A stretch of 64,000 bases of DNA from NCBI GenBank assembly GCA_964436855.1, contig CAYTED010000006.1, positions 19,681-83,680 on the forward strand. The letters are read 5' to 3'. Below the pieces are notes generated by a model that was not told the origin of the DNA, did not search any database, and saw only the letters and a list, made by a program, of their open reading frames with translations. The stretch comes from an uncultured Bdellovibrionales bacterium. Lineage in GTDB: Bacteria > Patescibacteriota > Minisyncoccia > Moranbacterales > UBA1568. Below, one piece after another: positions 1-64,000 of the stretch. The position numbers and the translations under genes were made by a program. Positions within the stretch are counted from its first letter, which is position 1. Each line of letters starts with the position of its first letter.

Positions 1-138
1 GTGTACGAAGAAGGCGGAGAAACTTTTGTATCGGCAGTTCTTCCGACAGTAGCGATGAGCATGATCGAAAACCCCGCCCTGTCTGTCATTGCGGTTGAAG
101 TTGAAGCAAAACTAAAAAAAGTGGTCGATTCTCTTTAA
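1..138 (+). CDS. 3' end of an unidentified CDS (partial, runs off window start)
   Basis: Open frame from position 1 to a stop at 136-138 (...AVEVEAKLKKVVDSL*). No recognisable motif. Confidence 0.3.
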   Translation: MYEEGGETFVSAVLPTVAMSMIENPALSVIAVEVEAKLKKVVDSL

Positions 139-159
139 TAAATCAATCAATTCAAAAAT

Positions 160-381
160 ATGAAACTATCAAAATTAATGCACGTGGTCAGCGTTATCGT
201 GGGTTTTGTTGGAGTCATTTCATTTTTAGCAGCAGTGCTTGGTGGTGCCGATAATAGAGTCTTTGGAATCACAAAAGTAGATGCTTTGCTGTGTGCTGGG
301 ATTCTCATTCTCATCGCCATTTGGCTTCAGGTAGGAACGATTCACCACATGATGCTTGAGAAGCGCGGAGAACTTGTTTAA
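160..381 (+). CDS. small hydrophobic membrane protein
   Basis: 73-aa ORF with two predicted TM helices, directly upstream of the metal ATPase cluster. Confidence 0.35.
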   Translation: MKLSKLMHVVSVIVGFVGVISFLAAVLGGADNRVFGITKVDALLCAGILILIAIWLQVGTIHHMMLEKRGELV

Positions 382-386
382 TTCCT

Positions 387-593
387 TTGTTCAAATGTAT
401 GGAACAGACCGAAACATTTTCTCGAAAGACATGGCTAGTTATTTTGATTATCGGTTTGGTCGGGCTAATATTTCTTTTGAGAAATCATACCTCGCATGTC
501 TTTTCAGTATTACCGTATCTGGTTCTTCTTTTGTGTCCGCTGATGCACTTATTCATGCATAAGAGTCACGGACACAATGGTGAGCATAAATAA
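387..593 (+). CDS. small His-rich membrane protein (DUF2933-like, metal-transporter-associated)
   Basis: 68 aa with a TM segment and the C-terminal motif LLCPLMHLFMHKSHGHNGEHK. Ends 3 nt before the P-type ATPase start. Family assignment is from memory. Confidence 0.4.
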   Translation: MFKCMEQTETFSRKTWLVILIIGLVGLIFLLRNHTSHVFSVLPYLVLLLCPLMHLFMHKSHGHNGEHK

Positions 594-595
594 CT

Positions 596-2692
596 ATGGA
601 TCATAGTAAGCACGCTAGTCATGTTACCCACAACATGACCCGGATGGGTTTTTTGGAGAAATTAAAAATGAGCATGTCGATGACAATGGGCATGGATCAT
701 ACTGGTCTCGCTGGACGAGAAATGGCTCGTCTCATGGAAATAGATATTCGAAACAAGTTCTTCTTTGCTCTCGTATTCACCATACCGATCATTTTCTACT
801 CGCCTCTCGGCACGGAGTTTCTCGGTCTCAACCTCCCATCTCCACTCCCGCTGCCGTGGCTTCTTTTGCTTCTCACCACGCCGGTATTCTTCTACTCCGG
901 TTGGATTTTCCTCTACTCGACATATTTTGCACTGAAGGAGAGGACACTGAACATGGCCGTGCTTATCGCGGTTGGTATTACGGCCGCCTATGGCTTCAGT
1001 ATTCTGCTTACCTTGATTGGGAGCACTGATTCTTACTATGAGGCGGCTGCCATGCTTATCACCTTTGTCCTTTTTGGGCACTGGATGGAAATGAAATCCC
1101 GTCGAGGAACGACTGACGCGCTGAGAGCCCTCCTCAACCTTGTGCCACCTCAAGCTCGTATCATACGCGACGGTAAGGAGGCATTAGTGCCGACAAGCGA
1201 AGTCAAAGTAGGTGACACGCTTCTCTTGAAACCAGGTGATAAAATACCGGTGGACGGCGAAGTCTCCGAAGGAGAATCGGCCGTTGATGAATCACTGGTA
1301 ACGGGCGAATCCTTTCCGGTGACAAAAAAACCAGGCGATACGGTCGTGGGTGGCTCTATCAATCAGAATGGGTCACTGCGTTTCCGAGCGACGAAGGTAG
1401 GTGATGAAACGGCTCTCGCGCAGATCATGAAATTGGTAGAAATAGCTCAGAACTCAAAGGCTCCTGGGCAAAGAATCGCCGATAGGTTTGCAAAATATTT
1501 GGTCATTGGAGCTATCGGGTCAGGACTGCTTGTTTTTATCATCTGGTATTTTATTGTCGGTTCACCACTTCTCTTGGCGCTCTCATTCGCGATTGCTACA
1601 GTTGTAATTGCTTGTCCGGACGCACTGGGATTGGCCACCCCGACGGCAGTAGCAGTTGGAACAGGTCTTGGTGCCAAGCACAATATTCTCATCAAAGATG
1701 CTCCGACCCTTGAACAAGTCTCAAAAATTCAGGCTATCGTACTCGATAAAACCGGTACGCTTACTGAAGGAAAGCCGAAGGTAACAGATGTGATTGTTTC
1801 AAGCGGTTTCTCAGAAGAACAATTGCTCGCTGTGGCTGCGGTTACAGAAATGCGTTCCAATCATCCACTCGCACGAGCGATTATCGGAGAGGCTGAATCG
1901 AGAGGAATTGCTTTGACGCAGACGGTAGAAAACTTCATGTCTCTTGCTGGACACGGGATTGAGGCTCAGGTGGACGGTCAGTCAGTATCAATCGGGACGC
2001 GAAAGCTTTTAGCTCTTCGAAACGTTCCCTTGGGAGATATTGAGGGATGGGTAAAGCCACTTGAGGCTGAAGGCAAGACGCTCATGTTCATATCCGTCGA
2101 TAAAAAGGCAGCCGGTGCCATCGCAGTCACTGATCCAATCAAAGCAACAGCCAAACAGGCTATTGATGGGATGAAGCAGCTCGGGATTGAAGTAGCTCTT
2201 ATTAGTGGCGACAATCAGAAGACGGTTGAGGTCATTGGAAAAAAGCTCGGGATTGATCGTCTGTTTGCGGAAGTCTTTCCTGAAGACAAGGCTCGCTACG
2301 TTGAATCGCTCCAAAAGGAAGGGAAATTTACAGCGATGGTAGGAGACGGAATTAATGATGCCCCAGCATTGGCTCAGTCGGATGTCGGTATTGCAATTGG
2401 TGCCGGTACGGATGTAGCGATCGAAACGGCAAAGGTGGTGCTGATGAAGTCTGATCCTCTCGATATACTCCGGGCAATAACCCTGAGCAAGGCGACAGTT
2501 CGCAAGATGAAGCAGAATCTTTTCTGGGCTTCCATCTACAATATTCTCGCCATACCGGTCGCCGGTGGCATTTTGTATCCAAATTTTGGCATTATGCTTC
2601 GTCCAGAATTTGCAGCTCTTCTCATGAGCGTTTCGTCGATTATCGTTGCTACTAATGCGGTGTTGCTGAAGCGGGTGGAATCGGAGCTCTAG
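596..2692 (+). CDS. P1B-type heavy-metal (probably copper) translocating ATPase
   Basis: Has DKTGTLT phosphorylation motif, GDGINDAPAL hinge, a CPD variant of the CPx motif in TM6 (IACPDALGLATP), a His/Met-rich N-terminus (MDHSKHASHVTH..MSMSMTMGMDH) and no CxxC HMA domain. Confidence 0.9.
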   Translation: MDHSKHASHVTHNMTRMGFLEKLKMSMSMTMGMDHTGLAGREMARLMEIDIRNKFFFALVFTIPIIFYSPLGTEFLGLNLPSPLPLPWLLLLLTTPVFFYSGWIFLYSTYFALKERTLNMAVLIAVGITAAYGFSILLTLIGSTDSYYEAAAMLITFVLFGHWMEMKSRRGTTDALRALLNLVPPQARIIRDGKEALVPTSEVKVGDTLLLKPGDKIPVDGEVSEGESAVDESLVTGESFPVTKKPGDTVVGGSINQNGSLRFRATKVGDETALAQIMKLVEIAQNSKAPGQRIADRFAKYLVIGAIGSGLLVFIIWYFIVGSPLLLALSFAIATVVIACPDALGLATPTAVAVGTGLGAKHNILIKDAPTLEQVSKIQAIVLDKTGTLTEGKPKVTDVIVSSGFSEEQLLAVAAVTEMRSNHPLARAIIGEAESRGIALTQTVENFMSLAGHGIEAQVDGQSVSIGTRKLLALRNVPLGDIEGWVKPLEAEGKTLMFISVDKKAAGAIAVTDPIKATAKQAIDGMKQLGIEVALISGDNQKTVEVIGKKLGIDRLFAEVFPEDKARYVESLQKEGKFTAMVGDGINDAPALAQSDVGIAIGAGTDVAIETAKVVLMKSDPLDILRAITLSKATVRKMKQNLFWASIYNILAIPVAGGILYPNFGIMLRPEFAALLMSVSSIIVATNAVLLKRVESEL

Positions 2693-2712
2693 ATCTAATT
2701 GAGATAAGCGCT

Positions 2713-3297
2713 ATGAAGAAAATAATTGTTATTTTTATTGTCATTCTTGCTCTCATGGAGGGTGTCTCATGGTGGGTTTATAGATCATTATCTTCCAAAA
2801 ACACCGATGAGACTTTTCGGCCATCAGAAGAAAAACAAGTGCCGAGAGCGCTTCCTAGTCCTTCTGTAAGTCAGCAGCCTGTTGAAAAGTCAGAAAGCAG
2901 CTCTTCGAATAACAATCAAACGCTGACTGTTTCTCAGGCTCCTCTTGCTGAAATTCCTCCAAAAGAGACGGGTTCAGGTTTTGGAGACTTCCCTCTTCCG
3001 AGCACGGAAGTGGTGAGTGGCAGAACAGAGCGGACCATCCATATGGGTGTGAGGCAGTATGTATGGGAACCAGCGACTATTACTGCCAAAAAAGGTGAAC
3101 TAGTAAGGCTTATTATCCACAATGCCGATGTAAAGCATGGTCTCGTCATTCCAGACTTAGGAGTGAATCAAGATATTCCTCCCGACGGAGCAATTGTGGA
3201 GTTTATCGCAAGCAAAGTAGGTACTTTTGAGTTCTTCTGTTCTGTTTGGTGTGGTGAGGGGCATATGGAAATGAGGGGTAAGATTGCGATAGAGTAG
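2713..3297 (+). CDS. secreted cupredoxin-fold copper-binding protein (CuA-like motif)
   Basis: Signal peptide or N-terminal TM. The C-terminal H...C-x3-C-G-x-G-H-x2-M (HNADVKHG...FCSVWCGEGHMEM) resembles CuA/cupredoxin ligands. Confidence 0.55.
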   Translation: MKKIIVIFIVILALMEGVSWWVYRSLSSKNTDETFRPSEEKQVPRALPSPSVSQQPVEKSESSSSNNNQTLTVSQAPLAEIPPKETGSGFGDFPLPSTEVVSGRTERTIHMGVRQYVWEPATITAKKGELVRLIIHNADVKHGLVIPDLGVNQDIPPDGAIVEFIASKVGTFEFFCSVWCGEGHMEMRGKIAIE

Positions 3298-3347
3298 TTC
3301 AATAGATAAATAACAAGAAGTCCATAAACACTAATGGAACCATAAAT

Positions 3348-3965
3348 ATGTCAGATCATTGTTGTCCGGCCGATGGAGTAAATCTGTCCGATGAAAAAAA
3401 CAACAAGCTGAAGAGAATGTTTTGGATTGTGCTTGTTCTCAATGCTGCGATGTTTTTTGTCGAGTTTTTCTATGGATTGATTGCTGGTTCAAATGCGCTC
3501 TTGGCTGATTCGCTTGATATGCTGGGTGATGCATTCGTGTACGGTATCAGTCTTCTCGTAGTCACAAGGAGTATCCAGGCAAAAGCAAATGCTTCGCTTA
3601 TCAAGGGCATAGTGACTCTACTACTCGGTCTCTTTGTTGTGGGTCAGTCGGTATACAAGATATTTGTTCCGTCTATCCCTCAAGGTGAAACAATTACGTT
3701 CATCGGTATTCTCGCGCTTGTTGTGAATCTCGGCTGTTTCTGGCTCCTCACGAAATATAAAAACGGCGATCTTAACGTACAGTCTGCCTGGATTTGTTCA
3801 AGAAACGATGTCTTGGGAAACGCAGGTGTCATTATCGCAGGAGTTTTGGTGGTTTATTTCGGTTCGATGTGGCCTGACATTATCATCGGCCTTGGCATTT
3901 CAATGGTGGTGCTTAGCTCGGCCATTGGGATCATCAAGGAGTCGGTAAGCCAAAGAAGGATTTGA
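3348..3965 (+). CDS. cation diffusion facilitator (CDF) family transporter, membrane domain only
   Basis: Six predicted TM helices and the CDF signature LLADSLDMLGDA in TM2. At 205 aa it lacks the usual cytoplasmic C-terminal domain. Confidence 0.65.
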   Translation: MSDHCCPADGVNLSDEKNNKLKRMFWIVLVLNAAMFFVEFFYGLIAGSNALLADSLDMLGDAFVYGISLLVVTRSIQAKANASLIKGIVTLLLGLFVVGQSVYKIFVPSIPQGETITFIGILALVVNLGCFWLLTKYKNGDLNVQSAWICSRNDVLGNAGVIIAGVLVVYFGSMWPDIIIGLGISMVVLSSAIGIIKESVSQRRI

Positions 3966-4029
3966 GCGGATGCGCCCGAGTATGGAAGATGAAAAAAGGT
4001 TCAGAAAGCCCCTAGAATCCGAACAAAAG

Positions 4030-4200
4030 AAAAGAGACAAGAAGCTGTCTTAAATGGTAAAATGATACAAGGGTCGTCCCATGTCTCATTTGTCTCGTTT
4101 TATCCTCAAAACCGCGACCCGAGAGCCTCAATTCACTCGTCGGCCAAGACCTCCAAGAAATCCCTCAACGGCTTGATTTCTCAAAGTTCTAGACCGATGA
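4030..4200. repeat. conserved recombinase 3'-flank repeat, copy 1 (candidate att/recombination site with multiple TGTCTCA/TGAGACA subsites)
   Basis: About 93% identical over ~143 bp to 13719-13860. Contains five 7-8-bp TGTCTCA/TGAGACA motifs in direct and inverted orientation and a GGGTCG..CGACCC stem. Abuts the recombinase stop codon. Confidence 0.7.
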
Positions 4201-5706
4201 CGCCCGCCAAAATTCGGAATCAGAAGAAACGGACAAAGCGGGGTCGCGCCGAAGGCGCGACACTAATGCATTCCCCCCGCCGAATCCAGAATCCAAAAGG
4301 GTTTTCCACGCTCCGCGTGGCTCAAAAAGTACGGTTCGATCCTTAATTTGAAAGTTCGAACCGACTTTTTTGAACAAATGAAGATTTTCTTCATTTGTTC
4401 CCTCGTTTGTCAATTCCATACTGGATTTTATGAATCTATCAGCAAGTTCGAACCGATTATGAGATTTTTTCTCAAAAGATGATAATTTCTCTTTGAGAAG
4501 CTGTTTTTGACACATCAGCTTGTTTTTAGAATCACGATATTCGTCTAGCGAAAGTGCGTTCTCTAGGTAAGCACTCATCAGCTTCTCAATTTTGGAATCC
4601 AAAAGAGAAATTTCATCTTTTGTTTTTTGAGAAAAAATCTCACTCGATTGGACTTCTGATTGCCGATCTTTCTCGTTTTCGGCAATCATCCAGTTTGCCC
4701 AATCGAGTGGCAAAGAAACTTTTTGTACTTCCGTTCTGATTTGAGAAGTTATGATTTCCTCGCGAACATATTTTTGTTCACAAGGATTTTTCCGTTTAGT
4801 ACAGCGGAGATAGTTATGACCTTTCTGTGTTTCGGTAGTAATGAAGTAACCACATTCTCCGCAACGGAAAAATCCTCTGTATAGATAATATTTCAAACCT
4901 TTTCCCTTCGGCTTACTTTTCCTCATCATCACTTCTTGAACGGAATCAAAAAGTTTCTTTGTGATAATCGGTTCATGCTTACCCTCAAAAATCTCTCCGT
5001 TATATCGCATTAGTCCTGTGTAGATAGGATTTTTGAGGATTTGCTGATAGTTCGACACCGCAAGTTCCTTTCCGCTTTTTCGCCTCAATCCAAGTCCGTT
5101 AAATTTATCTCGGATTTGATGCAAAGTGAACGACCCTGTTGCGTATGCCTCAAATGTTTTTTTGATAAGCGGAGCTATCTCTTTGTCGGGAACAATGCCT
5201 TGTCCTTTTACATTCACATATCCAAGTGGAGACATTTGAGGCCATATACCTTCTTTCACTTTGTTGCGATGACCTCGTTTGATATTTTCCGACAAATTGT
5301 CCACATAATACTTAGATTGCGAAAAAGCGATTGAAAGCATGAATTTGCCTTGCGGTGTCGGATCACACCAGAAAGTTGGAAATTTTAGCTCGGCAATCTT
5401 TCCCGTATCGAGCAAATAGATAATTTTTCCACCATCAACAGAATTTCTCGCTAATCTGTCGGGATGCCAAGCTAAAATTCCATTTGCTTCACCTTGCTCG
5501 ATACGGAGAAGCATTTCATTAAATACTGGCCGACCTGGGACTTTGGCGGTTTGTTTTTCTACGAAAATATCAACAACCTCGATTTGCTCTTTCAACGCGA
5601 GTTCTTTGAGTTCAGCCAGTTGATCTGAAATACTTCTCACTTGCCGATCTTCGGTGTCGGTTGATTTCCTTGTGTAGATGAAAAACTTTCTGGTGTGATT
5701 ATTCAT
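4189..5706 (-). CDS. large serine recombinase (resolvase/integrase family)
   Basis: N-terminal resolvase catalytic motif (FIYTRKSTDTEDRQVRSISDQ, catalytic Ser), recombinase domain and C-terminal zinc ribbon (CGECGYF...CTKRK), 505 aa. Confidence 0.9.
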   Translation of the reverse strand: MNNHTRKFFIYTRKSTDTEDRQVRSISDQLAELKELALKEQIEVVDIFVEKQTAKVPGRPVFNEMLLRIEQGEANGILAWHPDRLARNSVDGGKIIYLLDTGKIAELKFPTFWCDPTPQGKFMLSIAFSQSKYYVDNLSENIKRGHRNKVKEGIWPQMSPLGYVNVKGQGIVPDKEIAPLIKKTFEAYATGSFTLHQIRDKFNGLGLRRKSGKELAVSNYQQILKNPIYTGLMRYNGEIFEGKHEPIITKKLFDSVQEVMMRKSKPKGKGLKYYLYRGFFRCGECGYFITTETQKGHNYLRCTKRKNPCEQKYVREEIITSQIRTEVQKVSLPLDWANWMIAENEKDRQSEVQSSEIFSQKTKDEISLLDSKIEKLMSAYLENALSLDEYRDSKNKLMCQKQLLKEKLSSFEKKSHNRFELADRFIKSSMELTNEGTNEENLHLFKKVGSNFQIKDRTVLFEPRGAWKTLLDSGFGGGNALVSRLRRDPALSVSSDSEFWRASSV

Positions 5707-5929
5707 AGAATTGTATTGGCAAACGAGGAGCCACGCGGAGCGTGGCGAATCCTTGCAGAATCAGGATTTTGTGGGGGGAATACAGAGCAGACGGCGCCTC
5801 GCGCCGACCGCATTTTTGCTTCGGAATCCGATTTCCAATTTTGGCGGTGTTTGTTGGACAAAGTTCGAATGTATTTCGAGCAGAATCCCGAAGACTAATC
5901 GCGCCTCGTCCGCTCCCTTCGGTCGCGGT

Positions 5930-6025
5930 ACAAAACCAAAAATTTTCCTTCCTTTCTTCTGATTTTCGGCGGGGGGTGTGGGGGGAGCCGACAAAAAATG
6001 GAAAGGAAATTTTTGGTTTTGGTTC
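5930..6025. promoter_or_regulatory. stem-loop presenting a G6TGTG6 motif (copy 1)
   Basis: A 25-bp inverted repeat (acaaaaccaaaaattttccttcctttc / gaaaggaaatttttggttttggttc) flanks cggcGGGGGGTGTGGGGGGagccg. The same G-rich core recurs at 15242-15280. Confidence 0.5.
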
Positions 6026-6074
6026 CGACGCTTCATAAAAATACTGTTTTGCACACTTGTGTTATAACTTAACA

Positions 6075-6104
6075 TTGAGCCAAAACACAATAGCGTGATA
6101 TAAT
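6075..6104 (+). promoter_or_regulatory. sigma70-like promoter upstream of the ydeI-xre-broN operon
   Basis: TTGAGC, 18-bp spacer, TATAAT, ending ~30 bp upstream of the ATG at 6133. The palindrome ACACTTGTGT lies just upstream. Confidence 0.45.
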
Positions 6105-6132
6105 AATCAGTGTTGATAAGTTTTCATAGAAT

Positions 6133-6432
6133 ATGGCGAAACAAGTAACACAAAAAATACCGCATACTTTACCTAAGGACATGCGAGACGTACTCACCAC
6201 TCACTCCGATGTTAAAGCAAAGTGGGATACTCTCACTTCACTTGCTCAAAATGAGTGGATTTGTTGGGTGACTATTGTGAAGAAAAAAGAAACTCGGAAT
6301 GAGCATCTTGCTCGGTTTGTTCAGGATTTACAAAAAGGAAAAAGAAGACCATGTTGTTGGCCAGGATGTCCGCATCGCAGACCAAGTGCACAAAAGTGGT
6401 TTAGTAGCAAAACAAGGTTAGTAAATAAATAA
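6133..6432 (+). CDS. YdeI/OmpD-associated (OmdA) family protein
   Basis: 99 aa with AKKPETR-like core (VKKKETRNEHLARFVQDLQKGKRRPCCWPGCPHR) typical of the YdeI/OmdA family. Assignment is from memory. Confidence 0.5.
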   Translation: MAKQVTQKIPHTLPKDMRDVLTTHSDVKAKWDTLTSLAQNEWICWVTIVKKKETRNEHLARFVQDLQKGKRRPCCWPGCPHRRPSAQKWFSSKTRLVNK

Positions 6433-6433
6433 T

Positions 6434-6643
6434 ATGGCAAAAACCACAGCACAAAAATTTGGCGAAAATATGAAAAAGATTCGGCTCGAAAAAGGTATGT
6501 CGCAAGGCGACATTTGCCGAGAGTTAGGATTAGATCGAGCATATATTAGCAATGTCGAGAACGGCAAACAAAATCTTACAATTAGCACAATGGAAAAGGT
6601 CGCCACAGTGCTTGGGGTTAGCGTAGATCAACTTTTAAAATAA
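6434..6643 (+). CDS. XRE-family helix-turn-helix transcriptional regulator
   Basis: 69 aa with HTH_3 pattern (GMSQGDICRELGLDRAYISNVENGKQNLTISTMEKVATVLGVSVDQLL). Starts 1 nt after the upstream gene. Confidence 0.85.
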   Translation: MAKTTAQKFGENMKKIRLEKGMSQGDICRELGLDRAYISNVENGKQNLTISTMEKVATVLGVSVDQLLK

Positions 6644-6645
6644 CT

Positions 6646-7500
6646 ATGACGACACAAAATCAAACCATTACCAAAATCGCTATTTTTCAGAAAAAGGAAG
6701 TTCGCAAGATTCTCTATAAAAATGAGTGGTGGTTTTCTGTAATTGATGTTATTGAGGTTTTAACAGATACAGCACGCCCACGAAAATATTGGAGCGACCT
6801 CAAGAAGAAACTAATAAAAGAGGGTTATTCTGAAGTGTCCGAAAATATCGGACAGTTGAAAATGACCTCTCCTGACGGCAAAAAGCGAGAAACTGACTGC
6901 GCGAATACCGAAACAATTTTTCGCATTATCCAAGCTATACCATCACCAAAAGCAGAGCCGTTCAAGCGTTGGTTGGCGCGGGTTGGTTATGAGCGAATTG
7001 AAGAAATAGAAAATCCGGAACTTGCCACAAAACGCACGCGTGCGTTATACAGGGCAAAAGGATATTCAGATGCTTGGATTGAAAAACGAATGCGTGGTAT
7101 TGAAGTACGCGAGACACTTACGGACGAATGGAAAAAACGTGGAGTAAAAGAAGGGCAGGAATATGCAATTCTCACAGCGGAAATCTCAAGAGCAACATTT
7201 GGTATGACACCGAGTCAATACCAAAAACTCAAAGGTTTGAAGCGGGAAAATTTGCGCGACCACATGAATGACCTCGAGCTTATTTTTACAATGCTCGGCG
7301 AAGCCTCAACTACCGAAATCGCTCGCAACAAAAACACCCAAGGATTTTTGGAAAATAAAATTGCTGCGAAAGAAGGAGGAGATATAGCTGGTGAAGCACG
7401 CCGAAAACTTGAAATAAAGAGTGGTAAAAAAGTTTCTACTGGTGAAAATTATTTACCAGAGCCAAAGTCGAATCGCAAGTTAAAGCCAAAAAATACATGA
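6646..7500 (+). CDS. Bro-N domain protein (DinD/phage antirepressor-like)
   Basis: N-terminal Bro-N pattern (ITKIAIFQKKEVRKILYKNEWWFSVIDVIEVL...KYWSDLKKKL), 284 aa. Typical cargo of phages and integrative elements. Confidence 0.8.
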   Translation: MTTQNQTITKIAIFQKKEVRKILYKNEWWFSVIDVIEVLTDTARPRKYWSDLKKKLIKEGYSEVSENIGQLKMTSPDGKKRETDCANTETIFRIIQAIPSPKAEPFKRWLARVGYERIEEIENPELATKRTRALYRAKGYSDAWIEKRMRGIEVRETLTDEWKKRGVKEGQEYAILTAEISRATFGMTPSQYQKLKGLKRENLRDHMNDLELIFTMLGEASTTEIARNKNTQGFLENKIAAKEGGDIAGEARRKLEIKSGKKVSTGENYLPEPKSNRKLKPKNT

Positions 7501-7964
7501 AACTGACATTCGATGAAAACTTGATAGCGGACTACACCAGTGCTTCTCAAAAGGTCAGAGTTTTAAGCGAGAATTTGGTCTTAAAGGAAATATATTGCCC
7601 TAATTGCGGTGAGTCTATTTTTGAATATCAAAACAATAAACCCGTTGCCGATTTTTACTGCTCAAAATGTTCAGAGGATTTCGAACTCAAGTCAAAGCAA
7701 GGAAAATTTGGCAAAAAAGTTTCCGCTGGCGCATATTCCAAAATGATAGAAAGAATCAATTCTGCACAAAAGCCGAATTTCTTCTTCATGGGATATCTGC
7801 TAGAACTTTTGAATGTTAATGACTTCTTTGTTGTTCCAAAACATTTCTTTGTATCTGAAATTATCGAAAAGCGAAAACCATTATCCGAAACTGCTCGTCG
7901 AGCGGGTTGGGTCGGTTCAAATATTCTCTTTTCAAAAATACCGAAGGCAGGGCAAATCTTTTGA
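7497..7964 (+). CDS. DpnI-like (Dam-replacing family, type IIM methyl-directed) restriction endonuclease catalytic domain, lacking the C-terminal winged-helix domain
   Basis: Strong resemblance to the DpnI N-terminal region: YCPNCG...NKPVADFYCSKCSEDFELKSKQG, PNFFFMGY, RKPLSETARRAGWVGSNI (recalled from memory). The ORF stops after ..SKIPKAGQIF; DpnI continues for ~80 aa more. Overlaps the bro-N stop by 4 nt. Confidence 0.6.
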   Translation: MKLTFDENLIADYTSASQKVRVLSENLVLKEIYCPNCGESIFEYQNNKPVADFYCSKCSEDFELKSKQGKFGKKVSAGAYSKMIERINSAQKPNFFFMGYLLELLNVNDFFVVPKHFFVSEIIEKRKPLSETARRAGWVGSNILFSKIPKAGQIF

Positions 7965-8019
7965 TGAAAGCCTGAAGCAACTTGGTAAAGTCCTTGGATT
8001 TGAGGCTTCAAGACCTGAA

Positions 8020-8421
8020 ATGAATGGGGATGGAACTTTAGACGTATGCTGGGAAGATGAGGAAAGGAAAGTTGTTATAGGGTTTGAAAATAAAATTGAA
8101 AAGACTAATAAGATTCTATCTAAACAAGAAATAGACCAGTGTTCTGGACACGGAAACTGGCTCTCACAAAACTACCCTGACTATGAGCGCATCATGTTTG
8201 TTGTTGGTCGAATTGATGGCTATAACGAATTAGCGTCTCCTCTTGATCTAAATATTTTGGAAGTAACAGAAATTGAGAGAGTGTCAGGTGAGATTAAACA
8301 GGTACATGGGAAAAAGGTTTACCCTGAGCAAGTGGACGCATCTCTTGACTCTCAAAAACTAAGGGCTAGTAGTATCTTTCCTCAAGTTAAAGTTTCGTCT
8401 TTACCGAAGATAAAGTGCTGA
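8020..8421 (+). CDS. hypothetical protein (possible replacement C-terminal module for the DpnI-like nuclease; start uncertain)
   Basis: The ORF at 7813-8421 overlaps the DpnI-like gene in another frame; the first in-frame ATG after that gene's stop is at 8020 (MNGDGTLDVCWEDEERK...). No recognisable motif. Confidence 0.35.
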   Translation: MNGDGTLDVCWEDEERKVVIGFENKIEKTNKILSKQEIDQCSGHGNWLSQNYPDYERIMFVVGRIDGYNELASPLDLNILEVTEIERVSGEIKQVHGKKVYPEQVDASLDSQKLRASSIFPQVKVSSLPKIKC

Positions 8422-8431
8422 TTTCAAGTTC

Positions 8432-9523
8432 GTGATTGAATACTATAAATATCTCAAAGGCCATTCCTACTACTCCAACCTCTACGACCGCATCACCATA
8501 GAGGAATGCCAGCGTTGGGAAAATAAGGAATATCCTAAATCGCTTAAGGAGACCGATGAGGAGGCAAAGCTTACAAAAGTAAAAGAAGAGTATTTTCATA
8601 AAGTGGTTATCCGGCTTGCCATATACTTTCTCACCGCTGACCGTGCTGCAAAAAAATCTGAAACCATTCAGGAATGGATGAAGCGAGACCAAGAAAAGGA
8701 TGAGCGAGTGGCTAATGCTGAAGAGCCGCGGGGTATCCGTTGTCTTGGTTGCAGTTCGCTTTTAACGAATTGCATTTCTCGAGATCTCATGGATAACCAC
8801 CAAGGACAAGAAGCGGTTCTTTTCATGTTCGAATGTGGAAAATGTCACAAACGCCGAGCCTTTTGGGAGAATGGCAAGGAGTGGGAGCATAAGCCGAAGT
8901 GCATACAGTGCCGATCGGAAGTGGTATCAGAGAATACAAGAGAAGGCGATATTATCACCACTCGATACTCCTGCTCTCATTGTGGCAATGTAGAGGTGGA
9001 CACTATGGATCTGAACAAGAAAGAAGAAGAGGTTGATCCTCACTTTGAGGCGAATCGAAAGAAATATTGTATTTCAGAACTAGAGGGCAAAGAGATCATT
9101 CGTGAATCTCAGGAGATGAAAGAGCTTGTCGATAGCTGGAGAGAAAGGGATGAAAAGAAAGAGTTATACGAAGACATAGCTAAGATCCAGAAACTAACCT
9201 TGGTTGAGCTCCAAACCCTTGTTACCCCGGTCATAGAGAAGGCGGGGTATACCAAGCTTGAGTTTGAGAAGCCTACCTTAGAGAAGGATGTGATCCTCGG
9301 ATTCAGTCTCCAAGATGCTCAATCTGGCCGAGTAGAGTACGATAGCGTCCATAATCTCCAGAAGCTCCTGAAAAAGACCCTTGAGCCAACAAATTGGCGC
9401 CTAATGAGCGAAGGGGTCAGTTATCGCCTTGGATTCCTCCAAGGGCGTTTAAAGGGTGTGGAAGGCGAGGAAAAGCTTAAGCAGCTTCTAGAAACAGAGA
9501 GAAAAAAGAAATCTAGAGAGTAG
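8432..9523 (+). CDS. hypothetical protein with two CxxC...CxxC zinc-ribbon-like modules
   Basis: 363 aa with CLGC, CGKC, CIQC and CSHC pairs in the central region and a charged coiled-coil-like C-terminus. Confidence 0.5.
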   Translation: MIEYYKYLKGHSYYSNLYDRITIEECQRWENKEYPKSLKETDEEAKLTKVKEEYFHKVVIRLAIYFLTADRAAKKSETIQEWMKRDQEKDERVANAEEPRGIRCLGCSSLLTNCISRDLMDNHQGQEAVLFMFECGKCHKRRAFWENGKEWEHKPKCIQCRSEVVSENTREGDIITTRYSCSHCGNVEVDTMDLNKKEEEVDPHFEANRKKYCISELEGKEIIRESQEMKELVDSWRERDEKKELYEDIAKIQKLTLVELQTLVTPVIEKAGYTKLEFEKPTLEKDVILGFSLQDAQSGRVEYDSVHNLQKLLKKTLEPTNWRLMSEGVSYRLGFLQGRLKGVEGEEKLKQLLETERKKKSRE

Positions 9524-9548
9524 AAAATAATCCGGTTTTGCGATTGAT

Positions 9549-10433
9549 ATGAATCCAGAAAACGTGTCGGTTACGTTTTCCATAGTTGTGGCAAATAACA
9601 CCCACAGAAATCATACTAAGTTTTCTGAAGAGTGGAATTTTTCTATTGATCGTTATACCTTCACTCGAATAAGCAAGGATGAAGTAAGAGTTTCCTTTAC
9701 TTTTGATGCTGTTCTAAAGAAATATGATGAGGATTATCGACTCGTTGATGAATGTCCCTCAGAGTATCTCCCCGAATATCAGGAATGCGAGGAAGAAATC
9801 GAAGTTATATTAGATTTACTGTCTCTGGAAGTTGGGGCGGGATTACAGATAAAAGAGGAAAGTTTTCTTTTTGCCTCAGCCACCTGTAGAAATAACGAGT
9901 TTAAGAATAGTCGCTTCATAGTGCCTTCAAAAACAAGGGATATCTATCCTCAATTTGAAATAGAAGATAATAGAAAGCTAGGGCTAGCTCTTCGTCTGTA
10001 TCGGCAGTCGGTGTCTACGAATGATCCTCGGGAACAAATGGTGAAGCTTTTTGCTGCTCTTGAACAACTATTTTCTAATGAAGGGAAGCGAATGTTGACC
10101 AAAGAAGAGATTGACCAGGTTAGAGGAGCTGTGGAGGCCTTGTCTCTTTCGCCAGAAAAAAAGAAGATTATCCTTGATAGAGTTTGTGACATCAGAAAAA
10201 GCTCGAAAACAATGATTGCGGAGAATCTTGAGTTAATGAGCGGTGACGAGCTGATTTCTGAAGAAGAGCGAAAGCAGCTGGTTGGGACTTGGAATAAATA
10301 TAGGTCAGTGATAGCGCATGGGGAGCTTATTTCAAGAAGAGACATGGATTTTGATTATGCTGTTTCTGAAATTGATACGATTGTCGAAGCAATCTTGAAA
10401 AGAAGCATAGAACACAGGATGCGAGAGTCTTAA
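9549..10433 (+). CDS. hypothetical protein
   Basis: 294-aa ORF with a plausible context (26 nt after the upstream stop); no recognisable domain. Confidence 0.45.
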   Translation: MNPENVSVTFSIVVANNTHRNHTKFSEEWNFSIDRYTFTRISKDEVRVSFTFDAVLKKYDEDYRLVDECPSEYLPEYQECEEEIEVILDLLSLEVGAGLQIKEESFLFASATCRNNEFKNSRFIVPSKTRDIYPQFEIEDNRKLGLALRLYRQSVSTNDPREQMVKLFAALEQLFSNEGKRMLTKEEIDQVRGAVEALSLSPEKKKIILDRVCDIRKSSKTMIAENLELMSGDELISEEERKQLVGTWNKYRSVIAHGELISRRDMDFDYAVSEIDTIVEAILKRSIEHRMRES

Positions 10434-10458
10434 GTGGCTTGTGATGGAGAAATAAAAA

Positions 10459-10486
10459 TCACCCGGAAGCACAAGCTTCCGGGTGA
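10459..10486. terminator. bidirectional rho-independent-type hairpin between convergent genes
   Basis: tcacccggaagc-acaa-gcttccgggtga perfect 12-bp stem, between the + gene ending at 10433 and the - gene ending at 10501. A TGTCTCA motif follows. Confidence 0.55.
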
Positions 10487-10500
10487 AAAGTTGTCTCATC

Positions 10501-12525
10501 TCACTTCTTCGAATACCTCGAGTAATACGCGCAGACCTCGGTGTTCGGGTCACCAACCGGAGTGCTCCCGTCCTGTTTGAGGCAGGCCCGGATAGTATGC
10601 CACTGGAGCTTCCAAGCGCTGCTCGAGGGAATCGGCCAGCCGTTACCTTCCATATAGTCCTCGTCGGTGCCGCCGGGAGGCAGTTCCGAGGGATGGATGA
10701 CGCCGTAGCCGATGTTCCACCATGCTCCGCCCGTCGCTACCGGACTCGAGATATGGTAGAGGACGGTGACATCGGTGGCGGGAGCGACCGGACCGTCGTT
10801 TCGCACCCAGATATCGGGCTTGATACGGCTTCCCGTGTTGGTGGTACAGCAGCCGACCTCATCCTGGAACTTGGTGATGACAAGCTTGGGCGCCGGTCTC
10901 GGTTGAAGAACGAAGGAGAGGCTCGTGCAGTTGTTCGTCTCGTCCGATTCGGATACCGCTCCTTGGTAGTCGGCACAGAAGTACGCCGTGCAGGCACCGG
11001 TAACGTTCGGGAGAGTGACAGACCCGATGTTTTCCTCGAACGCGGATGCACCAGCGGAAAGCGTGCTCGCCATGGTTCCGTCATCGGCCAGATAGATGAG
11101 ACTGGTACCGGGGCACTGGACGCTGTAGCTGCTGCGGATATCCGCTGGAGAACCGATATTGCCTTGGTTGGTTACCCAAGCGCCGAACCGAGCCTGATCC
11201 CCTGCATAGTACGGAGCCTGCCGGAACTGGAGGCCGCTTGTCACGAAATCGACGAAGCGCGGATCCTGGTTCTCGATCGGATTGGCCGTCACCTCGAAGA
11301 CCGCTTCGGTACTGCAGTTGTTGCTTTCGTGTTTTTCCTGATGGTCACCTCCGTTGTTGTGATCGTCCCGGGGATGATCGATGCAGTAGACGATGTTGTA
11401 GATGCCCGGTTCCGTGATCCACTGACTGATGACCGTGTTTTTGGTCTCGGTATGGGTGTCACCCGGCTTCAGGTTATCGCACTGCGTCGTCGTACTGTCG
11501 ATCCTCTGCCATGCTCCGTCTCCGCTGTGAACATCCTCCTTGTACCCCTTGGAGAGGTAGAAGTGGCCGGTGATGGTACTGATCTCGCCGCTGACACACT
11601 GGCCGTCGCCGATATTCTCGGACTGGGCTTTGGTATCGAAGGACTCGTTCAGGCCGAACTTGTATATCTCATCGCCCCACGGAGTGACGAGCCAAGTCTT
11701 CCGGACGATGAAGTCGGGAAGATTCGGATTCGGAGCGTCGGCCGCTTCGGTAAGATAACCGGCGCCGGCACCATGCACCGCGAGCGTCGCGTTGCCAGCC
11801 ACTACCGTTCCCGTATAGACATTGATGGTATTGACCGTACCGAACGACTGTATTTCAGCGGCACTCGCTACCTTTCCGAAGAAATTGACGATCGCACGCC
11901 ACCATTTCCGCCACCCATGATCCTCGGGGATTCTTTCCTGGGGATTGGGAGCGCTCGTGATGTAGGTCAGGTTGGATTGCAACTCACCACATACACTTGC
12001 ACCTTCTATCTGGGCATACGGTGGGTTGACGATACGATACCAAGACGTCGCCGTCTCGCAGGAAGCTGTCTTCGGCTCCCAGCAGATGTCGCCCTGACAC
12101 ATAGTCTGCGCTTCAGTTGAGGGATTGTAGGCGTAGTGGGTTTGGATGAAGGCAATTGGGTCAATGAAAGTATTAGTACACTGACTGTTTCCATCGCAAG
12201 GATTGGTCCAGAATGAATTATTCATTCTTCCCCAGCCCTTACCACCACCAGTTGGTGGAATACTATCCCCAATACACGCCGAAATGCAGGTGAGCACCAT
12301 TGGCACTGCCATTCCATATGCCGGTTTTCCCAATTGGTTTTCCGGCATAGACATCGTTACCGGCCGGAAGGGTTCCGCTTGAAAGATGGCCGTATAGCGC
12401 GGTAAACACCTGCCCATCATGCGTCTTATGCTTGATGAACAAAGCACAGTTTCCAGGACCCCATGAGGCATCATCGCAATGGCGTTTGTAGATCGTGCCG
12501 TCCGCAATAGCGTAGACTTTGGCAT
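10501..12525 (-). CDS. large secreted Cys/Trp/Gly/Asn-rich protein domain; N-terminal part of this ORF overlaps the M23 peptidase gene in another frame
   Basis: 674-aa ORF in GC-rich DNA with >30 Cys and many Trp and no recognisable domain. Its first ~85 codons overlap the 12263-12745 ORF, so the true product probably begins at the frameshift point near 12262. Confidence 0.5.
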   Translation of the reverse strand: MPKSTLLRTARSTNAIAMMPHGVLETVLCSSSIRRMMGRCLPRYTAIFQAEPFRPVTMSMPENQLGKPAYGMAVPMVLTCISACIGDSIPPTGGGKGWGRMNNSFWTNPCDGNSQCTNTFIDPIAFIQTHYAYNPSTEAQTMCQGDICWEPKTASCETATSWYRIVNPPYAQIEGASVCGELQSNLTYITSAPNPQERIPEDHGWRKWWRAIVNFFGKVASAAEIQSFGTVNTINVYTGTVVAGNATLAVHGAGAGYLTEAADAPNPNLPDFIVRKTWLVTPWGDEIYKFGLNESFDTKAQSENIGDGQCVSGEISTITGHFYLSKGYKEDVHSGDGAWQRIDSTTTQCDNLKPGDTHTETKNTVISQWITEPGIYNIVYCIDHPRDDHNNGGDHQEKHESNNCSTEAVFEVTANPIENQDPRFVDFVTSGLQFRQAPYYAGDQARFGAWVTNQGNIGSPADIRSSYSVQCPGTSLIYLADDGTMASTLSAGASAFEENIGSVTLPNVTGACTAYFCADYQGAVSESDETNNCTSLSFVLQPRPAPKLVITKFQDEVGCCTTNTGSRIKPDIWVRNDGPVAPATDVTVLYHISSPVATGGAWWNIGYGVIHPSELPPGGTDEDYMEGNGWPIPSSSAWKLQWHTIRACLKQDGSTPVGDPNTEVCAYYSRYSKK

Positions 12526-12745
12526 CCAGGCTACGAGTCATCATATCGGTGCCAATATGGTAAACCCCATCAGGTTCATAGCATCCATCACTGAAACGAT
12601 CCCGACCAAGCCATGTCCCACATTGCTGATCGAAACCTGCTGTGCCGATCGGGTAGAAAAACCCAGTTTCCATTTGATCAAGCGCGTAGGTTGCATTCGC
12701 GAACATGCACAAGATCATGAGGATGAATCTCATCACTGCTTTCAT
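12263..12745 (-). CDS. secreted M23 (LytM-type) metallopeptidase domain protein
   Basis: Signal peptide MKAVMRFILMILCMFANATYA; M23 motifs HIGTDM (HxxxD) and ...GAHLHFGVYWG (HxH). Terminates 3 codons after the HxH motif at a GGGG tract. Confidence 0.75.
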   Translation of the reverse strand: MKAVMRFILMILCMFANATYALDQMETGFFYPIGTAGFDQQCGTWLGRDRFSDGCYEPDGVYHIGTDMMTRSLDAKVYAIADGTIYKRHCDDASWGPGNCALFIKHKTHDGQVFTALYGHLSSGTLPAGNDVYAGKPIGKTGIWNGSANGAHLHFGVYWG

Positions 12746-12857
12746 GCTTCTCTCCTTGTCGGTGAGTTTGGTTGTGAACGAACTACAGATGTAGCGATGG
12801 AAATATCATCCTACAAAATTCTCGCATCAGACTCGATACGAGAATTATTGCAAGACA

Positions 12858-13511
12858 CTATTCAAGAAACTTGAACGTTTTTGTCATACCAAGAAAAATG
12901 GTGTGCTCATCTACGTGTATATTATTGTTTGGGTCATAATATAGTTGAAAACTAATAGTCCAAGCTTTATCGCTATTAAAGAAATATACACTTTTTTCAC
13001 CGAGTACTATCGCTTTTGTGTTATCGACGGATAGTGATGATAAGTTTTCACCGTAACCAGATTTTCTTTTCTGTAAAAACTCCCTGATAGGCATCGCTTT
13101 TTTATTAAATCGATCAGACGACATCACAAGGATAGCCGCACCCGATTCGCCACCTTCTGAGATAGGATAAGTTGTTCCTTCTTTTCCAAAATACAGATAC
13201 TCTCCTTTTATTTCACTATCTTTGTAAGTATTTACGAGCTTCCAGTTTTTAGGAATCTTCATTTCAAATCCCGCCTCTTCGTTTCGATACGTTTGCCAAT
13301 CAGAGGTATCAATGGGAGCGAAAACATACTCTCCATCAATAAGATCCTTTACACTTTCGATCTCATCATCCTTTGCTGATTGTCGTTCGATTTTTTCCGC
13401 TATTTTCTCTGATTGAGACACATTTTTTATCTTCCACCAAAGAATTCCTGTCCCAGTAAGAACGAGTGCAATGAAAACTACAATAGCTATTTTTTTATGA
13501 TTCATAATCAT
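12858..13511 (-). CDS. membrane-anchored hypothetical protein
   Basis: 217 aa with an N-terminal TM (IAIVVFIALVLTGTGILWW) and no recognisable domain. Confidence 0.45.
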   Translation of the reverse strand: MIMNHKKIAIVVFIALVLTGTGILWWKIKNVSQSEKIAEKIERQSAKDDEIESVKDLIDGEYVFAPIDTSDWQTYRNEEAGFEMKIPKNWKLVNTYKDSEIKGEYLYFGKEGTTYPISEGGESGAAILVMSSDRFNKKAMPIREFLQKRKSGYGENLSSLSVDNTKAIVLGEKSVYFFNSDKAWTISFQLYYDPNNNIHVDEHTIFLGMTKTFKFLE

Positions 13512-13689
13512 TCGCTAAAGCCTATCGGATTACTCTACATGATTCTTCATATCAGAAATATAAAGAAAAGATAAAATATTTATAAAATCGCCAATCATGC
13601 TTAGTCTAGCGACTGACTGTATAAAATCATGGAATAACCCTTTTGTCAAAGCCAAAAGCGAATAGAAAACTAGTTGGTATTTCGGTGTC

Positions 13690-13860
13690 GTATGAGACAT
13701 ATAACTGTCTCAGTATGCTAAAATGAGACAAGGGTCGTCTCGTGTCTCATTTGTCTCATTTTATCCCTGAAACCGCGACCCGAGAGCCTCAATTCACTCG
13801 TCGGTCAAGACTTCCAAGAAATCCCTCAACAGCTTGATTTCTCAAAGTTCTAGACCGATG
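13690..13860. repeat. conserved recombinase 3'-flank repeat, copy 2
   Basis: See copy 1. Includes the perfect 12-bp inverted repeat aaaatgagacaa/ttgtctcatttt around gggtcgtctcgtgtctcat and five TGAGACA/TGTCTCA motifs. Confidence 0.7.
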
Positions 13861-14164
13861 TAGCCCGCAGATAGGAACAAGGCAGGTTTTCGGAAACGCC
13901 AAGGAAGGGGCTCTTGGCTTGAACGCGCAATACTTTGTCCGTCAGTGTGAGGTTCGAACTGATGGCACGCATGATCTGCTTCTTGCATCGACTGTCACCG
14001 GTCTCGTAGCGAAAGAGGGCTTGTTTGCGGAACGAATCGAGTGTGTTCTCGAATTCGAACCGATCCGGACGATCTTCTAAGAGTTCTGAAATTTGAGATT
14101 CAATAGACATAATCTGTCTATCCTCACTCTCGGTAGATTTTCTGGTGTAGATAAAGTATTTCAT
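13850..14164 (-). pseudogene. serine recombinase remnant (internally deleted: N-terminal ~35 aa joined to C-terminal ~65 aa)
   Basis: MKYFIYTRKSTESEDRQIMSIESQ matches the catalytic N-terminus of the 4189-5706 recombinase. The C-terminal part (RFEFEN...LRATSV) matches that recombinase's C-terminus (RFELAD...WRASSV). Only 104 aa. Confidence 0.7.
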
Positions 14165-14195
14165 AAAGATTTAGAAAAGCCCGCTTCTGGCCTTA

Positions 14196-14260
14196 CTGAA
14201 TTCAAAACGGCTTGAATTTTCGGCGAAAAACGGCTGGCGAGCCCGCGTAGCGGGCGAGCC
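14196..14260. repeat. 65-bp inverted repeat, left copy (IR-L), abutting the XRE start codon
   Basis: ctgaattcaaaacggcttgaattttcggcgaaaaacggctggcgagcccgcgtagcgggcgagcc is the reverse complement of 15345-15409 with one mismatch. Contains the inner hairpin GCCCGC-GTA-GCGGGC. Confidence 0.8.
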
Positions 14261-14467
14261 ATGGCAACTGAAAACAACATTGGCGAAAATATAAAGAAAC
14301 ACCGCACAAGATTAGGGCTTTCGCAAGAAAATTTTGCCCAAAAGTCTGGTGTGAAGTATACGACTCTTACAAAGATTGAAAGCGGGGTTATTCAAAAGCC
14401 ATCTGTCGTTTTGGTGGCAAAAATTGCTAAAGTCCTCGGTGTTTCTATTGAGGATTTATTGAAATAA
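14261..14467 (+). CDS. XRE-family helix-turn-helix transcriptional regulator (paralog of 6434-6643)
   Basis: 68 aa with HTH_3 pattern (LGLSQENFAQKSGVKYTTLTKIESGVIQKPSVVLVAKIAKVLGVSIEDLLK). Confidence 0.85.
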   Translation: MATENNIGENIKKHRTRLGLSQENFAQKSGVKYTTLTKIESGVIQKPSVVLVAKIAKVLGVSIEDLLK

Positions 14468-14468
14468 T

Positions 14469-15185
14469 ATGGAAGAAAAAGAACAACCTAAAAATTTAGA
14501 ATATCGGGATTACATTGAAGGCACGCGTAAAGTGCTTGAACAAAGCAAGACTGAAACAGGACCATATGAAGTAACTGTTTCGGGGAAAAAATTTATTGTT
14601 TTTCCAAATGTTTTTTCTCCGAAATACTTTAACGATACGGAATTATTTGCAGACAACTTTCCGGTCCAAGATGGAGAGGAGATGTTAGAAATAGGTCCTG
14701 GAACGGGTGCCATTTCGATTCTCGCTATTTATAAAGGTGCTGGAAAAGTTTTGGCGATAGATATAAATCCCGATGCAGTAAAAAACACACAGGCCAATAT
14801 CAAACTTCACAATTTGCAAGAAAAGGTTGAAGTTCGGCAAGGTAACTTATATGAGTCCCTTAAATCCGATGAGAAATTTGATACGATATTTTGGAACACG
14901 CCGTTTGGATTTATTGAAGACGAGGATGTGCCAGACCTAGAAAAAGCGGTCTATGATCCTGCATACAAATCAACCGAGAAGTTTATCAGAGAGGCAAAAC
15001 AGCACTTGAAAAAAGGAGGGCGAGTTTTGGTAGGTTTCAGTACGACTTTGGGTAGATTGGATTTGCTTCAAAAATTTGCCGAAGAAGCAGGATTATCTCT
15101 ACGTCTAATTTATGAGGTAGAATCAAAGGAGACACATCCTGTTAAGTTCGAAATTTTTGAAGCCTTACCGATTGAGTCAGAATGA
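14469..15185 (+). CDS. class I SAM-dependent methyltransferase (small-domain/HemK-RsmC-like; substrate unknown)
   Basis: SAM-binding motif I LEIGPGTGAISI, an acidic residue after beta2 (AIDIN) and an NPPY-like motif IV as NTPFGF. Starts 1 nt after xre. Confidence 0.75.
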   Translation: MEEKEQPKNLEYRDYIEGTRKVLEQSKTETGPYEVTVSGKKFIVFPNVFSPKYFNDTELFADNFPVQDGEEMLEIGPGTGAISILAIYKGAGKVLAIDINPDAVKNTQANIKLHNLQEKVEVRQGNLYESLKSDEKFDTIFWNTPFGFIEDEDVPDLEKAVYDPAYKSTEKFIREAKQHLKKGGRVLVGFSTTLGRLDLLQKFAEEAGLSLRLIYEVESKETHPVKFEIFEALPIESE

Positions 15186-15241
15186 AAATTTGCCGCCAAA
15201 GAAAAACTTGAAATCGTCCTTTCCGCTCCGGTTCAAGGCGA

Positions 15242-15280
15242 GGCGGGCGGAAGGGGGGTGTGGGGGGAATTCCGCCCGCC
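15242..15280. promoter_or_regulatory. stem-loop presenting a G6TGTG6 motif (copy 2)
   Basis: Perfect inverted repeat ggcgggcgg / ccgcccgcc flanking aaGGGGGGTGTGGGGGGaatt. Confidence 0.5.
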
Positions 15281-15344
15281 GAGCCCAGAGAGTTCCGTTC
15301 GGATATTTTCAAACAGACACCGCCAGTTAGGAAATGAAGTCATT

Positions 15345-15409
15345 GGCTCGCCCGCTACGCGGGCTCGCCAGCCGTTTTTCGCCGAAAATTCAAGCCTTTT
15401 TGAATTCAG
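15345..15409. repeat. 65-bp inverted repeat, right copy (IR-R)
   Basis: Reverse complement of 14196-14260 with 1 mismatch. Confidence 0.8.
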
Positions 15410-15463
15410 CATAAAGTTCGAGCCGACATTTTTAAGAAATGCGCGGATTTGCGTTTTGTCGCC

Positions 15464-15600
15464 CTACGACAAAAGAATTTTGGCTTGGCTACTCAATAAA
15501 ATCACTTCTCGCATCGGTTCGAGCCAATTATTTCCTTTTTGTTCAAAAGCCGATAATTTCTCTTTGAGAATGGGTGCTCTTTTCGTGCCTTGAGAAAAAG
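15464..15600 (-). pseudogene. third serine recombinase fragment (C-terminal end only)
   Basis: Minus-strand translation LKEKLSAFEQKGNNWLEPMREVILLSSQAKILLS* is homologous to LKEKLSSFEKKSHNRFELADRFIKSSMELTN of the intact recombinase. The DNA shares gataatttctctttgagaa with 4484-4502. Truncated by the alkD-like gene. Confidence 0.5.
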
Positions 15601-15624
15601 AGATGGGGCGAGTACAATTTTTCT

Positions 15625-16323
15625 ATGATTGCGCCACAAAAAACAATTCGATTACTGGCTCATCCGAAGAAGGCAATGCATGCATCGCGGTTTTTCAAGA
15701 CCGGAAAAGGGGAGTATGGCGAGGGAGATGTTTTTCTGGGACTTACGGTTCCGGAGTCGCGGACGATTGCGAAACAATACCGAGACCTTTCTTTGTCGGA
15801 TATCGAAATATTGCTTCAGTCGAAATATCATGAAGAGCGGTTGGTAGCACTCATTATTCTCGTCGAGCGATTTCGTTCTGGAAATTCACGCGAACGAAAA
15901 ATCATTTTTGATTTTTATAGCGCGCATTTGGATCGGGTGAATAATTGGGACTTAGTTGATATTTCGGCGGATAAAATTGTCGGGGCATATTTGTTCGGGA
16001 AATCGACGCGTCAATTGAATCGATGGATTCGATCGGATATTCTGTGGGAGCGTCGCGTGGCGATGGTCGCGAGTTTCTGGTTTATCAAAGAGGGAAATGC
16101 AACGCTTTCGTTTCATCTTGCGGAACAACTTTTGAATGATAAGGAGGATCTGATGCACAAGGCGGCGGGATGGATGCTTCGTGAGGCGGGGAAGCGGGTT
16201 TCGAAGATTGCTCTCGTGAAATTTTTGGAGAAAAACGCCAGGAAAATGCCACGAACCATGCTTCGGTATGCGATTGAACATTTTCCGGCGCCAGAACGGC
16301 GTCGATTTTTGTCGCTACAATAA
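15625..16323 (+). CDS. DNA alkylation repair protein (AlkD/AlkC-like HEAT-repeat glycosylase family)
   Basis: MHASRFFKTGKGEYGEGDVFLGLTVPESRTIAK... is typical of PF08713-type proteins. Start set at MIAPQ (15625) because upstream codons overlap the recombinase fragment. Confidence 0.75.
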   Translation: MIAPQKTIRLLAHPKKAMHASRFFKTGKGEYGEGDVFLGLTVPESRTIAKQYRDLSLSDIEILLQSKYHEERLVALIILVERFRSGNSRERKIIFDFYSAHLDRVNNWDLVDISADKIVGAYLFGKSTRQLNRWIRSDILWERRVAMVASFWFIKEGNATLSFHLAEQLLNDKEDLMHKAAGWMLREAGKRVSKIALVKFLEKNARKMPRTMLRYAIEHFPAPERRRFLSLQ

Positions 16324-16371
16324 GGCGAAATGGGAGGGTGATATAATAAGGGCGAAATAATTCTGTAAAGC

Positions 16372-17547
16372 GTGTTTATGAAAAAAACGGTGAAAGGGCA
16401 GACTGGTGCTGTTCGGAGGGATGTGGGAGCGAAAGCGCTTGAACTTCATAAAAAACTGCGGGGAAAAATTTCGGTCGAACCAAAAGCGAAGTTGTCGCCA
16501 GAGACACTGAAGCTTCTCTATACGCCGGGTGTAGGTACGGTGTCGCTTGCGCTTGCGGAGAAGCCGGAGCGAACGGATGAATACACGTGGCGAGGAAATA
16601 CAGTGGCGATTGTGTCGGATGGATCGGCAGTGCTTGGACTCGGGAATATTGGCCCCGAGGGTGCCCTTCCGGTTATGGAGGGGAAGGCATTTCTTTTCAA
16701 GGCACTTGCGGGAATTGATGCAGTACCGATTGTACTTGGGGTGCAGTCAATCGAAAGTGTTGTTGAAACAGTAATGAATATTTCGCCATCATTTGGTGGA
16801 ATTAATTTGGAAGATATTGCTGCGCCGGATTGTTTCGAGATCGAGCAACAATTGAGGGAGCGACTCGATATTCCGGTCATGCACGATGATCAGCATGGCA
16901 CGGCGATGGTGGTACTCGCCGGACTGATCAATGCGCTCAAGGTGGTGAAGAAGCGTCCAAAAGATTGCGTGATTGTGGTTGGTGGCGCGGGCGCTGCTGG
17001 GCAGGCAATTGTCGATCTACTTCTTCGCTTTGGCATAGGAGAGATCTTGGTTGTTGATAGTCGAGGCATTATTCATCACGATCGTCCGGATCTCAATAAA
17101 TACAAGAAAGAAATTGCCGACAAGACGAATCAGTCGCGCGTATCGGGCGATCTTACCGAGGCGCTCGCAGGGGCGGATGTCTTTATCGGGGTGTCTCGAG
17201 GTGGAACGGTGACGGAGGATATGGTGCGGTCGATGGCGTCGAAGCCGATTGTATTTGCACTTGCGAATCCGTATCCGGAGATTTTGCCACCGGATGCTCT
17301 GCGTGGTGGGGCGGCAGTTGTTGCGACGGGACGATCGGATTTTCCAAATCAGATCAATAATGCACTTGGATTTCCGGGGATTTTTCGTGGCGCTCTTGAT
17401 AGGGGTGTACGAGAAATTACCGATGATATGCTCTTTCGCGCATCGAAACGATTGGCGGCGATGGTGAAACGACCGACAGCGGACTCTATTATTCCTTCGG
17501 TGTTTGATAAGCAAGTCGCGAAGGAAGTGGCGAAAGCGATTTACTAG
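16372..17547 (+). CDS. NAD(P)-dependent malic enzyme
   Basis: YTPGVG, VSDGSAVLGLGNIGPEGALPVMEGKAFLFKALAGIDAVPIVL, and a Rossmann GGAGAAG motif. Confidence 0.85.
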   Translation: MFMKKTVKGQTGAVRRDVGAKALELHKKLRGKISVEPKAKLSPETLKLLYTPGVGTVSLALAEKPERTDEYTWRGNTVAIVSDGSAVLGLGNIGPEGALPVMEGKAFLFKALAGIDAVPIVLGVQSIESVVETVMNISPSFGGINLEDIAAPDCFEIEQQLRERLDIPVMHDDQHGTAMVVLAGLINALKVVKKRPKDCVIVVGGAGAAGQAIVDLLLRFGIGEILVVDSRGIIHHDRPDLNKYKKEIADKTNQSRVSGDLTEALAGADVFIGVSRGGTVTEDMVRSMASKPIVFALANPYPEILPPDALRGGAAVVATGRSDFPNQINNALGFPGIFRGALDRGVREITDDMLFRASKRLAAMVKRPTADSIIPSVFDKQVAKEVAKAIY

Positions 17548-17597
17548 GCTTGTTTCTTGAAGCGAACAGGCAAAGGGAGTACAATAAAAGAAAAAAA

Positions 17598-19727
17598 ATG
17601 ACGCTTCAGAAAAAAATTTTCGTCATCGTTTTTCCTCTCCTTATCCTCCTGTTCGGACTTGTTTACTGGTATCTCTCGAAGGACCTTTTGGGAAAGATTG
17701 GCAATGCCCAAAAAATTGAAGCCGCAGAGCAAGCATCGCTCGTGCGAAATTTGTTTGAAAATGAGGTTGATAACCTTTTACGAAAAGCAGCTGATTGGTC
17801 GCAGTGGGATGATACTTATGAATTTGTGGAAACCCGCGATCCAGACTATATTGAATCCAATTTGATCGACGAGTCTTTTGTTGCCATTGGTGTCAATGTT
17901 GTTGTCATTCAAAATCATTCCGGAGAGGTGGTTTTCGGCAAAGAGGTTTCTTCCGGAGTCTCGACAGCGGATGTTTCTCCTTACGAAGAAGCATTTTCTC
18001 GACTTTCACAGGAAGTGCTTGCCACACGTGAAAAACGTTCTGGATTCCTTATTCTTCGCAGTAAGGTGTTTTTGGTAACAGCGCAACCCATTCTTCGAAG
18101 TGACGGAAGTGGGGATCCTCGCGGAGTTTTTTTCTTCGGTCAATACTTTGATCGAGAGCTCGAATCGAAGATTGAAAGAGTGAGTGGATCTCATGTTAAT
18201 TTTATTGTGACACCGGACCCATTTTCTCTTGACGGTATTGAGGCAGATCGGGTGGAGAGACTTCTTCGAGGTGAGCAATTGGAACTTGCCTTTCTGTTCG
18301 GAAAGGAAAAAGTTGTAGGGTATGACACCTTGGAGGATATTTTTTCCGAGAAGCGTATGGTGATTCGGACACAGGACATTCCAACGATTTATTTGAATGG
18401 CCATCAAGATGTTTCCTTGTTTGGGTCGTTGATGCTTTTTTTCGGAATAGTCTTTTTTATCATCCTTTTTTTAACGCTTGAGTTTTTTGTTCTCCATCGG
18501 CTGCAGTTGCTTCAGCGAGAGCTTGATACGGTAGGAAGTCCGGATGCGAAAATTTCTCTTTCCGGTAAGGATGAATTTGCGCACATTGCCGATTTGATCA
18601 ATCAAATGCTCAAACGTATTCACTCTACTACGGCAATGGTGTCTTCAGAAAAAGCTCGTGCTGAAGGTATCCTCAAGTATCTTCAATCGATTGGAGAAGC
18701 GGTGTTTGCGACGGATAAAAGCGGGAATATTGTTTTCTGTAACACGAAGGCGATTCAGCTCTCTGGCTTGGATGAAAAAAGCGTTTTGCTTCAAATGGGT
18801 GATTCCACATTCCGTTTTTTTCACGGAACAGGAGAACAGAAAGAAAATCTCTTGCCGGTTTCTTCGGTGCTTGATCGGCATGAGTCCGGAGTTTTTCCAC
18901 AGAAAACATTTTTCGAGCAGTCCAATGGTGCTCTGCTCCCGATCTCGGGGACATACTCGCCTATCCTTGAGCAGGAGTATGTTGTTGGAGTGGTTGTGGT
19001 GTTTCAGGATATGACGGAACGATATGAGCTTGAGAAAGCGAAAGATAACTTTATTTTAGTGGCAGCGCATCAACTCCGGACGCCACTTGGAAGTATGCGG
19101 TGGAATATGGAGCTTTTGAAAAATGGAGACTTTGGAAAGGTTTCCAAAAAAGTCCACTCGGCCGTGGAGGACCTCTATCGCAATAGCGGGCGTATGCTTT
19201 TGCTTGTGAACGATCTGCTCGAGGCTTCCTCTATCGATCGCGGAAAGAAAGAAGAGGAGCCAAGCGATATTGATTTGAAGAAGATCATTACAGATATCGC
19301 AAAGACACTGGAGGGCGAAGCGGAAAAAAAGAACGTTCATATCAAGATGCATATCTCGGATCGTTCCGTTCCAATGTTACACGCCTCGGAAAAGCATATT
19401 TTCGAATCGATCGAGAATTTGGTTTCGAATGCGATTCGGTATAATCGGGCAAATGGTTCGGTTGATATTTTCCTTGATGCCGATGATCAAAAAATAACTC
19501 TGAAGATTCACGATACCGGGATTGGTATTCCGGAAAAGGACCGGGAAAAACTCTTTAAAAAATTCTATCGGGCTTCAAATGCGGCTGTTTCGGATGTCGA
19601 CGGCACCGGACTTGGACTGTATATTTCAAAATCGTATATCGAAGCAGTTGGCGGAACAATTTCTTTTGAAAGTACGGAAAATGTTGGTACCACTTTTGTT
19701 ATCGAGTTTCCAGTTCACAGGCCTTGA
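17598..19727 (+). CDS. sensor histidine kinase with periplasmic sensor, PAS, HisKA and HATPase domains
   Basis: N-terminal TM; H-box VAAHQLRTPLGSMRWNMELL; ATPase motifs IHDTGIGIPEKDREKLFKKFYRA and GTGLGLYISKSYIEAVGG. Start chosen at MTLQKK. Confidence 0.85.
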   Translation: MTLQKKIFVIVFPLLILLFGLVYWYLSKDLLGKIGNAQKIEAAEQASLVRNLFENEVDNLLRKAADWSQWDDTYEFVETRDPDYIESNLIDESFVAIGVNVVVIQNHSGEVVFGKEVSSGVSTADVSPYEEAFSRLSQEVLATREKRSGFLILRSKVFLVTAQPILRSDGSGDPRGVFFFGQYFDRELESKIERVSGSHVNFIVTPDPFSLDGIEADRVERLLRGEQLELAFLFGKEKVVGYDTLEDIFSEKRMVIRTQDIPTIYLNGHQDVSLFGSLMLFFGIVFFIILFLTLEFFVLHRLQLLQRELDTVGSPDAKISLSGKDEFAHIADLINQMLKRIHSTTAMVSSEKARAEGILKYLQSIGEAVFATDKSGNIVFCNTKAIQLSGLDEKSVLLQMGDSTFRFFHGTGEQKENLLPVSSVLDRHESGVFPQKTFFEQSNGALLPISGTYSPILEQEYVVGVVVVFQDMTERYELEKAKDNFILVAAHQLRTPLGSMRWNMELLKNGDFGKVSKKVHSAVEDLYRNSGRMLLLVNDLLEASSIDRGKKEEEPSDIDLKKIITDIAKTLEGEAEKKNVHIKMHISDRSVPMLHASEKHIFESIENLVSNAIRYNRANGSVDIFLDADDQKITLKIHDTGIGIPEKDREKLFKKFYRASNAAVSDVDGTGLGLYISKSYIEAVGGTISFESTENVGTTFVIEFPVHRP

Positions 19728-19755
19728 GAGAAGTGTATACTGGAGAGAGGAAGGG

Positions 19756-20349
19756 ATGCGTCGGATAGAGAATTTTTTAAAGGAAGAAAAAAGTATGAAT
19801 GAAACAACGATTGTTCCGGGGAAAAAGCCGGTGATTGTACAGTGGCTCTTGGTTGCCGGCCTTGCGATTGTGACGAATTTGTTTGTGCTGCAGATTGAGC
19901 GTGTCGTCTTTGATGAGCCGCAGTATGAGGCGTTCTGTCCGGTTCCGCAGGTGTCGAGAGTGGTTGAAACCGAGGCCGAGTGTCTTTCGTCAGGTGGGCG
20001 GTGGAATGAAAACATCCCTCAAAAAAATATCGAACCGGTCGTTTCGGGATATTGTGAAGAGAATTTTACCTGCAACAAACAATTCGAAGAAGCACACAAG
20101 GTGTATGAGCGCGATTCGTTTGTCGTGTCGGTGATTGCGGGTGTTGTTATTCTTGCGTTTGCAGCGTTTCTTCCGGCACTTGCCGGCGTCGTCGGGAATG
20201 GACTTTCGTTTGGAGCGATCCTTCTTCTTATTGTCAGTTCGACCACGTATTGGACCTATATGGAAGAGTGGCTCCGACTGATTGTGCTTGCGGTTGCCTT
20301 TGTATCTCTTATCGGTATTGCGGTGAAAAAATTCGGCGATCGAAATTGA
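19756..20349 (+). CDS. membrane protein with a Cys-containing extracellular segment
   Basis: Frame overlaps the kinase 3' end. First plausible starts are 19756 and 19795, the latter with an aggaag SD. Two or three TM helices. Confidence 0.45.
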   Translation: MRRIENFLKEEKSMNETTIVPGKKPVIVQWLLVAGLAIVTNLFVLQIERVVFDEPQYEAFCPVPQVSRVVETEAECLSSGGRWNENIPQKNIEPVVSGYCEENFTCNKQFEEAHKVYERDSFVVSVIAGVVILAFAAFLPALAGVVGNGLSFGAILLLIVSSTTYWTYMEEWLRLIVLAVAFVSLIGIAVKKFGDRN

Positions 20350-20366
20350 GGTATACTGTTTTTGTT

Positions 20367-20990
20367 ATGAACAAAGAAATGAACCATGTAGAAGAGCCTG
20401 AGGTTTTGGAGGAGACGCCTTCTCAAACAGCAAATGGAAGATCATCTTCGAAAGAGGCGATGCTTGGAATGTTTCTTTTTATTTCGCTCATTCTTTTTTT
20501 TCTTGTGATTGTTTCGTATGTTGGGTTTGCGCTCTATGGAGGAGTGCATGATCGAATGAGTACGGAGGAGGGAGAGTCGATCGCCTTGCTTCCAAAGGCC
20601 GAGATGAAACAATCGGAATCAATCGAAATGGCGAAGCCTATGGAAGAGTCGAAGGAACCATTAGCGCAAGAGTCGCGAACACAAATGACAACACCCGAAC
20701 CGAACACAAAAATCGCAATTAAAGTGCTCAATGGCGGTGCGGCGAAGGGGAGTGCTTCAGTGTATGCGGATATTCTGAAAGGAGCGGGGTATACATCAGT
20801 AACGGCGGGAAATTCTGCCGGGGATTATACCGGCGTGTCGGTGTATTATGCGCAGGCAGGCACGCAAGCGAATGCCGAAGCGGTGAAAGCGGCACTCTCG
20901 AAAAAGGCGCCGAATGCCGAAGTGAGGATCGGTGTCGCGAACAGTGCCGATACCGGATCGTCCGCGATTACGGTGATCGTGGGGAAATAA
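20367..20990 (+). CDS. membrane-anchored LytR_C-like domain protein
   Basis: TM (LGMFLFISLILFFLVIVSYVGFALY) and a C-terminal ...IAIKVLNGGAAKGSASVYADILKGAGYTSV...VIVGK domain resembling LytR C-terminal domains. Start at MNKEMNH. Confidence 0.5.
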   Translation: MNKEMNHVEEPEVLEETPSQTANGRSSSKEAMLGMFLFISLILFFLVIVSYVGFALYGGVHDRMSTEEGESIALLPKAEMKQSESIEMAKPMEESKEPLAQESRTQMTTPEPNTKIAIKVLNGGAAKGSASVYADILKGAGYTSVTAGNSAGDYTGVSVYYAQAGTQANAEAVKAALSKKAPNAEVRIGVANSADTGSSAITVIVGK

Positions 20991-21061
20991 TGCCCCGCAT
21001 GTACTTGTTGTCATGCCGGATTTGAACCGGTATCTTTTTTTATCTTATCAGCCTCTCTCTA

Positions 21062-21997
21062 CTATCTTTCTCCTCTCTTCCTTTTTGCGGCGTGGAATTT
21101 TTTGTGGGTTTCTTTCAGGTATTCGTTCGAAACATGGGTGTAGATCTGGGTCGTGGTGATAGAGCTGTGGCCGAGCATGGTTTGAACACTTCGAATATCG
21201 GCGCCGTTTTGGAGAAGGTCGGTCGCGAAACTGTGGCGGAGGGTGTGCGGGTGGACATCCTTCACAATACCGGCTTTCGCGGCAGAGTGCTTTACGATAC
21301 GCTGGACGCTCCGTGCAGTGAGGCGGATGGATTTTTTGTCGATTTTTTCCGGGTGTTTTGGAAAGGAAACAAAGAGCGCCGAATCGAGGTCGTCGCGTTT
21401 TTTGAGGTACGATTCGAGTGCGTTTTTCGCCGATGGAGAGAGAAAAACGATACGAAGTTTACTCCCTTTGCCGCGGACGCTGAACTCTTCTTTTTTCAGA
21501 TTGATGTGGTCGCGATTGAGGTTTACGAGCTCGGAAACGCGAAGGCCGGCAGAGAAGAGGAGTTCGAGGATTGCGCGGTCACGGAGGGATTTTCGGTCGG
21601 AGCCGTTTGCTGACTCGATGAGGCGGAGCACTTCGTCGTATTCTAGAAAATCGACTTGTCGCATCGGCACCTTTCCAATTTCAATTTTTTCCGCCGGGAC
21701 GGCCGCAATGTCTTCTTTGGCAAGGAACTTAAGAAAGGATCGGAGAACGACGATGTGGAAGGTTTGGCTGACCTTTTTCATCGGTTCGCCTCGACCGGTT
21801 TCGAGACGGTTCAGGTATATCCGGTATTCGCGGATTTTTTCGAGAGTGATGCTTTCCGGGTCGATAATACGTCCCCAGTTGGTGAATTTTACGAGCGATC
21901 GCTCGTAGTTTGCAAGGGTCCGGGGCGCTCGATTGAGTTCGATTTCCAGGTGCTCGAGGAATTTTTGAATGAGGGATTGTATTTTTGTCGTTGGCAT
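21062..21997 (-). CDS. tyrosine recombinase XerC/XerD family
   Basis: C-terminal catalytic motifs HTLRHSFATDLL and LGHSSITTTQIYTHV (R-H-R-Y), 311 aa. Confidence 0.9.
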   Translation of the reverse strand: MPTTKIQSLIQKFLEHLEIELNRAPRTLANYERSLVKFTNWGRIIDPESITLEKIREYRIYLNRLETGRGEPMKKVSQTFHIVVLRSFLKFLAKEDIAAVPAEKIEIGKVPMRQVDFLEYDEVLRLIESANGSDRKSLRDRAILELLFSAGLRVSELVNLNRDHINLKKEEFSVRGKGSKLRIVFLSPSAKNALESYLKKRDDLDSALFVSFPKHPEKIDKKSIRLTARSVQRIVKHSAAKAGIVKDVHPHTLRHSFATDLLQNGADIRSVQTMLGHSSITTTQIYTHVSNEYLKETHKKFHAAKRKRGER

Positions 21998-22184
21998 AGG
22001 GATATTATAAGGAGATTGTGGAAATTATGATAGAAGATACTCGATAAAGGATATCAGATAATGGATGATAGAGAGCTCGTAATGAGAAGTTGATGGTTTT
22101 TGACGGCTCGATTTTTCTATTATCCACTATCCAATATCTACTCTCAAATTTTCCCTTATTTAAGGGAAAATTTACACTTTTCGA

Positions 22185-22213
22185 TTGACAGAAACCGCCC
22201 AGGTCGGTACAAT
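22185..22213 (+). promoter_or_regulatory. strong sigma70-like promoter (TTGACA-17-TACAAT)
   Basis: Consensus -35 TTGACA, exact 17-bp spacer, -10 TACAAT, 43 bp upstream of the TTG start at 22256. The palindrome TTTCCCTTATTTAAGGGAAA (22150-22170) lies just upstream. Confidence 0.6.
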
Positions 22214-22255
22214 GGCCTTTGTAAAAATTAGGGCAAAAGCCGATGGTCCGATTTC

Positions 22256-23551
22256 TTGCCATTTGGGCAAACCGGTTCTACCGCTTGCGCTTATCGAAAG
22301 GACATTCCTATTATTCAGCGACTTTTCAAAGGTTTGCTTGAACGAAAGGAAGATCTTGTTCAAAGCTTCCGGGATTTTCATACCCGGTTGCATCATTATC
22401 AGACTTCATTCTCGCGTTTCGTGAAAGAAGGAAAGACGGGGCGGTGGCTCCTTCGGACTTTTCGAACATCGTCGGCGTTTTCGGTGGTGTTCTCGAGCGC
22501 GCTTCTTGTTTCCGTAACCAATTTTTCCCAAGGGAGGGAAAATGACGGAACACTCCTCGGCTACTTCAGCGGTTCCGGTGAAACTGTGGCATCTTCGACC
22601 GGAAAGCGTCTTGCGGCGCAGCTTCCGCGTACTGACAATCTCTCGCTTGTACCCCTCGCGAGCGCGTCATCGAGCTTTGACGCGTCGGATAAAGATAGTG
22701 TCAGTACGATTTTCGATATTACCGGGAATACGAAGCTTTCGCTCGAGAGCCAGCTTGTCCTTTCGGATTATCAGGGCAGTCCGAATATCGCCCGCGATCC
22801 GGAAGAAGACGATGGAGTGAAAATCTACACCGTCGAATCGGGTGATACCATTTCCGGTATTGCGGCAAAGTTTGATATTACCGTAAACACCGTGCTTTGG
22901 GCGAACGATATTGAAAATATCGACTCGATCAAGCCGGGTGATCAGATCTTCATTCTTCCGATCGCCGGTCTTACACATATCGTGAAGGAAGGCGAGACGA
23001 TCGACGATATCGCGAAAAAATATCAGGCCGATCGTGAGAAAATTATCGCGTTCAATGACTTGCCGGCCAATGGAGAAATCAAGGCAAATGCGAGTATTGT
23101 TATTCCCGGCGGAGTAAAGGAAGTGCCGGTGGCATCGGGACTTGCATCGGGATTGGGGCGGCGTCAATACGCAACTTCGGCCGGCGGCGCGACAACCGAT
23201 CTCTCGGTTTCCGGTTGGCGAAAATTGGAAGGAAAGGCCGGCACGGGGCACCGGTTCCCGTATGGGTATTGCACGTGGTATGTGGCACAAAGGCGCTATG
23301 TGCCATGGGGAGGTAATGCGGGGACCTGGCTTTATAATGCGAAGGCGCTTGGGTATAAAACCGGCAAAGCTCCAACCGCTGGCTCGATCGTTGTGACGAC
23401 GGAAAACCGCTACTATGGTCACGTGGCCATTGTCGAAAAAGTCGAGAATGGGCAAATCTATGTGAGTGAAATGAATTACCGCGGTTGGGCGAAGACGAGC
23501 AAGCGCTGGCTTTTGACCTCAAGCCGCGTGATCAAGGGGTATATTTATTAG
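22256..23551 (+). CDS. peptidoglycan hydrolase with 2 LysM domains and a C-terminal CHAP domain
   Basis: Two LysM repeats (YTVESGDTISGIAAKFDITVNTVLWAN; HIVKEGETIDDIAKKYQADREKIIAFNDL). CHAP motifs with catalytic Cys (GYCTWYVAQ) and His (GHVAIVEKV). TM anchor. TTG start, uncertain. Confidence 0.8.
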   Translation: MPFGQTGSTACAYRKDIPIIQRLFKGLLERKEDLVQSFRDFHTRLHHYQTSFSRFVKEGKTGRWLLRTFRTSSAFSVVFSSALLVSVTNFSQGRENDGTLLGYFSGSGETVASSTGKRLAAQLPRTDNLSLVPLASASSSFDASDKDSVSTIFDITGNTKLSLESQLVLSDYQGSPNIARDPEEDDGVKIYTVESGDTISGIAAKFDITVNTVLWANDIENIDSIKPGDQIFILPIAGLTHIVKEGETIDDIAKKYQADREKIIAFNDLPANGEIKANASIVIPGGVKEVPVASGLASGLGRRQYATSAGGATTDLSVSGWRKLEGKAGTGHRFPYGYCTWYVAQRRYVPWGGNAGTWLYNAKALGYKTGKAPTAGSIVVTTENRYYGHVAIVEKVENGQIYVSEMNYRGWAKTSKRWLLTSSRVIKGYIY

Positions 23552-23619
23552 GAAATTCTGAATGACGGACTCTTAAATTTTGTCATTCCGAGCGAAGTCA
23601 AGGAATCTTATACTTTCTC

Positions 23620-23652
23620 ACAAAGGCCGGCGGAGCAATCCGCCGGTTTTTG
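23620..23652 (+). terminator. rho-independent terminator
   Basis: gccggcgg-agcaatc-ccgccggc followed by TTTTTGG. Confidence 0.7.
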
Positions 23653-23866
23653 GTTGTTAGGATTTTGGCTTAGGAAGGGCTGACTTGACAAGATCAGGAT
23701 GGAGGATTTGCAGAAAATATGGTTTTGTGGTATAAAGGAAATAGCAATGAGGAAGGAGGGAGTCGCTTGAACAAGCGGTCTTCTCCTCTCGTTCTCTTAC
23801 AACTGAATTCCGCGCTTCGGCGGAGTTACGCCGAAAGGCGGGTAGAGCCCTTGAGTGGGCGAGGAG

Positions 23867-24406
23867 ATGGAAATGAAACGGGTTATCATCGCACTCGCGG
23901 CGATCGCCGCGTTTCTCGGATTCGGCTTTGGTCCCTCTGTGGATTGCGGCAACTGCAAGGTCGCGGGCGTACCAACGATCGCGACGATCGGTTTCGTCGC
24001 TCCGGCGATGGCGGCGCAGCCGGTGCCGAAGGAGCTTAGTGTTCCGAAGTTCTGTGAGAAGGTGGAGTTCACGTGGCTCGTTCAGTATGATATCTCTCCA
24101 ATGAAAAGAGCGGGCATATCCAACGGGAAACAAGTAGTTGACATCGGTTGGGGAGATAGGGTTCCCGGAAGCCAAGATGAACGTGAGGGGTATCTCAAGA
24201 GAAAAACAACAGGAAAGGGTTTCTGGGCCATTGAGGTTGATACCAGTGTTTCTTACTCGGTTATTTCCGTTACGGCACGAACCCTCGATGGAAGAGGCAT
24301 GCCGCTCTGGACTGCGGAATGGACCAAGTGGAAGAAGGAAACAGGTTTCGTGGTTGAATCGGTTTACGGATCGGGCGAGAGAAAAGAGGTGTGCTGGCGC
24401 AAATGA
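23867..24406 (+). CDS. secreted hypothetical protein (GC-rich)
   Basis: Signal peptide MEMKRVIIALAAIAAFLGFGFG. GC content noticeably above the flanking DNA. Confidence 0.5.
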   Translation: MEMKRVIIALAAIAAFLGFGFGPSVDCGNCKVAGVPTIATIGFVAPAMAAQPVPKELSVPKFCEKVEFTWLVQYDISPMKRAGISNGKQVVDIGWGDRVPGSQDEREGYLKRKTTGKGFWAIEVDTSVSYSVISVTARTLDGRGMPLWTAEWTKWKKETGFVVESVYGSGERKEVCWRK

Positions 24407-24433
24407 TGCGCAAGCAGGTGTGTCATTTCGGGA

Positions 24434-24474
24434 TGGCGAGGAAGCATAGAGTCTTTCCTCGCCGATTTTTTTTC
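24434..24474 (+). terminator. rho-independent terminator
   Basis: ggcgaggaa-gcatagagtct-ttcctcgcc followed by gattttttttcc. Confidence 0.6.
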
Positions 24475-24491
24475 CCTATAATAGAGAAAGA

Positions 24492-26546
24492 ATGTCTTCG
24501 CAAAAGAAAAAGATATTTTTTTCTTCATTTTTGGCGCTTCTCATAGCGTTCAGCTTTTTCTTTTTTTCAGAAAAATCTTTTGCGCAAGAAAAGATTAGCA
24601 AAGAAGTACGGGGTGCAGCTGCAACTGAGGCAGCAAAAAATCAGACAAATGCATCCACACCATCAGGAAAGTCGAATCCGGCGCCATCCGGCGGAAGGGA
24701 AATTGGTGGGGACGGCTGTTCCTTAGTAAATCTTCCCTGTATAGCTTTCCAGGTGATTTTATATGGTTTGTTGAAGTTCTGTGTCTTGCTCGCGAGTCTT
24801 GCCGGCTATCTTTTCTCGCTCGTGATCGACGTCCCGCTCTTTAAGTCTCTTATGACCAATCCGGTCGTTTACGAGATCTGGAAGCTCGTCAGGGATTTCT
24901 TTAATATTTTCTTTATCCTCGTTCTTCTTCTTGCGGCATTTGCGACGATTTTTCAGGTGGACAAATACAGCGTGAAGGGTGGAGCGCTCAAAAAAATCGT
25001 CCTTGCGGCGCTCTTTATCAATTTCAGTTATCCGATCGCGCTTGCGATTATCGACTTCGGGAATGTAATGCTCTATTCATTGGTGAATGACGTGTTTGGT
25101 GTGAAGGACGCTTCTGGAGATGTTCTTGGTGTGTCCGGAATTGCGGATATCTTTTTCCCAAAGGGCTTCGATCGATCGGTTGGTTTTGGTACCTATTTTC
25201 TGTCTATTGTGTGTATGTTCCTTTTTGCGACTTCATTTCTCACGCTTTCGGTACTCATGCTTGTGCGGCTGGTGATGCTTCCTATTCTTGTAATGTTCTC
25301 GCCAGTCGGGTTTGCGGCATCGGCATTTCCCGGGATGGGAAAATTTTCGAGCGACTGGTGGAATATGCTTATTAAGTACACGTTCTATGGGCCGATTGCG
25401 ATGTTTATGATTCTTATCGCGCTCAAGTTTCTTCAAACATTTGAAGGATTAAAAAAATCCGGTGTTGGTGTGGGTGGCGCCTTCTATACGAGTAGCACGG
25501 GATTTTTGAGTACGCTTGTATACTTCACTATCCCCATTATTTTTATGTGGATTGCGATTACGACGGCGGAGAAATTAAGTTCGCAAACAGCTGGTTTCGC
25601 GGGAGATTGGGGGAAAAAAGCAAGACAGAAATTGCAGGCATGGGGGAAGAAGGGCGGGATGGGGGCTTTGGGTTGGACTGGTCGAACTATTGGTGTTACG
25701 GGAACATATGAGAATGCGAAAGCCGGAATGAAAAATTGGTGGGATAGGGATGGTTTTGTTGCAAAAAGAACCGCTCGATTGCGACAAGGTGGTTTTAATG
25801 CGTATCGTGCCAAGCAGGAGGAGTTGAAAAAATATGATGATGAGGTAAATAAGCAGAGATCAGAGGATCTTGGCAAACCTGGGAAAAATGCGGCTCGCGA
25901 TGAGATGGATAAAAAAGATAAAGAACTTATCGCCAAGGGCGGTGAAGTTGGCAAGGTTGCGCAGAAACGATACAACGATCGGAAACGAACGGCAAATAAC
26001 GAGGATATCAAGAAGAAAAAGGAAGAGCTGGAAAATTCCGGAATGTCCAATGATGCAGGCGCGCTTTTGACGAGAATGAATGAGATTGACGCAAAAGGCG
26101 TCACAGCGACCAAGGAAGAACAAATAGAGCGTGCCGCACTTGCCTCACACCTTATAAAAGCGAAGGCAGGAATGTCCAGAGATGCGCAAGAGGAGTTTTT
26201 GGAAAAGCACTCAAGTGTTAATGCCATGGTGAATAAGGAATACAAAGATATTTTTGGCGATCGTCCGGACCCGAGTCTTCCGGGTGGTACGGAGAAAGCG
26301 AAAGAATATGATAGAAAAAAGCAGGAGTATGAAGATTTGCGCAATAAAGCAAAGGCCGCTCGGGCGAGGCTACAGAGTCCAAATCCAATGAGTGTCTATA
26401 CCGGGAGTAAGGAAGATCGGGATAAGAAGATGAAATCTGATCGGGTTGCGATCGAACAATTCCTTTCTTATAAAACAAAGACTGGTATTCAAGGGGGAAG
26501 TGATTTTGACACCGATACCACTAATTTCAGTTCTTCTACGCCATAA
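24492..26546 (+). CDS. polytopic membrane protein, VirB6/TrbL-like (type IV secretion channel component candidate)
   Basis: Signal peptide, Cys-containing N-domain (GDGCSLVNLPC), at least 6 TM helices, then a ~330-aa Lys/Glu/Asp-rich C-terminal tail. Same strand and neighbourhood as virB3/virB4-like genes. Confidence 0.45.
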   Translation: MSSQKKKIFFSSFLALLIAFSFFFFSEKSFAQEKISKEVRGAAATEAAKNQTNASTPSGKSNPAPSGGREIGGDGCSLVNLPCIAFQVILYGLLKFCVLLASLAGYLFSLVIDVPLFKSLMTNPVVYEIWKLVRDFFNIFFILVLLLAAFATIFQVDKYSVKGGALKKIVLAALFINFSYPIALAIIDFGNVMLYSLVNDVFGVKDASGDVLGVSGIADIFFPKGFDRSVGFGTYFLSIVCMFLFATSFLTLSVLMLVRLVMLPILVMFSPVGFAASAFPGMGKFSSDWWNMLIKYTFYGPIAMFMILIALKFLQTFEGLKKSGVGVGGAFYTSSTGFLSTLVYFTIPIIFMWIAITTAEKLSSQTAGFAGDWGKKARQKLQAWGKKGGMGALGWTGRTIGVTGTYENAKAGMKNWWDRDGFVAKRTARLRQGGFNAYRAKQEELKKYDDEVNKQRSEDLGKPGKNAARDEMDKKDKELIAKGGEVGKVAQKRYNDRKRTANNEDIKKKKEELENSGMSNDAGALLTRMNEIDAKGVTATKEEQIERAALASHLIKAKAGMSRDAQEEFLEKHSSVNAMVNKEYKDIFGDRPDPSLPGGTEKAKEYDRKKQEYEDLRNKAKAARARLQSPNPMSVYTGSKEDRDKKMKSDRVAIEQFLSYKTKTGIQGGSDFDTDTTNFSSSTP

Positions 26547-26555
26547 AAAAAGTTT

Positions 26556-26954
26556 ATGAGGCTTTTAATTACAGAGGAAACAGCTGTTTTTGAACGATAT
26601 GTTACTCCGCATCTGAAAAATTTAGGGGACAGCCTTGGTGTACGAAAAACGGCGTACGAGGTTTTCGTACGAAAACCGGAGGATATTCTTTTGATAAGTG
26701 GAACCGAGCTTGCGTTCGGGGCGACGGTCGCGGGGCTGACAGAGGCGATGGCGGAAGTTTTGCTTCGGCATGGGACACGGTCGCAGAAAGAAGGTCTAGC
26801 GGATTTTCTTTCGGATGAGGAAGCGTTGAATGAAGCGATGAAAGTGGCGGAAGATATGGATGATGATGAGGAAGCGCGCGGATCAACCAAACATCGGGAG
26901 CGTGTGGCGCGAGTGATACGGTATTTGAGGGATAATGAAATGGTGATCCATTGA
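26556..26954 (+). CDS. hypothetical acidic protein
   Basis: 132-aa ORF following the VirB6-like gene; no recognisable domain. Confidence 0.4.
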   Translation: MRLLITEETAVFERYVTPHLKNLGDSLGVRKTAYEVFVRKPEDILLISGTELAFGATVAGLTEAMAEVLLRHGTRSQKEGLADFLSDEEALNEAMKVAEDMDDDEEARGSTKHRERVARVIRYLRDNEMVIH

Positions 26955-27072
26955 GTCCCAACACTTCAGTGCCGTTCGGCCTCCAACGAGGCCTCACTGA
27001 AGTTGAATCCGAAACTTTTTCAGAAAAAAGACCGTGCTTTCGGATTCAAATTCGCCCCAAAGTGTTGGAACT
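26953..27072. repeat. nested-palindrome intergenic element, copy 1 (shares a central hairpin with 48371-48518)
   Basis: Outer inverted repeat cccaacactt/aagtgttggaa; inner cttcagtg..cactgaag; core hairpin ttgaatccgaaa...aaagaccgtgcttt..tttcggattcaa; then attcgcccc. Confidence 0.55.
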
Positions 27073-27108
27073 CAATGGTATAGAGAGTAAGGGGTAAGGG
27101 AAAACAAA

Positions 27109-27149
27109 CCCCTCCTCAATCCTCCCCTTGGAAAGGGGAGGAGGGAAGG
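27109..27149 (+). repeat. polypyrimidine/polypurine hairpin repeat (CCCCTCCTCAATCCTCCCC-loop-GGGGAGGAGGG), copy a
   Basis: aacccctcctcaatcctcccc is identical at 27109, 48891 and 53123, with a variant at 30109. Inner stem CCTCCCC/GGGGAGG. Confidence 0.7.
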
Positions 27150-27186
27150 CTAGATCCCGGATCAGTGTCCGGGATGACAATGGAGA

Positions 27187-28932
27187 GTGAGTCGGGATGA
27201 TAGGAATACACAAAGAAAAAAAGCAATGGATTTTCAGACACACAATAACAATATTCGCGGGGTGAGTTTCTCGAATCCTTCAGAAGGAGGGCATGAGGAT
27301 GACGATCTTGTCTTTGATCCGCAGGAAGAGCGGAAGCGAATCGCAGAGGGAACGGAGGAATACCTCGGCGAGCTTCGCCGCGAGTGGGCGACGCGAAACG
27401 CGGGAAAACAATTGTTTCCGGAAAGTGTGGTGCGATTGAGTGAGCCGCTCCGGAACTGGATGCTGTCGATTGATCGGACGAGTTTTTACGATCGTCTTGC
27501 TGCGGAAACGAAACTTTCCTTCGAAGATCGAATCGGTCTCGCGAAAGCGGGATGGGAAATCGCCCTTGGTTCGAATTGGGGAGATCTGACACCGATTCTT
27601 TCCAAGTATATCCAATTGAATCCGTCGGCAATTTCTTTGCTTACGAACAAATTTTCAACGGAATTTCTTCCGAAAGCGAAAGAACTTTCGATACAGCAAG
27701 GGAAGCCTTCCATGCCGAGTGCATTTTCGGCATCGGTTCCGGAACAAAAATCTTTTGAACAACTCTCTTTGCTTCAAGCGTTGGGGAAATATCAGAATCT
27801 TGGGAATCAGCAGATAACGGGGTCGAAGATCGCGATTAAGGGGCAAAACGATCCGGTACGTCCGACGATTTTCAATTGGCTGAAAGCGTATCGTGATGAA
27901 CTCGGCGTGGGCAGGCACGATGCGGTCGTACGGGGAAATTTTCTCTTTCATTCGATCAATGGGAAGGGGCTCTCGGCGGAGGAGCGCGAGCGGCTCGGTA
28001 TGATCTTGAAGTCGCTTGATGAAAATGTGCCGGTGTCGGTGGACCCCGGGAAGCAGGAGATTGTGTTTCAAGAGGTGAGACCCGCCCACATTCCTTCAGA
28101 AAGTGTAGTGGGCAGGAGTGAGAGGCGAGAGGTGAGGAATGAGAAAGAAGATGCAGGCGTGACAAAGCCGGCATTTGCGATGCTCGCGCATCATCCGGAG
28201 GCGGCGTCTTATGAATCAAGAGCGAGGAATCAAGAGTTTAGAAATGAAAGAACAGATCAAAACATAAACAACACACGTCAAATAACCGAGCCGCCGAAAA
28301 TGTCGGAACAAATCGAGCTCGGGAAGCTTGCCGTGGTTCCCGGCGGATCGATGGTAAAAGAGGTTTCGGAGCCGGCCCCGGCTTCGGTGCCGCGTCGTGT
28401 GTCGTTTGAGCCGGCGAAAATCGAGAAGTTTGAATTTGGCACGAGTTCGGTTTCGGGTGGCGAGGCGAATCCGGTTTTTTCTGAATCAATTGAGCGATTT
28501 GGTGAAATCGAAAATACAATACCGCTTGCGACGCAGAATCCGAAGGTGGCGGAGTTTTTCAAGGCATCCCCAAAACATTCGAATCCTTCATCTCAAGAAG
28601 TTGGAGAATCGTCCTTGGAGAGAAGCGCTACAAGAGACGGAGAGATGAACAATGTGGGATCGGTGGTGTTTACGACAAAGCACGTTCTTCCGGCGGAAAA
28701 AGAAGCCGCGCTTGAAGCGAAAAAATCGGAAGAAAAACCGAAAGCCACTCCCAATACTCCGCTTTCAAAACCGGCATTCGATATTCCGAAGGTTGCCCCG
28801 AAACCAAAGCCGTCCGCACCGGCGCAACCGGTATATAATCCGGCGTATCGTATTCGCCCGATGTCGCATATGCATAAACAAGAAGAGGAGAAAGAGAATC
28901 TTCCTCCGAACGTAGTGAATTTGAAGGAGTGA
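27187..28932 (+). CDS. large hypothetical protein (acidic, low-complexity C-terminus), T4SS-locus associated
   Basis: 581-aa ORF with GTG start and a GGAGA SD. No recognisable domain; Pro/Lys/Ala-rich C-terminal region. Confidence 0.5.
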   Translation: MSRDDRNTQRKKAMDFQTHNNNIRGVSFSNPSEGGHEDDDLVFDPQEERKRIAEGTEEYLGELRREWATRNAGKQLFPESVVRLSEPLRNWMLSIDRTSFYDRLAAETKLSFEDRIGLAKAGWEIALGSNWGDLTPILSKYIQLNPSAISLLTNKFSTEFLPKAKELSIQQGKPSMPSAFSASVPEQKSFEQLSLLQALGKYQNLGNQQITGSKIAIKGQNDPVRPTIFNWLKAYRDELGVGRHDAVVRGNFLFHSINGKGLSAEERERLGMILKSLDENVPVSVDPGKQEIVFQEVRPAHIPSESVVGRSERREVRNEKEDAGVTKPAFAMLAHHPEAASYESRARNQEFRNERTDQNINNTRQITEPPKMSEQIELGKLAVVPGGSMVKEVSEPAPASVPRRVSFEPAKIEKFEFGTSSVSGGEANPVFSESIERFGEIENTIPLATQNPKVAEFFKASPKHSNPSSQEVGESSLERSATRDGEMNNVGSVVFTTKHVLPAEKEAALEAKKSEEKPKATPNTPLSKPAFDIPKVAPKPKPSAPAQPVYNPAYRIRPMSHMHKQEEEKENLPPNVVNLKE

Positions 28933-28953
28933 TTGTGTGGTAGAATAAAAAAT

Positions 28954-29349
28954 ATGATGTTCAATGTTCCACAATATATTGATATCGAAGACAAAATTGC
29001 CGGGCCGTTTACGGCGAAGCAACTCGGCTGGCTTTTTGCCGGTGGCGGGGCGTTGCTTGTTCTTTATTCGCTCTTTGATACCGCGACGCTTGCGGTAACG
29101 GGACTTCCGGTGCTTCTTTTGTCGCTCGCGCTCGCGTTTTATAAGCCGAACGGCGTTCCGTTTTCAAAGTTCCTCGTGCATGCGCTTCTCTATGTTTTTC
29201 GTCCGAAAATCGCGGTGTGGGAGCGTCCGGTGCGACAGGCGAATACATTGAAAATTTTTCCGGAACAGAAAAAGGAGGAAGTAAAAGAACAAAAGCATGT
29301 GACCGTAGCGGAAATTAGCGAAATTGCGAGAATGATTGACCAAAAATAG
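28954..29349 (+). CDS. VirB3/PrgI-like small membrane protein
   Basis: ~130 aa with two adjacent TM helices and the N-terminal motif VPQYIDIEDKIAGPFTAKQLGWL, immediately upstream of virB4-like genes. Confidence 0.45.
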   Translation: MMFNVPQYIDIEDKIAGPFTAKQLGWLFAGGGALLVLYSLFDTATLAVTGLPVLLLSLALAFYKPNGVPFSKFLVHALLYVFRPKIAVWERPVRQANTLKIFPEQKKEEVKEQKHVTVAEISEIARMIDQK

Positions 29350-29374
29350 TGACAAGTGACAAGGAATGTAAAGT

Positions 29375-30073
29375 ATGGAATTTCTGACAAAATCAAAAAA
29401 AGCGGAAGGATCGGGTCGGGCGAGTACCCAGCAATATATCGATGTCGAGCAGGTGCGCGATGGCGCGATCGTACTTCGGAATGGGTCGCTTCGCGCGGTT
29501 TTGCTTGTGTCGTCTGTGAACTTCGATCTCAAATCAAGCGAGGAACAAGACGCGACGATTATGCAGTATCAGAATTTCTTGAACTCGCTTGATTTTCCGG
29601 TGCAGATCGTGATTCAGTCGCGGCGGTTTAATGTGGAACCGTACCTCGCGCTTTTGCGGGACAAGGAAGCACAACAGGAAAACGAACTGCTTCGGTTTCA
29701 AATTTCCGAATACAAGTCCTTTATCGAAGGACTTGTGGAAGATCAGAATATTATCTCGAAGTTTTTCTATGTGGTCGTGCCGTTTTATCCGACCGAATCG
29801 CAATCGGAGGGGTTTGTGCAGAGGATCGGAGCGATGTTTAAGCCAAAGGAAACAATACTTGCCGATGAGAAGGTGTTCGAGGCGTACCGGAATCAACTCT
29901 ATCAACGCGTAAATCACGTGATGGCGGCGCTTGGAGCGACCGGCGTTCGACTCGCGGTGCTCGACACGGAAGATCTGATAGAGCTTCTCTACAATGCGTA
30001 TAACCCGTCACTTTTCACATCGGATGTGATTAAGGATTTGAGTCAGATAGAGTTGTCGGAAAAAGTACGGTAG
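29375..30073 (+). CDS. VirB4-like ATPase, N-terminal segment (split gene product)
   Basis: Matches the N-terminal region of Gram-positive-type VirB4/TcpF/PrgJ proteins (YIDVEQVRDGAIVLRNGSLRAVLLVSSVNFDLKSSEEQDATIMQYQNFLNSLDFPVQIV). Ends 88 bp before the main virB4 ORF, in a different frame. Confidence 0.55.
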   Translation: MEFLTKSKKAEGSGRASTQQYIDVEQVRDGAIVLRNGSLRAVLLVSSVNFDLKSSEEQDATIMQYQNFLNSLDFPVQIVIQSRRFNVEPYLALLRDKEAQQENELLRFQISEYKSFIEGLVEDQNIISKFFYVVVPFYPTESQSEGFVQRIGAMFKPKETILADEKVFEAYRNQLYQRVNHVMAALGATGVRLAVLDTEDLIELLYNAYNPSLFTSDVIKDLSQIELSEKVR

Positions 30074-30081
30074 GAAGAAGA

Positions 30082-30106
30082 GGTAACAGATAACAGATAA
30101 CAAAGG
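30082..30106. promoter_or_regulatory. tandem TAACAGATAA motif
   Basis: ggTAACAGATAACAGATAAcaaagg. The same 10-mer recurs at 32024, 49448 and 57369. Confidence 0.45.
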
Positions 30107-30108
30107 AA

Positions 30109-30149
30109 CCCCTCCCCGATCCTCCCCTTGAAAAGGGAAGGAGGGGAGG
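30109..30149 (+). repeat. polypyrimidine/polypurine hairpin repeat, copy b (3' arm is the virB4 Shine-Dalgarno)
   Basis: cccctccccgatcctcccc-ttgaaaa-gggaaggaggggagg; the GGAGG lies 9-13 nt upstream of the ATG at 30162. Confidence 0.7.
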
Positions 30150-30161
30150 TAAAGAAGAAGT

Positions 30162-32006
30162 ATGGAGTTGCCGTTTTTGGGAAAAAAGAATATCGCGGGG
30201 AACGGAATGGGAGCGCAAGATGCGGTTCCGATGGCGGCGTTGCGCGAAGAAGCGAATCTTTATCAGCGCGGACTTGCGTCGATGAAAGATCTGATTGCGC
30301 CGCCCGCGGTAAAAGTAACGTCGAATTCGATGCAAGTCGGGGCAACAATCACTCGAACGATGTTTGTGGTGGCGTACCCGCGATATTTGTCTACGAATTG
30401 GTTTTCCCCAATCGTGAATTTGGATTTTCCGATGGATGTCACGCTCTTTGTGCACCCGATCGATACCGGAGAGATTTTGAAACAGCTTCGGAAGTCGGCA
30501 ACGCAAGTGGAATCGCAAATCGAGATCGAACAGGAGGGTGGGAAAATTCGCGACCCCGTGCTCGAGACGGCGATGCAAGATATCGACGCGCTTCGAGACC
30601 GGCTTTTGCAGGGAACGGAAAAATTTTTCCGATTCGGGTTGTATCTCACGCTTTTTTCGGAAGATGAGACGAAATTGAACGAGATGAGTCAGACGATCGA
30701 ATCGCTTCTTGAGGCGCAACTCGTATATGTGAAGCCGGCCGTACTTCGGATGGATGAGGGGTTCGCCTCGACGCGCCCCTTGGCGACCGACAATCTTGAT
30801 GTCGCGAATAACCTTAATACCGGACCGCTTTCAACCACGTTTCCGTTTGTGTCGTCGGATCTTTCGTCGAATACAGGGATTCTCTACGGTATCAATCGAC
30901 ACAACAATTCGCTCATTCTTTTTGATCGGTTCAAGATGGAAAACGCGAATATGGTGGTGTTCGCAAAATCCGGCGCCGGAAAAAGTTATACCGTGAAACT
31001 TGAAGTATTGCGGACGATGATGATGGGGACGAGCGTGATTATTATCGATCCGGAAAACGAGTACAAGCATCTTGCCGAAACGGTCGGAGGATCGTTTCTT
31101 AAGATCTCGCTGAATTCGGAAGTACACTTGAATCCGTTTGATTTGCCGAAGATTGCCGAATCGGACGATCCGGAAGGCGTGTTTCGGAATACAATCGCAA
31201 GTCTTGTCGGACTTTTGCACCTGATGCTTGGGACGGTTACGCCGGAAGAGGATTCGATTCTTGACCGGGCGATTCGCGAGACTTACGCGATCCGCGATAT
31301 CAGCGAGCGAGCGGACTTCAAGTCGCTTGACGCTGGGTCGTTCCCGACAATGTCGGACCTCTATGCGGTGCTGAAAAATATGGAAGGAGCGGAATCGCTC
31401 GCGGCACGGCTCGAGCGGTATACCGAGGGGATTTTTGCCGGCTTTCTCAATCATCAGACGAATATTACGACGGAAAATCAGCTGGTTGTTTTTAACATTC
31501 GAGATCTCGAAGACGAGCTTCGGCCGATCGCGATGTATATTATTCTCCAGTATATTTGGAATGAAATGCGATCGAATATGAGGCAGCGGATTGTTGTCGT
31601 GGATGAAGCGTGGGTAATGATGCAACACGAAGATGCAGCCGCGTTTCTTTTTGGTGTCGCGAAGCGTTGTCGGAAATATTTTACCGGCCTCACAACGATT
31701 ACGCAGGATATTTCCGATTTTATGGCGTCGCGATTCGGGAAGCCGATCGTTACGAATTCCTCGATGCAGCTTCTTCTCAAACAGTCGCCGTCGTCGATTG
31801 ATGTGATCGCGGAAACGTTTTATCTCACCGATCACGAGAAGTTTCTCTTGCTCGAATCGAATGTGGGCGAGGGGATTTTCTTCGCGGGGACGAAACATGT
31901 TGCGATTAAGGTGATCGCTTCGTACAGCGAGGATCAGATTATTACGACCGATCCGCGGCAGCTCCTCGAAATCGAAGAGGCGAAGAAGGAGTTTGAGGGG
32001 AAGTGA
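30162..32006 (+). CDS. VirB4/TrbE/CagE-family type IV secretion ATPase (main segment)
   Basis: CagE_TrbE_VirB-region motif (TMFVVAYPRYLSTNWFSPIV), Walker A VVFAKSGAGKSYTV, Walker B RIVVVDEAWVMM, 614 aa. Confidence 0.85.
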   Translation: MELPFLGKKNIAGNGMGAQDAVPMAALREEANLYQRGLASMKDLIAPPAVKVTSNSMQVGATITRTMFVVAYPRYLSTNWFSPIVNLDFPMDVTLFVHPIDTGEILKQLRKSATQVESQIEIEQEGGKIRDPVLETAMQDIDALRDRLLQGTEKFFRFGLYLTLFSEDETKLNEMSQTIESLLEAQLVYVKPAVLRMDEGFASTRPLATDNLDVANNLNTGPLSTTFPFVSSDLSSNTGILYGINRHNNSLILFDRFKMENANMVVFAKSGAGKSYTVKLEVLRTMMMGTSVIIIDPENEYKHLAETVGGSFLKISLNSEVHLNPFDLPKIAESDDPEGVFRNTIASLVGLLHLMLGTVTPEEDSILDRAIRETYAIRDISERADFKSLDAGSFPTMSDLYAVLKNMEGAESLAARLERYTEGIFAGFLNHQTNITTENQLVVFNIRDLEDELRPIAMYIILQYIWNEMRSNMRQRIVVVDEAWVMMQHEDAAAFLFGVAKRCRKYFTGLTTITQDISDFMASRFGKPIVTNSSMQLLLKQSPSSIDVIAETFYLTDHEKFLLLESNVGEGIFFAGTKHVAIKVIASYSEDQIITTDPRQLLEIEEAKKEFEGK

Positions 32007-32046
32007 GGCAGAGAAAGATGATTGATAACAGATAATACTATTTTGT

Positions 32047-32598
32047 ATGCCGGTACCGATTGTTGCGGCGGTTGGAGGAGCAGCGGTGCGAGGAGTCGCC
32101 TCTGGTGGCGCGCGTTCGACGATTCGCGGAACTGCTCGGAATGCTCGTCGAAAATATATTGAAGCGACGGAACAGGCGTTTTTGTTTGAGCAGGGTGAGG
32201 CGGAGATACGGAAACATCATACATCGCTTCTTCTATATGCACCCGCATTTATGGTCGCTGGTTTTAAGGATATGATGGATTTGGTTGGTATCGGATCGCT
32301 TCCGGGCATCGGAACGATTGTGACTCTTTGTTGCTCGATACTGATTTTTCTTCTTTTGTTTATCACGCGGACGAATAAATCTCTCATTCAATCGCGATTT
32401 TTGATTCGAGCCGGACTGATTCTTATTTTCGCGACTCTCGTCGAAGGACTTGCGTTGGGCCTTAATTTTCTCCCCATAGAGATAATGACGATCTATGCGA
32501 TTTATTGGCTTGACAAGCACGAAGGATCAAAGGCCGCGCAGGCGATTCAAGGGACGCTTTCTTTGGTAGCTCGTTCCGGAAAGTTTGGAAGAGAGTAA
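32047..32598 (+). CDS. membrane hypothetical protein
   Basis: 183 aa with 3-4 TM helices and a Gly/Ala/Arg-rich N-terminus. A TAACAGATAA motif sits immediately upstream. Confidence 0.45.
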   Translation: MPVPIVAAVGGAAVRGVASGGARSTIRGTARNARRKYIEATEQAFLFEQGEAEIRKHHTSLLLYAPAFMVAGFKDMMDLVGIGSLPGIGTIVTLCCSILIFLLLFITRTNKSLIQSRFLIRAGLILIFATLVEGLALGLNFLPIEIMTIYAIYWLDKHEGSKAAQAIQGTLSLVARSGKFGRE

Positions 32599-33277
32599 TA
32601 TATTTGAATTTATGAATACTATTGTTGTACGTGAAATGTTTTCGGATCGAAAATTCCTTGTAACCGGAGGAGTGATAATCTCAATTCTTCTTCTGTATGC
32701 GTTTTTTCCGGAATCGGTCGGACTCGCGCCGGTTCTTCAGGGCATTATTGCGCTCTTTCTTTTCTTTTTCCTCTTTCCGGTTCTCTATTGTAAAATAATA
32801 CTGAAGGAACCGATCTTTACGCTCGGATTTCGGTTTCCGGAGGGGGTGGCCGGTTGGTTTTTTGTTCTTTTTGCGGTCGTTCTTGGTATCGGAGGAGCTT
32901 TTCTCTTGAAGATATTTTTTCCGGAAGCAATGTCCGACGCGGCGATTCCCGATACGGTCAGAAAATCGTTTGGATCGTTCCTTCGGTTCGAACTTTTTTC
33001 GATCGTTATTCTCTTCTTGTATGAAGTGTTTTTCCGCGGGTTCGTAATGCTTTCGTGGCTTTCTCGATTTGGTCGGGGATCGGTGGTATTGCAGTGGGTC
33101 GTGTTTATGTTGTTTCTTGCAACCACGGGAACATTCGGGTGGGATCAGGCGCGGATGATTCTTTTTGCGCCGCTTGCCGGGTGGATCGCGCTTTCGACTC
33201 GATCAATCGGCTTCTCGTTTCTTGCGGCGACTCTTTTTTTTCTCATCACCGATATTATTATTCTTTTTTCCCGATAA
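32585..33277 (+). CDS. CPBP-family (CAAX protease/Abi-like) intramembrane protein, tentative
   Basis: Multi-TM protein with an EExxxR-like motif (LYEVFFRGFV). Confidence 0.35.
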   Translation: MEESNIFEFMNTIVVREMFSDRKFLVTGGVIISILLLYAFFPESVGLAPVLQGIIALFLFFFLFPVLYCKIILKEPIFTLGFRFPEGVAGWFFVLFAVVLGIGGAFLLKIFFPEAMSDAAIPDTVRKSFGSFLRFELFSIVILFLYEVFFRGFVMLSWLSRFGRGSVVLQWVVFMLFLATTGTFGWDQARMILFAPLAGWIALSTRSIGFSFLAATLFFLITDIIILFSR

Positions 33278-33280
33278 TAT

Positions 33281-36031
33281 ATGAATCAAAAAAACAAAAA
33301 ATTTTTGAGAAGTACGCTCGCGGTCGTTTCCGCGTTTGCGGTTATCCTCCAAGTGTCTTTTCCGGTCGCGTTTGCGCGTGGGATAAAAATCCCCTCGCCG
33401 TCGGAAGTCGCCGCCGAACTCGAGCAACGCTATAATCTGAATCTCGGGAGTATTCAGACACAGTCGCAACAATTCAATGTCGCCAATCAGAAAAAGACAA
33501 CTCCGGAAGTTTCGCTTTTTTTCTCTCCGTCCGATCCGAAGCCGGGGCAGAAAGTATCCGCCGCGGCGCTTCCGGCATTTTTTTCGAATGAGAAAAGCGA
33601 TCTTTATTTTACCTGGTATTTGAAACGGAAAGACTGTGATCTGACGAATAGTCCGAGCGCGGAAGAGCGTCTTCGTTGCGATGCCGATAATAATGGGAAA
33701 ATTACGGTTAACGATTGGAAGGTGGAAGCCGCTCGCATTGTCGCGCTGAACGGATATGACAATGGCGACGCGGATTATTCTCCGGCAAACGGAGACAGCG
33801 ACTCCGACGGATACAAGGCTCTTTTCGGTGGTGATAACAAACCCGGATCCCCGGATCGATGCGCGGTGTATGATTCCGGGTCGGGGGATATTTACGAGAT
33901 CGGCAAGGGAGGAAATACGAATATCGATATCTGTCCCGCCGGAACAACTCCCGCTTGTATGATTGCTCGGGAAGAGGTGAGCGGCGGAGATTTTTCTTCC
34001 GGATCAGGATCGGCGTTTTCGGTTGCGGATACGACGGTGTGCGATTTTGCCGGGTATCCGTATTGCTCTACAACGACCACCACCTGTCGAACGGGAAGTT
34101 TGAAATGCGTTTCCGATCCGTATGCGGGAAGTTGCGGCTCGGATCCGTCGACAACCACATGTAGCGTAACGACATCGTCTTCTTTCACCTCCAAGTGCCG
34201 ACACCTTTTTGCGAGTTCCGGAACGGGTCAAACAGGAGATGGCAATTTTAAAAATGAGGAAGAAGAATTTTGGCGCACCGATCCCAAGGATCCCGGGACG
34301 GCGAACAATGGCAATAAGGATGAGGCGAATATCGTCGGACTCGGTCGGGATACGTTTTCGTGGACCTATGACGCCGGCGACAAGGTAGGGGTTTCGGTGG
34401 AGGGTACCTCTATGATCACCACAAAGCACGATGATTCTTCCGCGTATATTATGTGGGCGTTTTCGAAAAACAAGTGTCCGATTGCGGAAGCGGACGACAC
34501 GGGCGGATATGTGAAAAATATTCGCGGGTTCAATGTAACATTTCCCACGGCGGATATTGATTTGAATAAATGTCTCGAGATGAATTTAGTCGATCCTGCG
34601 GAAGGGGGGCAGCCGGGACAAATCTCGGTCGATGTTTCCGCTACGCCGGATCGTCCGGTGAATGATGAAACGGGAAATCTTTCGGGCGATATCGTGCTCG
34701 CGCTCGCTTCCCTTTCCAATTCTTCGAAAACACCGGGAGAAATTTTGTTCGAGTGGAGAGTGAGTCTCGCGAATAATATTCAATTCGACAATAGTGGATC
34801 CGGTCGACGATCGACCGATATCACGGATGAATTGAAGGAAGAAGGCTTGCTTCGGAATGTTCGCGGGAACGGACTTTCGCAGCTTTCACTCCCGATGAAT
34901 CTTCCGAAGTCATTCAAATCCGGCTTGCGGCTTTCGGATTATCTTGATTCCAGTAAGACCGGGTATATCCGGTTCTCTCTGCTTGCTTCCGAAAATTTCG
35001 ATTCCGGTCCGACGCGAAAAGGGCGCGGTGAAGCGATTCTCAAATTTCAGAATGTCGGAGACCGGATCAATGCCTATGCGCCAACCGTATCCGGAAATCC
35101 CGCCAAGCTTTCTTTTACTACCGGAAAAAACGGAACGGAAATTTGTAACGAAAATCTTTTTTCCGAATCGGTGTGCAAGGTAATGAAAAATGAGATTATC
35201 GGACTTACGGTCGGGACGAGCGGATTCGACCGGTTTCATTGGACGGTGAACGGAAAACCGCTTGGGTGCTCGTCTGTATTATCGGCGCGATGTAAAGATG
35301 ATGAAGAGACCGATACGGTATTTTTGCCGATAATCGGCAATGTCGGTGAAACATATACGATATCGGTTGATGCGACAAATATTGTGTCCGGGGCGGCGGC
35401 AACCCTGTCTCGATCGTTTCGCATTGTCGATCCGGATGTTGAAATATTGTCTCTCGATACCAATTCGGCGTGGAGGCGTTTACTTGGGCAGTACAAGGAT
35501 TTGGACGGAAAACTTTATGATGATGTGAGTCGGACAAGTTTTCAGGCGTTTGGAGGAGGCGAGGTTCGACTGAAACCGGAATTTTCTCCCGGCTTTTTAC
35601 AGAAACTTTCGCAGCGCGAATGGAGGGTTGACGGGCAGGTGGTTGCGGAGAATTCCGACGGCGAGCTCTCCTTTATCGTTGAAAAGCCGGCCGGATCGAC
35701 CTACGATGTGGAGCTTTCCGCTCTTTACAATCAATCGACGGAGATTCGGAAAATATTGCGGGACTTTTTCAATATTTCCGTGTTTGATTCGGATGATGTG
35801 AGATTCTCAAAGACGATTCAGGTGGAAGTTGTCGAAAGCGAGGATTCGGTTGCGAGTGCTAAGAAGGGTATTTTCGGCAATCAGACCGGACTCGCGGCAA
35901 TCGCAAGTTATCTTCCATCCTCGATTCTTTTCTCGTTAAAGGTGATACTCTCGGGATTTCTTATTCTCGTTATCGCGTCGTTCGCTCTTTCGATTCAACC
36001 GAGTGTTCCGATACGCCGCTCGGAGGAGTAA
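33281..36031 (+). CDS. giant Cys-rich surface protein with signal peptide and C-terminal TM anchor
   Basis: 916 aa with signal peptide (AVVSAFAVILQVSFPVAFA), many Cys/Asp/Gly/Thr-rich segments, and a C-terminal hydrophobic anchor (ILSGFLILVIASFALSI). Confidence 0.55.
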   Translation: MNQKNKKFLRSTLAVVSAFAVILQVSFPVAFARGIKIPSPSEVAAELEQRYNLNLGSIQTQSQQFNVANQKKTTPEVSLFFSPSDPKPGQKVSAAALPAFFSNEKSDLYFTWYLKRKDCDLTNSPSAEERLRCDADNNGKITVNDWKVEAARIVALNGYDNGDADYSPANGDSDSDGYKALFGGDNKPGSPDRCAVYDSGSGDIYEIGKGGNTNIDICPAGTTPACMIAREEVSGGDFSSGSGSAFSVADTTVCDFAGYPYCSTTTTTCRTGSLKCVSDPYAGSCGSDPSTTTCSVTTSSSFTSKCRHLFASSGTGQTGDGNFKNEEEEFWRTDPKDPGTANNGNKDEANIVGLGRDTFSWTYDAGDKVGVSVEGTSMITTKHDDSSAYIMWAFSKNKCPIAEADDTGGYVKNIRGFNVTFPTADIDLNKCLEMNLVDPAEGGQPGQISVDVSATPDRPVNDETGNLSGDIVLALASLSNSSKTPGEILFEWRVSLANNIQFDNSGSGRRSTDITDELKEEGLLRNVRGNGLSQLSLPMNLPKSFKSGLRLSDYLDSSKTGYIRFSLLASENFDSGPTRKGRGEAILKFQNVGDRINAYAPTVSGNPAKLSFTTGKNGTEICNENLFSESVCKVMKNEIIGLTVGTSGFDRFHWTVNGKPLGCSSVLSARCKDDEETDTVFLPIIGNVGETYTISVDATNIVSGAAATLSRSFRIVDPDVEILSLDTNSAWRRLLGQYKDLDGKLYDDVSRTSFQAFGGGEVRLKPEFSPGFLQKLSQREWRVDGQVVAENSDGELSFIVEKPAGSTYDVELSALYNQSTEIRKILRDFFNISVFDSDDVRFSKTIQVEVVESEDSVASAKKGIFGNQTGLAAIASYLPSSILFSLKVILSGFLILVIASFALSIQPSVPIRRSEE

Positions 36032-36066
36032 GCGAAGAAATACGGTGCGCTGATTTCTCTGAAAAA

Positions 36067-36093
36067 ACACCCTCTCATGGGGTGTTTTTTTTT
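36067..36093 (+). terminator. rho-independent terminator
   Basis: acaccc-tctcat-gggtgt followed by TTTTTTTTT. Confidence 0.75.
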
Positions 36094-36177
36094 GGTGCCT
36101 TGGGAGAGACTCGAACTCTCATGGATTGCTCCGCTAGTTCCTAAAACTAGTGCGTATACCAATTCCGCCACCAAGGC
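36094..36177 (-). tRNA. tRNA-Leu (anticodon UAG), CCA encoded
   Basis: Manual fold: acceptor GCCTTGG/CCAAGGC, long D-loop, anticodon stem CTAGT/ACTAG with loop TTTAGGA (UAG), long variable arm, T-arm GAGAG-TTCGAGT-CTCTC, discriminator A, CCA. Confidence 0.8.
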
Positions 36178-36192
36178 ATAGAAGTTGTTTCC

Positions 36193-36513
36193 CTATTTAT
36201 TTTCGAAGATTTTTGTATTTGATCCGAAGAGTCGTAGGAGGCGATCGACTTCATTTTTGAGAGGACCTTCATTGTCGTATTCGCCGTGATGGCGAGTTTC
36301 TTTTCCGTACGTTTCTTTTTTTTGGTCGAGATGGATATTGACAGTTATGTCGGTTTTTTCAATTTTCGCATAGGCATGGAATCGCGGGAAGCCGGCGCTT
36401 GCAAGCGGGCGAACAAAGCTCATCTCATCGCCTTCTTTCCGTTGAAAGGTGTATCCGGCGCGACGAAAGAGGGTAGTGGGATTTTCGGTAAGATTGCGAA
36501 TGGAGAGTTTCAT
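36193..36513 (-). CDS. hypothetical protein
   Basis: ORF trimmed to the MKLSIRNL start to avoid overlap; no confident family. Confidence 0.35.
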   Translation of the reverse strand: MKLSIRNLTENPTTLFRRAGYTFQRKEGDEMSFVRPLASAGFPRFHAYAKIEKTDITVNIHLDQKKETYGKETRHHGEYDNEGPLKNEVDRLLRLFGSNTKIFENK

Positions 36514-36544
36514 AGGAAAGAAATGAGAGGGGGTGAATGAGGGT

Positions 36545-37114
36545 TCAGAATGTATAGAAATGAACGCTTGAAATGATCCGGTATTTTTTTTTGGGAATGG
36601 GAAGTGTAAGGATTGGCGGGATGGATTGTGGGAGGAGAAAGGTTGGTGTAATGACCAGAGCACCTTGTTTTAATTCGCGTTTGAATTTTTCGGAAAGTTG
36701 CGCAAGAGTTTTTGAGAAAAGATACGCATAAATCAAATCGGCTTTTTCGTAGGTTTCAAGGAAAATGTTTTTTCGGAGGATTTGTATGTTGTTGGGATTG
36801 CCGACCCGCCAGAGTTTGAAAATCGCGAGGAGATAGGGGAGGAGATTTTTTTCGATTCCGATATAGGTATTTTTTGGATATTTCCGGAAACACTCGATGA
36901 GAAATCTCGCATCTCCGCATCCGAGATCGTATATGATTGCGCCTTCTCGCGGAAAATTCGGATGATCGATAATCGCCTTTAGGGCTTCCTTTTCAACCGG
37001 AACGAATGGCGGTTCTCCCTGAAGCATTCGTACTTCTGTCAGGATGAGGGAGGAAATAAAAAAAATCGCAGCCACAAGAAAAAGAAGCTGAAGAAAAAGA
37101 AGAAAGAGAAACAT
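36545..37114 (-). CDS. membrane-anchored class I SAM-dependent methyltransferase
   Basis: N-terminal TM, then SAM motif I IYDLGCGDARFLIE and a post-I acidic residue (IGIEKN). Confidence 0.6.
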   Translation of the reverse strand: MFLFLLFLQLLFLVAAIFFISSLILTEVRMLQGEPPFVPVEKEALKAIIDHPNFPREGAIIYDLGCGDARFLIECFRKYPKNTYIGIEKNLLPYLLAIFKLWRVGNPNNIQILRKNIFLETYEKADLIYAYLFSKTLAQLSEKFKRELKQGALVITPTFLLPQSIPPILTLPIPKKKYRIISSVHFYTF

Positions 37115-37130
37115 CTTTGTTTTTTACCAG

Positions 37131-37201
37131 TCGGAGTGCCGGGAATCGAACCCGGGTTACACGCACCCGAAGCGTGCGTAATACCACTATACCACACTCC
37201 G
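37131..37201 (-). tRNA. tRNA-Pro (anticodon CGG), no encoded CCA
   Basis: Manual fold: acceptor CGGAGTG/CACTCCG, anticodon stem CACGC/GCGTG with loop TTCGGGT (CGG, U33, G37), T-arm CCGGG-TTCGATT-CCCGG, discriminator A. The D-stem has one mismatch. Confidence 0.65.
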
Positions 37202-37293
37202 ATTTTATGGATTTATGATGTATGATTTTTGATTGAAGAATAGATGCGGAAACATTCATTCATAAATCTTAAATCTAAAATCCCAAATCATTC

Positions 37294-38787
37294 TTATTCC
37301 ACCCAGTGTCGTTTTTTGATCTTCTCGTCATCTTCCCCACGCTTTTCCTCGATTTTTTCTTTGGCGAGTTCCCGCAATTCCTCGAGGTCTCGGTCCAAAA
37401 GTTCTTCGCTTCGGGCAAGCAAAGCAGGTTTGGAATTTCGAGCGGGGTCTTCGATCACTTCCGCGAGGAGCACATCGAGAATAGCGCCGATTTTCGGTCC
37501 GGCCGGAATCTTGAGAGATTCCATAAGATCCGTTCCTTTGATCGCAAGCATTTTGACCGAAATCGGATCTTTCGAAACCTTCTCGATCATATATTCGAGG
37601 TGACGAAGTTTGTAGGGTTTCGCCTTCGGCGTCCCGGATCCGAGTCGGTCGCCGATTCGGACATCCATCAGATCCTTCATATTTTCGATGCCGACCTTTC
37701 GAATAAGTCGCCGTACCGAGGCTTCGGACACCTCTCCTACATTATAGTAAAATAGGTGATTGTCAACGAGGAGGGTTGATTTCTCGACAATCTCCCTTGG
37801 AAAACGGAGTCGTGTGAGGATGGCGCGGGTCATTCGCGCGCCAACGTGATCGTGATTGTAAAATGTTGAACGATACCCGTTTCCGCGCTTGGTTCGAGGT
37901 TTGGCAACGTCGTGAAGGAGGGCGGCAAGGCGCACTTCGAGTTTTTTTGACGGGCAGGTTTCGAGCGCGCGGAGATTGTGTTCCCAAACGGTGTAGATGT
38001 GATGGAGGTTTTGTCCAACACCGATACCTTCCTCGAGTTCGGGAAGAATGTGTTTTAAGAGCCCCGTTTTTTCGAGGAGATCGATGCCGAGCGAGGGACT
38101 TTCGGAGAGAATAATTTTCGCGAGCTCGTCGCGCACTCGTTCGGTTGAAATGTGCGTGATGTTTCCGGAAAGTTTTTTGATGGCGTCGAGCGTTGCGGAG
38201 TCGATCGCCCAATCATTTTTTTTCTGCTTTGGGTTTGAGAGTTCAGCATAAAAGCGAATCGCTCGCATCAAACGGAGAGCGTCTTCGGAAAATCGCTCTT
38301 CGGGAATGCCGACGGTTCGAATGATTTTTTGTTTTAAGTCTTGCTGTCCGTTAAAAGGATCGATAGTATGCCAGGAATCGCCTGCATCTTTTCCGAGGGC
38401 GATCGCGTTTACGGTAAAATCGCGTCGCGCGAGATCTTCTTCGAGCGATTGAGTGAACAAAACTTCTTTCGGTCGGCGTTTGTCGGTGTATTCGGATTCG
38501 ATACGGTATGTCGTTACTTCGATGACATCGTGTTCTCGATCTTCCGGTGTCCCGGGATGGAAACGAGGGACTTTTACTCCGACGGTTCCAAAATCGTTTT
38601 CATAAAAGCTCTCCGGAAAAATTTTCGTCACGTCTTCCGGCTTCGCGTTTGTCGTCACGTCCCAGTCTTTCGGCGTGCGATCAAGCAAGAGATCGCGTAC
38701 GCATCCACCCACGATATATGCTTCAAACCCCGCCTCTTTCAGGCGCTCGCAGATGTCGAGAACGGGTTGTGGAATCTCGTATTTCAT
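37294..38787 (-). CDS. cca: CCA-adding enzyme / tRNA nucleotidyltransferase with HD domain
   Basis: Pol-beta NTase head (FEAYIVGGCVRDLLLDRTPKDWD), an HD domain (ALLHDVAKP), 497 aa. Confidence 0.85.
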   Translation of the reverse strand: MKYEIPQPVLDICERLKEAGFEAYIVGGCVRDLLLDRTPKDWDVTTNAKPEDVTKIFPESFYENDFGTVGVKVPRFHPGTPEDREHDVIEVTTYRIESEYTDKRRPKEVLFTQSLEEDLARRDFTVNAIALGKDAGDSWHTIDPFNGQQDLKQKIIRTVGIPEERFSEDALRLMRAIRFYAELSNPKQKKNDWAIDSATLDAIKKLSGNITHISTERVRDELAKIILSESPSLGIDLLEKTGLLKHILPELEEGIGVGQNLHHIYTVWEHNLRALETCPSKKLEVRLAALLHDVAKPRTKRGNGYRSTFYNHDHVGARMTRAILTRLRFPREIVEKSTLLVDNHLFYYNVGEVSEASVRRLIRKVGIENMKDLMDVRIGDRLGSGTPKAKPYKLRHLEYMIEKVSKDPISVKMLAIKGTDLMESLKIPAGPKIGAILDVLLAEVIEDPARNSKPALLARSEELLDRDLEELRELAKEKIEEKRGEDDEKIKKRHWVE

Positions 38788-38866
38788 AAAGGAACTCTAG
38801 CAGCCTTTCCTTGCCCTGCCAATACTTTGCGTTCTTCCTCAAATGTTTCTTGTGCCACTTTTTGTT

Positions 38867-38903
38867 TGTACACAAAAGTAAGCGGTCGTGGAGAATTGTG
38901 TAC
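38867..38903. repeat. 37-bp palindromic element, copy 1 (GTACACAA-N19-TTGTGTAC)
   Basis: tgtacacaaaagtaagcggtcgtggagaattgtgtac is identical at 41408-41444. Confidence 0.75.
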
Positions 38904-38998
38904 AGATATTCTTTTCGGATAACCTTTTTTTTGACAGGAAATGTCGGGGGTGGTAATCTAGAGATAGTTTTTATTGGTGTAAATTCGTAAGCGTTTTT

Positions 38999-39619
38999 AT
39001 GTATCAATTAAGCAATGGAGTGAAAATCCTCTTTGGTATTGCTGGTGTTATTGTTGTCGCTGGTGTAGCGTATTTCTTGGTATTTAAAAAGGATGTTCCT
39101 GTTGAAAATTCGAAAAGTGATGATAAGAGTGCTCAGGTCGAACAAAAGACGATTCTCAAAAATGAGACGACAACAGAGACAAGTGCCTTCAAGACTTACG
39201 AAAGCAAAACGGGAAAGTTTTCCGTCGAGTATCCCAAGGAATTTCTGATACGGGAATATGCCGGAGAATATGAATATCTGGGAAATATTTTGAACGTCGC
39301 CATCGGAAAAAATGTCGCTGATGAGAAAAAATCTTTGACGAGCGATATTTTTATCAGCGTTTTTGATCGGTATGCTCCGGAGGATCCTCTTGCGATGCCG
39401 AATGGTATGGATCCGAAAGGAAGTATCGATATGATGATCGGCGGAGCAAAGGCGAAGAAATATATTGATAGGAAGGCATCCGATGAGAATGGTTTCGGGG
39501 GTTATGTTGTCGTGAATAGTGCAACGGGTTTCCGGTACGAAATCACGTTCGACGCTGGCGATGCGGAAACTTTGCAGGCCTTTGATGTAATAGCGCGAAG
39601 TTTTCGGTTTATTGAATAA
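38999..39619 (+). CDS. secreted/membrane-anchored hypothetical protein
   Basis: 206 aa with an N-terminal signal anchor (ILFGIAGVIVVAGVAYFLVF). Confidence 0.5.
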   Translation: MYQLSNGVKILFGIAGVIVVAGVAYFLVFKKDVPVENSKSDDKSAQVEQKTILKNETTTETSAFKTYESKTGKFSVEYPKEFLIREYAGEYEYLGNILNVAIGKNVADEKKSLTSDIFISVFDRYAPEDPLAMPNGMDPKGSIDMMIGGAKAKKYIDRKASDENGFGGYVVVNSATGFRYEITFDAGDAETLQAFDVIARSFRFIE

Positions 39620-39640
39620 TAATCTCTATTACTGGAACAT

Positions 39641-40282
39641 ATGAGTATTGAATCATCACCACCTATTTCTCAAGAACGCGAAGATTTTGAAAAGAATGAA
39701 AAGAGACTGAAGGAAATCAAGCAAACTCCGATCGGAGATATGTCTTTCGAGGAGCTTCAAAAACTCGTGGATGAACGGAGTCGGTTGGAAAATATGCTCC
39801 AAGGGATGATTCGTCAGGCGCAAACTGAAGCGGTAGCTGAAAATGAAATCCGTATTGCGTACGATGAGGCGGTAAAGGAAAACAAATTGCGCGAAAGTGA
39901 ACTCAAGCGAGCCGATAAATTAGCGCAACACATTAAAAAAGGAAACGTTGAAGTGAATGGAGATGAAATTGAAGATGCTGATTCTCACGATGAAAGTCTC
40001 GAATGGAAGGATTTTCAATCGAGTCTTGAAACGGTTGCCGAGGCGCTGAAAGGAGAGATATCTCGAGAATCTCTCGAGAAACTTTTCGGAATGCAAAAAT
40101 TGAAATACAAGGGCGTGGAAGAACAAAGAGAGGCGATCCGGAAGTCGATACGAGCGATGAAAACATTTCTTTCCGATTCGGAGCACACGGCGGCGAAGCT
40201 CCACGAAATAGTTGATCGAATGAATCTTACGGCGAATCCGGTAGACCATTTCTCGTTTCGCGATGAAAACCTCAATCCATAA
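39641..40282 (+). CDS. hypothetical coiled-coil protein
   Basis: 213-aa charged ORF; no recognisable domain. Confidence 0.45.
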   Translation: MSIESSPPISQEREDFEKNEKRLKEIKQTPIGDMSFEELQKLVDERSRLENMLQGMIRQAQTEAVAENEIRIAYDEAVKENKLRESELKRADKLAQHIKKGNVEVNGDEIEDADSHDESLEWKDFQSSLETVAEALKGEISRESLEKLFGMQKLKYKGVEEQREAIRKSIRAMKTFLSDSEHTAAKLHEIVDRMNLTANPVDHFSFRDENLNP

Positions 40283-40302
40283 TTCATTTTTGAAAAAAAC
40301 AT

Positions 40303-41229
40303 ATGATGGGCGAAATGGCACCAAAAGCATCCGGGGGACGGGAGGAATATGCGAAAAACGAAGCGCGTTTGAATGATGTGAACGCAGAGATCGCGAAACT
40401 TTTAGCTGAAAAGCAAGCGCTTGAAAGTAAGCAGGAAGCATCGGTGAGTGAGGCGCAGAGCGAAGCGACGGCCGAGAATCGTTTGCGCGATGATTTTGAA
40501 GCGGCAAAAGTTGAGAATCAAGCCTTCGACGAAGCGAAGGCTCGCGAGGCGGAGGAAAAGGCAGCGGCTGAAGCGGCGGCGCGTGAAAAGAAAAAAGCGG
40601 AAGATGTTACCAAGCAAGCCGAAGATGCCGAAAAAGCAGCAAAGCTCGCGGAGCAGATAAAAGGCGGTCAAATGGGCATAGAAAATGAAAATCAATCAAG
40701 TAACACCGAGTTAAATCAAGAAGGTGCTGGCATCGAGAATGAATCGCTTTCTCCGGTATTGCAGAAGTATTCCACTCCGATTGAAAAAACATTTTCCGAA
40801 TATCAGGCACTCATCGCGCAGGCGGAAAAATTGCGAGCCGAAGGAAAAGAACGGGAGGCTATTGATGTTGAAATTCAGGCCAACCGAACATCTGCTCGAA
40901 TTCTCAATGGTGGAGGCGACACGTTCGATGATTCGTTTTTGGAGTATCCGAAAAGAAATAGAAGCGAGTCTTATGAACAATGGAGAAAACAAGTGGATGC
41001 CGTAGGTAAGGAATACTATCGTGCCCTAGCAGACTCGCCACAAATGATATTGAGATTGGCGCGGGAAACGGGGAGGTTGGACTTCGAAAACATTTCCGGA
41101 CGATTATTACGAGATAAACAATTTATCAGCGTTCTTGCGCAAACAGAGGCTGCCAAGAAAGATGCGAAATTTCAGGTTGCGCTTCGTGATAACTTGTTTG
41201 GTCAATACGCAGCACGAGCAAGGTACTAA
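40303..41229 (+). CDS. hypothetical coiled-coil protein (Ala/Glu/Lys-rich)
   Basis: 308-aa ORF related in composition and N-terminal pattern (EEYAKNEARLNDV vs EDFEKNEKRLKEI) to the preceding ORF. Confidence 0.45.
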   Translation: MMGEMAPKASGGREEYAKNEARLNDVNAEIAKLLAEKQALESKQEASVSEAQSEATAENRLRDDFEAAKVENQAFDEAKAREAEEKAAAEAAAREKKKAEDVTKQAEDAEKAAKLAEQIKGGQMGIENENQSSNTELNQEGAGIENESLSPVLQKYSTPIEKTFSEYQALIAQAEKLRAEGKEREAIDVEIQANRTSARILNGGGDTFDDSFLEYPKRNRSESYEQWRKQVDAVGKEYYRALADSPQMILRLARETGRLDFENISGRLLRDKQFISVLAQTEAAKKDAKFQVALRDNLFGQYAARARY

Positions 41230-41248
41230 AAGGGAAGCTTTTATCTCA

Positions 41249-41279
41249 ACAAAAACAGCGGTTCAACCGCTGTTTTTGT
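41249..41279 (+). terminator. rho-independent terminator
   Basis: aaaaacagcgg-ttcaa-ccgctgttttt. Confidence 0.7.
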
Positions 41280-41407
41280 GTTGAAAATTTCTGAAAAATC
41301 TACAAATTACTCTCTCTTTTCTTCTTCAAACCATATCAATACATGACGGCCGTCACAAGTTGACACGTTTTTTTGGAGGAAAAAGTAAGGAAAGATCTCG
41401 CATTCAT

Positions 41408-41444
41408 TGTACACAAAAGTAAGCGGTCGTGGAGAATTGTGTAC
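41408..41444. repeat. 37-bp palindromic element, copy 2
   Basis: Identical to 38867-38903. Followed ~25 bp downstream by the strong terminator aaaaaacagccccgacgcacatcggggctgttttt (41468-41505). Confidence 0.75.
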
Positions 41445-41646
41445 GATCTGGTTTGGTATGGGTGGTGTAAAAAACAGCCCCGACGCACATCGGGGCTGTT
41501 TTTGTGTCGCGTATTGATTTTATCCGTACTTTATTACCAAACGAAGCGAGCGAAACGAAAGTCCGACTTTCGTTTCCGAGCGAGCGTCGGGTCAATACCC
41601 CGCGGCTTACCCCGCGGTGTAATACCCGTTATTTTACTTGTGGAAA

Positions 41647-41812
41647 CTGGATTCCCGCCTTCGCGGGAATGACAAACTTCCTCGAGAGCCTGCCGGCAGG
41701 CAGGCTCGACAAGCTCGGAGTGACAAATTCAATTACAGCGTTCGTTTCTTTGTCTCTTCCTTGAAACAGAGGAGGATGTCGCCGACTTGGATTTTGATGC
41801 CGCTCTCGAAAG
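41647..41812 (+). pseudogene. duplicated fragment of the infB 3' end and downstream hairpin (target-site-like duplication)
   Basis: ctggattcccgccttcgcgggaatgacaaac...attacagcgttcgtttctttgtctcttccttgaaacagaggaggatgtcgccgacttggattttga is ~85% identical to 42726-42838 (the infB stop region), with a 50-bp palindromic insert. Confidence 0.6.
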
Positions 41813-41852
41813 AGAAGTTGCTTTTGTGTGCGATTTTTGGTAGTGTTCGGAT

Positions 41853-42245
41853 ATGAATGAACGAGAAAACAATCAAGTGAAAGCGATATGCGAGCGGCAT
41901 CCGGAAGTGGGGGTGGTGTATCTGTTCGGATCACGCGCCACGGGGACTGCGGGACCAATGAGCGATTATGATTTTGCGGTGTATGCCGATCTCTCCGATC
42001 GAGGATCACTTGCCCAACTGGAGCTTGAATTACGCGGAGAGCTGTCGCAAGCATTGAATACGGATATGATCGATCTCGTGATGCTCAATACCGCGCAGTC
42101 GCCGGAATTGAAATACGCCATCCTTCGGGAAGGGGTAGTTCTTTTTGAACGCGAATCGTTTCGGGTGCGCATCGAGCCGAATATCCTGAATGAGTATTTC
42201 GATTTTCGAGATATGTTGCGCCGATATAAGCTCACTTCAGCGTAG
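41853..42245 (+). CDS. nucleotidyltransferase (MNT-type antitoxin-like, Pol-beta superfamily)
   Basis: GSRATGTAGPMSDYDFAV (G-S-x9-13-D-x-D motif), 130 aa, directly followed by a HEPN gene. Confidence 0.8.
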   Translation: MNERENNQVKAICERHPEVGVVYLFGSRATGTAGPMSDYDFAVYADLSDRGSLAQLELELRGELSQALNTDMIDLVMLNTAQSPELKYAILREGVVLFERESFRVRIEPNILNEYFDFRDMLRRYKLTSA

Positions 42246-42685
42246 TGTGTATGAGTACGATTTCCGTTATCGAAAACAAGATCAGTTCCGTGAAAAAATA
42301 CCTTGCAATTCTCGAGGATTTCAAGAAATATTCCCGCGAAGAGATTTTTGGAGATGTAACTCGGAGCGGAGCCTTTGAGCGGTATCTCTACTTGGTCACG
42401 CAGGCATCAATTGAGGTTGGTGAGAGCTATATTGCTTATCGAAATTTTCGCAAACCGACGACCCTTCGTGAAGTGTTCGGTATTCTTTTTGAGAATGGGA
42501 TTATCGGGAACGATTTGTCAGCCAAGCTTTCGATATGACCGGGTTTCGCAATGCGCTCGCGCATGATTATGAGGAGCTTGATCCGGAAAAACTGTACGGC
42601 GTGCTTCATCATCACCTCGGAGATATCGCAACTTTCATCTCGGTGATAGAAGAGAAAATAAAGAATGGAGAAGCGGGTAACTGAT
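42245..42685 (+). pseudogene. HepT/DUF86 HEPN-family toxin gene interrupted by a frameshift
   Basis: Frame A 42245-42538 ends ...GNDLSAKLSI*. The HEPN motif MTGFRNALAHDY(EELD) continues in the other frame to 42685. A 1-nt indel near 42525-42535 would restore a ~145-aa DUF86 protein. Confidence 0.6.
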
Positions 42686-42696
42686 TGTGAGCCTAC

Positions 42697-42727
42697 AAAA
42701 AACAGCGGAGAGACCGCTGTTTTTTCT
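42697..42727. terminator. bidirectional rho-independent terminator
   Basis: aaaaaacagcgg-agaga-ccgctgttttttct between hepT (+) and infB (-). Confidence 0.7.
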
Positions 42728-42760
42728 GGATCCCCGCCTTCGCGGGGATGACAAACCAAA

Positions 42761-44542
42761 TTACAGTGTTCGTTTCTTCGTTTCTTCCTTGAAACAGATA
42801 AGAGTGTCGCCGACTTGGATTTTGACGGGACCTTCGAAGACGACACCGCACTCGTTCCCTTGACCGACTTCATCGGCGTTTTCTTTGTTGCGTTGGAGAT
42901 TCTGCATTTTTCCGAGACCGATAATTTCGTCGCCGCGTTTCACCTCGAGTTGCGAGCCGCGGAGCATTTTCCCCTCCGAGACGCGACCACCGACGATCAT
43001 ATCTTTTTTCCCGGTCTTAAAGATCGCGAGAACCGAGAGACGGCCGGAATCGGTGCGAATCACTTCGGGCGGGAGGAGGTCGGACATTTTTTCTTTTACT
43101 CGTTCGACGAGTTTGTAAATGATATTGAACGTTTCAATCTCAACCTTCATTGTTTCGGCAAGCCGCGCGGCGACGGAGGTCGGATCGGCATTGAAACCGA
43201 AAATTTTCGCGCCGGAGGTTGCCGCCATTTTCACATCAGATTCGGTAATGGCGCCGACGCCGGAACTGATTTCCTGCAGCGCGATTTCATCCGATTGGAT
43301 GGTTGCAAGAATTTGCTCGATTGCTTCGAGCGATCCTTGCACATCGGCCTTGAGGACAACCGGAAATTTTTTGATATCGGCATTGTCATTCAAACTTTTT
43401 ACGCCTTTTCCTTCGCCTTCTTTCAGGAGCGCTTCCTGCGAGCGGAGGCGGGCGAGTGATTTCCCGCTTACGACTTGGACGACGCTGTTCACTTGCGGCG
43501 CGGCGTCGAATCCATAGAGAACGACCGGGGTTGATGGTCCGGCGTGTTCGAGGTTTTTTCCATTGAAATCTTCGATACGGCGAAGACGACCGAAGTTTTT
43601 TCCGGCGATCACGTCTTGACCGACTTTCAGTGTGCCGGTTTTCACCACACCGGTTGCGACCGGGCCTTTTTGCGGATCGAGATGCGATTCGAGAATAATC
43701 GCGAACCCGTCGCGTTTTGCGTCGGCCTTGAATTCTTCCACCTCGTCCAAAAGAAGGATGCTTTCGAGGAGTTTGTCGATTCCGATATTTTGCTTGGCAC
43801 TCACTTCATTGCAAAGGACGGTTCCACCCCACTCTTCGACGAGAATATTCTGTTCGGCGAGTTCTTGTTTCACGCGCTGTACATTTGCTTCCGGCTTGTC
43901 GACCTTGTTGATGGCGACGATTGTTGGAATTTTTTTCTCGAGGAGGTAGGAAATGACTTCTTTGGTTTGCGGGCGAACGCCGTCGTCCGCAGCAACGACG
44001 AGAATCGCTATATCGGCAATCGAAACACCGCGCTCACGCATGCCGGAAAACGCTTCGTGTCCCGGGGTGTCGATAAAGGTGATGAGTTTTCCGCGCTTTT
44101 TGACCTGATAGGCGCTGATTTTCTGGGTGATTCCACCCGCTTCTCCTGCGGCGACATTTGCTTTTCGAATGGTATCGAGAAGGGTGGTTTTTCCGTGGTC
44201 GACGTGCCCGAGAATCGTAACAATCGGGGGACGTTCGGCGAGATTTTGACCGGTTTTTTTCTCCTCTTCGCAGAGCGCAACGAGTCTCTCGAGGGTCATT
44301 TCACCGCTCGTTTCTTCTTCCGCCGGTTTTGGTTCGAAACCGAGATCCATCGCGATAACACTTGCGGTTTCGTAGTCGATTTCCTCGTTGATTGTCGCGA
44401 GAATTTTGTTTTTCATTAGCTCCGTGATAACCGCCGGAACGGGCAAATTCAAAATTTCCGCAAACCGTTTGACGGTGATCGTTTGCGGAAGGGAAACAGC
44501 TTTCGGTGTTGTGGCTTGAGATTGTTCCATAGAAAAAATCAA
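42761..44542 (-). CDS. infB: translation initiation factor IF-2 (short form)
   Basis: G-domain motifs [20 protein letters not shown] and NKVD, with the C-terminal IF-2 domain. At 593 aa it lacks the long N-terminal extension. Confidence 0.9.
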
Positions 44543-44543
44543 A

Positions 44544-45092
44544 TCATTTCTTTTCAGCAGTCATTTCTTCTTTTTTCGCCGAAGCAAGGACGATTGCTTC
44601 GCGCTCTTCTTCGGTAAACGGGAAGCCGTCTTCTTTGCCCTCGATGACGGGTTTTGCGTAAATCCGCGCTCCTTCTCGCGTATGAAGCGACGAGAGTACG
44701 GTTCCCGAGTTTTTTCCATCAAGGAGAGCGAGCGAGAAACTTTGGTTGCTTCCAACTTCTTTGAATGGATTGAATCGAACGAGCTCGGTTTTATGGATAC
44801 CCTGATTGGCAAGTCCGTAAATCCGATTCGATATTTCGAACAATTCCTGAATCTCTTTATCGATACTCTTGAGCGTTTCGGAATGATTCTCTAAAACTTT
44901 CTCGAGATTGGCGCCGTTTTTTCCTCGGAGAAACAGATTCAATTTTTTCTCGTATGAAGTATTTTTCTTCCAGAGAAAGAAAACAAGCCCGAGGAGAACG
45001 ATATGCACGCCGAATGCGATGGAAAAAAGCATCCATTCCGCAAATGAAATGTCGGAAAAGGTTGAAAAATTCATAGCGCTTCTCGGAATCAT
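44544..45092 (-). CDS. DUF4446-like membrane protein
   Basis: N-terminal TM and ...RFNPFKEVGSNQSFSLALLDGKNSGTVLSSLHTREGARIYAKPV... resembling DUF4446 (from memory). Its stop is adjacent to the infB start. Confidence 0.45.
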   Translation of the reverse strand: MIPRSAMNFSTFSDISFAEWMLFSIAFGVHIVLLGLVFFLWKKNTSYEKKLNLFLRGKNGANLEKVLENHSETLKSIDKEIQELFEISNRIYGLANQGIHKTELVRFNPFKEVGSNQSFSLALLDGKNSGTVLSSLHTREGARIYAKPVIEGKEDGFPFTEEEREAIVLASAKKEEMTAEKK

Positions 45093-45156
45093 CCAGTATC
45101 GAAACTTTCCGCAGAATACACCGAATTTTGTCTTTTGTAAAGGGTTTTTTAATTTG

Positions 45157-45243
45157 CGGAAAGGGAGAGATTCGAACTCTCGATACCCTTTCGGGTATGC
45201 CGCTTTTCGAGAGCGGTGCCTTCAACCACTCGGCCACCTTTCC
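45157..45243 (-). tRNA. tRNA-Ser (anticodon CGA), no encoded CCA
   Basis: Manual fold: acceptor GGAAAGG/CCTTTCC, D-arm GCCGAGTGGTTGAAGGC, anticodon stem CCGCT/AGCGG with loop CTCGAAA, long variable hairpin, T-arm GAGAG-TTCGAAT-CTCTC, discriminator G. Confidence 0.8.
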
Positions 45244-45318
45244 ATATATCGCGCGTGCATTTCAAAAAAGCACTTCCTTGTTGTACAATAAATACAGTAT
45301 AAAGGCAAACACAATACT

Positions 45319-45861
45319 ATGCAGAACGGAATGTCGTTTGTGGATCCGGCGTCGGTGATTCGTGCGCTCAAGCTCGAGGCAGGGAAGGTCGTGGCGGATT
45401 TTGGGTGCGGTGCGGGGTATTTTACTTTCGAGGCGGCAAAGGCGGTAAAAGATGAGGGAAAGGTTTATGCGCTCGATATTTTACAGCCCGCACTTGAGTC
45501 GGTGTCGAGTCGGGGAAAAATTCTCGGATTGAAGAATATCGAACCGAAGCGCGTGAATTTGGAAAAAGTCGGCGGATCGGGACTTTCTCCGGAAAGTATC
45601 GATTGGGTGATTTTGAAGGATATGCTCTTCCAAAACAAGGGGAAGGAAGTGATCTTGCAAGAGGTGTTTCGCGTGCTTCGCCCGGGAGGAAAAGCGCTTG
45701 TTATGGAGTGGGTTCCCGATGATTCTGCGGTCGGTCCGGAAGAGGGGATACGTATTTCCGAAGACGAAGCGAAGAAACTTGCGCAGTCAATGGGATTTTC
45801 CGTCATTTCGGGCGTTCCATCGGGGGATTTTCATTATTCGTTCATTATTGAAAAGAAATGA
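45319..45861 (+). CDS. class I SAM-dependent methyltransferase
   Basis: Motif I VADFGCGAGYFT, a post-I acidic residue (YALDI) and motif II-like VDWVILKDM, 180 aa. Confidence 0.75.
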   Translation: MQNGMSFVDPASVIRALKLEAGKVVADFGCGAGYFTFEAAKAVKDEGKVYALDILQPALESVSSRGKILGLKNIEPKRVNLEKVGGSGLSPESIDWVILKDMLFQNKGKEVILQEVFRVLRPGGKALVMEWVPDDSAVGPEEGIRISEDEAKKLAQSMGFSVISGVPSGDFHYSFIIEKK

Positions 45862-47267
45862 GGCGGTTTCAAAACAAAAAAACAGGACGGGTGTTTCGTG
45901 TTTTGGCAGTGGCGTTTTTTCTCGTCTCGGCGATTTCTCTTTCCGGGTGCGGCTTCAAAGAGCAAGAAGAGCCGTATGCCGTTACGCTTGAAATGTGGGG
46001 TGTGTTTGACGATACCGACGCGTTTCAAGATGCGATCGGCGAATACTTGCGTACCAATCCGCATGTTCGGAATATCGAATATCGGAAAATGCCGGTTGAT
46101 ACGTATGAAAAAGATCTTCTTGAGGCGCTTGCCACCGGCAACGGGCCGGATATTTTTCTCATTCGCAATTCGTGGCTTCCGTCATATATCGACAAAGTGG
46201 CGCCGGCCGACCCCGCGTTTATTTCCGAGCGATCCTATCGCGATACATTTATCGACGTCGCCGCGGATGATTTTTTCGCGGAAGGAAAGGCGTATGCCGT
46301 CCCGCTCTCGGTTGATTCTTTGGGATTGTATTACAACAAGAGTCTTTTGAATGCTGCCGGCATCGGCTCTCCGGCGCGAACATGGGACGAACTTGCCAAG
46401 CAGGTCCGGCTCCTGACCAAGGTGGATGAGTATGGGAATATTACGCAGGCAGGTGTCGCACTTGGTACCGCGTACAATATCAATCGTTCGACGGATATTC
46501 TCTCGGCGCTTTTTCTTCAGTTTGGCGCGAGGATTGATTCTTACAAGGAAAATCAGGTTGATTTTCAGAAAGAGGCGAGCGACGCGATGCAATTTTATAC
46601 GGAATTTTCTCGACGCGGCGAATACTATTCTTGGGACAGCCGGGAGCATTATTCTCACGATGCCTTTTACGAGGGATCGCTTGCGTATATGATCAATTAC
46701 TCGTGGCATATTCCGACGATTCGCCAGAAAAACGCAAAGCTTGATTTTGGAGTTGCTTCACTTCCGCAGTTCAATGGTGTCGCGCCGGTGAACTTTGCGA
46801 ATTACTGGGGGTTTGCGGTGGCGAAAAATAAAATTGCTCCCACGCCGAATCCCGGAGAGCCGGTTACGCTTCCCGCCGGAAAAGAAAATGACTTGCGAAT
46901 TTTCGAGTCGTGGCAGTTTCTTCGGTATCTTTCGTTTCCGAATAAGGGGGCGATCACCCTCAAAAACGCGCTTTCGGGAAATACGAGGGAGTTTCCGATG
47001 AAAATCGATCCGGCGAAGAAGTATCTTGAGGTAACCGGAAAGCCGGCCGCGCGTCGGGATCTTCTTGAGGCGCAGAAAAGCGACTTGTGGCTTGGTCCGT
47101 TTGCCGAGGGAAATCTTATCGCAAAGAGCTTTCGGCAGTATCGACCGGAGCAAACCGAGGCGCTTCTCGCGGAAGCGATCGACAATGTGAATCGCGGGGC
47201 GTTGTCGATTTATAATGCGCTTGATCTTGCAAAATCGAAAATCAATCAGGTAAATGGGGAAAGGTGA
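45858..47267 (+). CDS. extracellular solute-binding lipoprotein (ABC transporter SBP family 1-like), orphan
   Basis: Lipoprotein signal (LSGCGF), then a pattern typical of sugar-type SBPs (GNGPDIFLIRNSWLPSYID...). No permease or ATPase genes adjacent. Confidence 0.7.
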   Translation: MRRFQNKKTGRVFRVLAVAFFLVSAISLSGCGFKEQEEPYAVTLEMWGVFDDTDAFQDAIGEYLRTNPHVRNIEYRKMPVDTYEKDLLEALATGNGPDIFLIRNSWLPSYIDKVAPADPAFISERSYRDTFIDVAADDFFAEGKAYAVPLSVDSLGLYYNKSLLNAAGIGSPARTWDELAKQVRLLTKVDEYGNITQAGVALGTAYNINRSTDILSALFLQFGARIDSYKENQVDFQKEASDAMQFYTEFSRRGEYYSWDSREHYSHDAFYEGSLAYMINYSWHIPTIRQKNAKLDFGVASLPQFNGVAPVNFANYWGFAVAKNKIAPTPNPGEPVTLPAGKENDLRIFESWQFLRYLSFPNKGAITLKNALSGNTREFPMKIDPAKKYLEVTGKPAARRDLLEAQKSDLWLGPFAEGNLIAKSFRQYRPEQTEALLAEAIDNVNRGALSIYNALDLAKSKINQVNGER

Positions 47268-47315
47268 TTCGGACAGTAGATACAAGGTTACGTAATTCGG
47301 TATTCGAATAAAGAA

Positions 47316-48371
47316 ATGCGGGTGAGTTTTCAAAAACTTTTTTTCGTGATCGGAAGTTCTCTTTTTGTATGGATGCAACCGACATCGGTCGGGGCGGCGC
47401 TTGTGCCGTGCGGCATCGGGGATGGTCCGGCGTGTACGCTCTGTCATATTATTGTCGGTGGCAAGGGTTTGATCGACTGGGGAATGAGCATTATGGTGAT
47501 CGTCGGGATCGCGCTTATTACGATTGCCGGTATTCGGTATGTCGTTTCGATCGGTCGATCGGGCGAAATGGGCGCCGCGAAGGGGATGATCGGGAAAACG
47601 CTCGGCGGGATCGCGCTTCTCCTGACGGGATGGTTGATTGTGAATGTAATCATTACCGTTCTTGCAAACGACAATCTCGGTATCGGCATTCAAAAAGAAA
47701 ACTGGTACAAGTTTTCGTGTGATGCGAAATCGGCGATAGAAGCGTCGGCGGAAGGGGCGATTCTTTCTCGCGGGAGTGATTCAAAACAAATCGCTTGTGA
47801 AAATGCCGATACGATGAAATCACGGCTTTCGAGCGGGGGCGGGGTATGCGTCGGGGTATGCCAGAGGAATGCATGCAGTTTTTCCGGTCCGGTCGATATC
47901 GCGATCCGCGAAGCAAAACTCCCGAATGGTATTTCGAGAAACCTTCTTGCCGCGGTGATCTGCCAAGAATCAAGCGGTCGAGCGTCGGCAACCAACACCA
48001 GAGGCTCTTTTACGAGTTGTGGACTGATGCAGGTAAATTCAAACGAGGTCGGCAATACGACCTGTACCGACAAGGTGAATTTGTTTGATCCGAAAATAAA
48101 TATCGAAAAGGGACTGGAAATTCTTTCCAAAAAATTCTCGAGTGTCAGCGCCGAGAAATATAAGACTGTCTCGAAAACGAACCAGGCGCTCGCGGCGTAC
48201 AATTGTTGCGGAAATGGCGAGAATCCGAATACCGAAAGCGTGAGTTGCAAGGCAAATGACGGGTGGGAATCGGTTCCAAGATGGGCGTGTCCGATTGATC
48301 CCGGTGGAATGTGTGTTGTCCGGGAGTATGCGTGCGATGTGGCGCTGTGTGAAGGACAGTATTCATATTAA
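47316..48371 (+). CDS. fusion of a TrbC/VirB2-like pilin module and a lytic transglycosylase (SLT/VirB1-like) domain
   Basis: N-terminal signal plus Cys motif (LVPCGIGDGPACTLC) and a two-TM pilin-like hairpin, then an SLT domain with catalytic-Glu motif AVICQESSG and GLMQV. Confidence 0.6.
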   Translation: MRVSFQKLFFVIGSSLFVWMQPTSVGAALVPCGIGDGPACTLCHIIVGGKGLIDWGMSIMVIVGIALITIAGIRYVVSIGRSGEMGAAKGMIGKTLGGIALLLTGWLIVNVIITVLANDNLGIGIQKENWYKFSCDAKSAIEASAEGAILSRGSDSKQIACENADTMKSRLSSGGGVCVGVCQRNACSFSGPVDIAIREAKLPNGISRNLLAAVICQESSGRASATNTRGSFTSCGLMQVNSNEVGNTTCTDKVNLFDPKINIEKGLEILSKKFSSVSAEKYKTVSKTNQALAAYNCCGNGENPNTESVSCKANDGWESVPRWACPIDPGGMCVVREYACDVALCEGQYSY

Positions 48372-48518
48372 TCCTGATTTTTTCAAGCAATCTTTCTGTG
48401 CCGGAAAATTTCCAGCGAAACTTTCCTGAAGTTGAAGAAAAAACTTTTCTGCTGGAACAGCAAAGACCGTGCTTTTTTCTTCAAATTCGCCCAGAAAGAT
48501 TCTTGAAAAAAATCAGGA
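48371..48518. repeat. nested-palindrome intergenic element, copy 2
   Basis: Outer 27-bp inverted repeat atcctgattttttcaagcaatctttctg / cagaaagattcttgaaaaaaatcagga. The core ctgaagttgaag...aaagaccgtgcttttttcttcaaattcgccc is homologous to 27000-27060. Confidence 0.55.
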
Positions 48519-48531
48519 AGGATTCAGTGAT

Positions 48532-48810
48532 ATGATTTTATTTGAAACAGCGAAGGCGGCGGGGGTGATTGAAAGCGCACCATCGGTCGGAGCGCTTTTC
48601 TCGAATATTCTCTTCTTTTTGTTGTCGGTTGTCGGGATCGTTGGTATACTGGGGATGGTGTTCTCCGGTTTTCAGTATCTCTTTTCATTTGGCGATGCCA
48701 AGAGGGTGGAACAGGCGAAAGCATCGTTTCGGTATTCGGTGATCGGCATTCTTGTCGCTCTCGGGGCGCTCATTCTTTTGAAAACGATCGAAGGGTTGTT
48801 GCGACAGTGA
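48532..48810 (+). CDS. TrbC/VirB2-like pilin
   Basis: ~92 aa with two TM helices and the pattern FSNILFFLLSVVGIVGILGMVFSGFQYLFSFGDAKRVEQAKASFRYSVIGILVALGALILL shared by the paralogs. Confidence 0.6.
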   Translation: MILFETAKAAGVIESAPSVGALFSNILFFLLSVVGIVGILGMVFSGFQYLFSFGDAKRVEQAKASFRYSVIGILVALGALILLKTIEGLLRQ

Positions 48811-48850
48811 AAGGTTATGGGTACTGAAAAGTTTTTTCCCCTCTCCTTTC

Positions 48851-48935
48851 GCGGAGGAGGAGGCAGGGGGAGGTGGGAATGAAATCTAAACCCCTCCTCA
48901 ATCCTCCCCGCCAGCTGGCGGAAAAGGGGAGGAAG
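48851..48935 (+). repeat. polypurine arm plus polypyrimidine/polypurine hairpin repeat, copy c
   Basis: gcggaggaggaggcagggggaggtggg...cccctcctcaatcctcccc-gccagctggcggaaaa-ggggaggaag. Confidence 0.65.
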
Positions 48936-48976
48936 CGAACTTGGTAAAAATAAAAACAGAAAGGAGGTGACGGCAC

Positions 48977-49342
48977 ATGATACAAACAATGAAAAAAATC
49001 GGATATGGAATTGCTGCGAGCGCAATGATGTCGGCTCCGATGGCGGCATTCGCGCAGTGGAATGCGAGCAATTACTCAAGTAGCGGTCTTTCCAATACGA
49101 GCGTGACCACACTTATCGTGAACATAATGAAGTGGCTCCTCTATCTCCTTGGATTCATCGCTATTATCGGATTTGTTATCGCGGGCGTTCTCTATCTTAC
49201 CGCGTACGGTGATAAGGAGCAGATCGACAAGGCGAAAAAAGCGATGCTCTATTCGATTGTTGGCGTGCTTGTGGCACTGATCGGATTTATCGTCGTTACC
49301 GCGGTCACCAATTTCCTTTCGGGAGGAACGACCTCGATTTAA
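48977..49342 (+). CDS. TrbC/VirB2-like pilin
   Basis: Signal peptide (AASAMMSAPMAAFA), TTLIVNIMKWLLYLLGFIAIIGFVIAGVLYLTAYGDKEQIDKAKKAMLYSIVGVLVALIGF. Confidence 0.6.
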   Translation: MIQTMKKIGYGIAASAMMSAPMAAFAQWNASNYSSSGLSNTSVTTLIVNIMKWLLYLLGFIAIIGFVIAGVLYLTAYGDKEQIDKAKKAMLYSIVGVLVALIGFIVVTAVTNFLSGGTTSI

Positions 49343-49466
49343 TGCAGAGAAGTCAAAGTGTATACACTTCGAAACAATCCCGCCTTTTTGGCGGATTGTT
49401 TTTTTTCGTGCGTATGGGATAATATGGGAAGAAGAGAAGGTATATTTGATAACAGATAATTTTTTT

Positions 49467-50078
49467 ATGAAGAAATATTTTTTTGTCTCGTTTGTATTTT
49501 TTGCAGCTCTTGTTTTCTTTGGTTTTCAGGGGGCGGCGTTTGCGCAGCTTGCTCCGCTTCAGTGTGTATCTGAAAATGCATCGTGTCAGCTCAATAATAC
49601 TACGATAGGTATATGTAAGAAGGTGTGTTCTGAATTTGACAACTCCTGCGGGCTTTCTTGTTCTGCTGATCCAAATGCCAAGACAAGTACAGCACTCCCG
49701 ACTCCCTCGACGAGTACGACGCAGCAGAGCCCAACCCAGGCGCAAAGCAGTACGAGCGCCCCTGTTCCGGTAACCTCTATCAAGCGTACCGGGCCGATTG
49801 TTCCGTCGTCGCAGGAACTTTTCGGATTGCCGGATACGTCAATTACGACACTGATTACGAATCTGATGGGGTGGCTCCTCTATATTTTCGGATTTATCGC
49901 GATTATCGCCTTTATTATTTCGGGATTGCAGTATCTGACGTCGGCGGGGGACTCGAAACAAATTGAGACCGCAGAATCAACAATGAAATATGCAATGCTT
50001 GGTGTCCTTGTAACGCTCGGATCGCTTGTTGTGATCAAGGCGATCGAACGAATGCTCCGCGCCTCGCTTATTTTCTGA
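49467..50078 (+). CDS. TrbC/VirB2-like pilin with N-terminal Cys-rich extension
   Basis: Signal peptide, six Cys (CVSENASCQ..CKKVCSEFDNSCGLSC), a Thr/Ser/Pro linker, then the pilin module ITTLITNLMGWLLYIFGFIAIIAFIISGLQYLTSAGDSKQIE. Confidence 0.55.
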   Translation: MKKYFFVSFVFFAALVFFGFQGAAFAQLAPLQCVSENASCQLNNTTIGICKKVCSEFDNSCGLSCSADPNAKTSTALPTPSTSTTQQSPTQAQSSTSAPVPVTSIKRTGPIVPSSQELFGLPDTSITTLITNLMGWLLYIFGFIAIIAFIISGLQYLTSAGDSKQIETAESTMKYAMLGVLVTLGSLVVIKAIERMLRASLIF

Positions 50079-50091
50079 AATGTTTTTCTGT

Positions 50092-50847
50092 ATGACCCGA
50101 CATCGAAATACTTTTTTTTCTTTTGTTCTCGCTTCGCTCGTGTTTTTTTCCGGAGCTGCTTCGGTTTCGGCACAAGCGCCGAGTTGTGCAAGTTTTGGCG
50201 GGACATGTGAATTAAGTTGTGATCTTTCGGTGACAGAGGATAAGACACCGGTATCTGATTGTAAAATTCCACCGAAGCAGACTTGTTGCGTCGCAAAAAA
50301 ATCACCCACGTCTTCGTCGGTAGGTCTGTCCGATGTTCAAATCACCAATTCTTTGAAATACGATTCCGTGGAAGCATTTGTTTCGGCGGTGCTTGTTACA
50401 ATTCAAGGGATTGTCGCGACGCTTGCGGTGCTTGCGATCGTGATCGGCGGCGTTCTCTATATTATTTCCGCTGGCAATTCGACGTGGATGGGGTATGCGA
50501 AAGGAGCGATTACCGGGGCGCTTATCGGACTCGCTCTCGTGATCGCGGCACCATCGTTTTTGAAAGAAATTTACGATATCCTTGGCGCTCGAAACAAACC
50601 GGCTGAAGTTTCGGCGGCGCTTTCTCTTACGCAGATTGCGATGAATGTGCTCAATTTCCTCCTCTCCATTATCGGTGTCCTCGCGGTGATTATGCTCATT
50701 ATCGGCGGGCTCACTTATCTCACTTCGGCGGGGGATACGAAGCGTATCGAAACCGGTCGGAATATCGTAAAATACGCGTTCATCGGTATTACGGTCGCCC
50801 TTGCGTCGCTTATTCTTATCCGAACGGTCGAAGGACTGCTTCGGTAA
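50092..50847 (+). CDS. tandem double TrbC/VirB2-like pilin with N-terminal Cys-rich segment
   Basis: Two successive pilin-like modules (..AILVLAIVIGGVLYIISAGNS.. and ..NVLNFLLSIIGVLAVIMLIIGGLTYLTSAGDTKRIE..) after a Cys-rich signal region. Confidence 0.55.
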   Translation: MTRHRNTFFSFVLASLVFFSGAASVSAQAPSCASFGGTCELSCDLSVTEDKTPVSDCKIPPKQTCCVAKKSPTSSSVGLSDVQITNSLKYDSVEAFVSAVLVTIQGIVATLAVLAIVIGGVLYIISAGNSTWMGYAKGAITGALIGLALVIAAPSFLKEIYDILGARNKPAEVSAALSLTQIAMNVLNFLLSIIGVLAVIMLIIGGLTYLTSAGDTKRIETGRNIVKYAFIGITVALASLILIRTVEGLLR

Positions 50848-50910
50848 TTTATTCTTGAAAAACAAAAACGGGCGAAGCGCGATGATACTGTGCTTGCCCG
50901 TCTTTACCTC

Positions 50911-52044
50911 CTACAACCGGATTCCGGTGTAGAAGTTGATCTTGATTTGCGTGGGACCGCTCAAGATCAAAGTGGTTTTCAATGTGCTAGGGATATTGAA
51001 TTCCCCGGAGGCACACCCACCTACATCGCTCTCGAACTCTCCGTCACCCGGGAGGGCTTTGTTGAGAACGAGTGCCCACGCGCGGTTTTTCGGACCCGGG
51101 AGCATCTCTCCTTTCGGATCGACACTCTCCGTACCGCTCACGTCGCGGGCTCGCTTTTCGTACTCGACGCCGTTTGACGTTTCGTATCCAACAATGAGCG
51201 ACCCGTCGACCTTGAACCGATATTGTTGCATCGGCTCGAGCCCACAGACCTCGATCGGCTTCGCGAGCGAGTCGACTCGGATGATTTTTTCGAGGCCGAC
51301 CACCTTTGCTTTGAGAGCATCGGTTCTTGGCGTCTTCCTCACCTCCGCGTAAACTTTCTTCACGAGCTCGGGATGGTCTTTCCTTGAAAGGTTTCCCTTT
51401 CGGAGCTCTTCCATCTCGCGGGCTTTCGCGGCATTCTCCCGATCTTCGAGATCGTTGAGAATTTGCTGTGCCGCCACTTGTTGTGGTGGTGTCGCAAAGG
51501 CGCGGAGTGGATCGAACCCCAAGAGGTTGATCCTCGTGGCCGATGGGAACATCGCCACGATTCCGACGGCACACATCGCGAGGAATATCCACGCCGTGAT
51601 TCGCCGGTACCACTTTACCGGCGTTTGGTAGTGCCAACACCAGAATCCGAAGCCGATGAGCCCCGCGACGAGGATCATCGATTGGATGAAGTTGCCTTTG
51701 AGGGGGAGTAGGAACGTCGCCCCTACAAAGGCTGCGAGGAAGAGGCCAGCCGAGACGCAGAAGTTTTTGTACTTCTTGAACGCGTCGTCGACCGCGAGTC
51801 CCACGACTCCGACCATCACGAGCACGTACGGCTGTATTGCGAAGTATGTGACCGCCGCAATCGCCGGGATGAGGAGGAGGACATTCACGAGTTCCTTGCC
51901 GATGAATCCGGCAAAGATCATGCCGAGTCCGAACAGTACCAGATTCACGACGACCCGGAAATACAGGGTGTCGTAGAAGATCTGGGCATTGCGTCCGGCT
52001 CGGAGGAATGCGAGCTGTGCAGCCCGCCGAATCAGTGTGAACAT
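50911..52044 (-). CDS. polytopic membrane hypothetical protein (GC-rich patch)
   Basis: 377 aa with at least 6 TM helices in the N-terminal half and a soluble C-terminal domain. GC content is above the neighbours. Confidence 0.45.
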   Translation of the reverse strand: MFTLIRRAAQLAFLRAGRNAQIFYDTLYFRVVVNLVLFGLGMIFAGFIGKELVNVLLLIPAIAAVTYFAIQPYVLVMVGVVGLAVDDAFKKYKNFCVSAGLFLAAFVGATFLLPLKGNFIQSMILVAGLIGFGFWCWHYQTPVKWYRRITAWIFLAMCAVGIVAMFPSATRINLLGFDPLRAFATPPQQVAAQQILNDLEDRENAAKAREMEELRKGNLSRKDHPELVKKVYAEVRKTPRTDALKAKVVGLEKIIRVDSLAKPIEVCGLEPMQQYRFKVDGSLIVGYETSNGVEYEKRARDVSGTESVDPKGEMLPGPKNRAWALVLNKALPGDGEFESDVGGCASGEFNIPSTLKTTLILSGPTQIKINFYTGIRL

Positions 52045-52067
52045 TTAATACTCCTTTCCCCGAACCT

Positions 52068-52841
52068 TCAGAAGGTCCGGATATCGTTGTTGGTCATGAG
52101 CATGAAAGCTACCATGCCCACGATGGCGAGTACTGCGAGGAGGTACCAGAGCATTCGACCGGGTTTATCGTTGGCCGTCCGCTCCGTCAACCACTCACGC
52201 CCTTGGCGCTCGTGATCACGTTGCCATCCGTCGAGCTGCGATTTCAATTCCTCGACGGAGTTCACTCCGAAGAGTTTGAAAATCTCTTTCTGAAGTTTGA
52301 CGCTCTTTACGAGTCGGATGACATACTTCAAATCATCCTTTGGACCCGAAAGGGTCTTGGAATCACGAAGTATCTTCACGGCTTCTTTTGGATCCATCGA
52401 GCAAAAAAGCTTGAGGATCATTGCTCCGCGGATATTTCCGACGGTTTTGGCATCATGATACCCGCCTTGACCATCGGGGATCCTGATCGTTACATCACTT
52501 TCGCGACGACCGATCATTTGGTAGAACTTTTTGCATTCGCCCGGATTCTTTTTGAGTATACCGAGAATTTGAGCAAGATGGTTGAGTTCTTGTTGGTTCA
52601 GTATGCCCTTGTTTTGACCAAGAGCAACCGCCCCCCAGAACAACGTTTCATCATCAAGGCCAAATCCAAATGGATCTGCGGCGAGCTTGTCCTTATCAGG
52701 TGCTTGTTGTTGCACGCCTTCGAATTTCTGACGTGCCGCCCCTATCGCTTGGCCGATCGTCCCATAACCCAGGAACGAGCCGAGCGTTTCAAATCCTCCG
52801 AGGATTTTTTTCCAGGTTTCCCTGTTGTCAACCATCTCCAT
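52068..52841 (-). CDS. hypothetical protein with C-terminal TM anchor
   Basis: 257 aa with a C-terminal TM (MLWYLLAVLAIVGMVAFMLM). Convergent with nothing annotated. Confidence 0.45.
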   Translation of the reverse strand: MEMVDNRETWKKILGGFETLGSFLGYGTIGQAIGAARQKFEGVQQQAPDKDKLAADPFGFGLDDETLFWGAVALGQNKGILNQQELNHLAQILGILKKNPGECKKFYQMIGRRESDVTIRIPDGQGGYHDAKTVGNIRGAMILKLFCSMDPKEAVKILRDSKTLSGPKDDLKYVIRLVKSVKLQKEIFKLFGVNSVEELKSQLDGWQRDHERQGREWLTERTANDKPGRMLWYLLAVLAIVGMVAFMLMTNNDIRTF

Positions 52842-53122
52842 TCCCTTCTCCTCCGCTTGGGAGGTAAAAAATTGGTAAAGTGCCTGTTACAAATGATGCC
52901 TGAACAGGCTCTGATTTTGTAACACTCTATATTAGCACAAAATTGAGAAAAAGTCAAGTGTAAAAAACGAGATATTGAGCTTTATATAAGCCTCAATTTC
53001 GATGAACAAGGAGGGAATTTTTATGGATTTAAAGACTCGGTGTCTTGACGAAGGTAAAAGGCTTTTTCTTTCTCCTCCAAAAAAGAGGGTAGAGTGAGGT
53101 AAAAGTGAGAGTAAAATCCGAA

Positions 53123-53158
53123 CCCCTCCTCAATCCTCCCCTTAGAAAGGGGATGAGG
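53123..53158 (+). repeat. polypyrimidine/polypurine hairpin repeat, copy d
   Basis: cccctcctcaatcctcccc-ttagaaa-ggggatgagg. Confidence 0.65.
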
Positions 53159-53284
53159 TTAGGGATTTTTGTTTTGAACTTGCTTGCTTTTGACATTCGT
53201 GACTTGAGATGCTATACTGTCCTTGTAATGAGTGGTCTCGGATGTTCGCGATTGGTTCGCGGATTCTTTTTTTCGAAAAAACAT

Positions 53285-53420
53285 TTTTTCGAAAAAATGC
53301 AAAATGAAAATATCAAAAATCAAAATGACACTGTAAAATGAAAAATTTTCGGACTTTCTCATTTTCCCATTTTGAATTTTTGATTGTCATTTTTCACTTT
53401 GATTTTTAAGTTTTAAATTT
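53285..53420. repeat. AT-rich quasi-palindromic element (AAAATGNAAAATATCAAAAATCAAAATGACACTG arms), copy 1, upstream of nusA
   Basis: aaaatgcaaaatgaaaatatcaaaaatcaaaatgacactgtaaaatg ... cattttgaatttttgattgtcatttttcac; related to 56690-56770. Confidence 0.55.
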
Positions 53421-53429
53421 TCTATAATT

Positions 53430-54737
53430 ATGCCAAAGAAAAAGGTGGTACAAGATGAAGAATCGCAGGAGGCGGGAAGTCTTTCGGGACGACTGGGTGA
53501 ATTCGGAAGTGCGGTGATGCAGATTGCCGATGAGAAGGGAATCGATCGAGGGAAGGTTGTGGAAATTGTCGAGGCGGCGCTTGCGGCCGCGTACAAGAAG
53601 GATTACGGCAAAAAGGGGCAGGTGATTCGTGCCGAGTTTGATGAAGTTACGAAAACCGCGAAATATTTTCTTGTGAAAGAGGTGGTCGATGAAACGACCC
53701 GCGATTTTACCGTTCCTGAAGAGAGCGAAGAAGGAAATGAAAAGGAGGAAAAAGGAAGCGTGGAAAAAGTCGACGAAAAGGCTGAAGAGATGGGTGAAGA
53801 TGTTCCCGAAGAAGATCGTCTCCCGCGGTATAATCCGGAGCGTGATCTCACTCTCGAAGAAGCGAAACAGGGAAAGAAGAATGCAAAAGTAGGCGATACG
53901 ATCGAGATCGAACTTGAATCGCACGATGAGTTTGGTCGTGTGGCGGCGCAGACTGCCAAGCAGGTGATTATTCAGCGTGTGCGTGAAGCGGAACGCGAAT
54001 CAATGTTTGAAGAATACAAGGGTCGCGAAGGGCAAATGGTATCCGGCGTGGTGCAACGAATCGAGGGACGGAATGTGTTTCTTGATCTTGGAAAATCGAT
54101 CGGTATTCTCTTTCCGTCGGAACAGGTGGAAGGAGAAAATTATCGAATTGGTCAGCACGTGAAGGTGTATCTTGTGCGCGTGGAAAGTGATCCGAAGGGA
54201 CCGGGACTTCTTTTGTCGCGAACGCATCCGGAGATGATTCGGCAACTTTTTTCACTCGAAGTTCCGGAAGTATACTCCGGAATCGTCGAGATTAAGGCGA
54301 TTTCTCGCGAGGCGGGATCGCGCGCAAAGATTGCGGTGGTATCGACACAGGAAGGCGTTGATCCGATCGGGTCGTGTGTGGGGCAAAAAGGAACGCGCGT
54401 GCAGGCGGTAATCGACGAGCTCGGCGGCGAGAAAATCGATATTATCGAATGGAACGAAGATCCGAAAAAGTTTATCGCTGCGGCATTGTCGCCGGCGAAG
54501 GTATTGAACGTGGAAATCGTGGAGGATTCCGAGGGACGAAGAGCGATTGTTACGGTTCCGTCGGATCAACTTTCGCTTGCTATCGGAAAACGCGGACAGA
54601 ACGTGCGTCTTGCGGCGAAACTTACCGGATATCGGATTGATGTTTCGGCAACGGATGCGGTTGTTGAAGAAGAAACTCCATCGGAAGAAGCTTCTCCGGA
54701 AGAATCTCCGGAAGTTTCCGAAGAGACGAAGGATTAA
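53430..54737 (+). CDS. nusA: transcription termination/antitermination factor NusA
   Basis: S1 and tandem KH domains (..VTVPSDQLSLAIGKRGQNVRLAAKLTGYRIDV..) with an acidic C-terminus, 435 aa. Confidence 0.9.
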   Translation: MPKKKVVQDEESQEAGSLSGRLGEFGSAVMQIADEKGIDRGKVVEIVEAALAAAYKKDYGKKGQVIRAEFDEVTKTAKYFLVKEVVDETTRDFTVPEESEEGNEKEEKGSVEKVDEKAEEMGEDVPEEDRLPRYNPERDLTLEEAKQGKKNAKVGDTIEIELESHDEFGRVAAQTAKQVIIQRVREAERESMFEEYKGREGQMVSGVVQRIEGRNVFLDLGKSIGILFPSEQVEGENYRIGQHVKVYLVRVESDPKGPGLLLSRTHPEMIRQLFSLEVPEVYSGIVEIKAISREAGSRAKIAVVSTQEGVDPIGSCVGQKGTRVQAVIDELGGEKIDIIEWNEDPKKFIAAALSPAKVLNVEIVEDSEGRRAIVTVPSDQLSLAIGKRGQNVRLAAKLTGYRIDVSATDAVVEEETPSEEASPEESPEVSEETKD

Positions 54738-54788
54738 TTTTTTCTTCTCTTGATTCCTGATTCTTAATTCTTAATTCTTCTAATAACT

Positions 54789-55319
54789 ATGAACTTGTGG
54801 CATGAAGTTTCATCGGGAAAAAATACGCCTGAATTGATCAATGTAATTGTGGAGATTCCAAAGGGATCAAAAAACAAATACGAGATCGATAAGGAAACAG
54901 GGATGATTAAGCTTGATCGCGCGATGAAGTCCGCGCAGGACTACCCATTTGATTACGGTTTCGTTCCCCGGTCACTTTGGGAGGATGGCGATGCGCTTGA
55001 TGTTGTGCTGCTCACAACCTATCCGCTTGCCCCGGGAATTCTTGTTGAAGCGCGACCGGTTGCGGTGATGCATATGATTGATGGCGGAGAGGGTGATGAT
55101 AAAGTGATTGCCGTGCCGAAGAACGATCCGCGCTGGGAAGAGGTTGATGATTTGAGCGGAATCAACAAGCATACCGTAAAAGAAATTCAGCATTTTTTCG
55201 AGACATACAAGAGTATTGAAGGAAAGAGTGTGGAAATTACGGGAGTGGAGGGTCGCGAGGCGGCATTTGAGGCGGTCAAGAAAGGCCTTGCGATGTATCA
55301 GGAAAAATTCAATAAATGA
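54789..55319 (+). CDS. ppa: inorganic pyrophosphatase (family I)
   Basis: DYGFVPRSLWEDGDALDVVLL and the EIPKGSKNKYEID pattern. Confidence 0.9.
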   Translation: MNLWHEVSSGKNTPELINVIVEIPKGSKNKYEIDKETGMIKLDRAMKSAQDYPFDYGFVPRSLWEDGDALDVVLLTTYPLAPGILVEARPVAVMHMIDGGEGDDKVIAVPKNDPRWEEVDDLSGINKHTVKEIQHFFETYKSIEGKSVEITGVEGREAAFEAVKKGLAMYQEKFNK

Positions 55320-55398
55320 TTTATGATTTTAGATTGAGGATTTAAGAATGATTTATAAATCATACATCATAAATCTTTAATCTGTTCTGTGTGATGTT

Positions 55399-56688
55399 AT
55401 GGAAATTTCGATGAAAAAATTGCCGCAGTCGCGGGTAGAAATGAAAGTGTCTCTTCCGTGGGAGGAATGGTCGAAATATATCGACGAAGCGGTGGAACAT
55501 ATCGCGCATGAGGTAAAGGTGCCGGGGTTTCGACCGGGCCGGACGCCGAAAGCGATGCTTGAGAAGAAGGTGGGGAAGGGTATGATGCTTGCGGAGGCGG
55601 CGGAGCACGCGATTCAGCACGCGTATCCGGAAGCGCTTGAGAAGGAGAAAATCGATGCGATCGGTCGGCCGGACGTTGAACTTGAGTCGGTCAAGGAAAA
55701 CGAAGCACTTGTTTTTTCCGCGAAAACCGATATCGTGCCGGAAATCGAATTGAAAGATTGGCGAAAATCGGTGAAGAAGACGAATGAGACGTTTGCGAAA
55801 AAACCTTTTGCGGTAACAGAAGAGGAAGTGACTGCGGAGATTGATCGGTTGCGCGATATGCGATCGGAATTGGCGCCCGTTGATCGTCCGGCACAAAATG
55901 ATGATGTGCTTGAAATTGATTTTGATGTTTTTGTTGATAACGTATTGATTGACGGCGGATCGGCGAAAAATCATCCGATTGTTCTTGGGAAGAAAACATT
56001 TATTCCCGGATTTGAGGACGCACTTCTTGGTACGAAAACGGGGGAGTCGAAAGAGTTTGAACTTTCGTTTCCGAGTGAATATCACGCAAAACATCTTGCC
56101 GGCAAGCAAGCGACCTTCAAGGTGAAGGTGAATGCCGTGAAAGAGAAAAAACTTCCGGAATTGTCGGATACCTTTTCGGCTTCGGTAGGGAGTTTCAAAA
56201 CCGTACAGGAACTTACGGAGAGCGTTCGGAAGGGGCTGGAAGAAGAGGGGAAGGAAAAACTCAAAGAAGAACGGCGCGCGGCGATTCTTGATGCGCTTGT
56301 GGAATCATCGACGGTTGAGTTTCCGGTGTCGCTTGTGGAAGAAGAAAAGAAACGAATGCTTTCCGAATTCAGTCGGCAGGTTTCGATGACGGGACTCGAG
56401 TTTTCGGAGTATTTGAAACAAATGAAGAAGACTGAAGAAGAACTGGCGAAGGAATGGGAGCCGCAGGCGAAGAAACGTCTCTCTGCGGGGCTCGCGATCG
56501 AACGGGTTGCCGACGAGAATGAAATCGAAATCGAGAATGATGCCGTCGAGGCGGAGATGAATCAGGCGTTTCGGTATTTCAAAAATGTGAAGGACGCGGA
56601 AAAAAATCTCGATATGCAGGCGCTCTATCGGTCCGTGCGGAATCGATTGAGGAATGAAAAGGCGTTTGAGTTGCTTGAAAAAATGTAA
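55399..56688 (+). CDS. tig: trigger factor
   Basis: N-terminal ribosome-binding signature GFRPGRTPK, FKBP-like middle domain, 429 aa. Confidence 0.85.
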   Translation: MEISMKKLPQSRVEMKVSLPWEEWSKYIDEAVEHIAHEVKVPGFRPGRTPKAMLEKKVGKGMMLAEAAEHAIQHAYPEALEKEKIDAIGRPDVELESVKENEALVFSAKTDIVPEIELKDWRKSVKKTNETFAKKPFAVTEEEVTAEIDRLRDMRSELAPVDRPAQNDDVLEIDFDVFVDNVLIDGGSAKNHPIVLGKKTFIPGFEDALLGTKTGESKEFELSFPSEYHAKHLAGKQATFKVKVNAVKEKKLPELSDTFSASVGSFKTVQELTESVRKGLEEEGKEKLKEERRAAILDALVESSTVEFPVSLVEEEKKRMLSEFSRQVSMTGLEFSEYLKQMKKTEEELAKEWEPQAKKRLSAGLAIERVADENEIEIENDAVEAEMNQAFRYFKNVKDAEKNLDMQALYRSVRNRLRNEKAFELLEKM

Positions 56689-56689
56689 A

Positions 56690-56770
56690 ATGTAAATATC
56701 AAAATGGAAAAAGATGATTTTACATTTTACACTGTCATTTTGATTTTTGATTTTTTCATTTTTCATTCAG
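56690..56770. repeat. AT-rich quasi-palindromic element, copy 2, between tig and clpP
   Basis: aaaaaatgtaaaatgtaaatatcaaaatgg ... cattttacactgtcattttgatttttgatttt; the second arm is the reverse complement of the 53310-53345 arm. Confidence 0.55.
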
Positions 56771-56776
56771 AGGCTT

Positions 56777-57361
56777 ATGAAAAACAATTATTTAGTGCCG
56801 ATGGTGGTCGAGAAGACGAATCTCGGGGAGCGGGCATACGATATCTACTCGCGTCTCTTGAAGGACCGAATTATTTTTCTCGGTTCGCCGATCGATGACG
56901 ATGTGGCGAATGCGATTATCGCGCAGCTTCTCTTTCTTGATTCGCAAAATTCGAAGGAAGATATCAAGATGTATATCAATTCCCCGGGCGGATCGGTAAC
57001 GGCGGCGCTTGCGATGTATGACACCATGCAATATGTGAAAGCGGATGTGCAGACAATCTGTATCGGTATGGCGGCATCGGCAGCGGCACTCCTCTTGTCG
57101 TCCGGGAAAAAAGGAAAACGTTTTGCGCTTCCGAACAGTGAAGTGATGATTCATCAGGTGCTTGGCGGTGCGCAGGGGCAGGCGACGGAAATCGATATTC
57201 ACGCGCGACATATTCTGAAAACGCGCGATCGCTTGAATAAAATTCTCGCGAAGCACACGGGGCAGAAACTCGCGAAAATCGAACGCGATACGGACCGCGA
57301 TTATTTTCTGTCGGCCGAAGAAGCGCAGAAGTACGGCATTGTCGACAAGGTGATTGAGTAA
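56777..57361 (+). CDS. clpP: ATP-dependent Clp protease proteolytic subunit
   Basis: Catalytic triad context [11 protein letters not shown] (Ser), MIHQVLGG (His), plus the conserved [22 protein letters not shown] end. Confidence 0.9.
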
Positions 57362-57396
57362 GTGCGAATAACAGATAATAGAGGATAATCAGCATG

Positions 57397-57426
57397 AAAT
57401 CCGCCCAGTTGGGCGGATTTTTTTAT
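57397..57426. terminator. bidirectional rho-independent terminator
   Basis: aaatccgccc-agtt-gggcggattttttt between clpP (+) and gpmI (-). Confidence 0.75.
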
Positions 57427-57434
57427 GGGAATTT

Positions 57435-59009
57435 TTATTCAAACAGCGGGAGGAGGGAGGTGCCGTTCATTTCGGCGGGTCTTTCAATACCCAAGAGGTC
57501 GAGAATGGTTGGTGCGACATCGGAGAGGAGTCCGCGGACTTCATTCTGTTCGCGTACCATAGTTTCCGCGTTTTTTTCTTTGTGATTGTCGGGTGTGATA
57601 AACCAGAGCGGGACGGGGTTGGTTGAGTGCTCCGTGTCCATTTCTCCGGTGGAGGGTTTGGTGAGCTCTTCGACATTCCCGTGATCGGCGGTAACAAACA
57701 TACAACCGCCTGCCTTCAGGATGGCGGGAATGAGAATGGAGAGTGTTTTATCGGTTGCTTCGACGGCTTCAATTGAGGCCTGCTCATTTCCTGTATGGCC
57801 TACCATATCGGGATTGGCGTAATTCATCAGAATGAAGTCGTAATTACTGCGCTCGATTGCCTCAATGACTGCTTCGGTAATTTTTGGAGCGCTCATTTCC
57901 GGTACTTCGTCGAAGTGTGCGACGACGGGGGATGGGATAAGCACGCGGTCTTCATCCGGAAAGGGTTTTTCTTTTCCGCCGTTGAAAAAATAAGTCACAT
58001 GGGCGTATTTTTCGGTTTCGGCGATACGAAGTTGTTTTTTTCGATTTTGCGAGAGGACTTGTCCAAGGCAGCTTTCAACGTCTTCCGGTGGGAAAGCGAT
58101 GTCGACCGGAAGATCTCGTTCGTATTCGGTCATTGTTACAAAAGAAATATCGAGAAATTTCGGTCGTTCGAATTTATCGAAACTTGGGAGGATAAATGCT
58201 TTGGTAAGTTCGCGTGCGCGGTCTTCGCGGAAGTTGTAGAAAATAACGGAATCCTTTTCGCTGATCAGTCCGATCGGGCGGCCGTTTTCGGAGACGATGC
58301 CGGGCTCGATGAATTCGTCGGTAATATTTTTTCCGTAGCTTTGTTCGAGATAGAGCGCGGGGTCGGTAATGAGCTCGCCTTTCCCTTCAACCAGCATTCG
58401 ATAGGCTTTCTCGATCCGATCCCAGTTATTATTCCGATCCATCGCCCAATTGCGACCGATAATGGTTGCGATACGCCCGACACCGGCCATTTTAATAAAT
58501 CGTTCGGTTTCTTGAAGGTGTTGAACGCCGGACGTCGGCGCGGAATCTCGACCGTCCGTGAAACAGTGAATGAAAACTTTATCCACTCCCTCCGCTTTGA
58601 TCATTCGGAGAAGTGCGAAGAGGTGGTCTTTATGGGAATGAACTGATCCCGAAGAAACGAGTCCCATAAGATGAATGGCGCTCTTTTTTTCTTTGGCGTT
58701 ATGAATCGCCTTGAGGATGGTTGGATTTTTAAAAAAACTTCCGTCTTGAATGGCGAGTCCGATGCGGGGGAGGTTTTGGTAGATCACGCGTCCGGCGCCG
58801 ATTGTCATATGGCCAACCTCGCTGTTTCCGGCAGTATTCCACGGAAGGCCGACGGAAATACCCGATGCCTGCAGTGTGGTCATCGGGTAAAAACGATTCA
58901 TTTTGTCAAAAGTGGGGAGTGAGGCTTCTCGAATCGGGTTTCCTTGAATAAAATTCGAGAGACCCCATCCGTCGAGTACTACGAGTACGATCGGTTTGTA
59001 TGTTTTCAT
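57435..59009 (-). CDS. gpmI: 2,3-bisphosphoglycerate-independent phosphoglycerate mutase
   Basis: VLVVLDGWGLS N-terminus and catalytic Ser context (SGSVHSHKDHL), 524 aa. Confidence 0.9.
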   Translation of the reverse strand: MKTYKPIVLVVLDGWGLSNFIQGNPIREASLPTFDKMNRFYPMTTLQASGISVGLPWNTAGNSEVGHMTIGAGRVIYQNLPRIGLAIQDGSFFKNPTILKAIHNAKEKKSAIHLMGLVSSGSVHSHKDHLFALLRMIKAEGVDKVFIHCFTDGRDSAPTSGVQHLQETERFIKMAGVGRIATIIGRNWAMDRNNNWDRIEKAYRMLVEGKGELITDPALYLEQSYGKNITDEFIEPGIVSENGRPIGLISEKDSVIFYNFREDRARELTKAFILPSFDKFERPKFLDISFVTMTEYERDLPVDIAFPPEDVESCLGQVLSQNRKKQLRIAETEKYAHVTYFFNGGKEKPFPDEDRVLIPSPVVAHFDEVPEMSAPKITEAVIEAIERSNYDFILMNYANPDMVGHTGNEQASIEAVEATDKTLSILIPAILKAGGCMFVTADHGNVEELTKPSTGEMDTEHSTNPVPLWFITPDNHKEKNAETMVREQNEVRGLLSDVAPTILDLLGIERPAEMNGTSLLPLFE

Positions 59010-59438
59010 TCTTTTTTTGAGAAAATCCCCCTTCTTTTCTTTATTTTACCATTGTTTTTGTCTTTGACAAAGGAATAAAAACGGACTATCATAATCGTGG
59101 AGCCTGTTCTCACGGTCTGTGTTCCGTTCGGATTCCGATTTTTTGGTCGTAAAAGATTCAGAACTCGCTTCCGCTTCAAGAAATCGGAGTTTTGCAGTAC
59201 AAGAGACTTTGGGAACAGGCTCTTATAAACAGTTTATTCTCTCTTTTCGGAAAATTGTCGTTACGGAAAGGCCTCTTCGAGTCATGAATCGGATTTTCTC
59301 TCATCATATTTTTCTTCCCTCGACTGTTATCGGTCGTTTGAAGCTTTTTTGAGACCATTCGTCGCTTTTTGACGGTTTTTCTTCGGGGTTGTCTTTATTG
59401 TATGCCCCAACCTTCTTTCGGAAAGAGACCTTATCATT

Positions 59439-60971
59439 ATGGATACGGGAATTTTTTCTTTTGGGATAGGTATGATAGCGCTCCTTTTTGGTGCGGGTAT
59501 CGGGTATTTTATTCGGCAGAGTGTTGCCAAAAATCAACTTTCGACCGCAGAGGGACGCGCGACAAAGATTGTCGAAGAGGCGGAAATCAAGGCGAGGGAA
59601 GCCATGCTTGAAGCAAAAAAACAGGCAGTTGAGATTCTTGAGAACGCAAAAAAGGAGGGAAAAGATCGTGAGGAGTCGCTTAATCGTGAATCGCGACGAC
59701 TGGAGAAACGCGAAGAGCAGATCGAAAAAATAAATGAAGAAGTGTCGATCGAAAAGAAATCACTTCTTAAAAAAGCCGAGGATATCAAGAAAATTCAAGA
59801 AGAAACCGAACGTATTCGGAAGGCAGAAGAAGAACGACTTCAGGAGATTGCCGGGCTTTCTCCGGAAGAAGCGAAAACGCAGCTCCTCTCCTTGGTGGAA
59901 GAGGAGAGTAAGGATGTTCTTGCGGAAAAAATCGCAAAACTGGAAAAAGAAGGTCGAGACGGTCTTGAGCGCCGAGCGCTTGATATTATGGCGACGGTGA
60001 TTCAAAAATTTTCTCGATCGCACGTTTCCGAGTTTACCACGACGACGATCCAGATTCCGTCCGATGAAATCAAGGGGAAAATTATCGGAAAGGAAGGACG
60101 GAATATCCGGGCGCTTGAAAAGGAAACGGGGGTCGAATTGATCGTGGATGATACGCCGGAATCGGTTGTTATTTCCGGGTTTGATCCGGTTCGGCGCGAA
60201 GTGGCGCGACTTGCGCTCGAGAAATTAATCACGGACGGGCGTATTCATCCGGCGCGTATCGAGGAGGCGGTTCTCGAAGCGAAGCAAGAAATCGATCAGA
60301 AGATAAAAGAAGCCGGCGAGGCCGCGGCTTACGAAGCCGGTGTGACCGGGCTTCATCCGAAACTGCTCTATATTCTCGGGCGACTCCGGTATCGCTACAG
60401 TTACAAGCAGAATATTCTTCTCCATTCGCTTGAAGTGTCATATATTTCCGGTGCGCTTGCGGCGGAACTTGGCGGGAATGTCGCGGTCGCGAAAAAGGCC
60501 GGTCTGATGCATGATATCGGAAAAGCGGTCGATCATGAGATTGAGGGGACGCATGTGAAAATCGGTATTCGAATTCTCGAAAAATTCGGGGTGGGGCAAG
60601 AGGTGATTGATGCGATGAAGTGTCATCATGACGAGTACCCGCATACGACGCTTGAATCGTTTATCGTTACGGCTGCGGACGCGATCTCGGCGTCTCGGCC
60701 GGGTGCGCGCAAGGAAACGGCGGAAAAATATATCAAACGAATGCAGGAACTCGAGTCGCTCGTCAATTCATTTCCGGAAGTGGAGAAGTCATATGCCATT
60801 CAGGCGGGTCGTGAAGTACGGATTTTCGTGAATCCGGAAAAAGCCGATGATTACGCCTCGCTTCGGCTTGCAAAAGATGTCGCGCAGCGTATTCAGGAAG
60901 AACTTCAATACCCGGGAGAAATAAAGGTGGTCGTGTTTCGTGAGACGAAGGCGATTGAGTACGCGCGGTGA
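59439..60971 (+). CDS. rny: ribonuclease Y
   Basis: N-terminal TM, coiled coil, KH domain (IIGKEGRNIRALEKETGVEL) and HD domain (HSLEVSYISGALAAELG...GLMHDIGKA). Confidence 0.9.
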   Translation: MDTGIFSFGIGMIALLFGAGIGYFIRQSVAKNQLSTAEGRATKIVEEAEIKAREAMLEAKKQAVEILENAKKEGKDREESLNRESRRLEKREEQIEKINEEVSIEKKSLLKKAEDIKKIQEETERIRKAEEERLQEIAGLSPEEAKTQLLSLVEEESKDVLAEKIAKLEKEGRDGLERRALDIMATVIQKFSRSHVSEFTTTTIQIPSDEIKGKIIGKEGRNIRALEKETGVELIVDDTPESVVISGFDPVRREVARLALEKLITDGRIHPARIEEAVLEAKQEIDQKIKEAGEAAAYEAGVTGLHPKLLYILGRLRYRYSYKQNILLHSLEVSYISGALAAELGGNVAVAKKAGLMHDIGKAVDHEIEGTHVKIGIRILEKFGVGQEVIDAMKCHHDEYPHTTLESFIVTAADAISASRPGARKETAEKYIKRMQELESLVNSFPEVEKSYAIQAGREVRIFVNPEKADDYASLRLAKDVAQRIQEELQYPGEIKVVVFRETKAIEYAR

Positions 60972-61261
60972 GGTGAGGAAGGGGTCTTCTTTAAATGAAC
61001 TTTCTGCCGCCGTTTGACTTCCAGCGAAGTCAAACTGACGTTCATTGAATTAAATTTATAAAGGAACTTTTCAAAAGAAACAAGAGAATGAGAAAACTCG
61101 CATCAAAAATTCCTCAAAGGAATGTATTGGTGTTATAAAATAAGAGAAGGGATTTGCCTTGTTTTCGCGGAAAGTTTACAATACTCGAGAGGAGGTAAGA
61201 AAATATCATCGATGTTTTGCCCCTCCGGCGAATATCGAAACTAGAAAGCGGGGTGGGTACA

Positions 61262-61546
61262 ATGGCAAAAAATATCAACAAAGACACGCTCGTTCACTCG
61301 ATCGTCGGCAAGACCGATCTTTCGAAGAAAGACGTGGAAGCGGTGCTTGAATCGTTTATCGATGTGGTAACCGCCGAGCTTCGCTCGGGAAACAAAGTGA
61401 CGATGACCGGTTTCGGTACATTCCGTGTTTCCAAGCGTGCGGCTCGCGAGGGTATCAATCCGCAGACCAAGGCAAAGATTATGATTCCAGCGATGACCGT
61501 TCCAAAGTTTACAGCCGGAAAAACGCTCAAGGAGGCTGTTAAATAG
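61262..61546 (+). CDS. HU/IHF-family DNA-binding protein
   Basis: MAKNINKDTLVHSIV...GFGTFRVSKRAAREGINPQTKAKIMIPAMTVPKFTAGKTLKEAV. Confidence 0.85.
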   Translation: MAKNINKDTLVHSIVGKTDLSKKDVEAVLESFIDVVTAELRSGNKVTMTGFGTFRVSKRAAREGINPQTKAKIMIPAMTVPKFTAGKTLKEAVK

Positions 61547-61612
61547 TTTTCGTGATTCCGTGTATGATAACGGAGTAAATGAATCCGCTTTGGCGGAAAA
61601 AAGATAGGGTAG

Positions 61613-61651
61613 TATCCCGCCAACCGAAAGGAGAGCGGGATATTGCTTTTT
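61613..61651 (+). terminator. rho-independent terminator
   Basis: tatcccgc-caaccgaaaggaga-gcgggata followed by ttgcttttt. Confidence 0.65.
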
Positions 61652-61685
61652 CTAAGCGGTAAACGTACACTGTGGAGGTACATTT

Positions 61686-61756
61686 CGGGGCATAGTATAG
61701 TGGTAGTACGAGTGGTTTGGGACCATTTAGTCTCGGTTCGATTCCGAGTGCCCCGA
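61686..61756 (+). tRNA. tRNA-Pro (anticodon UGG), no encoded CCA
   Basis: Manual fold: acceptor CGGGGCA/TGCCCCG, anticodon stem AGTGG/CCATT (one G-U) with loop TTTGGGA, T-arm CTCGG-TTCGATT-CCGAG, discriminator A. Confidence 0.75.
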
Positions 61757-61840
61757 CAGCATTTAAAGTCTCGGTTACCCGCCTACAGTTCCACTGAAGC
61801 GGAACAGTATGGCGGGCGGGGATTCCGAGTGCCCCGACAG
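61757..61840 (+). repeat. partial second copy of the tRNA-Pro 3' half with a 45-nt hairpin inserted in the T-loop
   Basis: agtctcggtt + acccgcctacagttccactgaagcggaacagtatggcgggcgg + ggattccgagtgccccgacag. The last 20 nt exactly repeat 61740-61759. Confidence 0.65.
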
Positions 61841-61875
61841 AATTTTTGGTGTACCGCGTTTATGGATGGGAAGTT

Positions 61876-62892
61876 ATGAAAAAAGTCGTGACGATCGGTG
61901 GTGGAACGGGGAGCTTTATGCTTCTTTCGGGATTGAAAAAATATCCGATTGAACTTTCGGCCATTGTGTCGATGGCGGATGATGGCGGGTCGACCGGGGT
62001 TTTACGCGATGAGCTTGGCGTGCTTCCGCCGGGCGATGTGAGGCAGTGTCTTGCGGCGCTTTCGGATTCGTCGGAGATGCTTCGGAAACTGATGAATTAT
62101 CGATTTGAGGAGGGTGGGCTTGCGGGGCATAGTTTCGGCAATCTTCTTCTTTCGGCGCTTGAGAAAATTTCCGGAGGATTCGGGCGCGGTGTACTGGAAG
62201 CGTCGAAAATTTTGAATGTGAAGGGAGAAGTCATCCCGGTTACGGAAACGGATACCAAGATTTTTATGGAATTAAGAAATGGGAAGCTTCTTCGGGGTGA
62301 ACACGAAATCAATACGAGTGCCCGCGTGGAAAAAGTTGGCGTGAAGCGGGTGTTTTTTGATCCGAAACCAAGAGTAAATTCGCTCGCGGTGAAACGCATT
62401 CTCGAGGCCGATTTGATTGTGATCGGTCCGGGAAATCATTACTGCAGTATTGTTCCGAATTTACTTGTTCCGGGCATCGCGGAGGCGATCGTGAAATCGA
62501 AGGGGAAAATCGTCTACAACTGTAACTTGGTGAATAAAACGGGGCATACGGACAACTTTACGCTTGAAGACTATGTTACGGCAATCGAATCGTTTCTCAA
62601 AAAACGAACACTCGATTATGTAACCTTCAATACGAAAGCCCCCTCGCGTTCGCTTCTTCAAAAATACGCCGAGAAGGAAGAATCTCTCGTTTTGTTTAAA
62701 AATCACTCGACTCGCTCGTACCGTGTGATTCGTGCAAATCTCCTCTCGACCAAGCCGGTTCGTCTGGGGCGAGGTGATACGTTTCCGGTTGTTCGCGGTT
62801 TTATTCGGCATGACGGGGAAAAGCTTGCCAAAGTGCTTCTTATGCTTCTTGAACTTTCGGAATATGAGAGTATCCTGAAGAATATGGAATAA
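61876..62892 (+). CDS. YvcK/CofD-like (UPF0052, gluconeogenesis factor family) protein
   Basis: VVTIGGGTGSFMLLSGLK...SMADDGGSTGVLRDELGVLPPGDVRQCLAAL. Confidence 0.8.
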   Translation: MKKVVTIGGGTGSFMLLSGLKKYPIELSAIVSMADDGGSTGVLRDELGVLPPGDVRQCLAALSDSSEMLRKLMNYRFEEGGLAGHSFGNLLLSALEKISGGFGRGVLEASKILNVKGEVIPVTETDTKIFMELRNGKLLRGEHEINTSARVEKVGVKRVFFDPKPRVNSLAVKRILEADLIVIGPGNHYCSIVPNLLVPGIAEAIVKSKGKIVYNCNLVNKTGHTDNFTLEDYVTAIESFLKKRTLDYVTFNTKAPSRSLLQKYAEKEESLVLFKNHSTRSYRVIRANLLSTKPVRLGRGDTFPVVRGFIRHDGEKLAKVLLMLLELSEYESILKNME

Positions 62893-62952
62893 TTTTTTTG
62901 AATCATACTTATGGAATAACAGTCAAACTTACTTCATATTTTTGAGGAAGTT

Positions 62953-63369
62953 TTGCAAGAAAAATTTCCTTCCGAACAAATTTTTTCAAACTCTCTTGAG
63001 TCTGATGCTGAAAAAGATGAAGCGTCGAATATGAGAGTGTACAGGGAGGTATACCGGGATCACTCGTATCATTTTTTTACCGAGGAACTTGCCGGGGCTT
63101 TGAAACAAGAGCCGAAATCGGAGGGGTATGATGTGAGTGAATTTGCTACGAAGATTGAGCGTTCGGTGAGGTTGCGGATGTACAATGAGTTAGGCATTAA
63201 TGAAGACCAAAGTAAAATGAAGTCTTTTTTGGAGGCAGATCTTGTTTCGTCGAGAGCGCTTCTTTTGGAAAAATTTCAAGATGGAGAGGTGATTCAGGCA
63301 ATGCGGGACGAGCTTTTCAAAAAGTTGCCATCTCGATTTCAGCAAGAGGGAATGATGAAAAATCGCTAG
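62953..63369 (+). CDS. hypothetical protein
   Basis: 138-aa acidic ORF; no recognisable domain. Confidence 0.35.
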   Translation: MQEKFPSEQIFSNSLESDAEKDEASNMRVYREVYRDHSYHFFTEELAGALKQEPKSEGYDVSEFATKIERSVRLRMYNELGINEDQSKMKSFLEADLVSSRALLLEKFQDGEVIQAMRDELFKKLPSRFQQEGMMKNR

Positions 63370-63461
63370 AGTATTTTTGAATTTTTCATTTTTGTATGGT
63401 TCTTTGACCCTTTTTTAAGCCACGCGTATAATAAAGGAAAGTAATTTTTTGGCGAAAAGAT

Positions 63462-64000
63462 ATGGAAATGACGACGCTTGTTTTGAAAGAAATTCGCGAT
63501 GTGGCGGATGGGACGCGACTGTATGTTTTTGAAAAACCGGCAGGGTTTTCGTATCGGGCGGGTCAGTACACGGCGATCAAGCTCGAGAATCTGATTGAAC
63601 CGGATGAAAAAAGCGGCGTACGGTCGTTTTCGTTTGCTTCGGCGCCGTCGGATGATGAAATATCGTTTGCGATGCGCGAAGGAGAGAGTGGGTTTAAGAA
63701 AACATTCTGGGCGCTTACTCCCGGAGCGACGATCGGCGTGACAAAACCGGTCGGGTTTTTTACCGTTGATGACAATGATACCCGTCCGGTCGTATTTCTT
63801 GCCGGGGGAATCGGGATTACTCCCGTTCGCAGTATTCTCCGCGAGGCGACGGCAAGCGGATCGGAGCGGGAATTTGTTCTTTTCTATGCCAATCGATTCG
63901 AAAAGGACGCGGCGTTTCTCGAAGAAGTGCGGGCGCTTCCGGTCAAAAATTTGAAGGTGATAACGGTGTATAGCAAATCTCAAGTGGCTTGTGCTGATTG
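63462..64000 (+). CDS. FNR-like FAD/NAD(P)-binding oxidoreductase (partial, runs off window end)
   Basis: RxYS-type FAD motif (RSFSFASAP) and NAD(P) motif LAGGIGITPVRSIL. The minus-strand ORF 63366-63983 is therefore judged spurious. Confidence 0.7.
   Translation, partial: MEMTTLVLKEIRDVADGTRLYVFEKPAGFSYRAGQYTAIKLENLIEPDEKSGVRSFSFASAPSDDEISFAMREGESGFKKTFWALTPGATIGVTKPVGFFTVDDNDTRPVVFLAGGIGITPVRSILREATASGSEREFVLFYANRFEKDAAFLEEVRALPVKNLKVITVYSKSQVACAD

Follow-up and report, generated by a model that had tools for sequence, protein, structure and literature searches.

What is the conserved non-coding DNA that lies beside intact and decayed large serine recombinase (LSR) genes in the 64,000-nucleotide stretch analyzed here (the window)? 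The earlier note took it for a cis-acting site of the recombinase, an att or res-like region in which copies of the 7-mer TGTCTCA, or its complement TGAGACA, would serve as binding subsites. The analysis points, with moderate confidence, to a different arrangement: the locus would hold copies, nested and in part decayed, of an LSR-driven integrative island that is spread across CPR bacteria, docked on the end of a separate, dispersed and conserved flank module instead of on a tRNA-Ser. The features of the locus are listed in Table 1. In this table and below, a slash within a sequence marks a junction.

Table 1. Features of the recombinase locus (positions in the window)
Feature	Position	Strand	Basis
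Flank copy 1, conserved 175-bp module	4034-4207		92% identity to copy 2; homologues in other contigs
Intact large serine recombinase (LSR1)	4189-5706	-	Pfam domains, homologues
IR-R (P arm), 120-bp module forming the final ~40 LSR codons; outer end ...TTTTGGCGG/	4204-4323	-	Inverted repeat with 5728-5847
IR-L, inverted P-arm copy directly upstream of the LSR start codon	5728-5847	+	Self-comparison, homologous loci
Spacer (P' arm): C-tail codons CLLDKVRMYFEQNPED-stop (5848-5898), long hairpin 5931-6021	5848-6035	+	Homologous loci
Element 1 cargo: OmdA-like protein, HTH_3 regulator (6434-6643), Bro-N, DpnI-like protein, unknowns, MauJ-like protein	6133-10433	+	Pfam
Flank copy 2, five exact 7-mers as two hairpins (13693-13712, 13720-13762)	13694-13868		Self-comparison, hairpin calls
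LSR-element P'-arm remnant, joined with flank copy 2 at CTGCGG/GC; comprises decayed C-tail, hairpin GCCAAG...CTTGGC and linker	13865-13938	-	Homology to L011a junction and to canonical spacers L003, L020
First ~30 codons of another LSR, from a different lineage (LSR2 remnant)	14075-14164	-	tblastn, 65% identity over 29 aa, E = 1e-6
Truncated short-type inverted-repeat module (IR-L of LSR2)	14196-14261	+	98% inverted repeat with 15344-15409
HTH_3 and methyltransferase cargo cassette	14261-15185	+	Pfam
Distal spacer (P' arm) with short inverted-repeat module, attP-type junction ...CTGGCGG/TGTCTG	15186-15319	-	Homologous loci
Third LSR, 3' fragment including inverted-repeat module (15320-15409)	15299-15571	-	tblastn, E = 3e-6

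The recombinase genes and their cargo

The recombinase described earlier as intact is a complete LSR of 505 aa. From the N- to the C-terminus it has the resolvase catalytic domain (Resolvase, PF00239), the Recombinase domain (PF07508) and the zinc beta-ribbon domain (Zn_ribbon_recom, PF13408), each scoring above its Pfam cut-off and placed in the LSR order. A putative catalytic serine motif (Y-x-R-x-S...), FIYTRKSTDTEDRQ, is found at residues 9-22, within the Resolvase match (residues 9-154). LSR1 has more than 7000 homologues of 80-89% identity. Its reading frame crosses the junction into flank copy 1 and ends with the tail ...FWR/ASSV-stop. Among the 120 best homologous proteins, about 68-75 have a C-terminal tail formed by reading through a tRNA T-arm, and none has a flank-type tail.

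The earlier view of a recombination hotspot, at which related elements inserted one after another and decayed, is supported, and the diverged N-termini quoted for the LSR copies match the sequence. The remnants themselves have been redrawn. The reading frame 13850-14164, formerly an internally deleted LSR, is recognizable as LSR only in its first ~30 codons (14075-14161) according to tblastn; the rest is other DNA that reads into the flank. The fragment placed at 15464-15600 is indeed a C-terminal piece of a third LSR, but it is larger than was thought, is interrupted by a stop codon in frame and breaks off where a DNA-alkylation-repair gene begins to adjoin it. Contrary to the statement that every LSR copy is followed by the flank, this fragment adjoins a short inverted-repeat module and a spacer, which form an attP-type junction. 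Two further copies of the LSR 3' end, 5728-5898 (+) and 14196-14261 (+), had been missed.

The cargo of the islands is an HTH regulator together with variable defence genes. Homologous loci have a like layout, with a divergent HTH and variable cargo.

Recombination modules, junctions and the flank

The LSR gene is directly seen to be bracketed by 120-bp inverted repeats, and these repeats together with the spacer arm are the predicted recombination modules proper. IR-R is 100% identical to both inverted repeats of homologous locus L001. In the proposed attP, the P arm would be the 120-bp module, which doubles as the 3' end of the LSR gene and terminates in ...GGCGG/, and the P' arm would be the spacer beginning with /TGTGTATTG. 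The LSR reading frame spans attP.

The junction positions can be read directly from the alignments. Homology among at least 10 LSR loci, the comparison of the window with L001-L003 included, ends exactly at ...TTTTGGCGG/ (window 4204). The DNA past ...GGCGG/ in the homologous loci is usually a tRNA-Ser 3' end, as observed in L002, L003, L014, L016 and L018, where it has the common sequence CCGCCA. The usual chromosomal partner is the tRNA-Ser 3' end, of which the island provides these last six bases. Reciprocal B/P' junctions, with the displaced tRNA 3' end and a terminator, occur in L001 and L002. Insertion at a tRNA 3' end that is then restored is found in the homologues but not for the copy in the window, which abuts no tRNA. 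Every P and B arm has GCGG just ahead of the junction, and attP and attB may share a central crossover dinucleotide.

The partner in the window would be the end of the 175-bp non-coding flank, which replaces tRNA-Ser. LSR-element DNA is connected to the flank by the fixed join GCGG/GCGTC in four of the nine flank copies, represented by a complete element (copy 1), a 17-nt inverted-repeat scar (L005) and a P'-arm remnant (copy 2 and L011a). Because the join occurs at one fixed point, the flank end is probably a crossover point taking the place of the tRNA end, the joins presumably being catalysed by the LSR. Flank ends are unoccupied in L004, L006, L007 and L010, and L011 has a natural flank-side B arm, or B/P' junction. 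Sharp breakpoints and targets in both occupied and unoccupied form are therefore present, as in LSR integrative elements. The flank boundary has the same GCGG core, with a T-loop-like GGTCTAGAAC at the tRNA T-loop distance, and the flank would thus be the DNA to which the recombinase element was joined, not an accessory-site array. The flank end agrees with the tRNA half-site at 7 of 10 positions plus the core, a weak resemblance recognized post hoc. Comparison of the flank with tRNA-Ser showed no similarity.

The conserved repeat past the LSR stops exists as claimed and is longer than the ~143 bp originally given, spanning 154-175 bp. The direct repeats 4054-4207 and 13715-13868 are 92% identical; at the longer extent (4034-4207 and 13694-13868) the identity is ~89%. 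Copy 1 consists of a hairpin region (4034-4100), the core (4100-4203) and the shared core CCGC (4204-4207). About 110 bp of the flank core is strongly conserved. Homologues with 85-97% identity were found in eight other contigs (L004-L008, L010 and L011, with two copies in L011). Both ends of these dispersed copies are sharp and their gene surroundings are unrelated, the adjacent genes being just ~73-77% identical. No intact LSR adjoins the flank in any of these contigs, L005 with its inverted-repeat scar included, and the flank is absent from all seven canonical island loci checked.

Judged by this distribution, the flank is DNA outside the LSR element, a separate dispersed module; the proposed cis site of the recombinase is not supported, and the homologous loci essentially show the flank to be something else. 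The puzzle of a flank better conserved than its gene dissolves, because the two LSR copies represent different element lineages and the flank is a separate conserved module. A conserved flank beside recombinase relics can be a shared target or module and not a binding-site array, as it is tempting to misread it.

Alternative readings of the flank

It is possible, if rather doubtful, that the flank is borne by the island. In one island sub-lineage, the P' arm would run through C-tail and hairpin into the flank, which would replace the long-hairpin module of canonical spacers upstream of co-directional cargo (a 217-aa protein, an M23 peptidase and a CARDB protein). Solo flanks would be relics of such islands. 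Copies 1 and 2 would then belong to the target and to the island, respectively, and enclose a 9.7-kb island (4204-13938) as direct repeats, with both LSR junctions present, P/B' at 4203/4204 and B/P' at 13938/13939. This geometry is that of L001 (B/spacer, cargo, rc(spacer)/rc(IR), LSR, IR/B'). Furthermore, copy 2 and L011a, from two diverged genomes, have the same ancient style of join to a P'-arm fragment (C-tail, hairpin, GAAACTGCCT.GT..., CTGCGG/flank), with a match to the canonical spacers L003 and L020 over the first ~110 nt, and the flank, present twice per genome, is scattered over unrelated surroundings, at times beside cargo-like genes (an AbiEii-like gene in L008). The identical style of these two joins also counts against docking, as does the lack of a conserved left-hand neighbour of copy 1 and of a recognizable canonical-type distal B/P' junction of element 1. 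However, an island-borne flank is at odds with the seven canonical loci that lack it, with L004, L006, L007 and L010, where no P'-arm sequence adjoins the flank, and with the 120 best homologues, none of which reads into it. In addition, the block in which the 217-aa protein or the M23 peptidase is followed by the flank is kept without an LSR in L005, L006 and L007. Docking of the element on a separate module is the preferred reading; the flank module would in that case be an independent small-RNA-type locus.

That the flank is a structured RNA tied to the recombinase, for instance a 3'-UTR, regulatory or guide-like RNA made from the minus strand with the LSR mRNA, is very unlikely. The consensus fold is more stable on the minus than on the plus strand (-30.7 versus -16.9 kcal/mol), the variable helix positions nearly all remain paired via G-U changes, and hairpins and a U tract follow the core on the minus strand. 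Nevertheless, the covariation is non-significant on either strand (reached by 75/500 and 179/500 shuffles), the single-sequence z-score of the minus strand is merely -1.46, and no Rfam covariance model matched at the gathering score or at E<=1-10. Moreover, the LSR is adjacent in just one of the nine flank copies, and it is on the plus strand that an extended -10 box, TGnTAAAAT, is conserved and that GCCCGC is followed, in L006, by a canonical terminator.

Still less likely is a res-like or att accessory region with multiple recombinase-binding subsites, which agrees with the position of the flank directly beside two LSR remnants, with the strong clustering of 7-mers in copy 2 and with the recombination junction at one flank edge (a part of the earlier proposal that stands), but not with an LSR, a family that uses short, simple att sites without accessory subsites, nor with the homologous LSR elements that lack the flank, the flank copies that lack an LSR, or the 7-mers themselves, which lie at a distance of 110-170 bp from the crossover point, have degenerated in copy 1, are missing from the diverged L010 and L011b, and occur at about chance frequency over the whole window (9 observed, 5.8 expected).

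The five exact 7-mers attributed to each flank are found only in copy 2, where none of 20000 shuffles reached that count; copy 1 has one exact 7-mer and four with one mismatch. Copy 2 also contains the perfect 12-bp inverted repeat reported before (13720-13731 and 13751-13762). The 7-mers are the arms of two terminator-like hairpins, which are flanked by A/T and lie at the module end remote from the junction. A hairpin was called terminator-like in copy 2 (13723-13743, +) and in L006 (6585-6616, +, 13 pairs); that of copy 1 received no such call, and the stems are A/U-rich, both of which count against a terminator. Most likely, the hairpins would act as bidirectional intrinsic terminators, ending transcription and insulating the flank module from neighbour genes. 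The 7-mer at 10492 adjoins an ordinary terminator hairpin.

Relation to known recombination systems

LSR integrative elements include SCCmec with CcrAB (rlmH 3' end), Tn4451 with TnpX, Tn5397 with TndX, and those of the phiC31 and Bxb1 integrases. The island resembles them in its three-domain enzyme, its site-specific insertion at a short common core (here GCGG), its precise junctions without a long target duplication and its cargo; SCC composites likewise form tandem or decayed arrays at a single hotspot. It differs in that attP overlaps the 3' coding end of the recombinase itself, that 120-bp inverted P-arm copies bracket the gene and leave an intact inverted attP inside the integrated element, and that its hosts are CPR bacteria, in which it normally targets the 3' end of tRNA-Ser. 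Islands that target tRNA genes typically use tyrosine integrases. The present one shares with them insertion at the tRNA 3' end, restoration of the displaced end (CCGCCA) and defence or resistance cargo, but it has a serine recombinase, replaces only 6 tRNA nucleotides and, in the window, has a partner that is no tRNA.

In the res sites of Tn3 and gamma-delta, a small resolvase with a C-terminal HTH binds a site that lies at the promoter side of its gene and always travels with it. Clustered short repeats of mixed orientation beside a serine recombinase gene are found here too, but there is no small HTH resolvase, promoter-side location or constant co-travel. An accessory array of this type was rejected, because the enzyme is an LSR, homologous LSR loci lack the array, and the array also occurs where there is no LSR.

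The junctions of this island family have been delimited to the base, and thousands of near-identical LSR members occur across CPR bacteria, for which few mobile elements are known and few genetic tools exist. The islands carry restriction-modification, toxin and metal-resistance genes. The defined attP and attB, with tRNA-Ser and flank ends as targets, could yield an integration tool for CPR bacteria or their hosts.

As in the Hin, Gin and Cin invertible segments, inverted recombination modules surround a segment with the recombinase gene and both orientations occur in nature; the enzyme here is an LSR and not a small invertase, the 120-bp repeats are partly coding, and inversion would swap the recombinase C-terminus. 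The two orientations of the LSR cassette are seen in metagenomes (L018 versus L001-L003) and in 14-16 of 120 protein tails. These states may arise by inversion within a population or by alternative integration. In the integration-dependent immunity of mycobacteriophages, attP lies inside the repressor gene and integration alters the C-terminus of the protein. Here too a reading frame spans attP, so that the integrated and excised states encode different C-termini, but the gene affected is that of the recombinase itself, a serine enzyme. The attP-spanning frame and the two cassette orientations hint at a new mechanism by which a serine integrase may monitor its own state. A tentative extension would make the locus a self-sensing cassette, in which integration, or a 1.6-kb inversion between the 120-bp repeats, would toggle between a full-length LSR and one whose junk tail is encoded by the tRNA or flank, controlling directionality or activity; the flank would be a new small-RNA-type locus of CPR bacteria, a secondary dock by mimicry of the tRNA-Ser end. 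The inverted spare LSR 3' end upstream of the start codon consists of the P arm and a conserved 17-aa tail, C[VL]LDEVRMYFExNPxD.

The recombinase island and its attachment site

The open reading frame of the intact recombinase (LSR#1) encodes a protein of 505 aa with Resolvase, Recombinase and Zn_ribbon_recom domains, and is therefore a large serine recombinase (LSR). Its homologues, of which there are more than 7000 at 80-89% identity, come from genomes and metagenomes of CPR bacteria (Minisyncoccia and related) and vary in protein length from 482 to 647 aa. The whole is an LSR integrative island of a known kind. Of the two decayed recombinases described in the earlier note, the "internally deleted copy" (LSR#2) is LSR-like in its first ~30 codons, but the rest of its ORF is not. 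The third fragment (LSR#3) is an LSR 3' piece and is not followed by the conserved non-coding module that adjoins LSR#1, here called the flank.

Features of the recombination hotspot in plus-strand order, and corresponding features of homologous loci
Locus	Feature	Coordinates	Strand
Window	Cation-efflux gene		
Window	Flank, copy 1	4034-4207	
Window	CTC(C)AA motifs in flank	4105, 4127, 4151, 4164, 4180	
Window	Right inverted repeat	4204-4323	
Window	LSR#1	4189-5706	minus
Window	Left inverted repeat	5728-5847	
Window	Spacer, conserved tail	5848-5898	plus
Window	Spacer, long hairpin	5931-6021	
Window	Cargo after spacer		plus
Window	DpnI-like ORF region	7497-8421	
Window	ORF overlapping DpnI-like ORF	7813-8421	
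Window	545-aa ORF	10483-12120	plus
Window	CARDB-domain gene, 674 aa (convergent)	10501-12525	minus
Window	M23 peptidase gene (convergent)		minus
Window	217-aa gene (convergent)		minus
Window	Segment left of flank copy 2	13579-13693	
Window	Flank, copy 2	13694-13868	
Window	Arms of 12-bp inverted repeat	13720-13731, 13751-13762	
Window	P' remnant, then flank-side sequence		
Window	LSR#2 N-terminal stub (strand given for the stub), with its truncated short inverted repeat		minus
Window	HTH-methyltransferase cassette		
Window	Spacer/inverted repeat, LSR#3 3' fragment	15299-15571 (fragment)	minus
Window	DNA-alkylation-repair gene		
L001	Inverted repeats	4860-4979, 6384-6503	
L001	Conserved tail	4859-4806	minus
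L001	Long hairpin	4672-4768, 2882-2978	
L005	Match to segment left of flank copy 2	2655-2770	
L006	Partial second flank motif	6830-6870	
L011	Conserved tail	14452-14500	plus
L015	Further LSR C-tail class	5449-5560	
L018	Inverted repeats	3200-3319, 4721-4840	
L020	attP-type junctions	6643-6981, 8381-8560	

The limits of the element were found by comparing the window with ten fetched homologous LSR loci (designated by L numbers). Inverted repeats of ~120 bp lie on both sides of the LSR gene, the right one also forming the last ~40 codons of the ORF. Those of L001 are a perfect pair, each 100% identical to the right-hand copy of the window. The outward end of both repeats reads ...TTTTGGCGG, and homology to the other LSR loci stops exactly at 4204, beyond which lies the flank. 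Past the junction, L002, L003, L014, L016 and L018 have a tRNA-Ser gene 3' end, to which the element contributes CCGCCA. Among the 120 best LSR homologues, about 68-75 have C-terminal tails of the type ..RDSNPR.., a read-through of the tRNA T-arm, another 14-16 have the conserved tail C[VL]LDEVRMYFExNPxD, and none has the ASSV tail of the window.

Next to the left repeat is a spacer in which this conserved tail is encoded in frame, so that repeat and spacer together constitute an intact attP (P/P', the slash marking the junction) read by the LSR ORF. The tail occupies 15-17 codons across the junction, which reads GGCGG/TGTGTATTG. Across 11 loci its frame remains open, and the codon differences number 108 synonymous versus 187 non-synonymous. 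L001 and L002 have another copy of the spacer, inverted, beyond the cargo; there it meets the displaced 3' end of the tRNA together with the terminator of that tRNA, which makes a B/P' junction. The last bases before the junction are GCGG in all P and B arms, placing the crossover within a GCGG core.

The spacers of most islands share a long hairpin (GGGGGGTGTGGGGGG), its arms A/T-rich and 28 nt long and its loop a run of G, which is placed after the attP junction and before the HTH promoter region. C-tails of yet another kind (AMWVQYQSGETP, CTRVWYPWVQPL and similar) recur among the LSRs, in L015 and in the homologues P0008, P0018, P0102, P0109 and P0110, and point to a further junction partner that is neither tRNA nor flank.

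As cargo, every LSR locus carries a divergent HTH_3 gene and variable genes, among them DpnII and HaeIII restriction-modification systems, MvaI/BcnI, Fic, nucleotidyltransferase and AAA ATPases; L003 has copper-resistance genes instead, and the window has Bro-N, DpnI-like and methyltransferase genes. The DpnI-like ORF, 155 aa long, matches positions 1-157 of a profile of 183 and overlaps the next ORF in a different frame, which may represent a frameshift or a fusion. The 545-aa plus-strand ORF, antisense to the CARDB-domain gene where the GC content is locally high (0.51-0.57), is almost certainly spurious.

Cassette orientation and related systems

In L018 the LSR cassette is reversed between tRNA-Ser and spacer relative to L001-L003. 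This is not an assembly artefact, because the two repeats of L018 are only 68% identical. L020 has attP-type junctions on both sides of the LSR and no adjacent tRNA. The cassette thus occurs in nature in both orientations, in different metagenomes. In one state the enzyme ends in the conserved tail, and in the other in a read-through tail from tRNA or flank. The two states may arise from inversion or from alternative integration.

Among known systems, SCC-type and Tn4451-type elements come closest to the island; the target choice of its family most resembles that of tRNA-targeting islands. Its unusual features are an attP located within the ORF of the recombinase, a spare attP in inverted orientation and a cassette in two states. 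A literature search found no paper on LSR islands in CPR or Patescibacteria.

The flank and its junction with the element

The repeat reported by the earlier note was recovered by a repeat finder at 4054-4207 and 13715-13868 (92% identity), and alignment and BLAST extend it to the limits in the table. Pattern scans located eight further contigs that carry the flank, at 85-97% identity (four loci in a genome collection, four in a metagenome collection). It lies directly 3' of a co-directional ABC permease gene in L004 and of a co-directional AbiEii-like gene in L008. L006 has no LSR and is syntenic with the ATPase-cupredoxin side of the window, its flank having a hairpin and T6 after GCCCGC, and L007 shares synteny with the region left of copy 2. 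The L005 flank adjoins a scar of 17 nt whose sequence is that of the inverted repeat's outer end. The 5' part of the L010 copy is unlike the others, and L011 has two copies (L011a and L011b), one of them diverged. Since these contexts are mutually unrelated, the flank is a dispersed, self-contained module. Its conservation ends sharply on either side, and neighbouring protein genes are only ~73-77% identical at the DNA level. Viral contigs yielded no flank homologues and only distant LSRs.

The 115 nt left of copy 2 are 91% identical to L005, although the DNA of the protein genes farther left cannot be aligned; in the sub-group of the window and L005 the conserved non-coding unit may reach ~290 nt. 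A partial second flank motif, GAGGCTCTCGGGTC, lies in L006 between two terminator-like hairpins, ~100 nt upstream (in the minus-strand sense) of the complete flank.

Element DNA joins the flank at a single point, GCGG/GCGTCATCGG on the minus strand, in four of nine copies. The joined DNA is a complete element at copy 1, the inverted-repeat scar in L005, and the first ~110 nt of the P' arm at copy 2 and in L011a, where it contains the hairpin and GGTGGCTTGAAACTGCCTCGT as do the canonical spacers of L003 and L020. The flank end reads CACTTCTGCGG/GCGTCATCGGTCTAGAAC. Just inside the junction, GCGTCATCGGTCTAGAAC matches the tRNA-Ser targets (AGAGGGAGGGATTCGAAC) at 7 of 10 positions over the T-loop part, with equal spacing, a resemblance that is suggestive only.

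The preferred interpretation takes the flank to be a conserved locus in its own right, with an end that acts as a secondary attB. It is favoured because the flank was not found in the fetched canonical island loci, nhmmer profile search included, because the copies in L004, L006, L007 and L010 are free of any LSR, and because no flank-type LSR tail occurs among the 120 homologues. The same three observations weigh against the less favoured alternative, in which a sub-lineage of islands carries the flank as part of the P' arm. Copy 1 would then be the target copy and copy 2 the island's own; as direct repeats the two would enclose a single island (4204-13938) that has both types of junction. 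The spacer-to-flank join, ancient and common to copy 2 and L011a, favours this alternative.

The 7-mers and the function of the flank itself

The earlier note took five copies of TGTCTCA/TGAGACA per flank to be recombinase-binding subsites of an att- or res-like site. Copy 2 does hold five exact 7-mers, a number reached in none of 20000 shuffles, and its 12-bp inverted repeat is perfect, but of those in copy 1 one is exact and four carry a single mismatch. Over the window the 7-mer is at chance level (9 found, 5.8 expected). The occurrence at 10492 is rejected as a related subsite: its frequency is at the chance level, and it adjoins an ordinary terminator hairpin located between convergent genes. 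Within the flank the 7-mers form two A/T-flanked stem-loops, called as terminator-like in copy 2 and L006. These stem-loops are 110-170 bp away from the junction, and L010 and L011b lack them. The 7-mers are therefore read as hairpin arms, most likely of a bidirectional terminator, and very probably not as recombinase subsites. By its defining tests, the analogy with a res site fails. The earlier description holds in part for the sequence and mostly not for its meaning, and what underlies it is moderately interesting.

No tRNA or tmRNA gene was found in the flank, and its alignment to tRNA-Ser did not exceed shuffled controls. When flank copies 1 and 2, the inverted-repeat modules and the L006 copy were searched against Rfam, none matched at the gathering score or at a permissive E-value. 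A plus-strand frame is open in several copies, but substitutions show no bias to synonymous sites, and its translation matched none of 5.8 billion proteins. Consensus folds exist on both strands, but covariation is not significant on either. The minus-strand fold is the more stable (-30.7 versus -16.9 kcal/mol), its variable helix positions remaining paired via G-U changes. The plus strand has a conserved extended -10 box, TGnTAAAAT, that varies in n only, and in L006 a canonical terminator follows GCCCGC. The C-rich core of the flank contains five CTC(C)AA motifs, a number reached in none of 20000 shuffles; on the minus strand they read UUGAGG, which is Shine-Dalgarno-like.

Follow-up and report, generated by a model that had tools for sequence, protein, structure and literature searches.

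The locus and its mobile-element setting

The window, by which we mean the whole 64-kb stretch of DNA analysed, carries seven ORFs on the forward strand between positions 6133 and 10433, all found where an earlier, sequence-only reading had placed them. That reading proposed a tightly packed cargo operon holding a DpnI-like nuclease with a swapped recognition module. The packing is as described at the first three junctions (a 1-nt gap, a 2-nt gap and a 4-nt overlap), but the later gaps measure 55, 10 and 25 nt. Pfam upholds the names given to the first three products: an OmdA/YdeI-like small protein of 99 aa (6133-6432; PF13376, E 8.3e-14), an XRE-family HTH regulator of 69 aa (6434-6643; PF01381, E 2.3e-16) and an intact Bro-N protein of 284 aa (6646-7500; PF02498, E 2e-13; PADLOC PDC-S13, E 1e-121). 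DpnI homologues have Bro-N as a conserved partner upstream; a 283-aa orthologue overlaps the DpnI gene by 4 nt in loci L001-L008, and the DpnI-type ORF of the window (7497-7964) overlaps its Bro-N gene by the same 4 nt. The promoter that had been suggested, TTGAGC-18-TATAAT with a TG extended -10, is present at 6075-6104 on the forward strand and is the best promoter-like site of the region, as judged by consensus matches only (10/12), and the number of such sites is not in excess of that in shuffled sequence (9 versus 8.2 +/- 2.9). The OmdA-like, XRE, Bro-N, zinc-ribbon and MauJ-like genes are probably still expressed from this candidate promoter.

The surroundings support the proposal that a mobile element carries these genes as cargo. 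Divergent from the operon lies an intact large serine recombinase of 505 aa (4189-5706, reverse strand; Pfam Resolvase, Recombinase and Zn_ribbon_recom), whose 90% cluster contains recombinases of the candidate phyla radiation (CPR, ultra-small Patescibacteria). A repeat search found two att-like direct repeats of about 160 nt with 92% identity, at 4045-4207 and 13705-13868, which bracket 9.66 kb. The first copy overlaps the final codons of the recombinase gene and is conserved in L015 and L019; the repeat contains an imperfect palindrome and has no match in Rfam. The recombinase domains and the flanking repeats fit a serine-recombinase integrative element, and the Bro-N/DpnI cassette recurs in other contexts. 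At 13853-14164 on the reverse strand we found an internally deleted serine-recombinase remnant, a 104-aa ORF that has lost its middle and shares 66% identity with the intact recombinase over the N-terminal 29 aa, and tblastn revealed further recombinase debris in the same island; this remnant is a second case of deletional decay there. The methyltransferase at 14469-15185, previously considered a neighbour of the operon, does not belong with it: it is of the MTS/HemK type, lies past the second repeat copy and sits in a distinct cassette between inverted repeats.

Fragments of a DpnI-type and an Hna-like nuclease gene

The ORF at 7497-7964 (forward strand) is the surviving 5' part of a gene for a DpnI-type methyl-directed endonuclease and holds codons 1-155 of about 255, as seen with Pfam, PADLOC, PDB, the 90% cluster and DNA alignment. 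The Pfam HMM search that had been advised as a check gave a DpnI assignment (PF06044, E 2.7e-64), alongside PADLOC mREase_II (E 4e-61) and R.DpnI of Streptococcus pneumoniae (PDB 4esj, E 8e-48). The active site of R.DpnI is of the PD-(D/E)XK kind (E25, D53, E64, K66) and is accompanied by a Cys4 zinc site, within a catalytic domain that spans residues 1-182 (PMC3424567). In the 4esj alignment, the ORF keeps the corresponding E25, D52, E63 and K65 and the zinc-site cysteines C33, C36, C55 and C58. It covers only positions 1-157 of 183 in PF06044 and residues 4-158 of 257 in 4esj, and has no Pfam match to the winged-helix domain PF17726. The description of a catalytic domain lacking its winged helix was therefore correct as to what is missing downstream, but the ORF stops before the domain boundary, and since it ends at DpnI residue 158, some 25 residues of the catalytic domain are gone as well. 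Compared with R.DpnI (type IIM/IIE; 4ESJ/4KYW; PF06044 plus PF17726), the window copy is thus alike over residues 1-158, keeping the active site and the Cys4 site, and lacks both a complete catalytic domain and the winged helix. The pneumococcal DpnI gene sits in a dpnC/dpnD cassette, unlike the intact CPR copies, where DpnI lies between Bro-N and an N6/N4 methyltransferase.

The nearest relatives of the ORF are ordinary enzymes. In its 90%-identity cluster of 18 members, all 12 other members that were aligned are DpnI homologues of CPR bacteria, 248-255 aa long, with PF06044 and PF17726; one more entry, P0014, is 152 aa long, lies on a contig of 1,490 bp and was presumably cut by the contig end, so that the cluster reveals no family of DpnI-only proteins of about 155 aa. 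The sequence-only reading had advised looking in homologous loci for a single fused ORF, and what these carry is full-length DpnI, not DpnI fused to the ORF that follows in the window. At the DNA level, homology (78%) to eight contigs with an intact Bro-N/DpnI/methyltransferase cassette begins at 6651 and ends at 7962 (blastn and alignment), breaking off at codon 155, within the catalytic domain. A frameshift that merely split a full-length DpnI gene, which had been named as a way in which the proposal could fail, does not explain this either, as tblastn with the full-length homologue P0003 recovered residues 1-155 and found residues 156-255, with the winged helix, nowhere in the 64-kb window. 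The fragment has four private substitutions, not more than equally divergent full-length relatives; one of them, W27L, replaces the conserved Trp27 of the DNA-contacting N-terminal helix. With all catalytic and zinc residues kept and no excess of private substitutions, the piece itself bears no positive mark of decay, a point against that reading. The ORF is a recent truncation of an ordinary DpnI gene and not a domain-swapped enzyme.

The next ORF, annotated at 8020-8421 and regarded earlier as an unknown protein that might supply specificity, begins at an internal Met of a longer coding remnant (7960-8421, forward strand), which is the 3' end of an Hna-like SF2 helicase-nuclease gene (PADLOC PDC-S28). 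Its frame is +1 relative to that of DpnI, and it encodes the last 154 residues of a protein of about 812 aa. The translation of 7957-8418 matches PDC-S28 only at positions 686-837 of 846, and the relatives are SF2 helicases of 812-850 aa to which the tail aligns only over their last 150 or so residues; the top full-length relative, P0039, has ResIII/DEAD and Helicase_C_2 domains and matches the Hna chain (E 5.7e-46). Structure prediction, also advised for this region, gave an AF2 model with a pLDDT of 92 whose best PDB fold by Foldseek is Hna (9yhn, E 1.3e-5, TM 0.73), with an alpha-beta-beta-beta-alpha-beta core and the invariant residues D29, E44 and K46 (D...ExK). Hna, an anti-phage protein of Sinorhizobium meliloti (9YHN/9YKJ), consists of an N-terminal SF2 helicase and a C-terminal PD-(D/E)XK nuclease (PMC13381803). 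The modelled tail shares the fold and motif of that nuclease domain, which appears structurally complete in the AF2 model, but here it stands alone, without its gating helicase, and a tblastn search of the window with P0039 found residues 655-810 alone and nothing of residues 1-654. The ORF at 8020-8421 does not qualify as a DNA-binding partner of the DpnI core.

The junction and its right flank

The two remnants meet at a recombination junction at 7958-7962, placed by blastn end points and alignments. DpnI homology stops at 7962 and Hna-like homology begins at 7960, with a microhomology common to both sides (TTT, or CTTTT against L024); this overlap of 3-5 nt fits illegitimate recombination. 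One codon past the join, the DpnI frame runs into a TGA at 7962-7964. Contigs from two other sequencing runs, SRR12229868 and SRR30303843, reproduce the junction with 100% identity over 1,968 and 1,421 nt, so that it is no assembly artefact. Only these identical copies carry the DpnI/Hna-tail join: no diverged copy of the junction was found, and the proteins most closely related to each half are ordinary, separate and full-length. Nor did we find an ancestral locus with intact DpnI and Hna-like genes side by side, so that deletion in situ and joining between elements are both compatible with the data.

To the right of the junction, the order of genes is that of L024, where only 6 nt separate a full-length Hna-like gene from a downstream homologue (37% identical, E 2e-79) of the zinc-ribbon protein of the window; the right flank is thus syntenic. 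That protein (8432-9523, forward strand; 363 aa) is intact and does contain the double zinc ribbon noted before, with four CxxC pairs; it belongs to a CPR-wide family of unknown function with more than 270 homologues of about 360 aa. The last gene (9549-10433, forward strand) encodes an intact MauJ-like protein of 294 aa (PF17419, E 1.6e-6) from a small CPR family with 14 homologues of about 300 aa, which adjoins AbiEii in L019/L020. Both families occur in varied mobile-element contexts in CPR, elsewhere without DpnI. The idea that a recognition module was swapped in from these downstream ORFs is contradicted by the full-length DpnI relatives, by homology that ends mid-domain and by the identity of the next ORF as the tail of Hna. 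Such a module would be unneeded anyway, since the catalytic domain of R.DpnI reads Gm6ATC by itself (PMC3424567, PMC4117772).

Probable gene decay and the alternatives to it

Taken together, the locus is very probably an ordinary decayed defence island, carried by a serine-recombinase integrative element in the genome of an uncultured CPR bacterium, in which the broken front of a DpnI gene has been joined out of frame to the broken tail of an Hna-type gene. It is gene decay and no new defence design, and both genes are of known kinds. The ancestral cassette would have held Bro-N and a DpnI-type methyl-directed endonuclease, together with the N6/N4 DNA methyltransferase of intact copies, and would have been severed at DpnI codon 155 by microhomology-mediated illegitimate recombination, either as a deletion or as a join between elements. 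Its new partner would have been the final 154 codons of a gene of the Hna type, with the zinc-ribbon gene following it. Through the out-of-frame join the DpnI reading stops one codon on, and the Hna tail persists only as an ORF from an internal Met. The losses comprise some 25 residues at the end of the DpnI catalytic domain, its winged helix, the methyltransferase and the Hna helicase in full. We infer that both pieces are non-functional remnants; the intact catalytic and zinc residues of the DpnI piece, the in vitro activity of the isolated R.DpnI domain and the complete fold of the modelled Hna nuclease domain speak against this. Remnants left by deletional decay of defence islands in integrative elements are alike in their abrupt breakpoints, microhomology and out-of-frame fragments, and also in a neighbouring deleted recombinase and tandem att-like repeats; nothing notable differs. 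The m6A-dependent type IV winged-helix fusion endonucleases (PMC11037411), in which a winged-helix methyl sensor is joined to varied nuclease domains, are a real route for reshuffling DpnI-like modules and match the earlier idea. Here, unlike in those fusions, the sensor is the missing part, with neither a replacement nor an in-frame fusion.

Three other readings deserve attention. A misjoin in a metagenome-assembled genome would be in keeping with a contig from an uncultured organism and with a junction at a short repeat, the typical place for such errors; with separately assembled contigs from two other runs matching exactly across the join, and a 3-5-nt repeat too short to mislead an assembler, we give this almost no credence. 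It is unlikely, too, that the 155-aa ORF works as a minimal methyl-directed endonuclease, alone or with small neighbouring proteins. On its own, the catalytic domain of R.DpnI (residues 1-182) shows Gm6ATC-specific activity in vitro (PMC3424567), the retained 155 residues take in the active site as well as the regions that contact DNA (16-31, 75-80 and 123-144; PMC4117772), and the 4-nt overlap keeps the ORF translationally coupled to Bro-N. The piece is, however, shorter than the domain that was assayed, of which even the full version expressed poorly, and it has lost Trp27 from a DNA-contacting helix; its aligned relatives are all full-length apart from P0014, its suggested partner is an Hna fragment, and the zinc-ribbon and MauJ-like genes are found elsewhere without DpnI.

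The remaining reading, a functional chimera of about 308 aa that joins DpnI residues 1-155 to the Hna nuclease domain, is very improbable. It would require either a true run of three Ts or +1 slippage at U UUU UGA, in which tRNA-Phe, held up by a slow stop codon, re-pairs from UUU 7959-61 to UUU 7960-62. Deleting a single T, or slipping by +1 at 7959-7964, does give ...GQIF-DESLKQLG..., exactly the Hna-like frame; a P-site UUU is followed by an in-frame UGA, with a fourth U that permits re-pairing as at prfB-type sites, a purine-rich GGCAGGG lies upstream, and both halves keep their PD-(D/E)XK motifs. Yet TTTT is read in three assemblies (the window, L013 and L014), and the T-run is fully accounted for by the recombination microhomology. 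The G-rich tract lies 6 nt from the shift codon, unlike the stimulator of the prfB (RF2) site at about 3 nt. The conservation expected of a used frameshift site is also wanting, given a junction without diverged copies and halves whose relatives are all separate full-length proteins. Moreover, such a protein would have neither the final strand and helix of the DpnI domain nor the helicase controlling Hna (PMC13381803). That the junction is alive at all, as a minimal 155-aa Gm6ATC nuclease or as a slippage-dependent two-nuclease chimera with an ungated Hna domain, has in our view only a slim chance of being true; if such a truncated or frameshift-fused nuclease were active, it would illustrate, in a modest way, how a new effector can arise from gene debris through a recombination accident.

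In conclusion, decay of two known genes remains our reading of the locus, and 7497-7964 and 8020-8421 are best annotated as pseudogene fragments. The lesson is that where a nuclease seems to lack a domain and lies near small unknown ORFs, it should first be compared with its nearest full-length relatives. Beyond annotation, the significance of the finding is slight; it illustrates the turnover of defence islands in CPR mobile elements, where one microhomology join would have destroyed a cassette of Bro-N, DpnI and methyltransferase genes together with a gene of the Hna type.

The gene array and its DpnI-family member

All seven ORFs proposed by the sequence-only reading were found, each on the forward strand. 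Pfam bore out the first three identities, an OmdA/YdeI-like protein (6133-6432), an XRE helix-turn-helix (HTH) protein (6434-6643) and a Bro-N protein (6646-7500), and placed ORF 7497-7964 (155 aa) in the DpnI family with an E value of 2.7e-64, in keeping with the motifs noted in it. These are followed by ORF 8020-8421 (a longer ORF in the same frame begins at 7813), a double zinc-ribbon ORF (8432-9523) and a MauJ-like ORF (9549-10433). The tight packing described for this array holds for the first three junctions (1-nt gap, 2-nt gap and 4-nt overlap) but not for the last three, where the gaps are 55, 10 and 25 nt. The proposed promoter, TTGAGC-18-TATAAT, is present at 6075-6104, carries a TG extended -10 and is the best promoter-like site of a region in which the count of such sites is not above that of shuffled sequence. 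NCBIfam searches over all ORFs gave nothing useful for the last four. A genetic code in which UGA is a sense codon was rejected, because table 11 yields long intact ORFs throughout.

The DpnI piece aligns with R.DpnI (PDB 4esj, E 8e-48) and, in this alignment, conserves the catalytic Glu, the PD Asp, the ExK motif and all four Cys that bind zinc. It covers positions 1-157 of 183 in the Pfam profile and 1-156 of 256 in the PADLOC mREase_II profile, and its PDB match spans chain residues 4-158 of 257. Domain limits were taken from published R.DpnI boundaries (catalytic domain 1-182, winged helix 183-254; PMC3424567, PMC4117772) and not from our AF2 model of a full-length homologue from the candidate phyla radiation (CPR), in which the alignment was shallow, pLDDT was 52 overall and the catalytic domain was poor. 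Since the published catalytic domain is 1-182, the piece ends about 25 residues inside this domain, and not at its boundary. The exact 155-aa sequence sits in an 18-member 90%-identity cluster, of which 12 other aligned members are 248-255 aa long and come from CPR metagenome-assembled genomes (Kaiser-, Peregrini-, Levy- and Moranbacteria). The assignment of the window itself to CPR/Patescibacteria comes from the naming of cluster mates. Full-length members continue past ...KAGQIF with YIENGKEL... and then the winged helix; another member, P0014, has 152 aa and comes from a contig of 1,490 bp. In nucleotide comparisons, a 78% match of the window to eight other contigs (L001-L008) begins at 6651, where Bro-N starts, and breaks off abruptly at 7962, and tblastn found no trace of DpnI residues 156-255 in the 64 kb. 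Private substitutions, counted as a possible sign of decay, number 4 in the piece against 0-4 in full-length relatives, with no overall excess. The profile coverage, the cluster and the end of the DNA match show that the DpnI ORF has been truncated.

Genes in the eight contigs, all of which bear one of these full-length proteins, run in common from an integrase (rve) through Bro-N (283 aa), DpnI (255 aa, PF06044 and PF17726, 4-nt overlap with Bro-N) and an N6_N4 DNA methyltransferase to a variable ATPase or helicase. The methyltransferase lies directly 3' of the intact CPR DpnI homologues, overlapping them in some contigs (e.g. L001 8001-9768), an unusual pairing with a methyl-directed endonuclease. 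PDC-S13, a phage-defence candidate of PADLOC, is matched by the full length of the window's Bro-N protein (6646-7500; E 1e-121). Translational coupling of Bro-N to DpnI homologues in all related loci suggests that the two form a conserved two-gene unit.

The Hna-like remnant and the junction

ORF 8020-8421 had been taken as a separate ORF that could supply specificity or regulation; our searches instead identify it as the tail of an Hna-like gene. The anti-phage protein Hna combines a helicase of the SF2 type at its N-terminus with a PD-(D/E)XK nuclease at its C-terminus (PMC13381803). The translation of 7957-8418 matches PADLOC PDC-S28 at positions 686-837 of 846 only. An exhaustive HMMER search returned 167 relatives, the full-length ones (812-850 aa, with ResIII/DEAD and Helicase_C_2 domains) being matched at their last ~150 residues. 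The best, P0039 (812 aa), is 61% identical over residues 657-810 and itself matches the solved Hna chain (E 5.7e-46). The AlphaFold model of the fragment (7960-8421; pLDDT 91.9) has an alpha-beta-beta-beta-alpha-beta core and, among PDB structures, is closest to 9yhn, the Hna monomer (E 1.3e-5, TM 0.73), and D29, E44 and K46 are invariant among the relatives. From these tail-only matches, the Hna fold and the invariant D/E/K, it follows that ORF 8020-8421 is an internal-Met ORF within the nuclease-domain remnant of an Hna-like gene. By tblastn, Hna-like residues 1-654 left no trace in the 64 kb. Among shorter relatives (350-560 aa), no natural fusion of this nuclease domain to a DpnI-like N-terminus was found; these have no Pfam match or helicase C-terminal pieces only, and DpnI in none. 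The sequence-only reading was largely right as a description, but its proposal of a swapped recognition module is without support: the full-length DpnI relatives and the Hna-tail identity go against it.

Homology to DpnI runs as far as 7962 and that to Hna-like genes starts at 7960, the bases common to both being TTT, or CTTTT in comparison with contig L024. The Hna frame is +1 relative to that of DpnI, so the DpnI frame runs into the TGA at 7962-7964, which closes it. Such an overlap with a frame change is the trace that a microhomology-mediated illegitimate join leaves. On the right flank there is synteny with L024, where a zinc-ribbon homologue (37% identical, E 2e-79) lies 6 nt after a full-length Hna-like gene. 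In L012, which carries the closest homologue of the fragment, the downstream gene is unrelated to the zinc-ribbon ORF. An assembler artefact was rejected, because contigs of two other sequencing runs, SRR12229868 and SRR30303843, are 100% identical to the window across the junction.

Possible activity of the pieces and their downstream neighbours

[quoted passage not shown] However, the domain assayed was longer than this piece, and the conserved Trp27 is Leu here. It could also be proposed that +1 slippage at U UUU UGA, or one T fewer, produces an in-frame DpnI(1-155)::Hna-nuclease fusion; we consider this improbable, because TTTT is present in all three assemblies and the junction has no diverged copy.

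The zinc-ribbon family, which has no Pfam domain and is restricted to CPR bacteria, counts >270 full-length homologues of ~360 aa. The preceding genes vary (DUF8370, a DUF2726 neighbourhood, FtsK/SpoIIIE, an HHH protein), and the homologues recur 3' of varied defence-like or DNA-handling genes, including Hna-like ones (window, L015, L021, L024, L025, L026). In L021, the 133-aa gene adjoining the homologue is unrelated to ORF 8020-8421. The MauJ-like ORF has 14 homologues of ~300 aa, and AbiEii adjoins this gene in contigs L019 and L020. Neither family is linked to DpnI in other loci, and we take the zinc-ribbon gene to be one commonly carried by mobile elements and no partner of DpnI.

The mobile island

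An intact large serine recombinase is encoded at 4189-5706 on the reverse strand (Pfam). A ~160-nt direct repeat, which overlaps its last codons, has copies at 4045-4207 and 13705-13868, which lie 9.66 kb from each other and are 91-92% identical. It is also found in other CPR contigs (L015 13866-14028, L019 9460-9610) at similar identity, although gene identity there is no more than ~70-77%. Within the repeat is an imperfect palindrome (AAAATGAGACA ... TGTCTCRTTTT), and the repeat may be the att/recombinase site of the element family. We read it as att-like and not as an RNA: Rfam, searched at gathering threshold with the whole window and at E<=1 with the repeat, returned only four tRNAs and chance-level matches, and RNAalifold on four copies recovered the palindrome with no covariation.

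An internally deleted recombinase of 104 aa (13853-14164, reverse strand; its first 29 aa share 66% identity with the intact recombinase) and two C-terminal fragments, at 5728-5850 (forward) and 15362-15571 (reverse), indicate tandem or nested integrations followed by deletions. Nearby, 66-nt inverted repeats (14196-14261 and 15344-15409, 98% complementary) bracket an XRE HTH gene (14261-14467) and an MTS/HemK-type methyltransferase (14469-15185; PADLOC mad2-like, E 1e-25), and this two-gene segment has the look of a small cassette that is invertible or mobile. At 10501-12525 (reverse strand), a 674-aa ORF that includes a CARDB domain lies in a stretch of 51-57% GC, against 39-42% in its neighbours, with a 545-aa ORF open on the opposite strand; this is probably foreign DNA within the island.

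The intact recombinase, the repeats and the recombinase debris thus mark the island as an accretion of integrative elements in deletional decay. The DpnI piece and the Hna-like fragment that it carries are ordinary remnants of genes from two defence families already known.

Follow-up and report, generated by a model that had tools for sequence, protein, structure and literature searches.

A probable young frameshift pseudogene of a modular M23 peptidase in a Patescibacteria genome

The window, the whole 64,000-nucleotide stretch of DNA analyzed here, carries on its minus strand an M23 peptidase sequence whose reading frame is interrupted by a break that is real, recent and lineage-specific, falls within the catalytic domain and is absent from relatives. 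Positions 12745 to 10501 (minus strand) very probably represent a single gene disrupted by a frameshift at TATTGGGGAT and thereby turned into a young pseudogene. Judged from the coding sequence, the function of the gene has most likely been lost.

One gene in two reading frames

The features at the break are as follows.
12263-12745, minus strand: 5' part of the broken gene, 160 aa, with a signal peptide and the larger part of the M23 domain, cut short by a premature TAG
10501-12525, minus strand: mechanical 674-aa ORF listed in the first-pass annotation, open in the +1 frame
12266-12275, minus strand: lesion site TATTGGGGAT with GGGG at 12267-12270, a +1 shift relative to all orthologs

The 160-aa ORF starts at an ATG at 12745 that is preceded at 7 nt by the Shine-Dalgarno (SD) sequence AAGGAG, and the same truncated protein is present in the NCBI annotation (P0138). 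Its N-terminus, MKAVMRFILMILCMFANATYA followed by LDQ, has the basic n-region, hydrophobic core and AxA-like end expected of a signal peptide; these features are conserved in orthologs, and the signal peptide proposed in the first-pass annotation thus appears correct. The protein ends in GAHLHFGVYWG, placing the stop codon six codons past the second His of the HxH motif (H-L-H-F-G-V-Y-W-G-stop) rather than three codons after the motif as originally stated. The ORF geometry showed the longer ORF to be open through the same bases, as had been noted: it continues from TATTGGGGAT in the +1 frame across the junction (...CIGDSIPPTGGGKGW...). Over its first ca. 86 codons (12525-12268) it reads the M23 gene out of frame, and family homology within it starts at 12267.

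Removal of one G from the GGGG run gave a 747-aa fused ORF, in agreement with the earlier proposal that such a deletion joins the M23 part in frame to the downstream part. In-frame forms of the tract at 12266-12275 are TATTGGGAT or the tract with 2 nt added. When the fused protein was searched against the window with tblastn, two abutting HSPs were obtained, one covering residues 1-159 in frame -1 (E 1.6e-101) and the other residues 160-747 in frame -2 (E 0.0). Both halves match contiguous parts of single proteins elsewhere, far beyond chance.

A comparison with relatives strongly supported the view that one gene was split at the G run. Comparison of DNA sequences showed a single protein of 730-785 aa reading through the break in at least 11 relatives, and comparison of proteins showed it in dozens, the latter covering 100% of the fused query at 50-76% identity. 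Every full-length locus (L002-L010, L012 and L015) maintains one frame throughout, which answered the question raised earlier of whether orthologs have one fused ORF, and neither a G-tract nor a shared break occurs at the junction in the relatives compared. The break at the HxH motif was found only in the window and its near-identical copy L001; the junction in L033 is identical. The proteins P0006, P0007, P0019, P0269 and P0270 read aromatic-x-G-[DNSI]-[ST] at the junction. Searching with the 160-aa ORF alone revealed no divergent proteins ending at the same point, with P0269 and P0270 reading through. A DNA pattern scan of JGI metagenome contigs for a junction allelic series, allowing 1-9 nt between the flanks, gave 0 matches.

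Age and cause of the break

The GGGG run is common to the NCBI MAG and to Logan assemblies of two separate sequencing runs. Locus L033 (SRR12229868) is 100% identical over 4377 bp, GGGG included, and L001 (SRR30303844) differs by 1 SNP in 2303 bp with the same GGGG. Independence of the three datasets was judged by the differing run accessions and the single SNP. At 174 otherwise invariant columns the window copy has 2 private substitutions, as compared to 0-13 in intact orthologs, and its dN/dS relative to the nearest relative is 0.061, against 0.088-0.16 for intact pairs. Apart from the frameshift, no further stops or lesions were found in the gene. The small number of private changes, the low dN/dS and the lack of further lesions indicate that, if the gene is a pseudogene, it is a very young one. 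The frame is disrupted inside a domain without an evolved restart, as expected for a pseudogene, and signs of secondary lesions or relaxed selection were not detected. The Met from which a 574-aa protein was called downstream corresponds to a conserved internal Met of the orthologs (GWGRMNNSQW), and no signal peptide follows it; as read from the sequence, the downstream 587 codons have neither a signal peptide nor an evolved or conserved start. Their intactness is predicted by recent inactivation and equally by continued use.

The earlier suggestion of a one-G change holds in the sense that frame is restored with one G less, but the probable lesion is a net loss of 2 nt that keeps a near-invariant Gly. 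In a codon alignment the window reads GGC GTG TAT T-- GGG GAT AGT ATT CCA and L005 reads GGA ATT TTT CTC GGA AAT AGT GTT CCA at the aligned codons. The 2-nt gap matches L005 codon for codon and agrees with P0006, P0007, P0019, P0269 and P0270, which favours an ancestral ...GVY-(L/W)-G-D-S... with TTG or TGG as the candidate codon at the lesion. One extra G as the lesion was rejected; correcting for it restores the frame but deletes the near-invariant Gly (G to S, column 161). The proposed course of events would thus be a net +1 frame change, best fitted by a 2-nt loss from the codon after Tyr158, which would put the TAG six codons past HxH and yield a 160-aa product without the final M23 strand and helix and without everything 3' of the break. 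This product may have residual activity, with H63, D67, H120, H152 and H154 all kept.

Of the four explanations offered in the first-pass annotation, a pseudogene is the one that fits the evidence. A homopolymer sequencing or assembly error, with an intact fused gene in the true genome, would be consistent with the location of the break in a short homopolymer in an otherwise undamaged gene, and consensus indels are possible in MAGs. The chance of such an error is nevertheless very slim: an assembly error is unlikely since three assemblies, derived from at least two separate runs, agree on the GGGG, and the SNP elsewhere in one run suggests a separate population sample. Furthermore, an intact allele of the window lineage was absent from about 15 billion proteins, the best-fitting lesion of 2 nt rather than 1 is atypical of homopolymer miscalls, and short-read platforms are not prone to errors in a run of 4 nt. 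A second frameshift as a sign of an error-prone assembly was considered for the DpnI-like ORF at 7497-7964, which covers positions 1-157 of the 183 in the profile and is closed by a double stop. No DpnI match was obtained for the ORF at 7813-8421 that overlaps it, hence there is no clear second frameshift in the window. Control of the full-length enzyme by programmed +1 frameshifting or by slipped-strand phase variation at the G run, also put forward earlier, appears extremely unlikely. The gene resembles prfB-type +1 sites in its +1 frame change and in the 0-frame TAG soon after the shift point; the downstream ORF is wholly intact, and the local RNA folds somewhat better than shuffled sequence (z -2.66). 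Programmed frameshift sites are conserved, however, and the lack of a break or G-tract at this position in relatives makes both programmed frameshifting and phase variation unlikely; a frame break or stop at the junction was likewise found in none of the orthologs. The shift site, GUG UAU UGG GGA UAG, also lacks the slippery P-site codon and the SD-like stimulator required by the established prfB rules. Re-pairing of the P-site codons in the +1 frame is poor (GGA to GAU; UGG to GGG, with pairing at 2 of 3 positions), and the zone 3-6 nt upstream, read from sequence, has no SD-like element. A shift at UGG would moreover remove the near-invariant Gly, and the downstream hairpin is not kept in L005. 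Known contingency tracts are typically 7 nt or more, whereas the tract here is G4 (G6 at most under one possible ancestral reconstruction), and all three assemblies show G4 at the consensus level and thus the same OFF state, although individual reads may include a minority intact allele or other tract lengths in the population.

Functional fission is the remaining explanation: the truncated M23 protein and a re-initiated downstream product would both work, echoing a layout of three genes for partner, M23 protein and module. In L017 and L019 an M23 gene is followed by a CARDB module gene, both encoding separate secreted proteins, and all catalytic residues are retained by the 160-aa ORF. An alternative frame from an ATG at 12312, just before the junction, encodes MAVPMVLTCISAC with a lipobox-like ISAC. 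The natural splits differ from the window, though: they lie at a domain boundary (about residues 320-345), leave a complete M23 protein with a Cys-rich extension (273-278 aa), and give the module a canonical leader, of the signal or lipoprotein type, that includes a basic n-region. The split in the window takes off the last M23 strand and helix, and a signal peptide is altogether absent from the called start MNNSFW. We therefore regard functional fission as very unlikely. The MAVPMVLTCISAC pseudo-leader was rejected as a new export signal; it lacks both a basic n-region and an SD, and its Cys is preceded by only 12 residues. The natural two-gene versions do indicate that the halves can in principle work as separate polypeptides.

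The intact protein, its partner and the mobile element

The part of the protein encoded downstream of the break and its flanking features are listed below.
11755-12267, minus strand: remainder of the M23 fold, followed by a Cys-rich beta region and helical linker (fused residues 160-330)
11290-11712, minus strand: beta-sandwich 1 (residues ~345-485), PDFIV.KTWL...KHESNNCSTEAVFEV, the family's most conserved piece
10903-11247, minus strand: beta-sandwich 2 (residues ~500-614), Pfam CARDB match, pLDDT 84-92
10510-10884, minus strand: beta-sandwich 3 (residues ~621-745), with an invariant GCCT motif and C-terminus RYSKK
12858-13511, minus strand: partner gene, 217 aa, one N-terminal TM helix, PsbP_2-like domain, motif DTSDWQTYRNEEAGFEMKIPKNW
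13557-13586, minus strand: promoter-like site upstream of the two-gene cassette, sigma-70-like at 9 of 12 positions, a consensus match only
10459-10486, minus strand: intrinsic terminator, 12-bp stem with 8 G-C pairs and a T-tract, 15 nt past the stop codon
4054-4207, no strand assigned: left 154-nt direct repeat of a 9.66-kb element, overlapping the 3' end of the recombinase gene
4189-5706, minus strand: large serine recombinase, Pfam Resolvase, Recombinase and Zn_ribbon_recom, PHROG integrase E 1e-79
13715-13868, no strand assigned: right 154-nt direct repeat, overlapping the 3' end of the recombinase remnant
13850-14164, minus strand: internally deleted recombinase remnant

The Pfam M23 family (PF01551, MEROPS M23) was matched with 48.9 bits by the 160-aa ORF and with 46.7 bits by the fused protein (cutoff 28.7). 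The motifs HxxxD (H63-IGT-D67), H120 (YGHL) and HxH (H152-L-H154) are present and invariant in alignment A1. A complete M23 fold is not encoded in one frame: the break falls inside the catalytic domain, and FIDPIAFIQ and the strand 173-175 are encoded in the +1 frame by the downstream ORF. The solved minimal M23 structure 9gy1 aligns its HLHFEVRPggGDAIDP across the break, and an AF2 model displays, within residues 160-330, the strand 173-175 and the FIDPIAFIQ helix (196-202). In the Cys-rich region C216, C221, C229 and C252 are conserved.

The ca. 590-aa part for which no family was initially recognized thus consists of the C-terminal end of the M23 domain, the Cys-rich linker and three CARDB/Ig-like beta-sandwiches. 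Its description as Cys/Trp-rich is accurate only to a degree, with each residue accounting for 3.1% of the downstream part, a moderately high value. The structure prediction that had been recommended for this part gave three beta-sandwiches in AF2, with pLDDT 80-92 in domains 2-3. Foldseek matches were tandem Ig/MG-like domains (E about 1e-9). The second sandwich matches CARDB (Pfam PF07705) at residues 510-608 with 33.1 bits (cutoff 22.7); for sandwiches 1 and 3 the resemblance to CARDB is limited to motif and fold. By analogy to modular lysins we infer that the sandwiches bind or anchor the enzyme at the cell surface or wall. The intact protein would be secreted and ca. 750 aa long, composed of a Sec signal peptide, an M23 zinc endopeptidase, a disulfide-rich linker and the three sandwiches.

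A partner homolog is located directly upstream of the hydrolase gene on the same strand in at least 18 fetched loci. PF18933 (PsbP_2) was matched by 10 of 18 partner homologs with a best E of 4e-11, and weakly by the window's own copy (E 0.094); a PDB sequence search with the partner profile gave no match. Sigma-70-like sites are no more frequent in the region than in shuffled sequence. Between the two ORFs of the hydrolase no promoter- or terminator-like site was found; on the basis of these predicted signals the two ORFs are one transcription unit, closed by the single terminator after the long ORF. The hydrolase gene would be co-transcribed with the membrane-anchored PsbP-like partner upstream.

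The recombinase domains at one end and the flanking 154-nt direct repeats (copies 92% identical, 9661 bp apart) identify, at the sequence level, a large-serine-recombinase integrative element, in agreement with the recombinase-bounded element noted previously. The hydrolase gene and its partner would be cargo of this 9.66-kb element in a CPR (Patescibacteria) genome. The left repeat was also detected in a separate analysis, and Logan contigs L033 and L034 both stop at 13799, within the right repeat. A PHROG scan gave matches at the hydrolase that were limited to the M23 domain (endolysin or metallo-endopeptidase families, E 9e-9 to 6e-4) and none for the partner or the rest of the cargo. Holin or phage structural genes were not found nearby. 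A prophage lysis module is not obvious, as the PHROG matches cover the catalytic domain only.

The GC content is 55.4% for the gene, 58.5% for the C-terminal module (GC3 0.74) and up to 64% in 150-bp windows, as compared to 47% for the whole window and 30-41% for the immediate flanks. The reported value of ca. 58%, well above neighbouring DNA, was therefore reproduced. The horizontal origin deduced from it was not borne out: in nearly every host genome, and in most loci, the module exceeds its flanks in GC content, and a family-wide excess is no evidence of recent import.

Relation to known systems and significance

The family resembles modular M23 bacteriolysins and autolysins (lysostaphin, LytM, zoocin A, enterolysin A; MEROPS M23) in its N-terminal signal, its M23 domain with HxxxD and HxH, and a C-terminal non-catalytic domain presumed to target the wall or surface. 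It differs in having three CARDB/Ig-like sandwiches and a Cys-rich linker instead of SH3b or TRD, and in an insertion of ca. 30 residues between HxH and the final DP strand. The window gene further differs by its upstream PsbP-like membrane partner, its CPR host and the frameshift. Orthologs in Candidatus Moraniibacteriota MAGs (such as P0013 and P0055; also P0002-P0012) share the architecture, at 50-76% identity, and the upstream partner, but they are intact single ORFs, whereas the window copy is a mosaic: its M23 part is nearest to the P0006/P0007/P0019 group, and for its module the identity of 85-94% is to proteins that carry other heads. These orthologs are uncharacterized and annotated as 'peptidoglycan DD-metalloendopeptidase family protein'. 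Literature searches on the run and protein accessions found nothing, and those on CARDB, M23 and Patescibacteria turned up no more than general references to M23 copies.

The C-terminal module, which falls into ca. 67 clusters, carries one of three heads: M23, CHAP (PF05257) or a third, unannotated one. In L011, L013 and L035, paralogs that differ in their heads lie in tandem. This exchange of catalytic heads on a common module, for which binding is presumed by analogy, is similar to domain shuffling in Gram-positive and phage endolysins, although the window locus lacks nearby holin or phage structural genes. In the nearest sister lineage (88% identical) the same M23 head was independently lost by deletion (L035, three runs), which indicates that the paralog is dispensable.

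It is thought that CPR bacteria (Patescibacteria) live on other cells, and proposals that secreted M23 enzymes serve them as lytic tools have been made without evidence (PMC9530719, PMC11393006). We tentatively consider, as a rather unlikely reading, that these undescribed, mainly CPR cassettes, a small family composed of a membrane-anchored PsbP-like partner and a secreted swappable-head enzyme with a single conserved, anomalously GC-rich module, form a diversifying 'polymorphic lysin' system directed against host walls. The heads would be M23, CHAP or the third, beta-rich type, and recombination and mobile elements would exchange the module between paralogs and genomes. If so, episymbionts would attack or remodel host walls, and frequent gain, swap and loss of heads, including the frameshift and the L035 deletion, would reflect an arms race.

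The finding itself is ordinary, and a single young frameshift pseudogene of a modular M23 peptidoglycan hydrolase matters little. In the public MAG, the two annotated genes ought to be combined into a single gene marked as disrupted. The context of the family is of mild interest and may deserve the notice of specialists: the conserved two-gene cassette, the interchangeable heads on a shared binding-type module and the repeated, independent loss of the M23 head in sister lineages provide a testable candidate set for the engagement of host envelopes by CPR bacteria.

The split hydrolase gene and its intact relatives

The broken gene (12745-10501, minus strand) consists of two ORFs that overlap in different frames, preceded by a PsbP-like ORF, the partner.

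Features of the split gene and its partner (window coordinates)
12858-13511, minus strand: partner gene, 217 aa, one TM helix and a DTSDWQTYRNEE.GF motif
12263-12745, minus strand: 5' ORF, 160 aa, typical Sec signal peptide and M23 domain
12267-12270, minus strand: G run (GGGG) at the frame break
10501-12525, minus strand: downstream ORF in the +1 frame, open across the bases of the M23 ORF end (CIGDSIPPTGGGKGW)

The 5' ORF scored 48.9 bits against the Pfam M23 model (cutoff 28.7) and ends in GAHLHFGVYWG followed by TAG. Removal of one G gives a 747-aa ORF, the fused protein to which residue numbers refer, with M23 at residues 63-160 and CARDB at 510-608 by Pfam. By tblastn this protein matches the window in two HSPs that abut, with residues 1-159 in frame -1 and 160-747 in frame -2. 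ORF geometry, Pfam and tblastn thus agree with the first-pass annotation of an M23 ORF with a signal peptide and a long ORF open in the +1 frame at GGGG; the early stop past the HxH motif is also present, but at a distance of six codons, not three.

The proposal that the two ORFs are one gene split by a frameshift was borne out by the orthologs, since all full-length relatives are single ORFs. Among 5.8 billion protein clusters searched with the fused protein, dozens of proteins of 730-785 aa span 100% of the query at 50-76% identity, all combining M23 with CARDB. In a 16-sequence alignment the relatives are continuous across the junction (HLHFGIH-PG..., HLHFGIFLGNSVPG), and the conserved M23 C-terminal element (F/T-x-DP-I/V-x-F-I) is encoded by the downstream ORF of the window. 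In an AlphaFold2 model with a mean pLDDT of 74, the M23 domain continues past the break with a strand (173-175) and a helix (196-202), and 9gy1, a solved minimal M23 enzyme, aligns over the break with HLHFEVRPggGDAIDP. At the DNA level a single frame was found at every fetched locus of a full-length relative (L002-L010, L012, L015). Among the loci of that comparison only the window and the near-identical L001 have the break; L033, fetched later, has an identical junction. Judged from these sequences, the two ORFs are normally one gene.

At the lesion the window codons read GGC GTG TAT T GGG GAT AGT ATT CCA and those of the ortholog L005 GGA ATT TTT CTC GGA AAT AGT GTT CCA; the M23 part's five nearest relatives (P0006, P0007, P0019, P0269, P0270) all have aromatic-x-Gly-[D/N/S/I]-[S/T] at this point. 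Because of this codon alignment and pattern, the best-fitting lesion would be a 2-nt deletion in the codon that follows Tyr158, e.g. TAT TTG GGG GAT or TAT TGG GGG GAT to TAT T GGG GAT, which keeps a near-invariant Gly. Dropping one G, the repair suggested earlier, restores the frame but turns this Gly into Ser. The frame change is identical under both reconstructions, and several ancestral codons (e.g. TTG, TGG) are possible.

Nature and age of the break

The window lies in an 84.8-kb MAG contig, and the truncated M23 protein is listed by NCBI itself (P0138). At the assembly level, one Logan contig (L033, SRR12229868) is 100% identical over 4377 bp, GGGG included, and another from a different run (L001, SRR30303844) has the same GGGG and one SNP in 2303 bp (window 11405, non-synonymous). 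Homopolymers of 4 nt are not error-prone on short-read platforms. The frame break is very probably genuine, and the suggested homopolymer error is made unlikely by the identical GGGG in the NCBI MAG and both runs.

Programmed slippage or phase variation at the G run, also proposed earlier, is unlikely. The stop, the frame break and the G-tract are absent from this position in all orthologs compared, and the NCBI MAG, L033 and L001 have one state at the consensus level; contingency-locus tracts are well longer than G4. The codons UAU UGG GGA UAG give poor +1 re-pairing, and no SD-like stimulator was read upstream of the shift point. A local hairpin at the break (z -2.66) is not conserved in L005, and when the 160-aa ORF was used as a query of its own, no divergent protein with its end at the break came up. 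That both halves work as separate genes is improbable as well, although natural split layouts are known: L017 and L019 encode the partner, an M23 protein (273-278 aa, own signal peptide, complete domain with Cys-rich extension) and a module protein (472-480 aa, own signal or lipoprotein peptide), the module being the C-terminal beta-sandwich region. Those splits lie at a domain boundary (~residues 320-345), whereas the window split cuts off the end of the catalytic fold. The gene-caller start of the 574-aa product (MNNSFW...) is an internal Met conserved in orthologs, with no signal peptide after it. The transcription signals fit one unit, with a promoter-like site 5' of the partner gene, a strong SD (AAGGAG) ahead of the M23 ATG and one terminator (12-bp stem) 15 nt past the long ORF.

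Out-of-frame reading of the M23 sequence yields a lipobox-like string, MAVPMVLTCISAC (12274-12312, minus strand, ATG 12312). It was rejected as an export signal, having neither a basic n-region nor an SD, and is probably accidental.

Because the 587 downstream codons hold no further stop, private substitutions are few (2 at 174 otherwise invariant columns, one of them made by the repair; intact orthologs 0-13) and module dN/dS is as low as in intact pairs (0.061 at dS 0.78 against the nearest relative, L011; 0.088-0.16 in intact pairs), the break reads as evolutionarily very recent. Continued use of the downstream part predicts the same undamaged pattern; nothing else supports it. P0268, which is closest to the M23 part (88% identity, three other runs), is a 138-aa remnant. 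At L035 the M23 head ends at residue 137; next come a second partner-like ORF and a gene in which a CHAP head is joined to the same module. By this comparison the M23-headed paralog was inactivated independently in each of the two closest lineages, through a different mutation in each, which fits dispensability and disagrees with a conserved regulatory device. We consider the locus most likely a young pseudogene, with a real, recent and lineage-specific frameshift in a gene that normally encodes the secreted M23 + 3xCARDB hydrolase in one piece. This option of the first-pass annotation is favoured by the intact single-ORF relatives, the position of the break inside the catalytic domain and the lack of an own start.

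A GC-rich module with exchangeable heads

The ~590-aa downstream part, earlier described as having no recognisable family, was resolved by structure prediction into the M23 C-terminus, a linker and three beta-sandwiches with a CARDB match.

Regions of the fused protein after the break
Residues 160-205: completion of the M23 fold (alignment and AlphaFold2)
Residues 205-320: Cys-rich beta region and helical linker (conserved C216, C221, C229, C252)
Residues ~345-485: beta-sandwich 1
Residues ~500-614: beta-sandwich 2, Pfam CARDB match
Residues ~621-745: beta-sandwich 3

Foldseek matches of the model in the PDB were strings of Ig/MG-like domains (integrin legs, complement MG domains, RbmA, PorU), with no second enzyme among them. 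The module (331-747) is a small family: of 1.84 billion representatives searched, 67 clusters match at E <= 1e-30. It is joined to M23, CHAP or a third, unannotated beta-rich head, and also stands alone with its own signal peptide. As in lysostaphin-type and endolysin-type enzymes, a catalytic head is combined with a presumed targeting or anchoring module, which by this analogy would target or anchor the head. The window module shares 85-94% identity with modules that are joined to non-M23 heads, but the best full-length M23 ortholog reaches only 76%, so the window gene is a mosaic.

The third head (~290-340 aa, GLEIDV motif; P0015, P0016, P0017, P0021 and P0115, from L011 and L013) carries the same module, is beta-rich at ~residues 50-225 (AlphaFold2 model mac66e49b8b4c) and has no Pfam match. 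P0113, P0114, P0115 and P0120 terminate directly after beta-sandwich 1. Tandem arrays occur at L035 (87-3400: partner, M23 remnant, second partner-like ORF, CHAP-module gene), L011 (6001-8975: two unknown-head genes) and L013 (4218-7652: CHAP-beta1 gene, partner, M23-module gene). L017, from Candidatus Accumulibacter jenkinsii UW20, has a complete three-gene cassette of the type found in Patescibacteria (CPR) at its extreme end (last 13 kb of 1.81 Mb). The flanking GC of 0.52 is low for Accumulibacter, and either the cassette came horizontally from a CPR bacterium or the end of the contig is chimeric. MAG titles of close relatives (records L008, L011-L013, L015, L016, L021, L023-L028 and L030) disagree, with 'uncultured Bdellovibrionales bacterium' for many and Candidatus Moraniibacteriota for equally close ones, and the MAG of the window is labelled Candidatus Dojkabacteria; these labels look inconsistent and are not to be taken at face value.

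GC content is 55% in the broken gene and 58.5% in the module (GC3 0.74); the window as a whole has 47% and the immediate flanks 30-41%. The GC excess noted earlier (~58%) therefore stands, but not as a sign of horizontal origin: in most host genomes (L008-L022; window 10504-11754) the module has a GC of 0.56-0.61 and a GC3 of 0.65-0.77 against 0.45-0.57 in the flanks, and the 5'-to-3' rise recurs in orthologs. Recent import into this genome was rejected as the meaning of the high GC, the excess being a property of the family. Frequent exchange between genomes or (GC-biased) gene conversion among paralogs is possibly the cause.

The partner cassette and its recombinase element

In at least 18 loci a partner homolog lies directly 5' of the hydrolase gene, so the two form a conserved cassette; 10 of 18 partner homologs have a PsbP_2-like domain. 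The window carries the cassette as distal cargo of an element of 9.66 kb. The direct repeats and large serine recombinase found here agree with the recombinase-bounded element seen earlier.

Features of the 9.66-kb element
4054-4207 and 13715-13868: bounding direct repeats, 154 nt, 92% identical
4189-5706, minus strand: large serine recombinase
6434-6643: small XRE regulator

Its other genes are Bro-N, DpnI-like and MauJ-like. The DpnI-like ORF (155 aa, 7497-8421 region) matches the 183-position Pfam model over positions 1-157 only and closes with a double stop, and an overlapping 202-aa ORF in another frame had no family match; possibly a restriction enzyme gene has been truncated or rearranged here. 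The element adjoins a degraded second copy (recombinase remnant 13850-14164, minus strand; XRE 14261-14467, plus strand), so that two related serine-recombinase elements appear to lie in tandem. The two are laid out alike: a recombinase gene on the minus strand whose 3' end is covered by the 154-nt repeat, and next an XRE regulator on the plus strand. In the second element the recombinase is internally deleted, and its N-terminal 29 aa are 66% identical to the intact one. That the Logan contigs L033 and L034 both stop at 13799, within the repeat, points to a branch in the assembly graph (element present/absent, or repeated). A 57-nt inverted repeat (79% complementary; 4267-4323 and 5728-5784) brackets nearly the entire recombinase gene, one arm in its 3' coding region and the other just 5' of its start, and a second pair lies at 4204-4224 and 5827-5847; these are perhaps an invertible segment or recombination sites. 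Just outside the left end of the element is a metal-handling cluster (596-3965: Cd/heavy-metal P-type ATPase, cupredoxin-like protein, cation-diffusion facilitator), unusual cargo in a reduced CPR genome.

As an event the frameshift is ordinary, and the enzyme, though uncharacterised, is of a recognisable kind. The more interesting lead, beyond the original finding, lies at the family level, where the partner is conserved, the heads are swappable on a shared GC-rich module and CPR bacteria have repeatedly lost heads.
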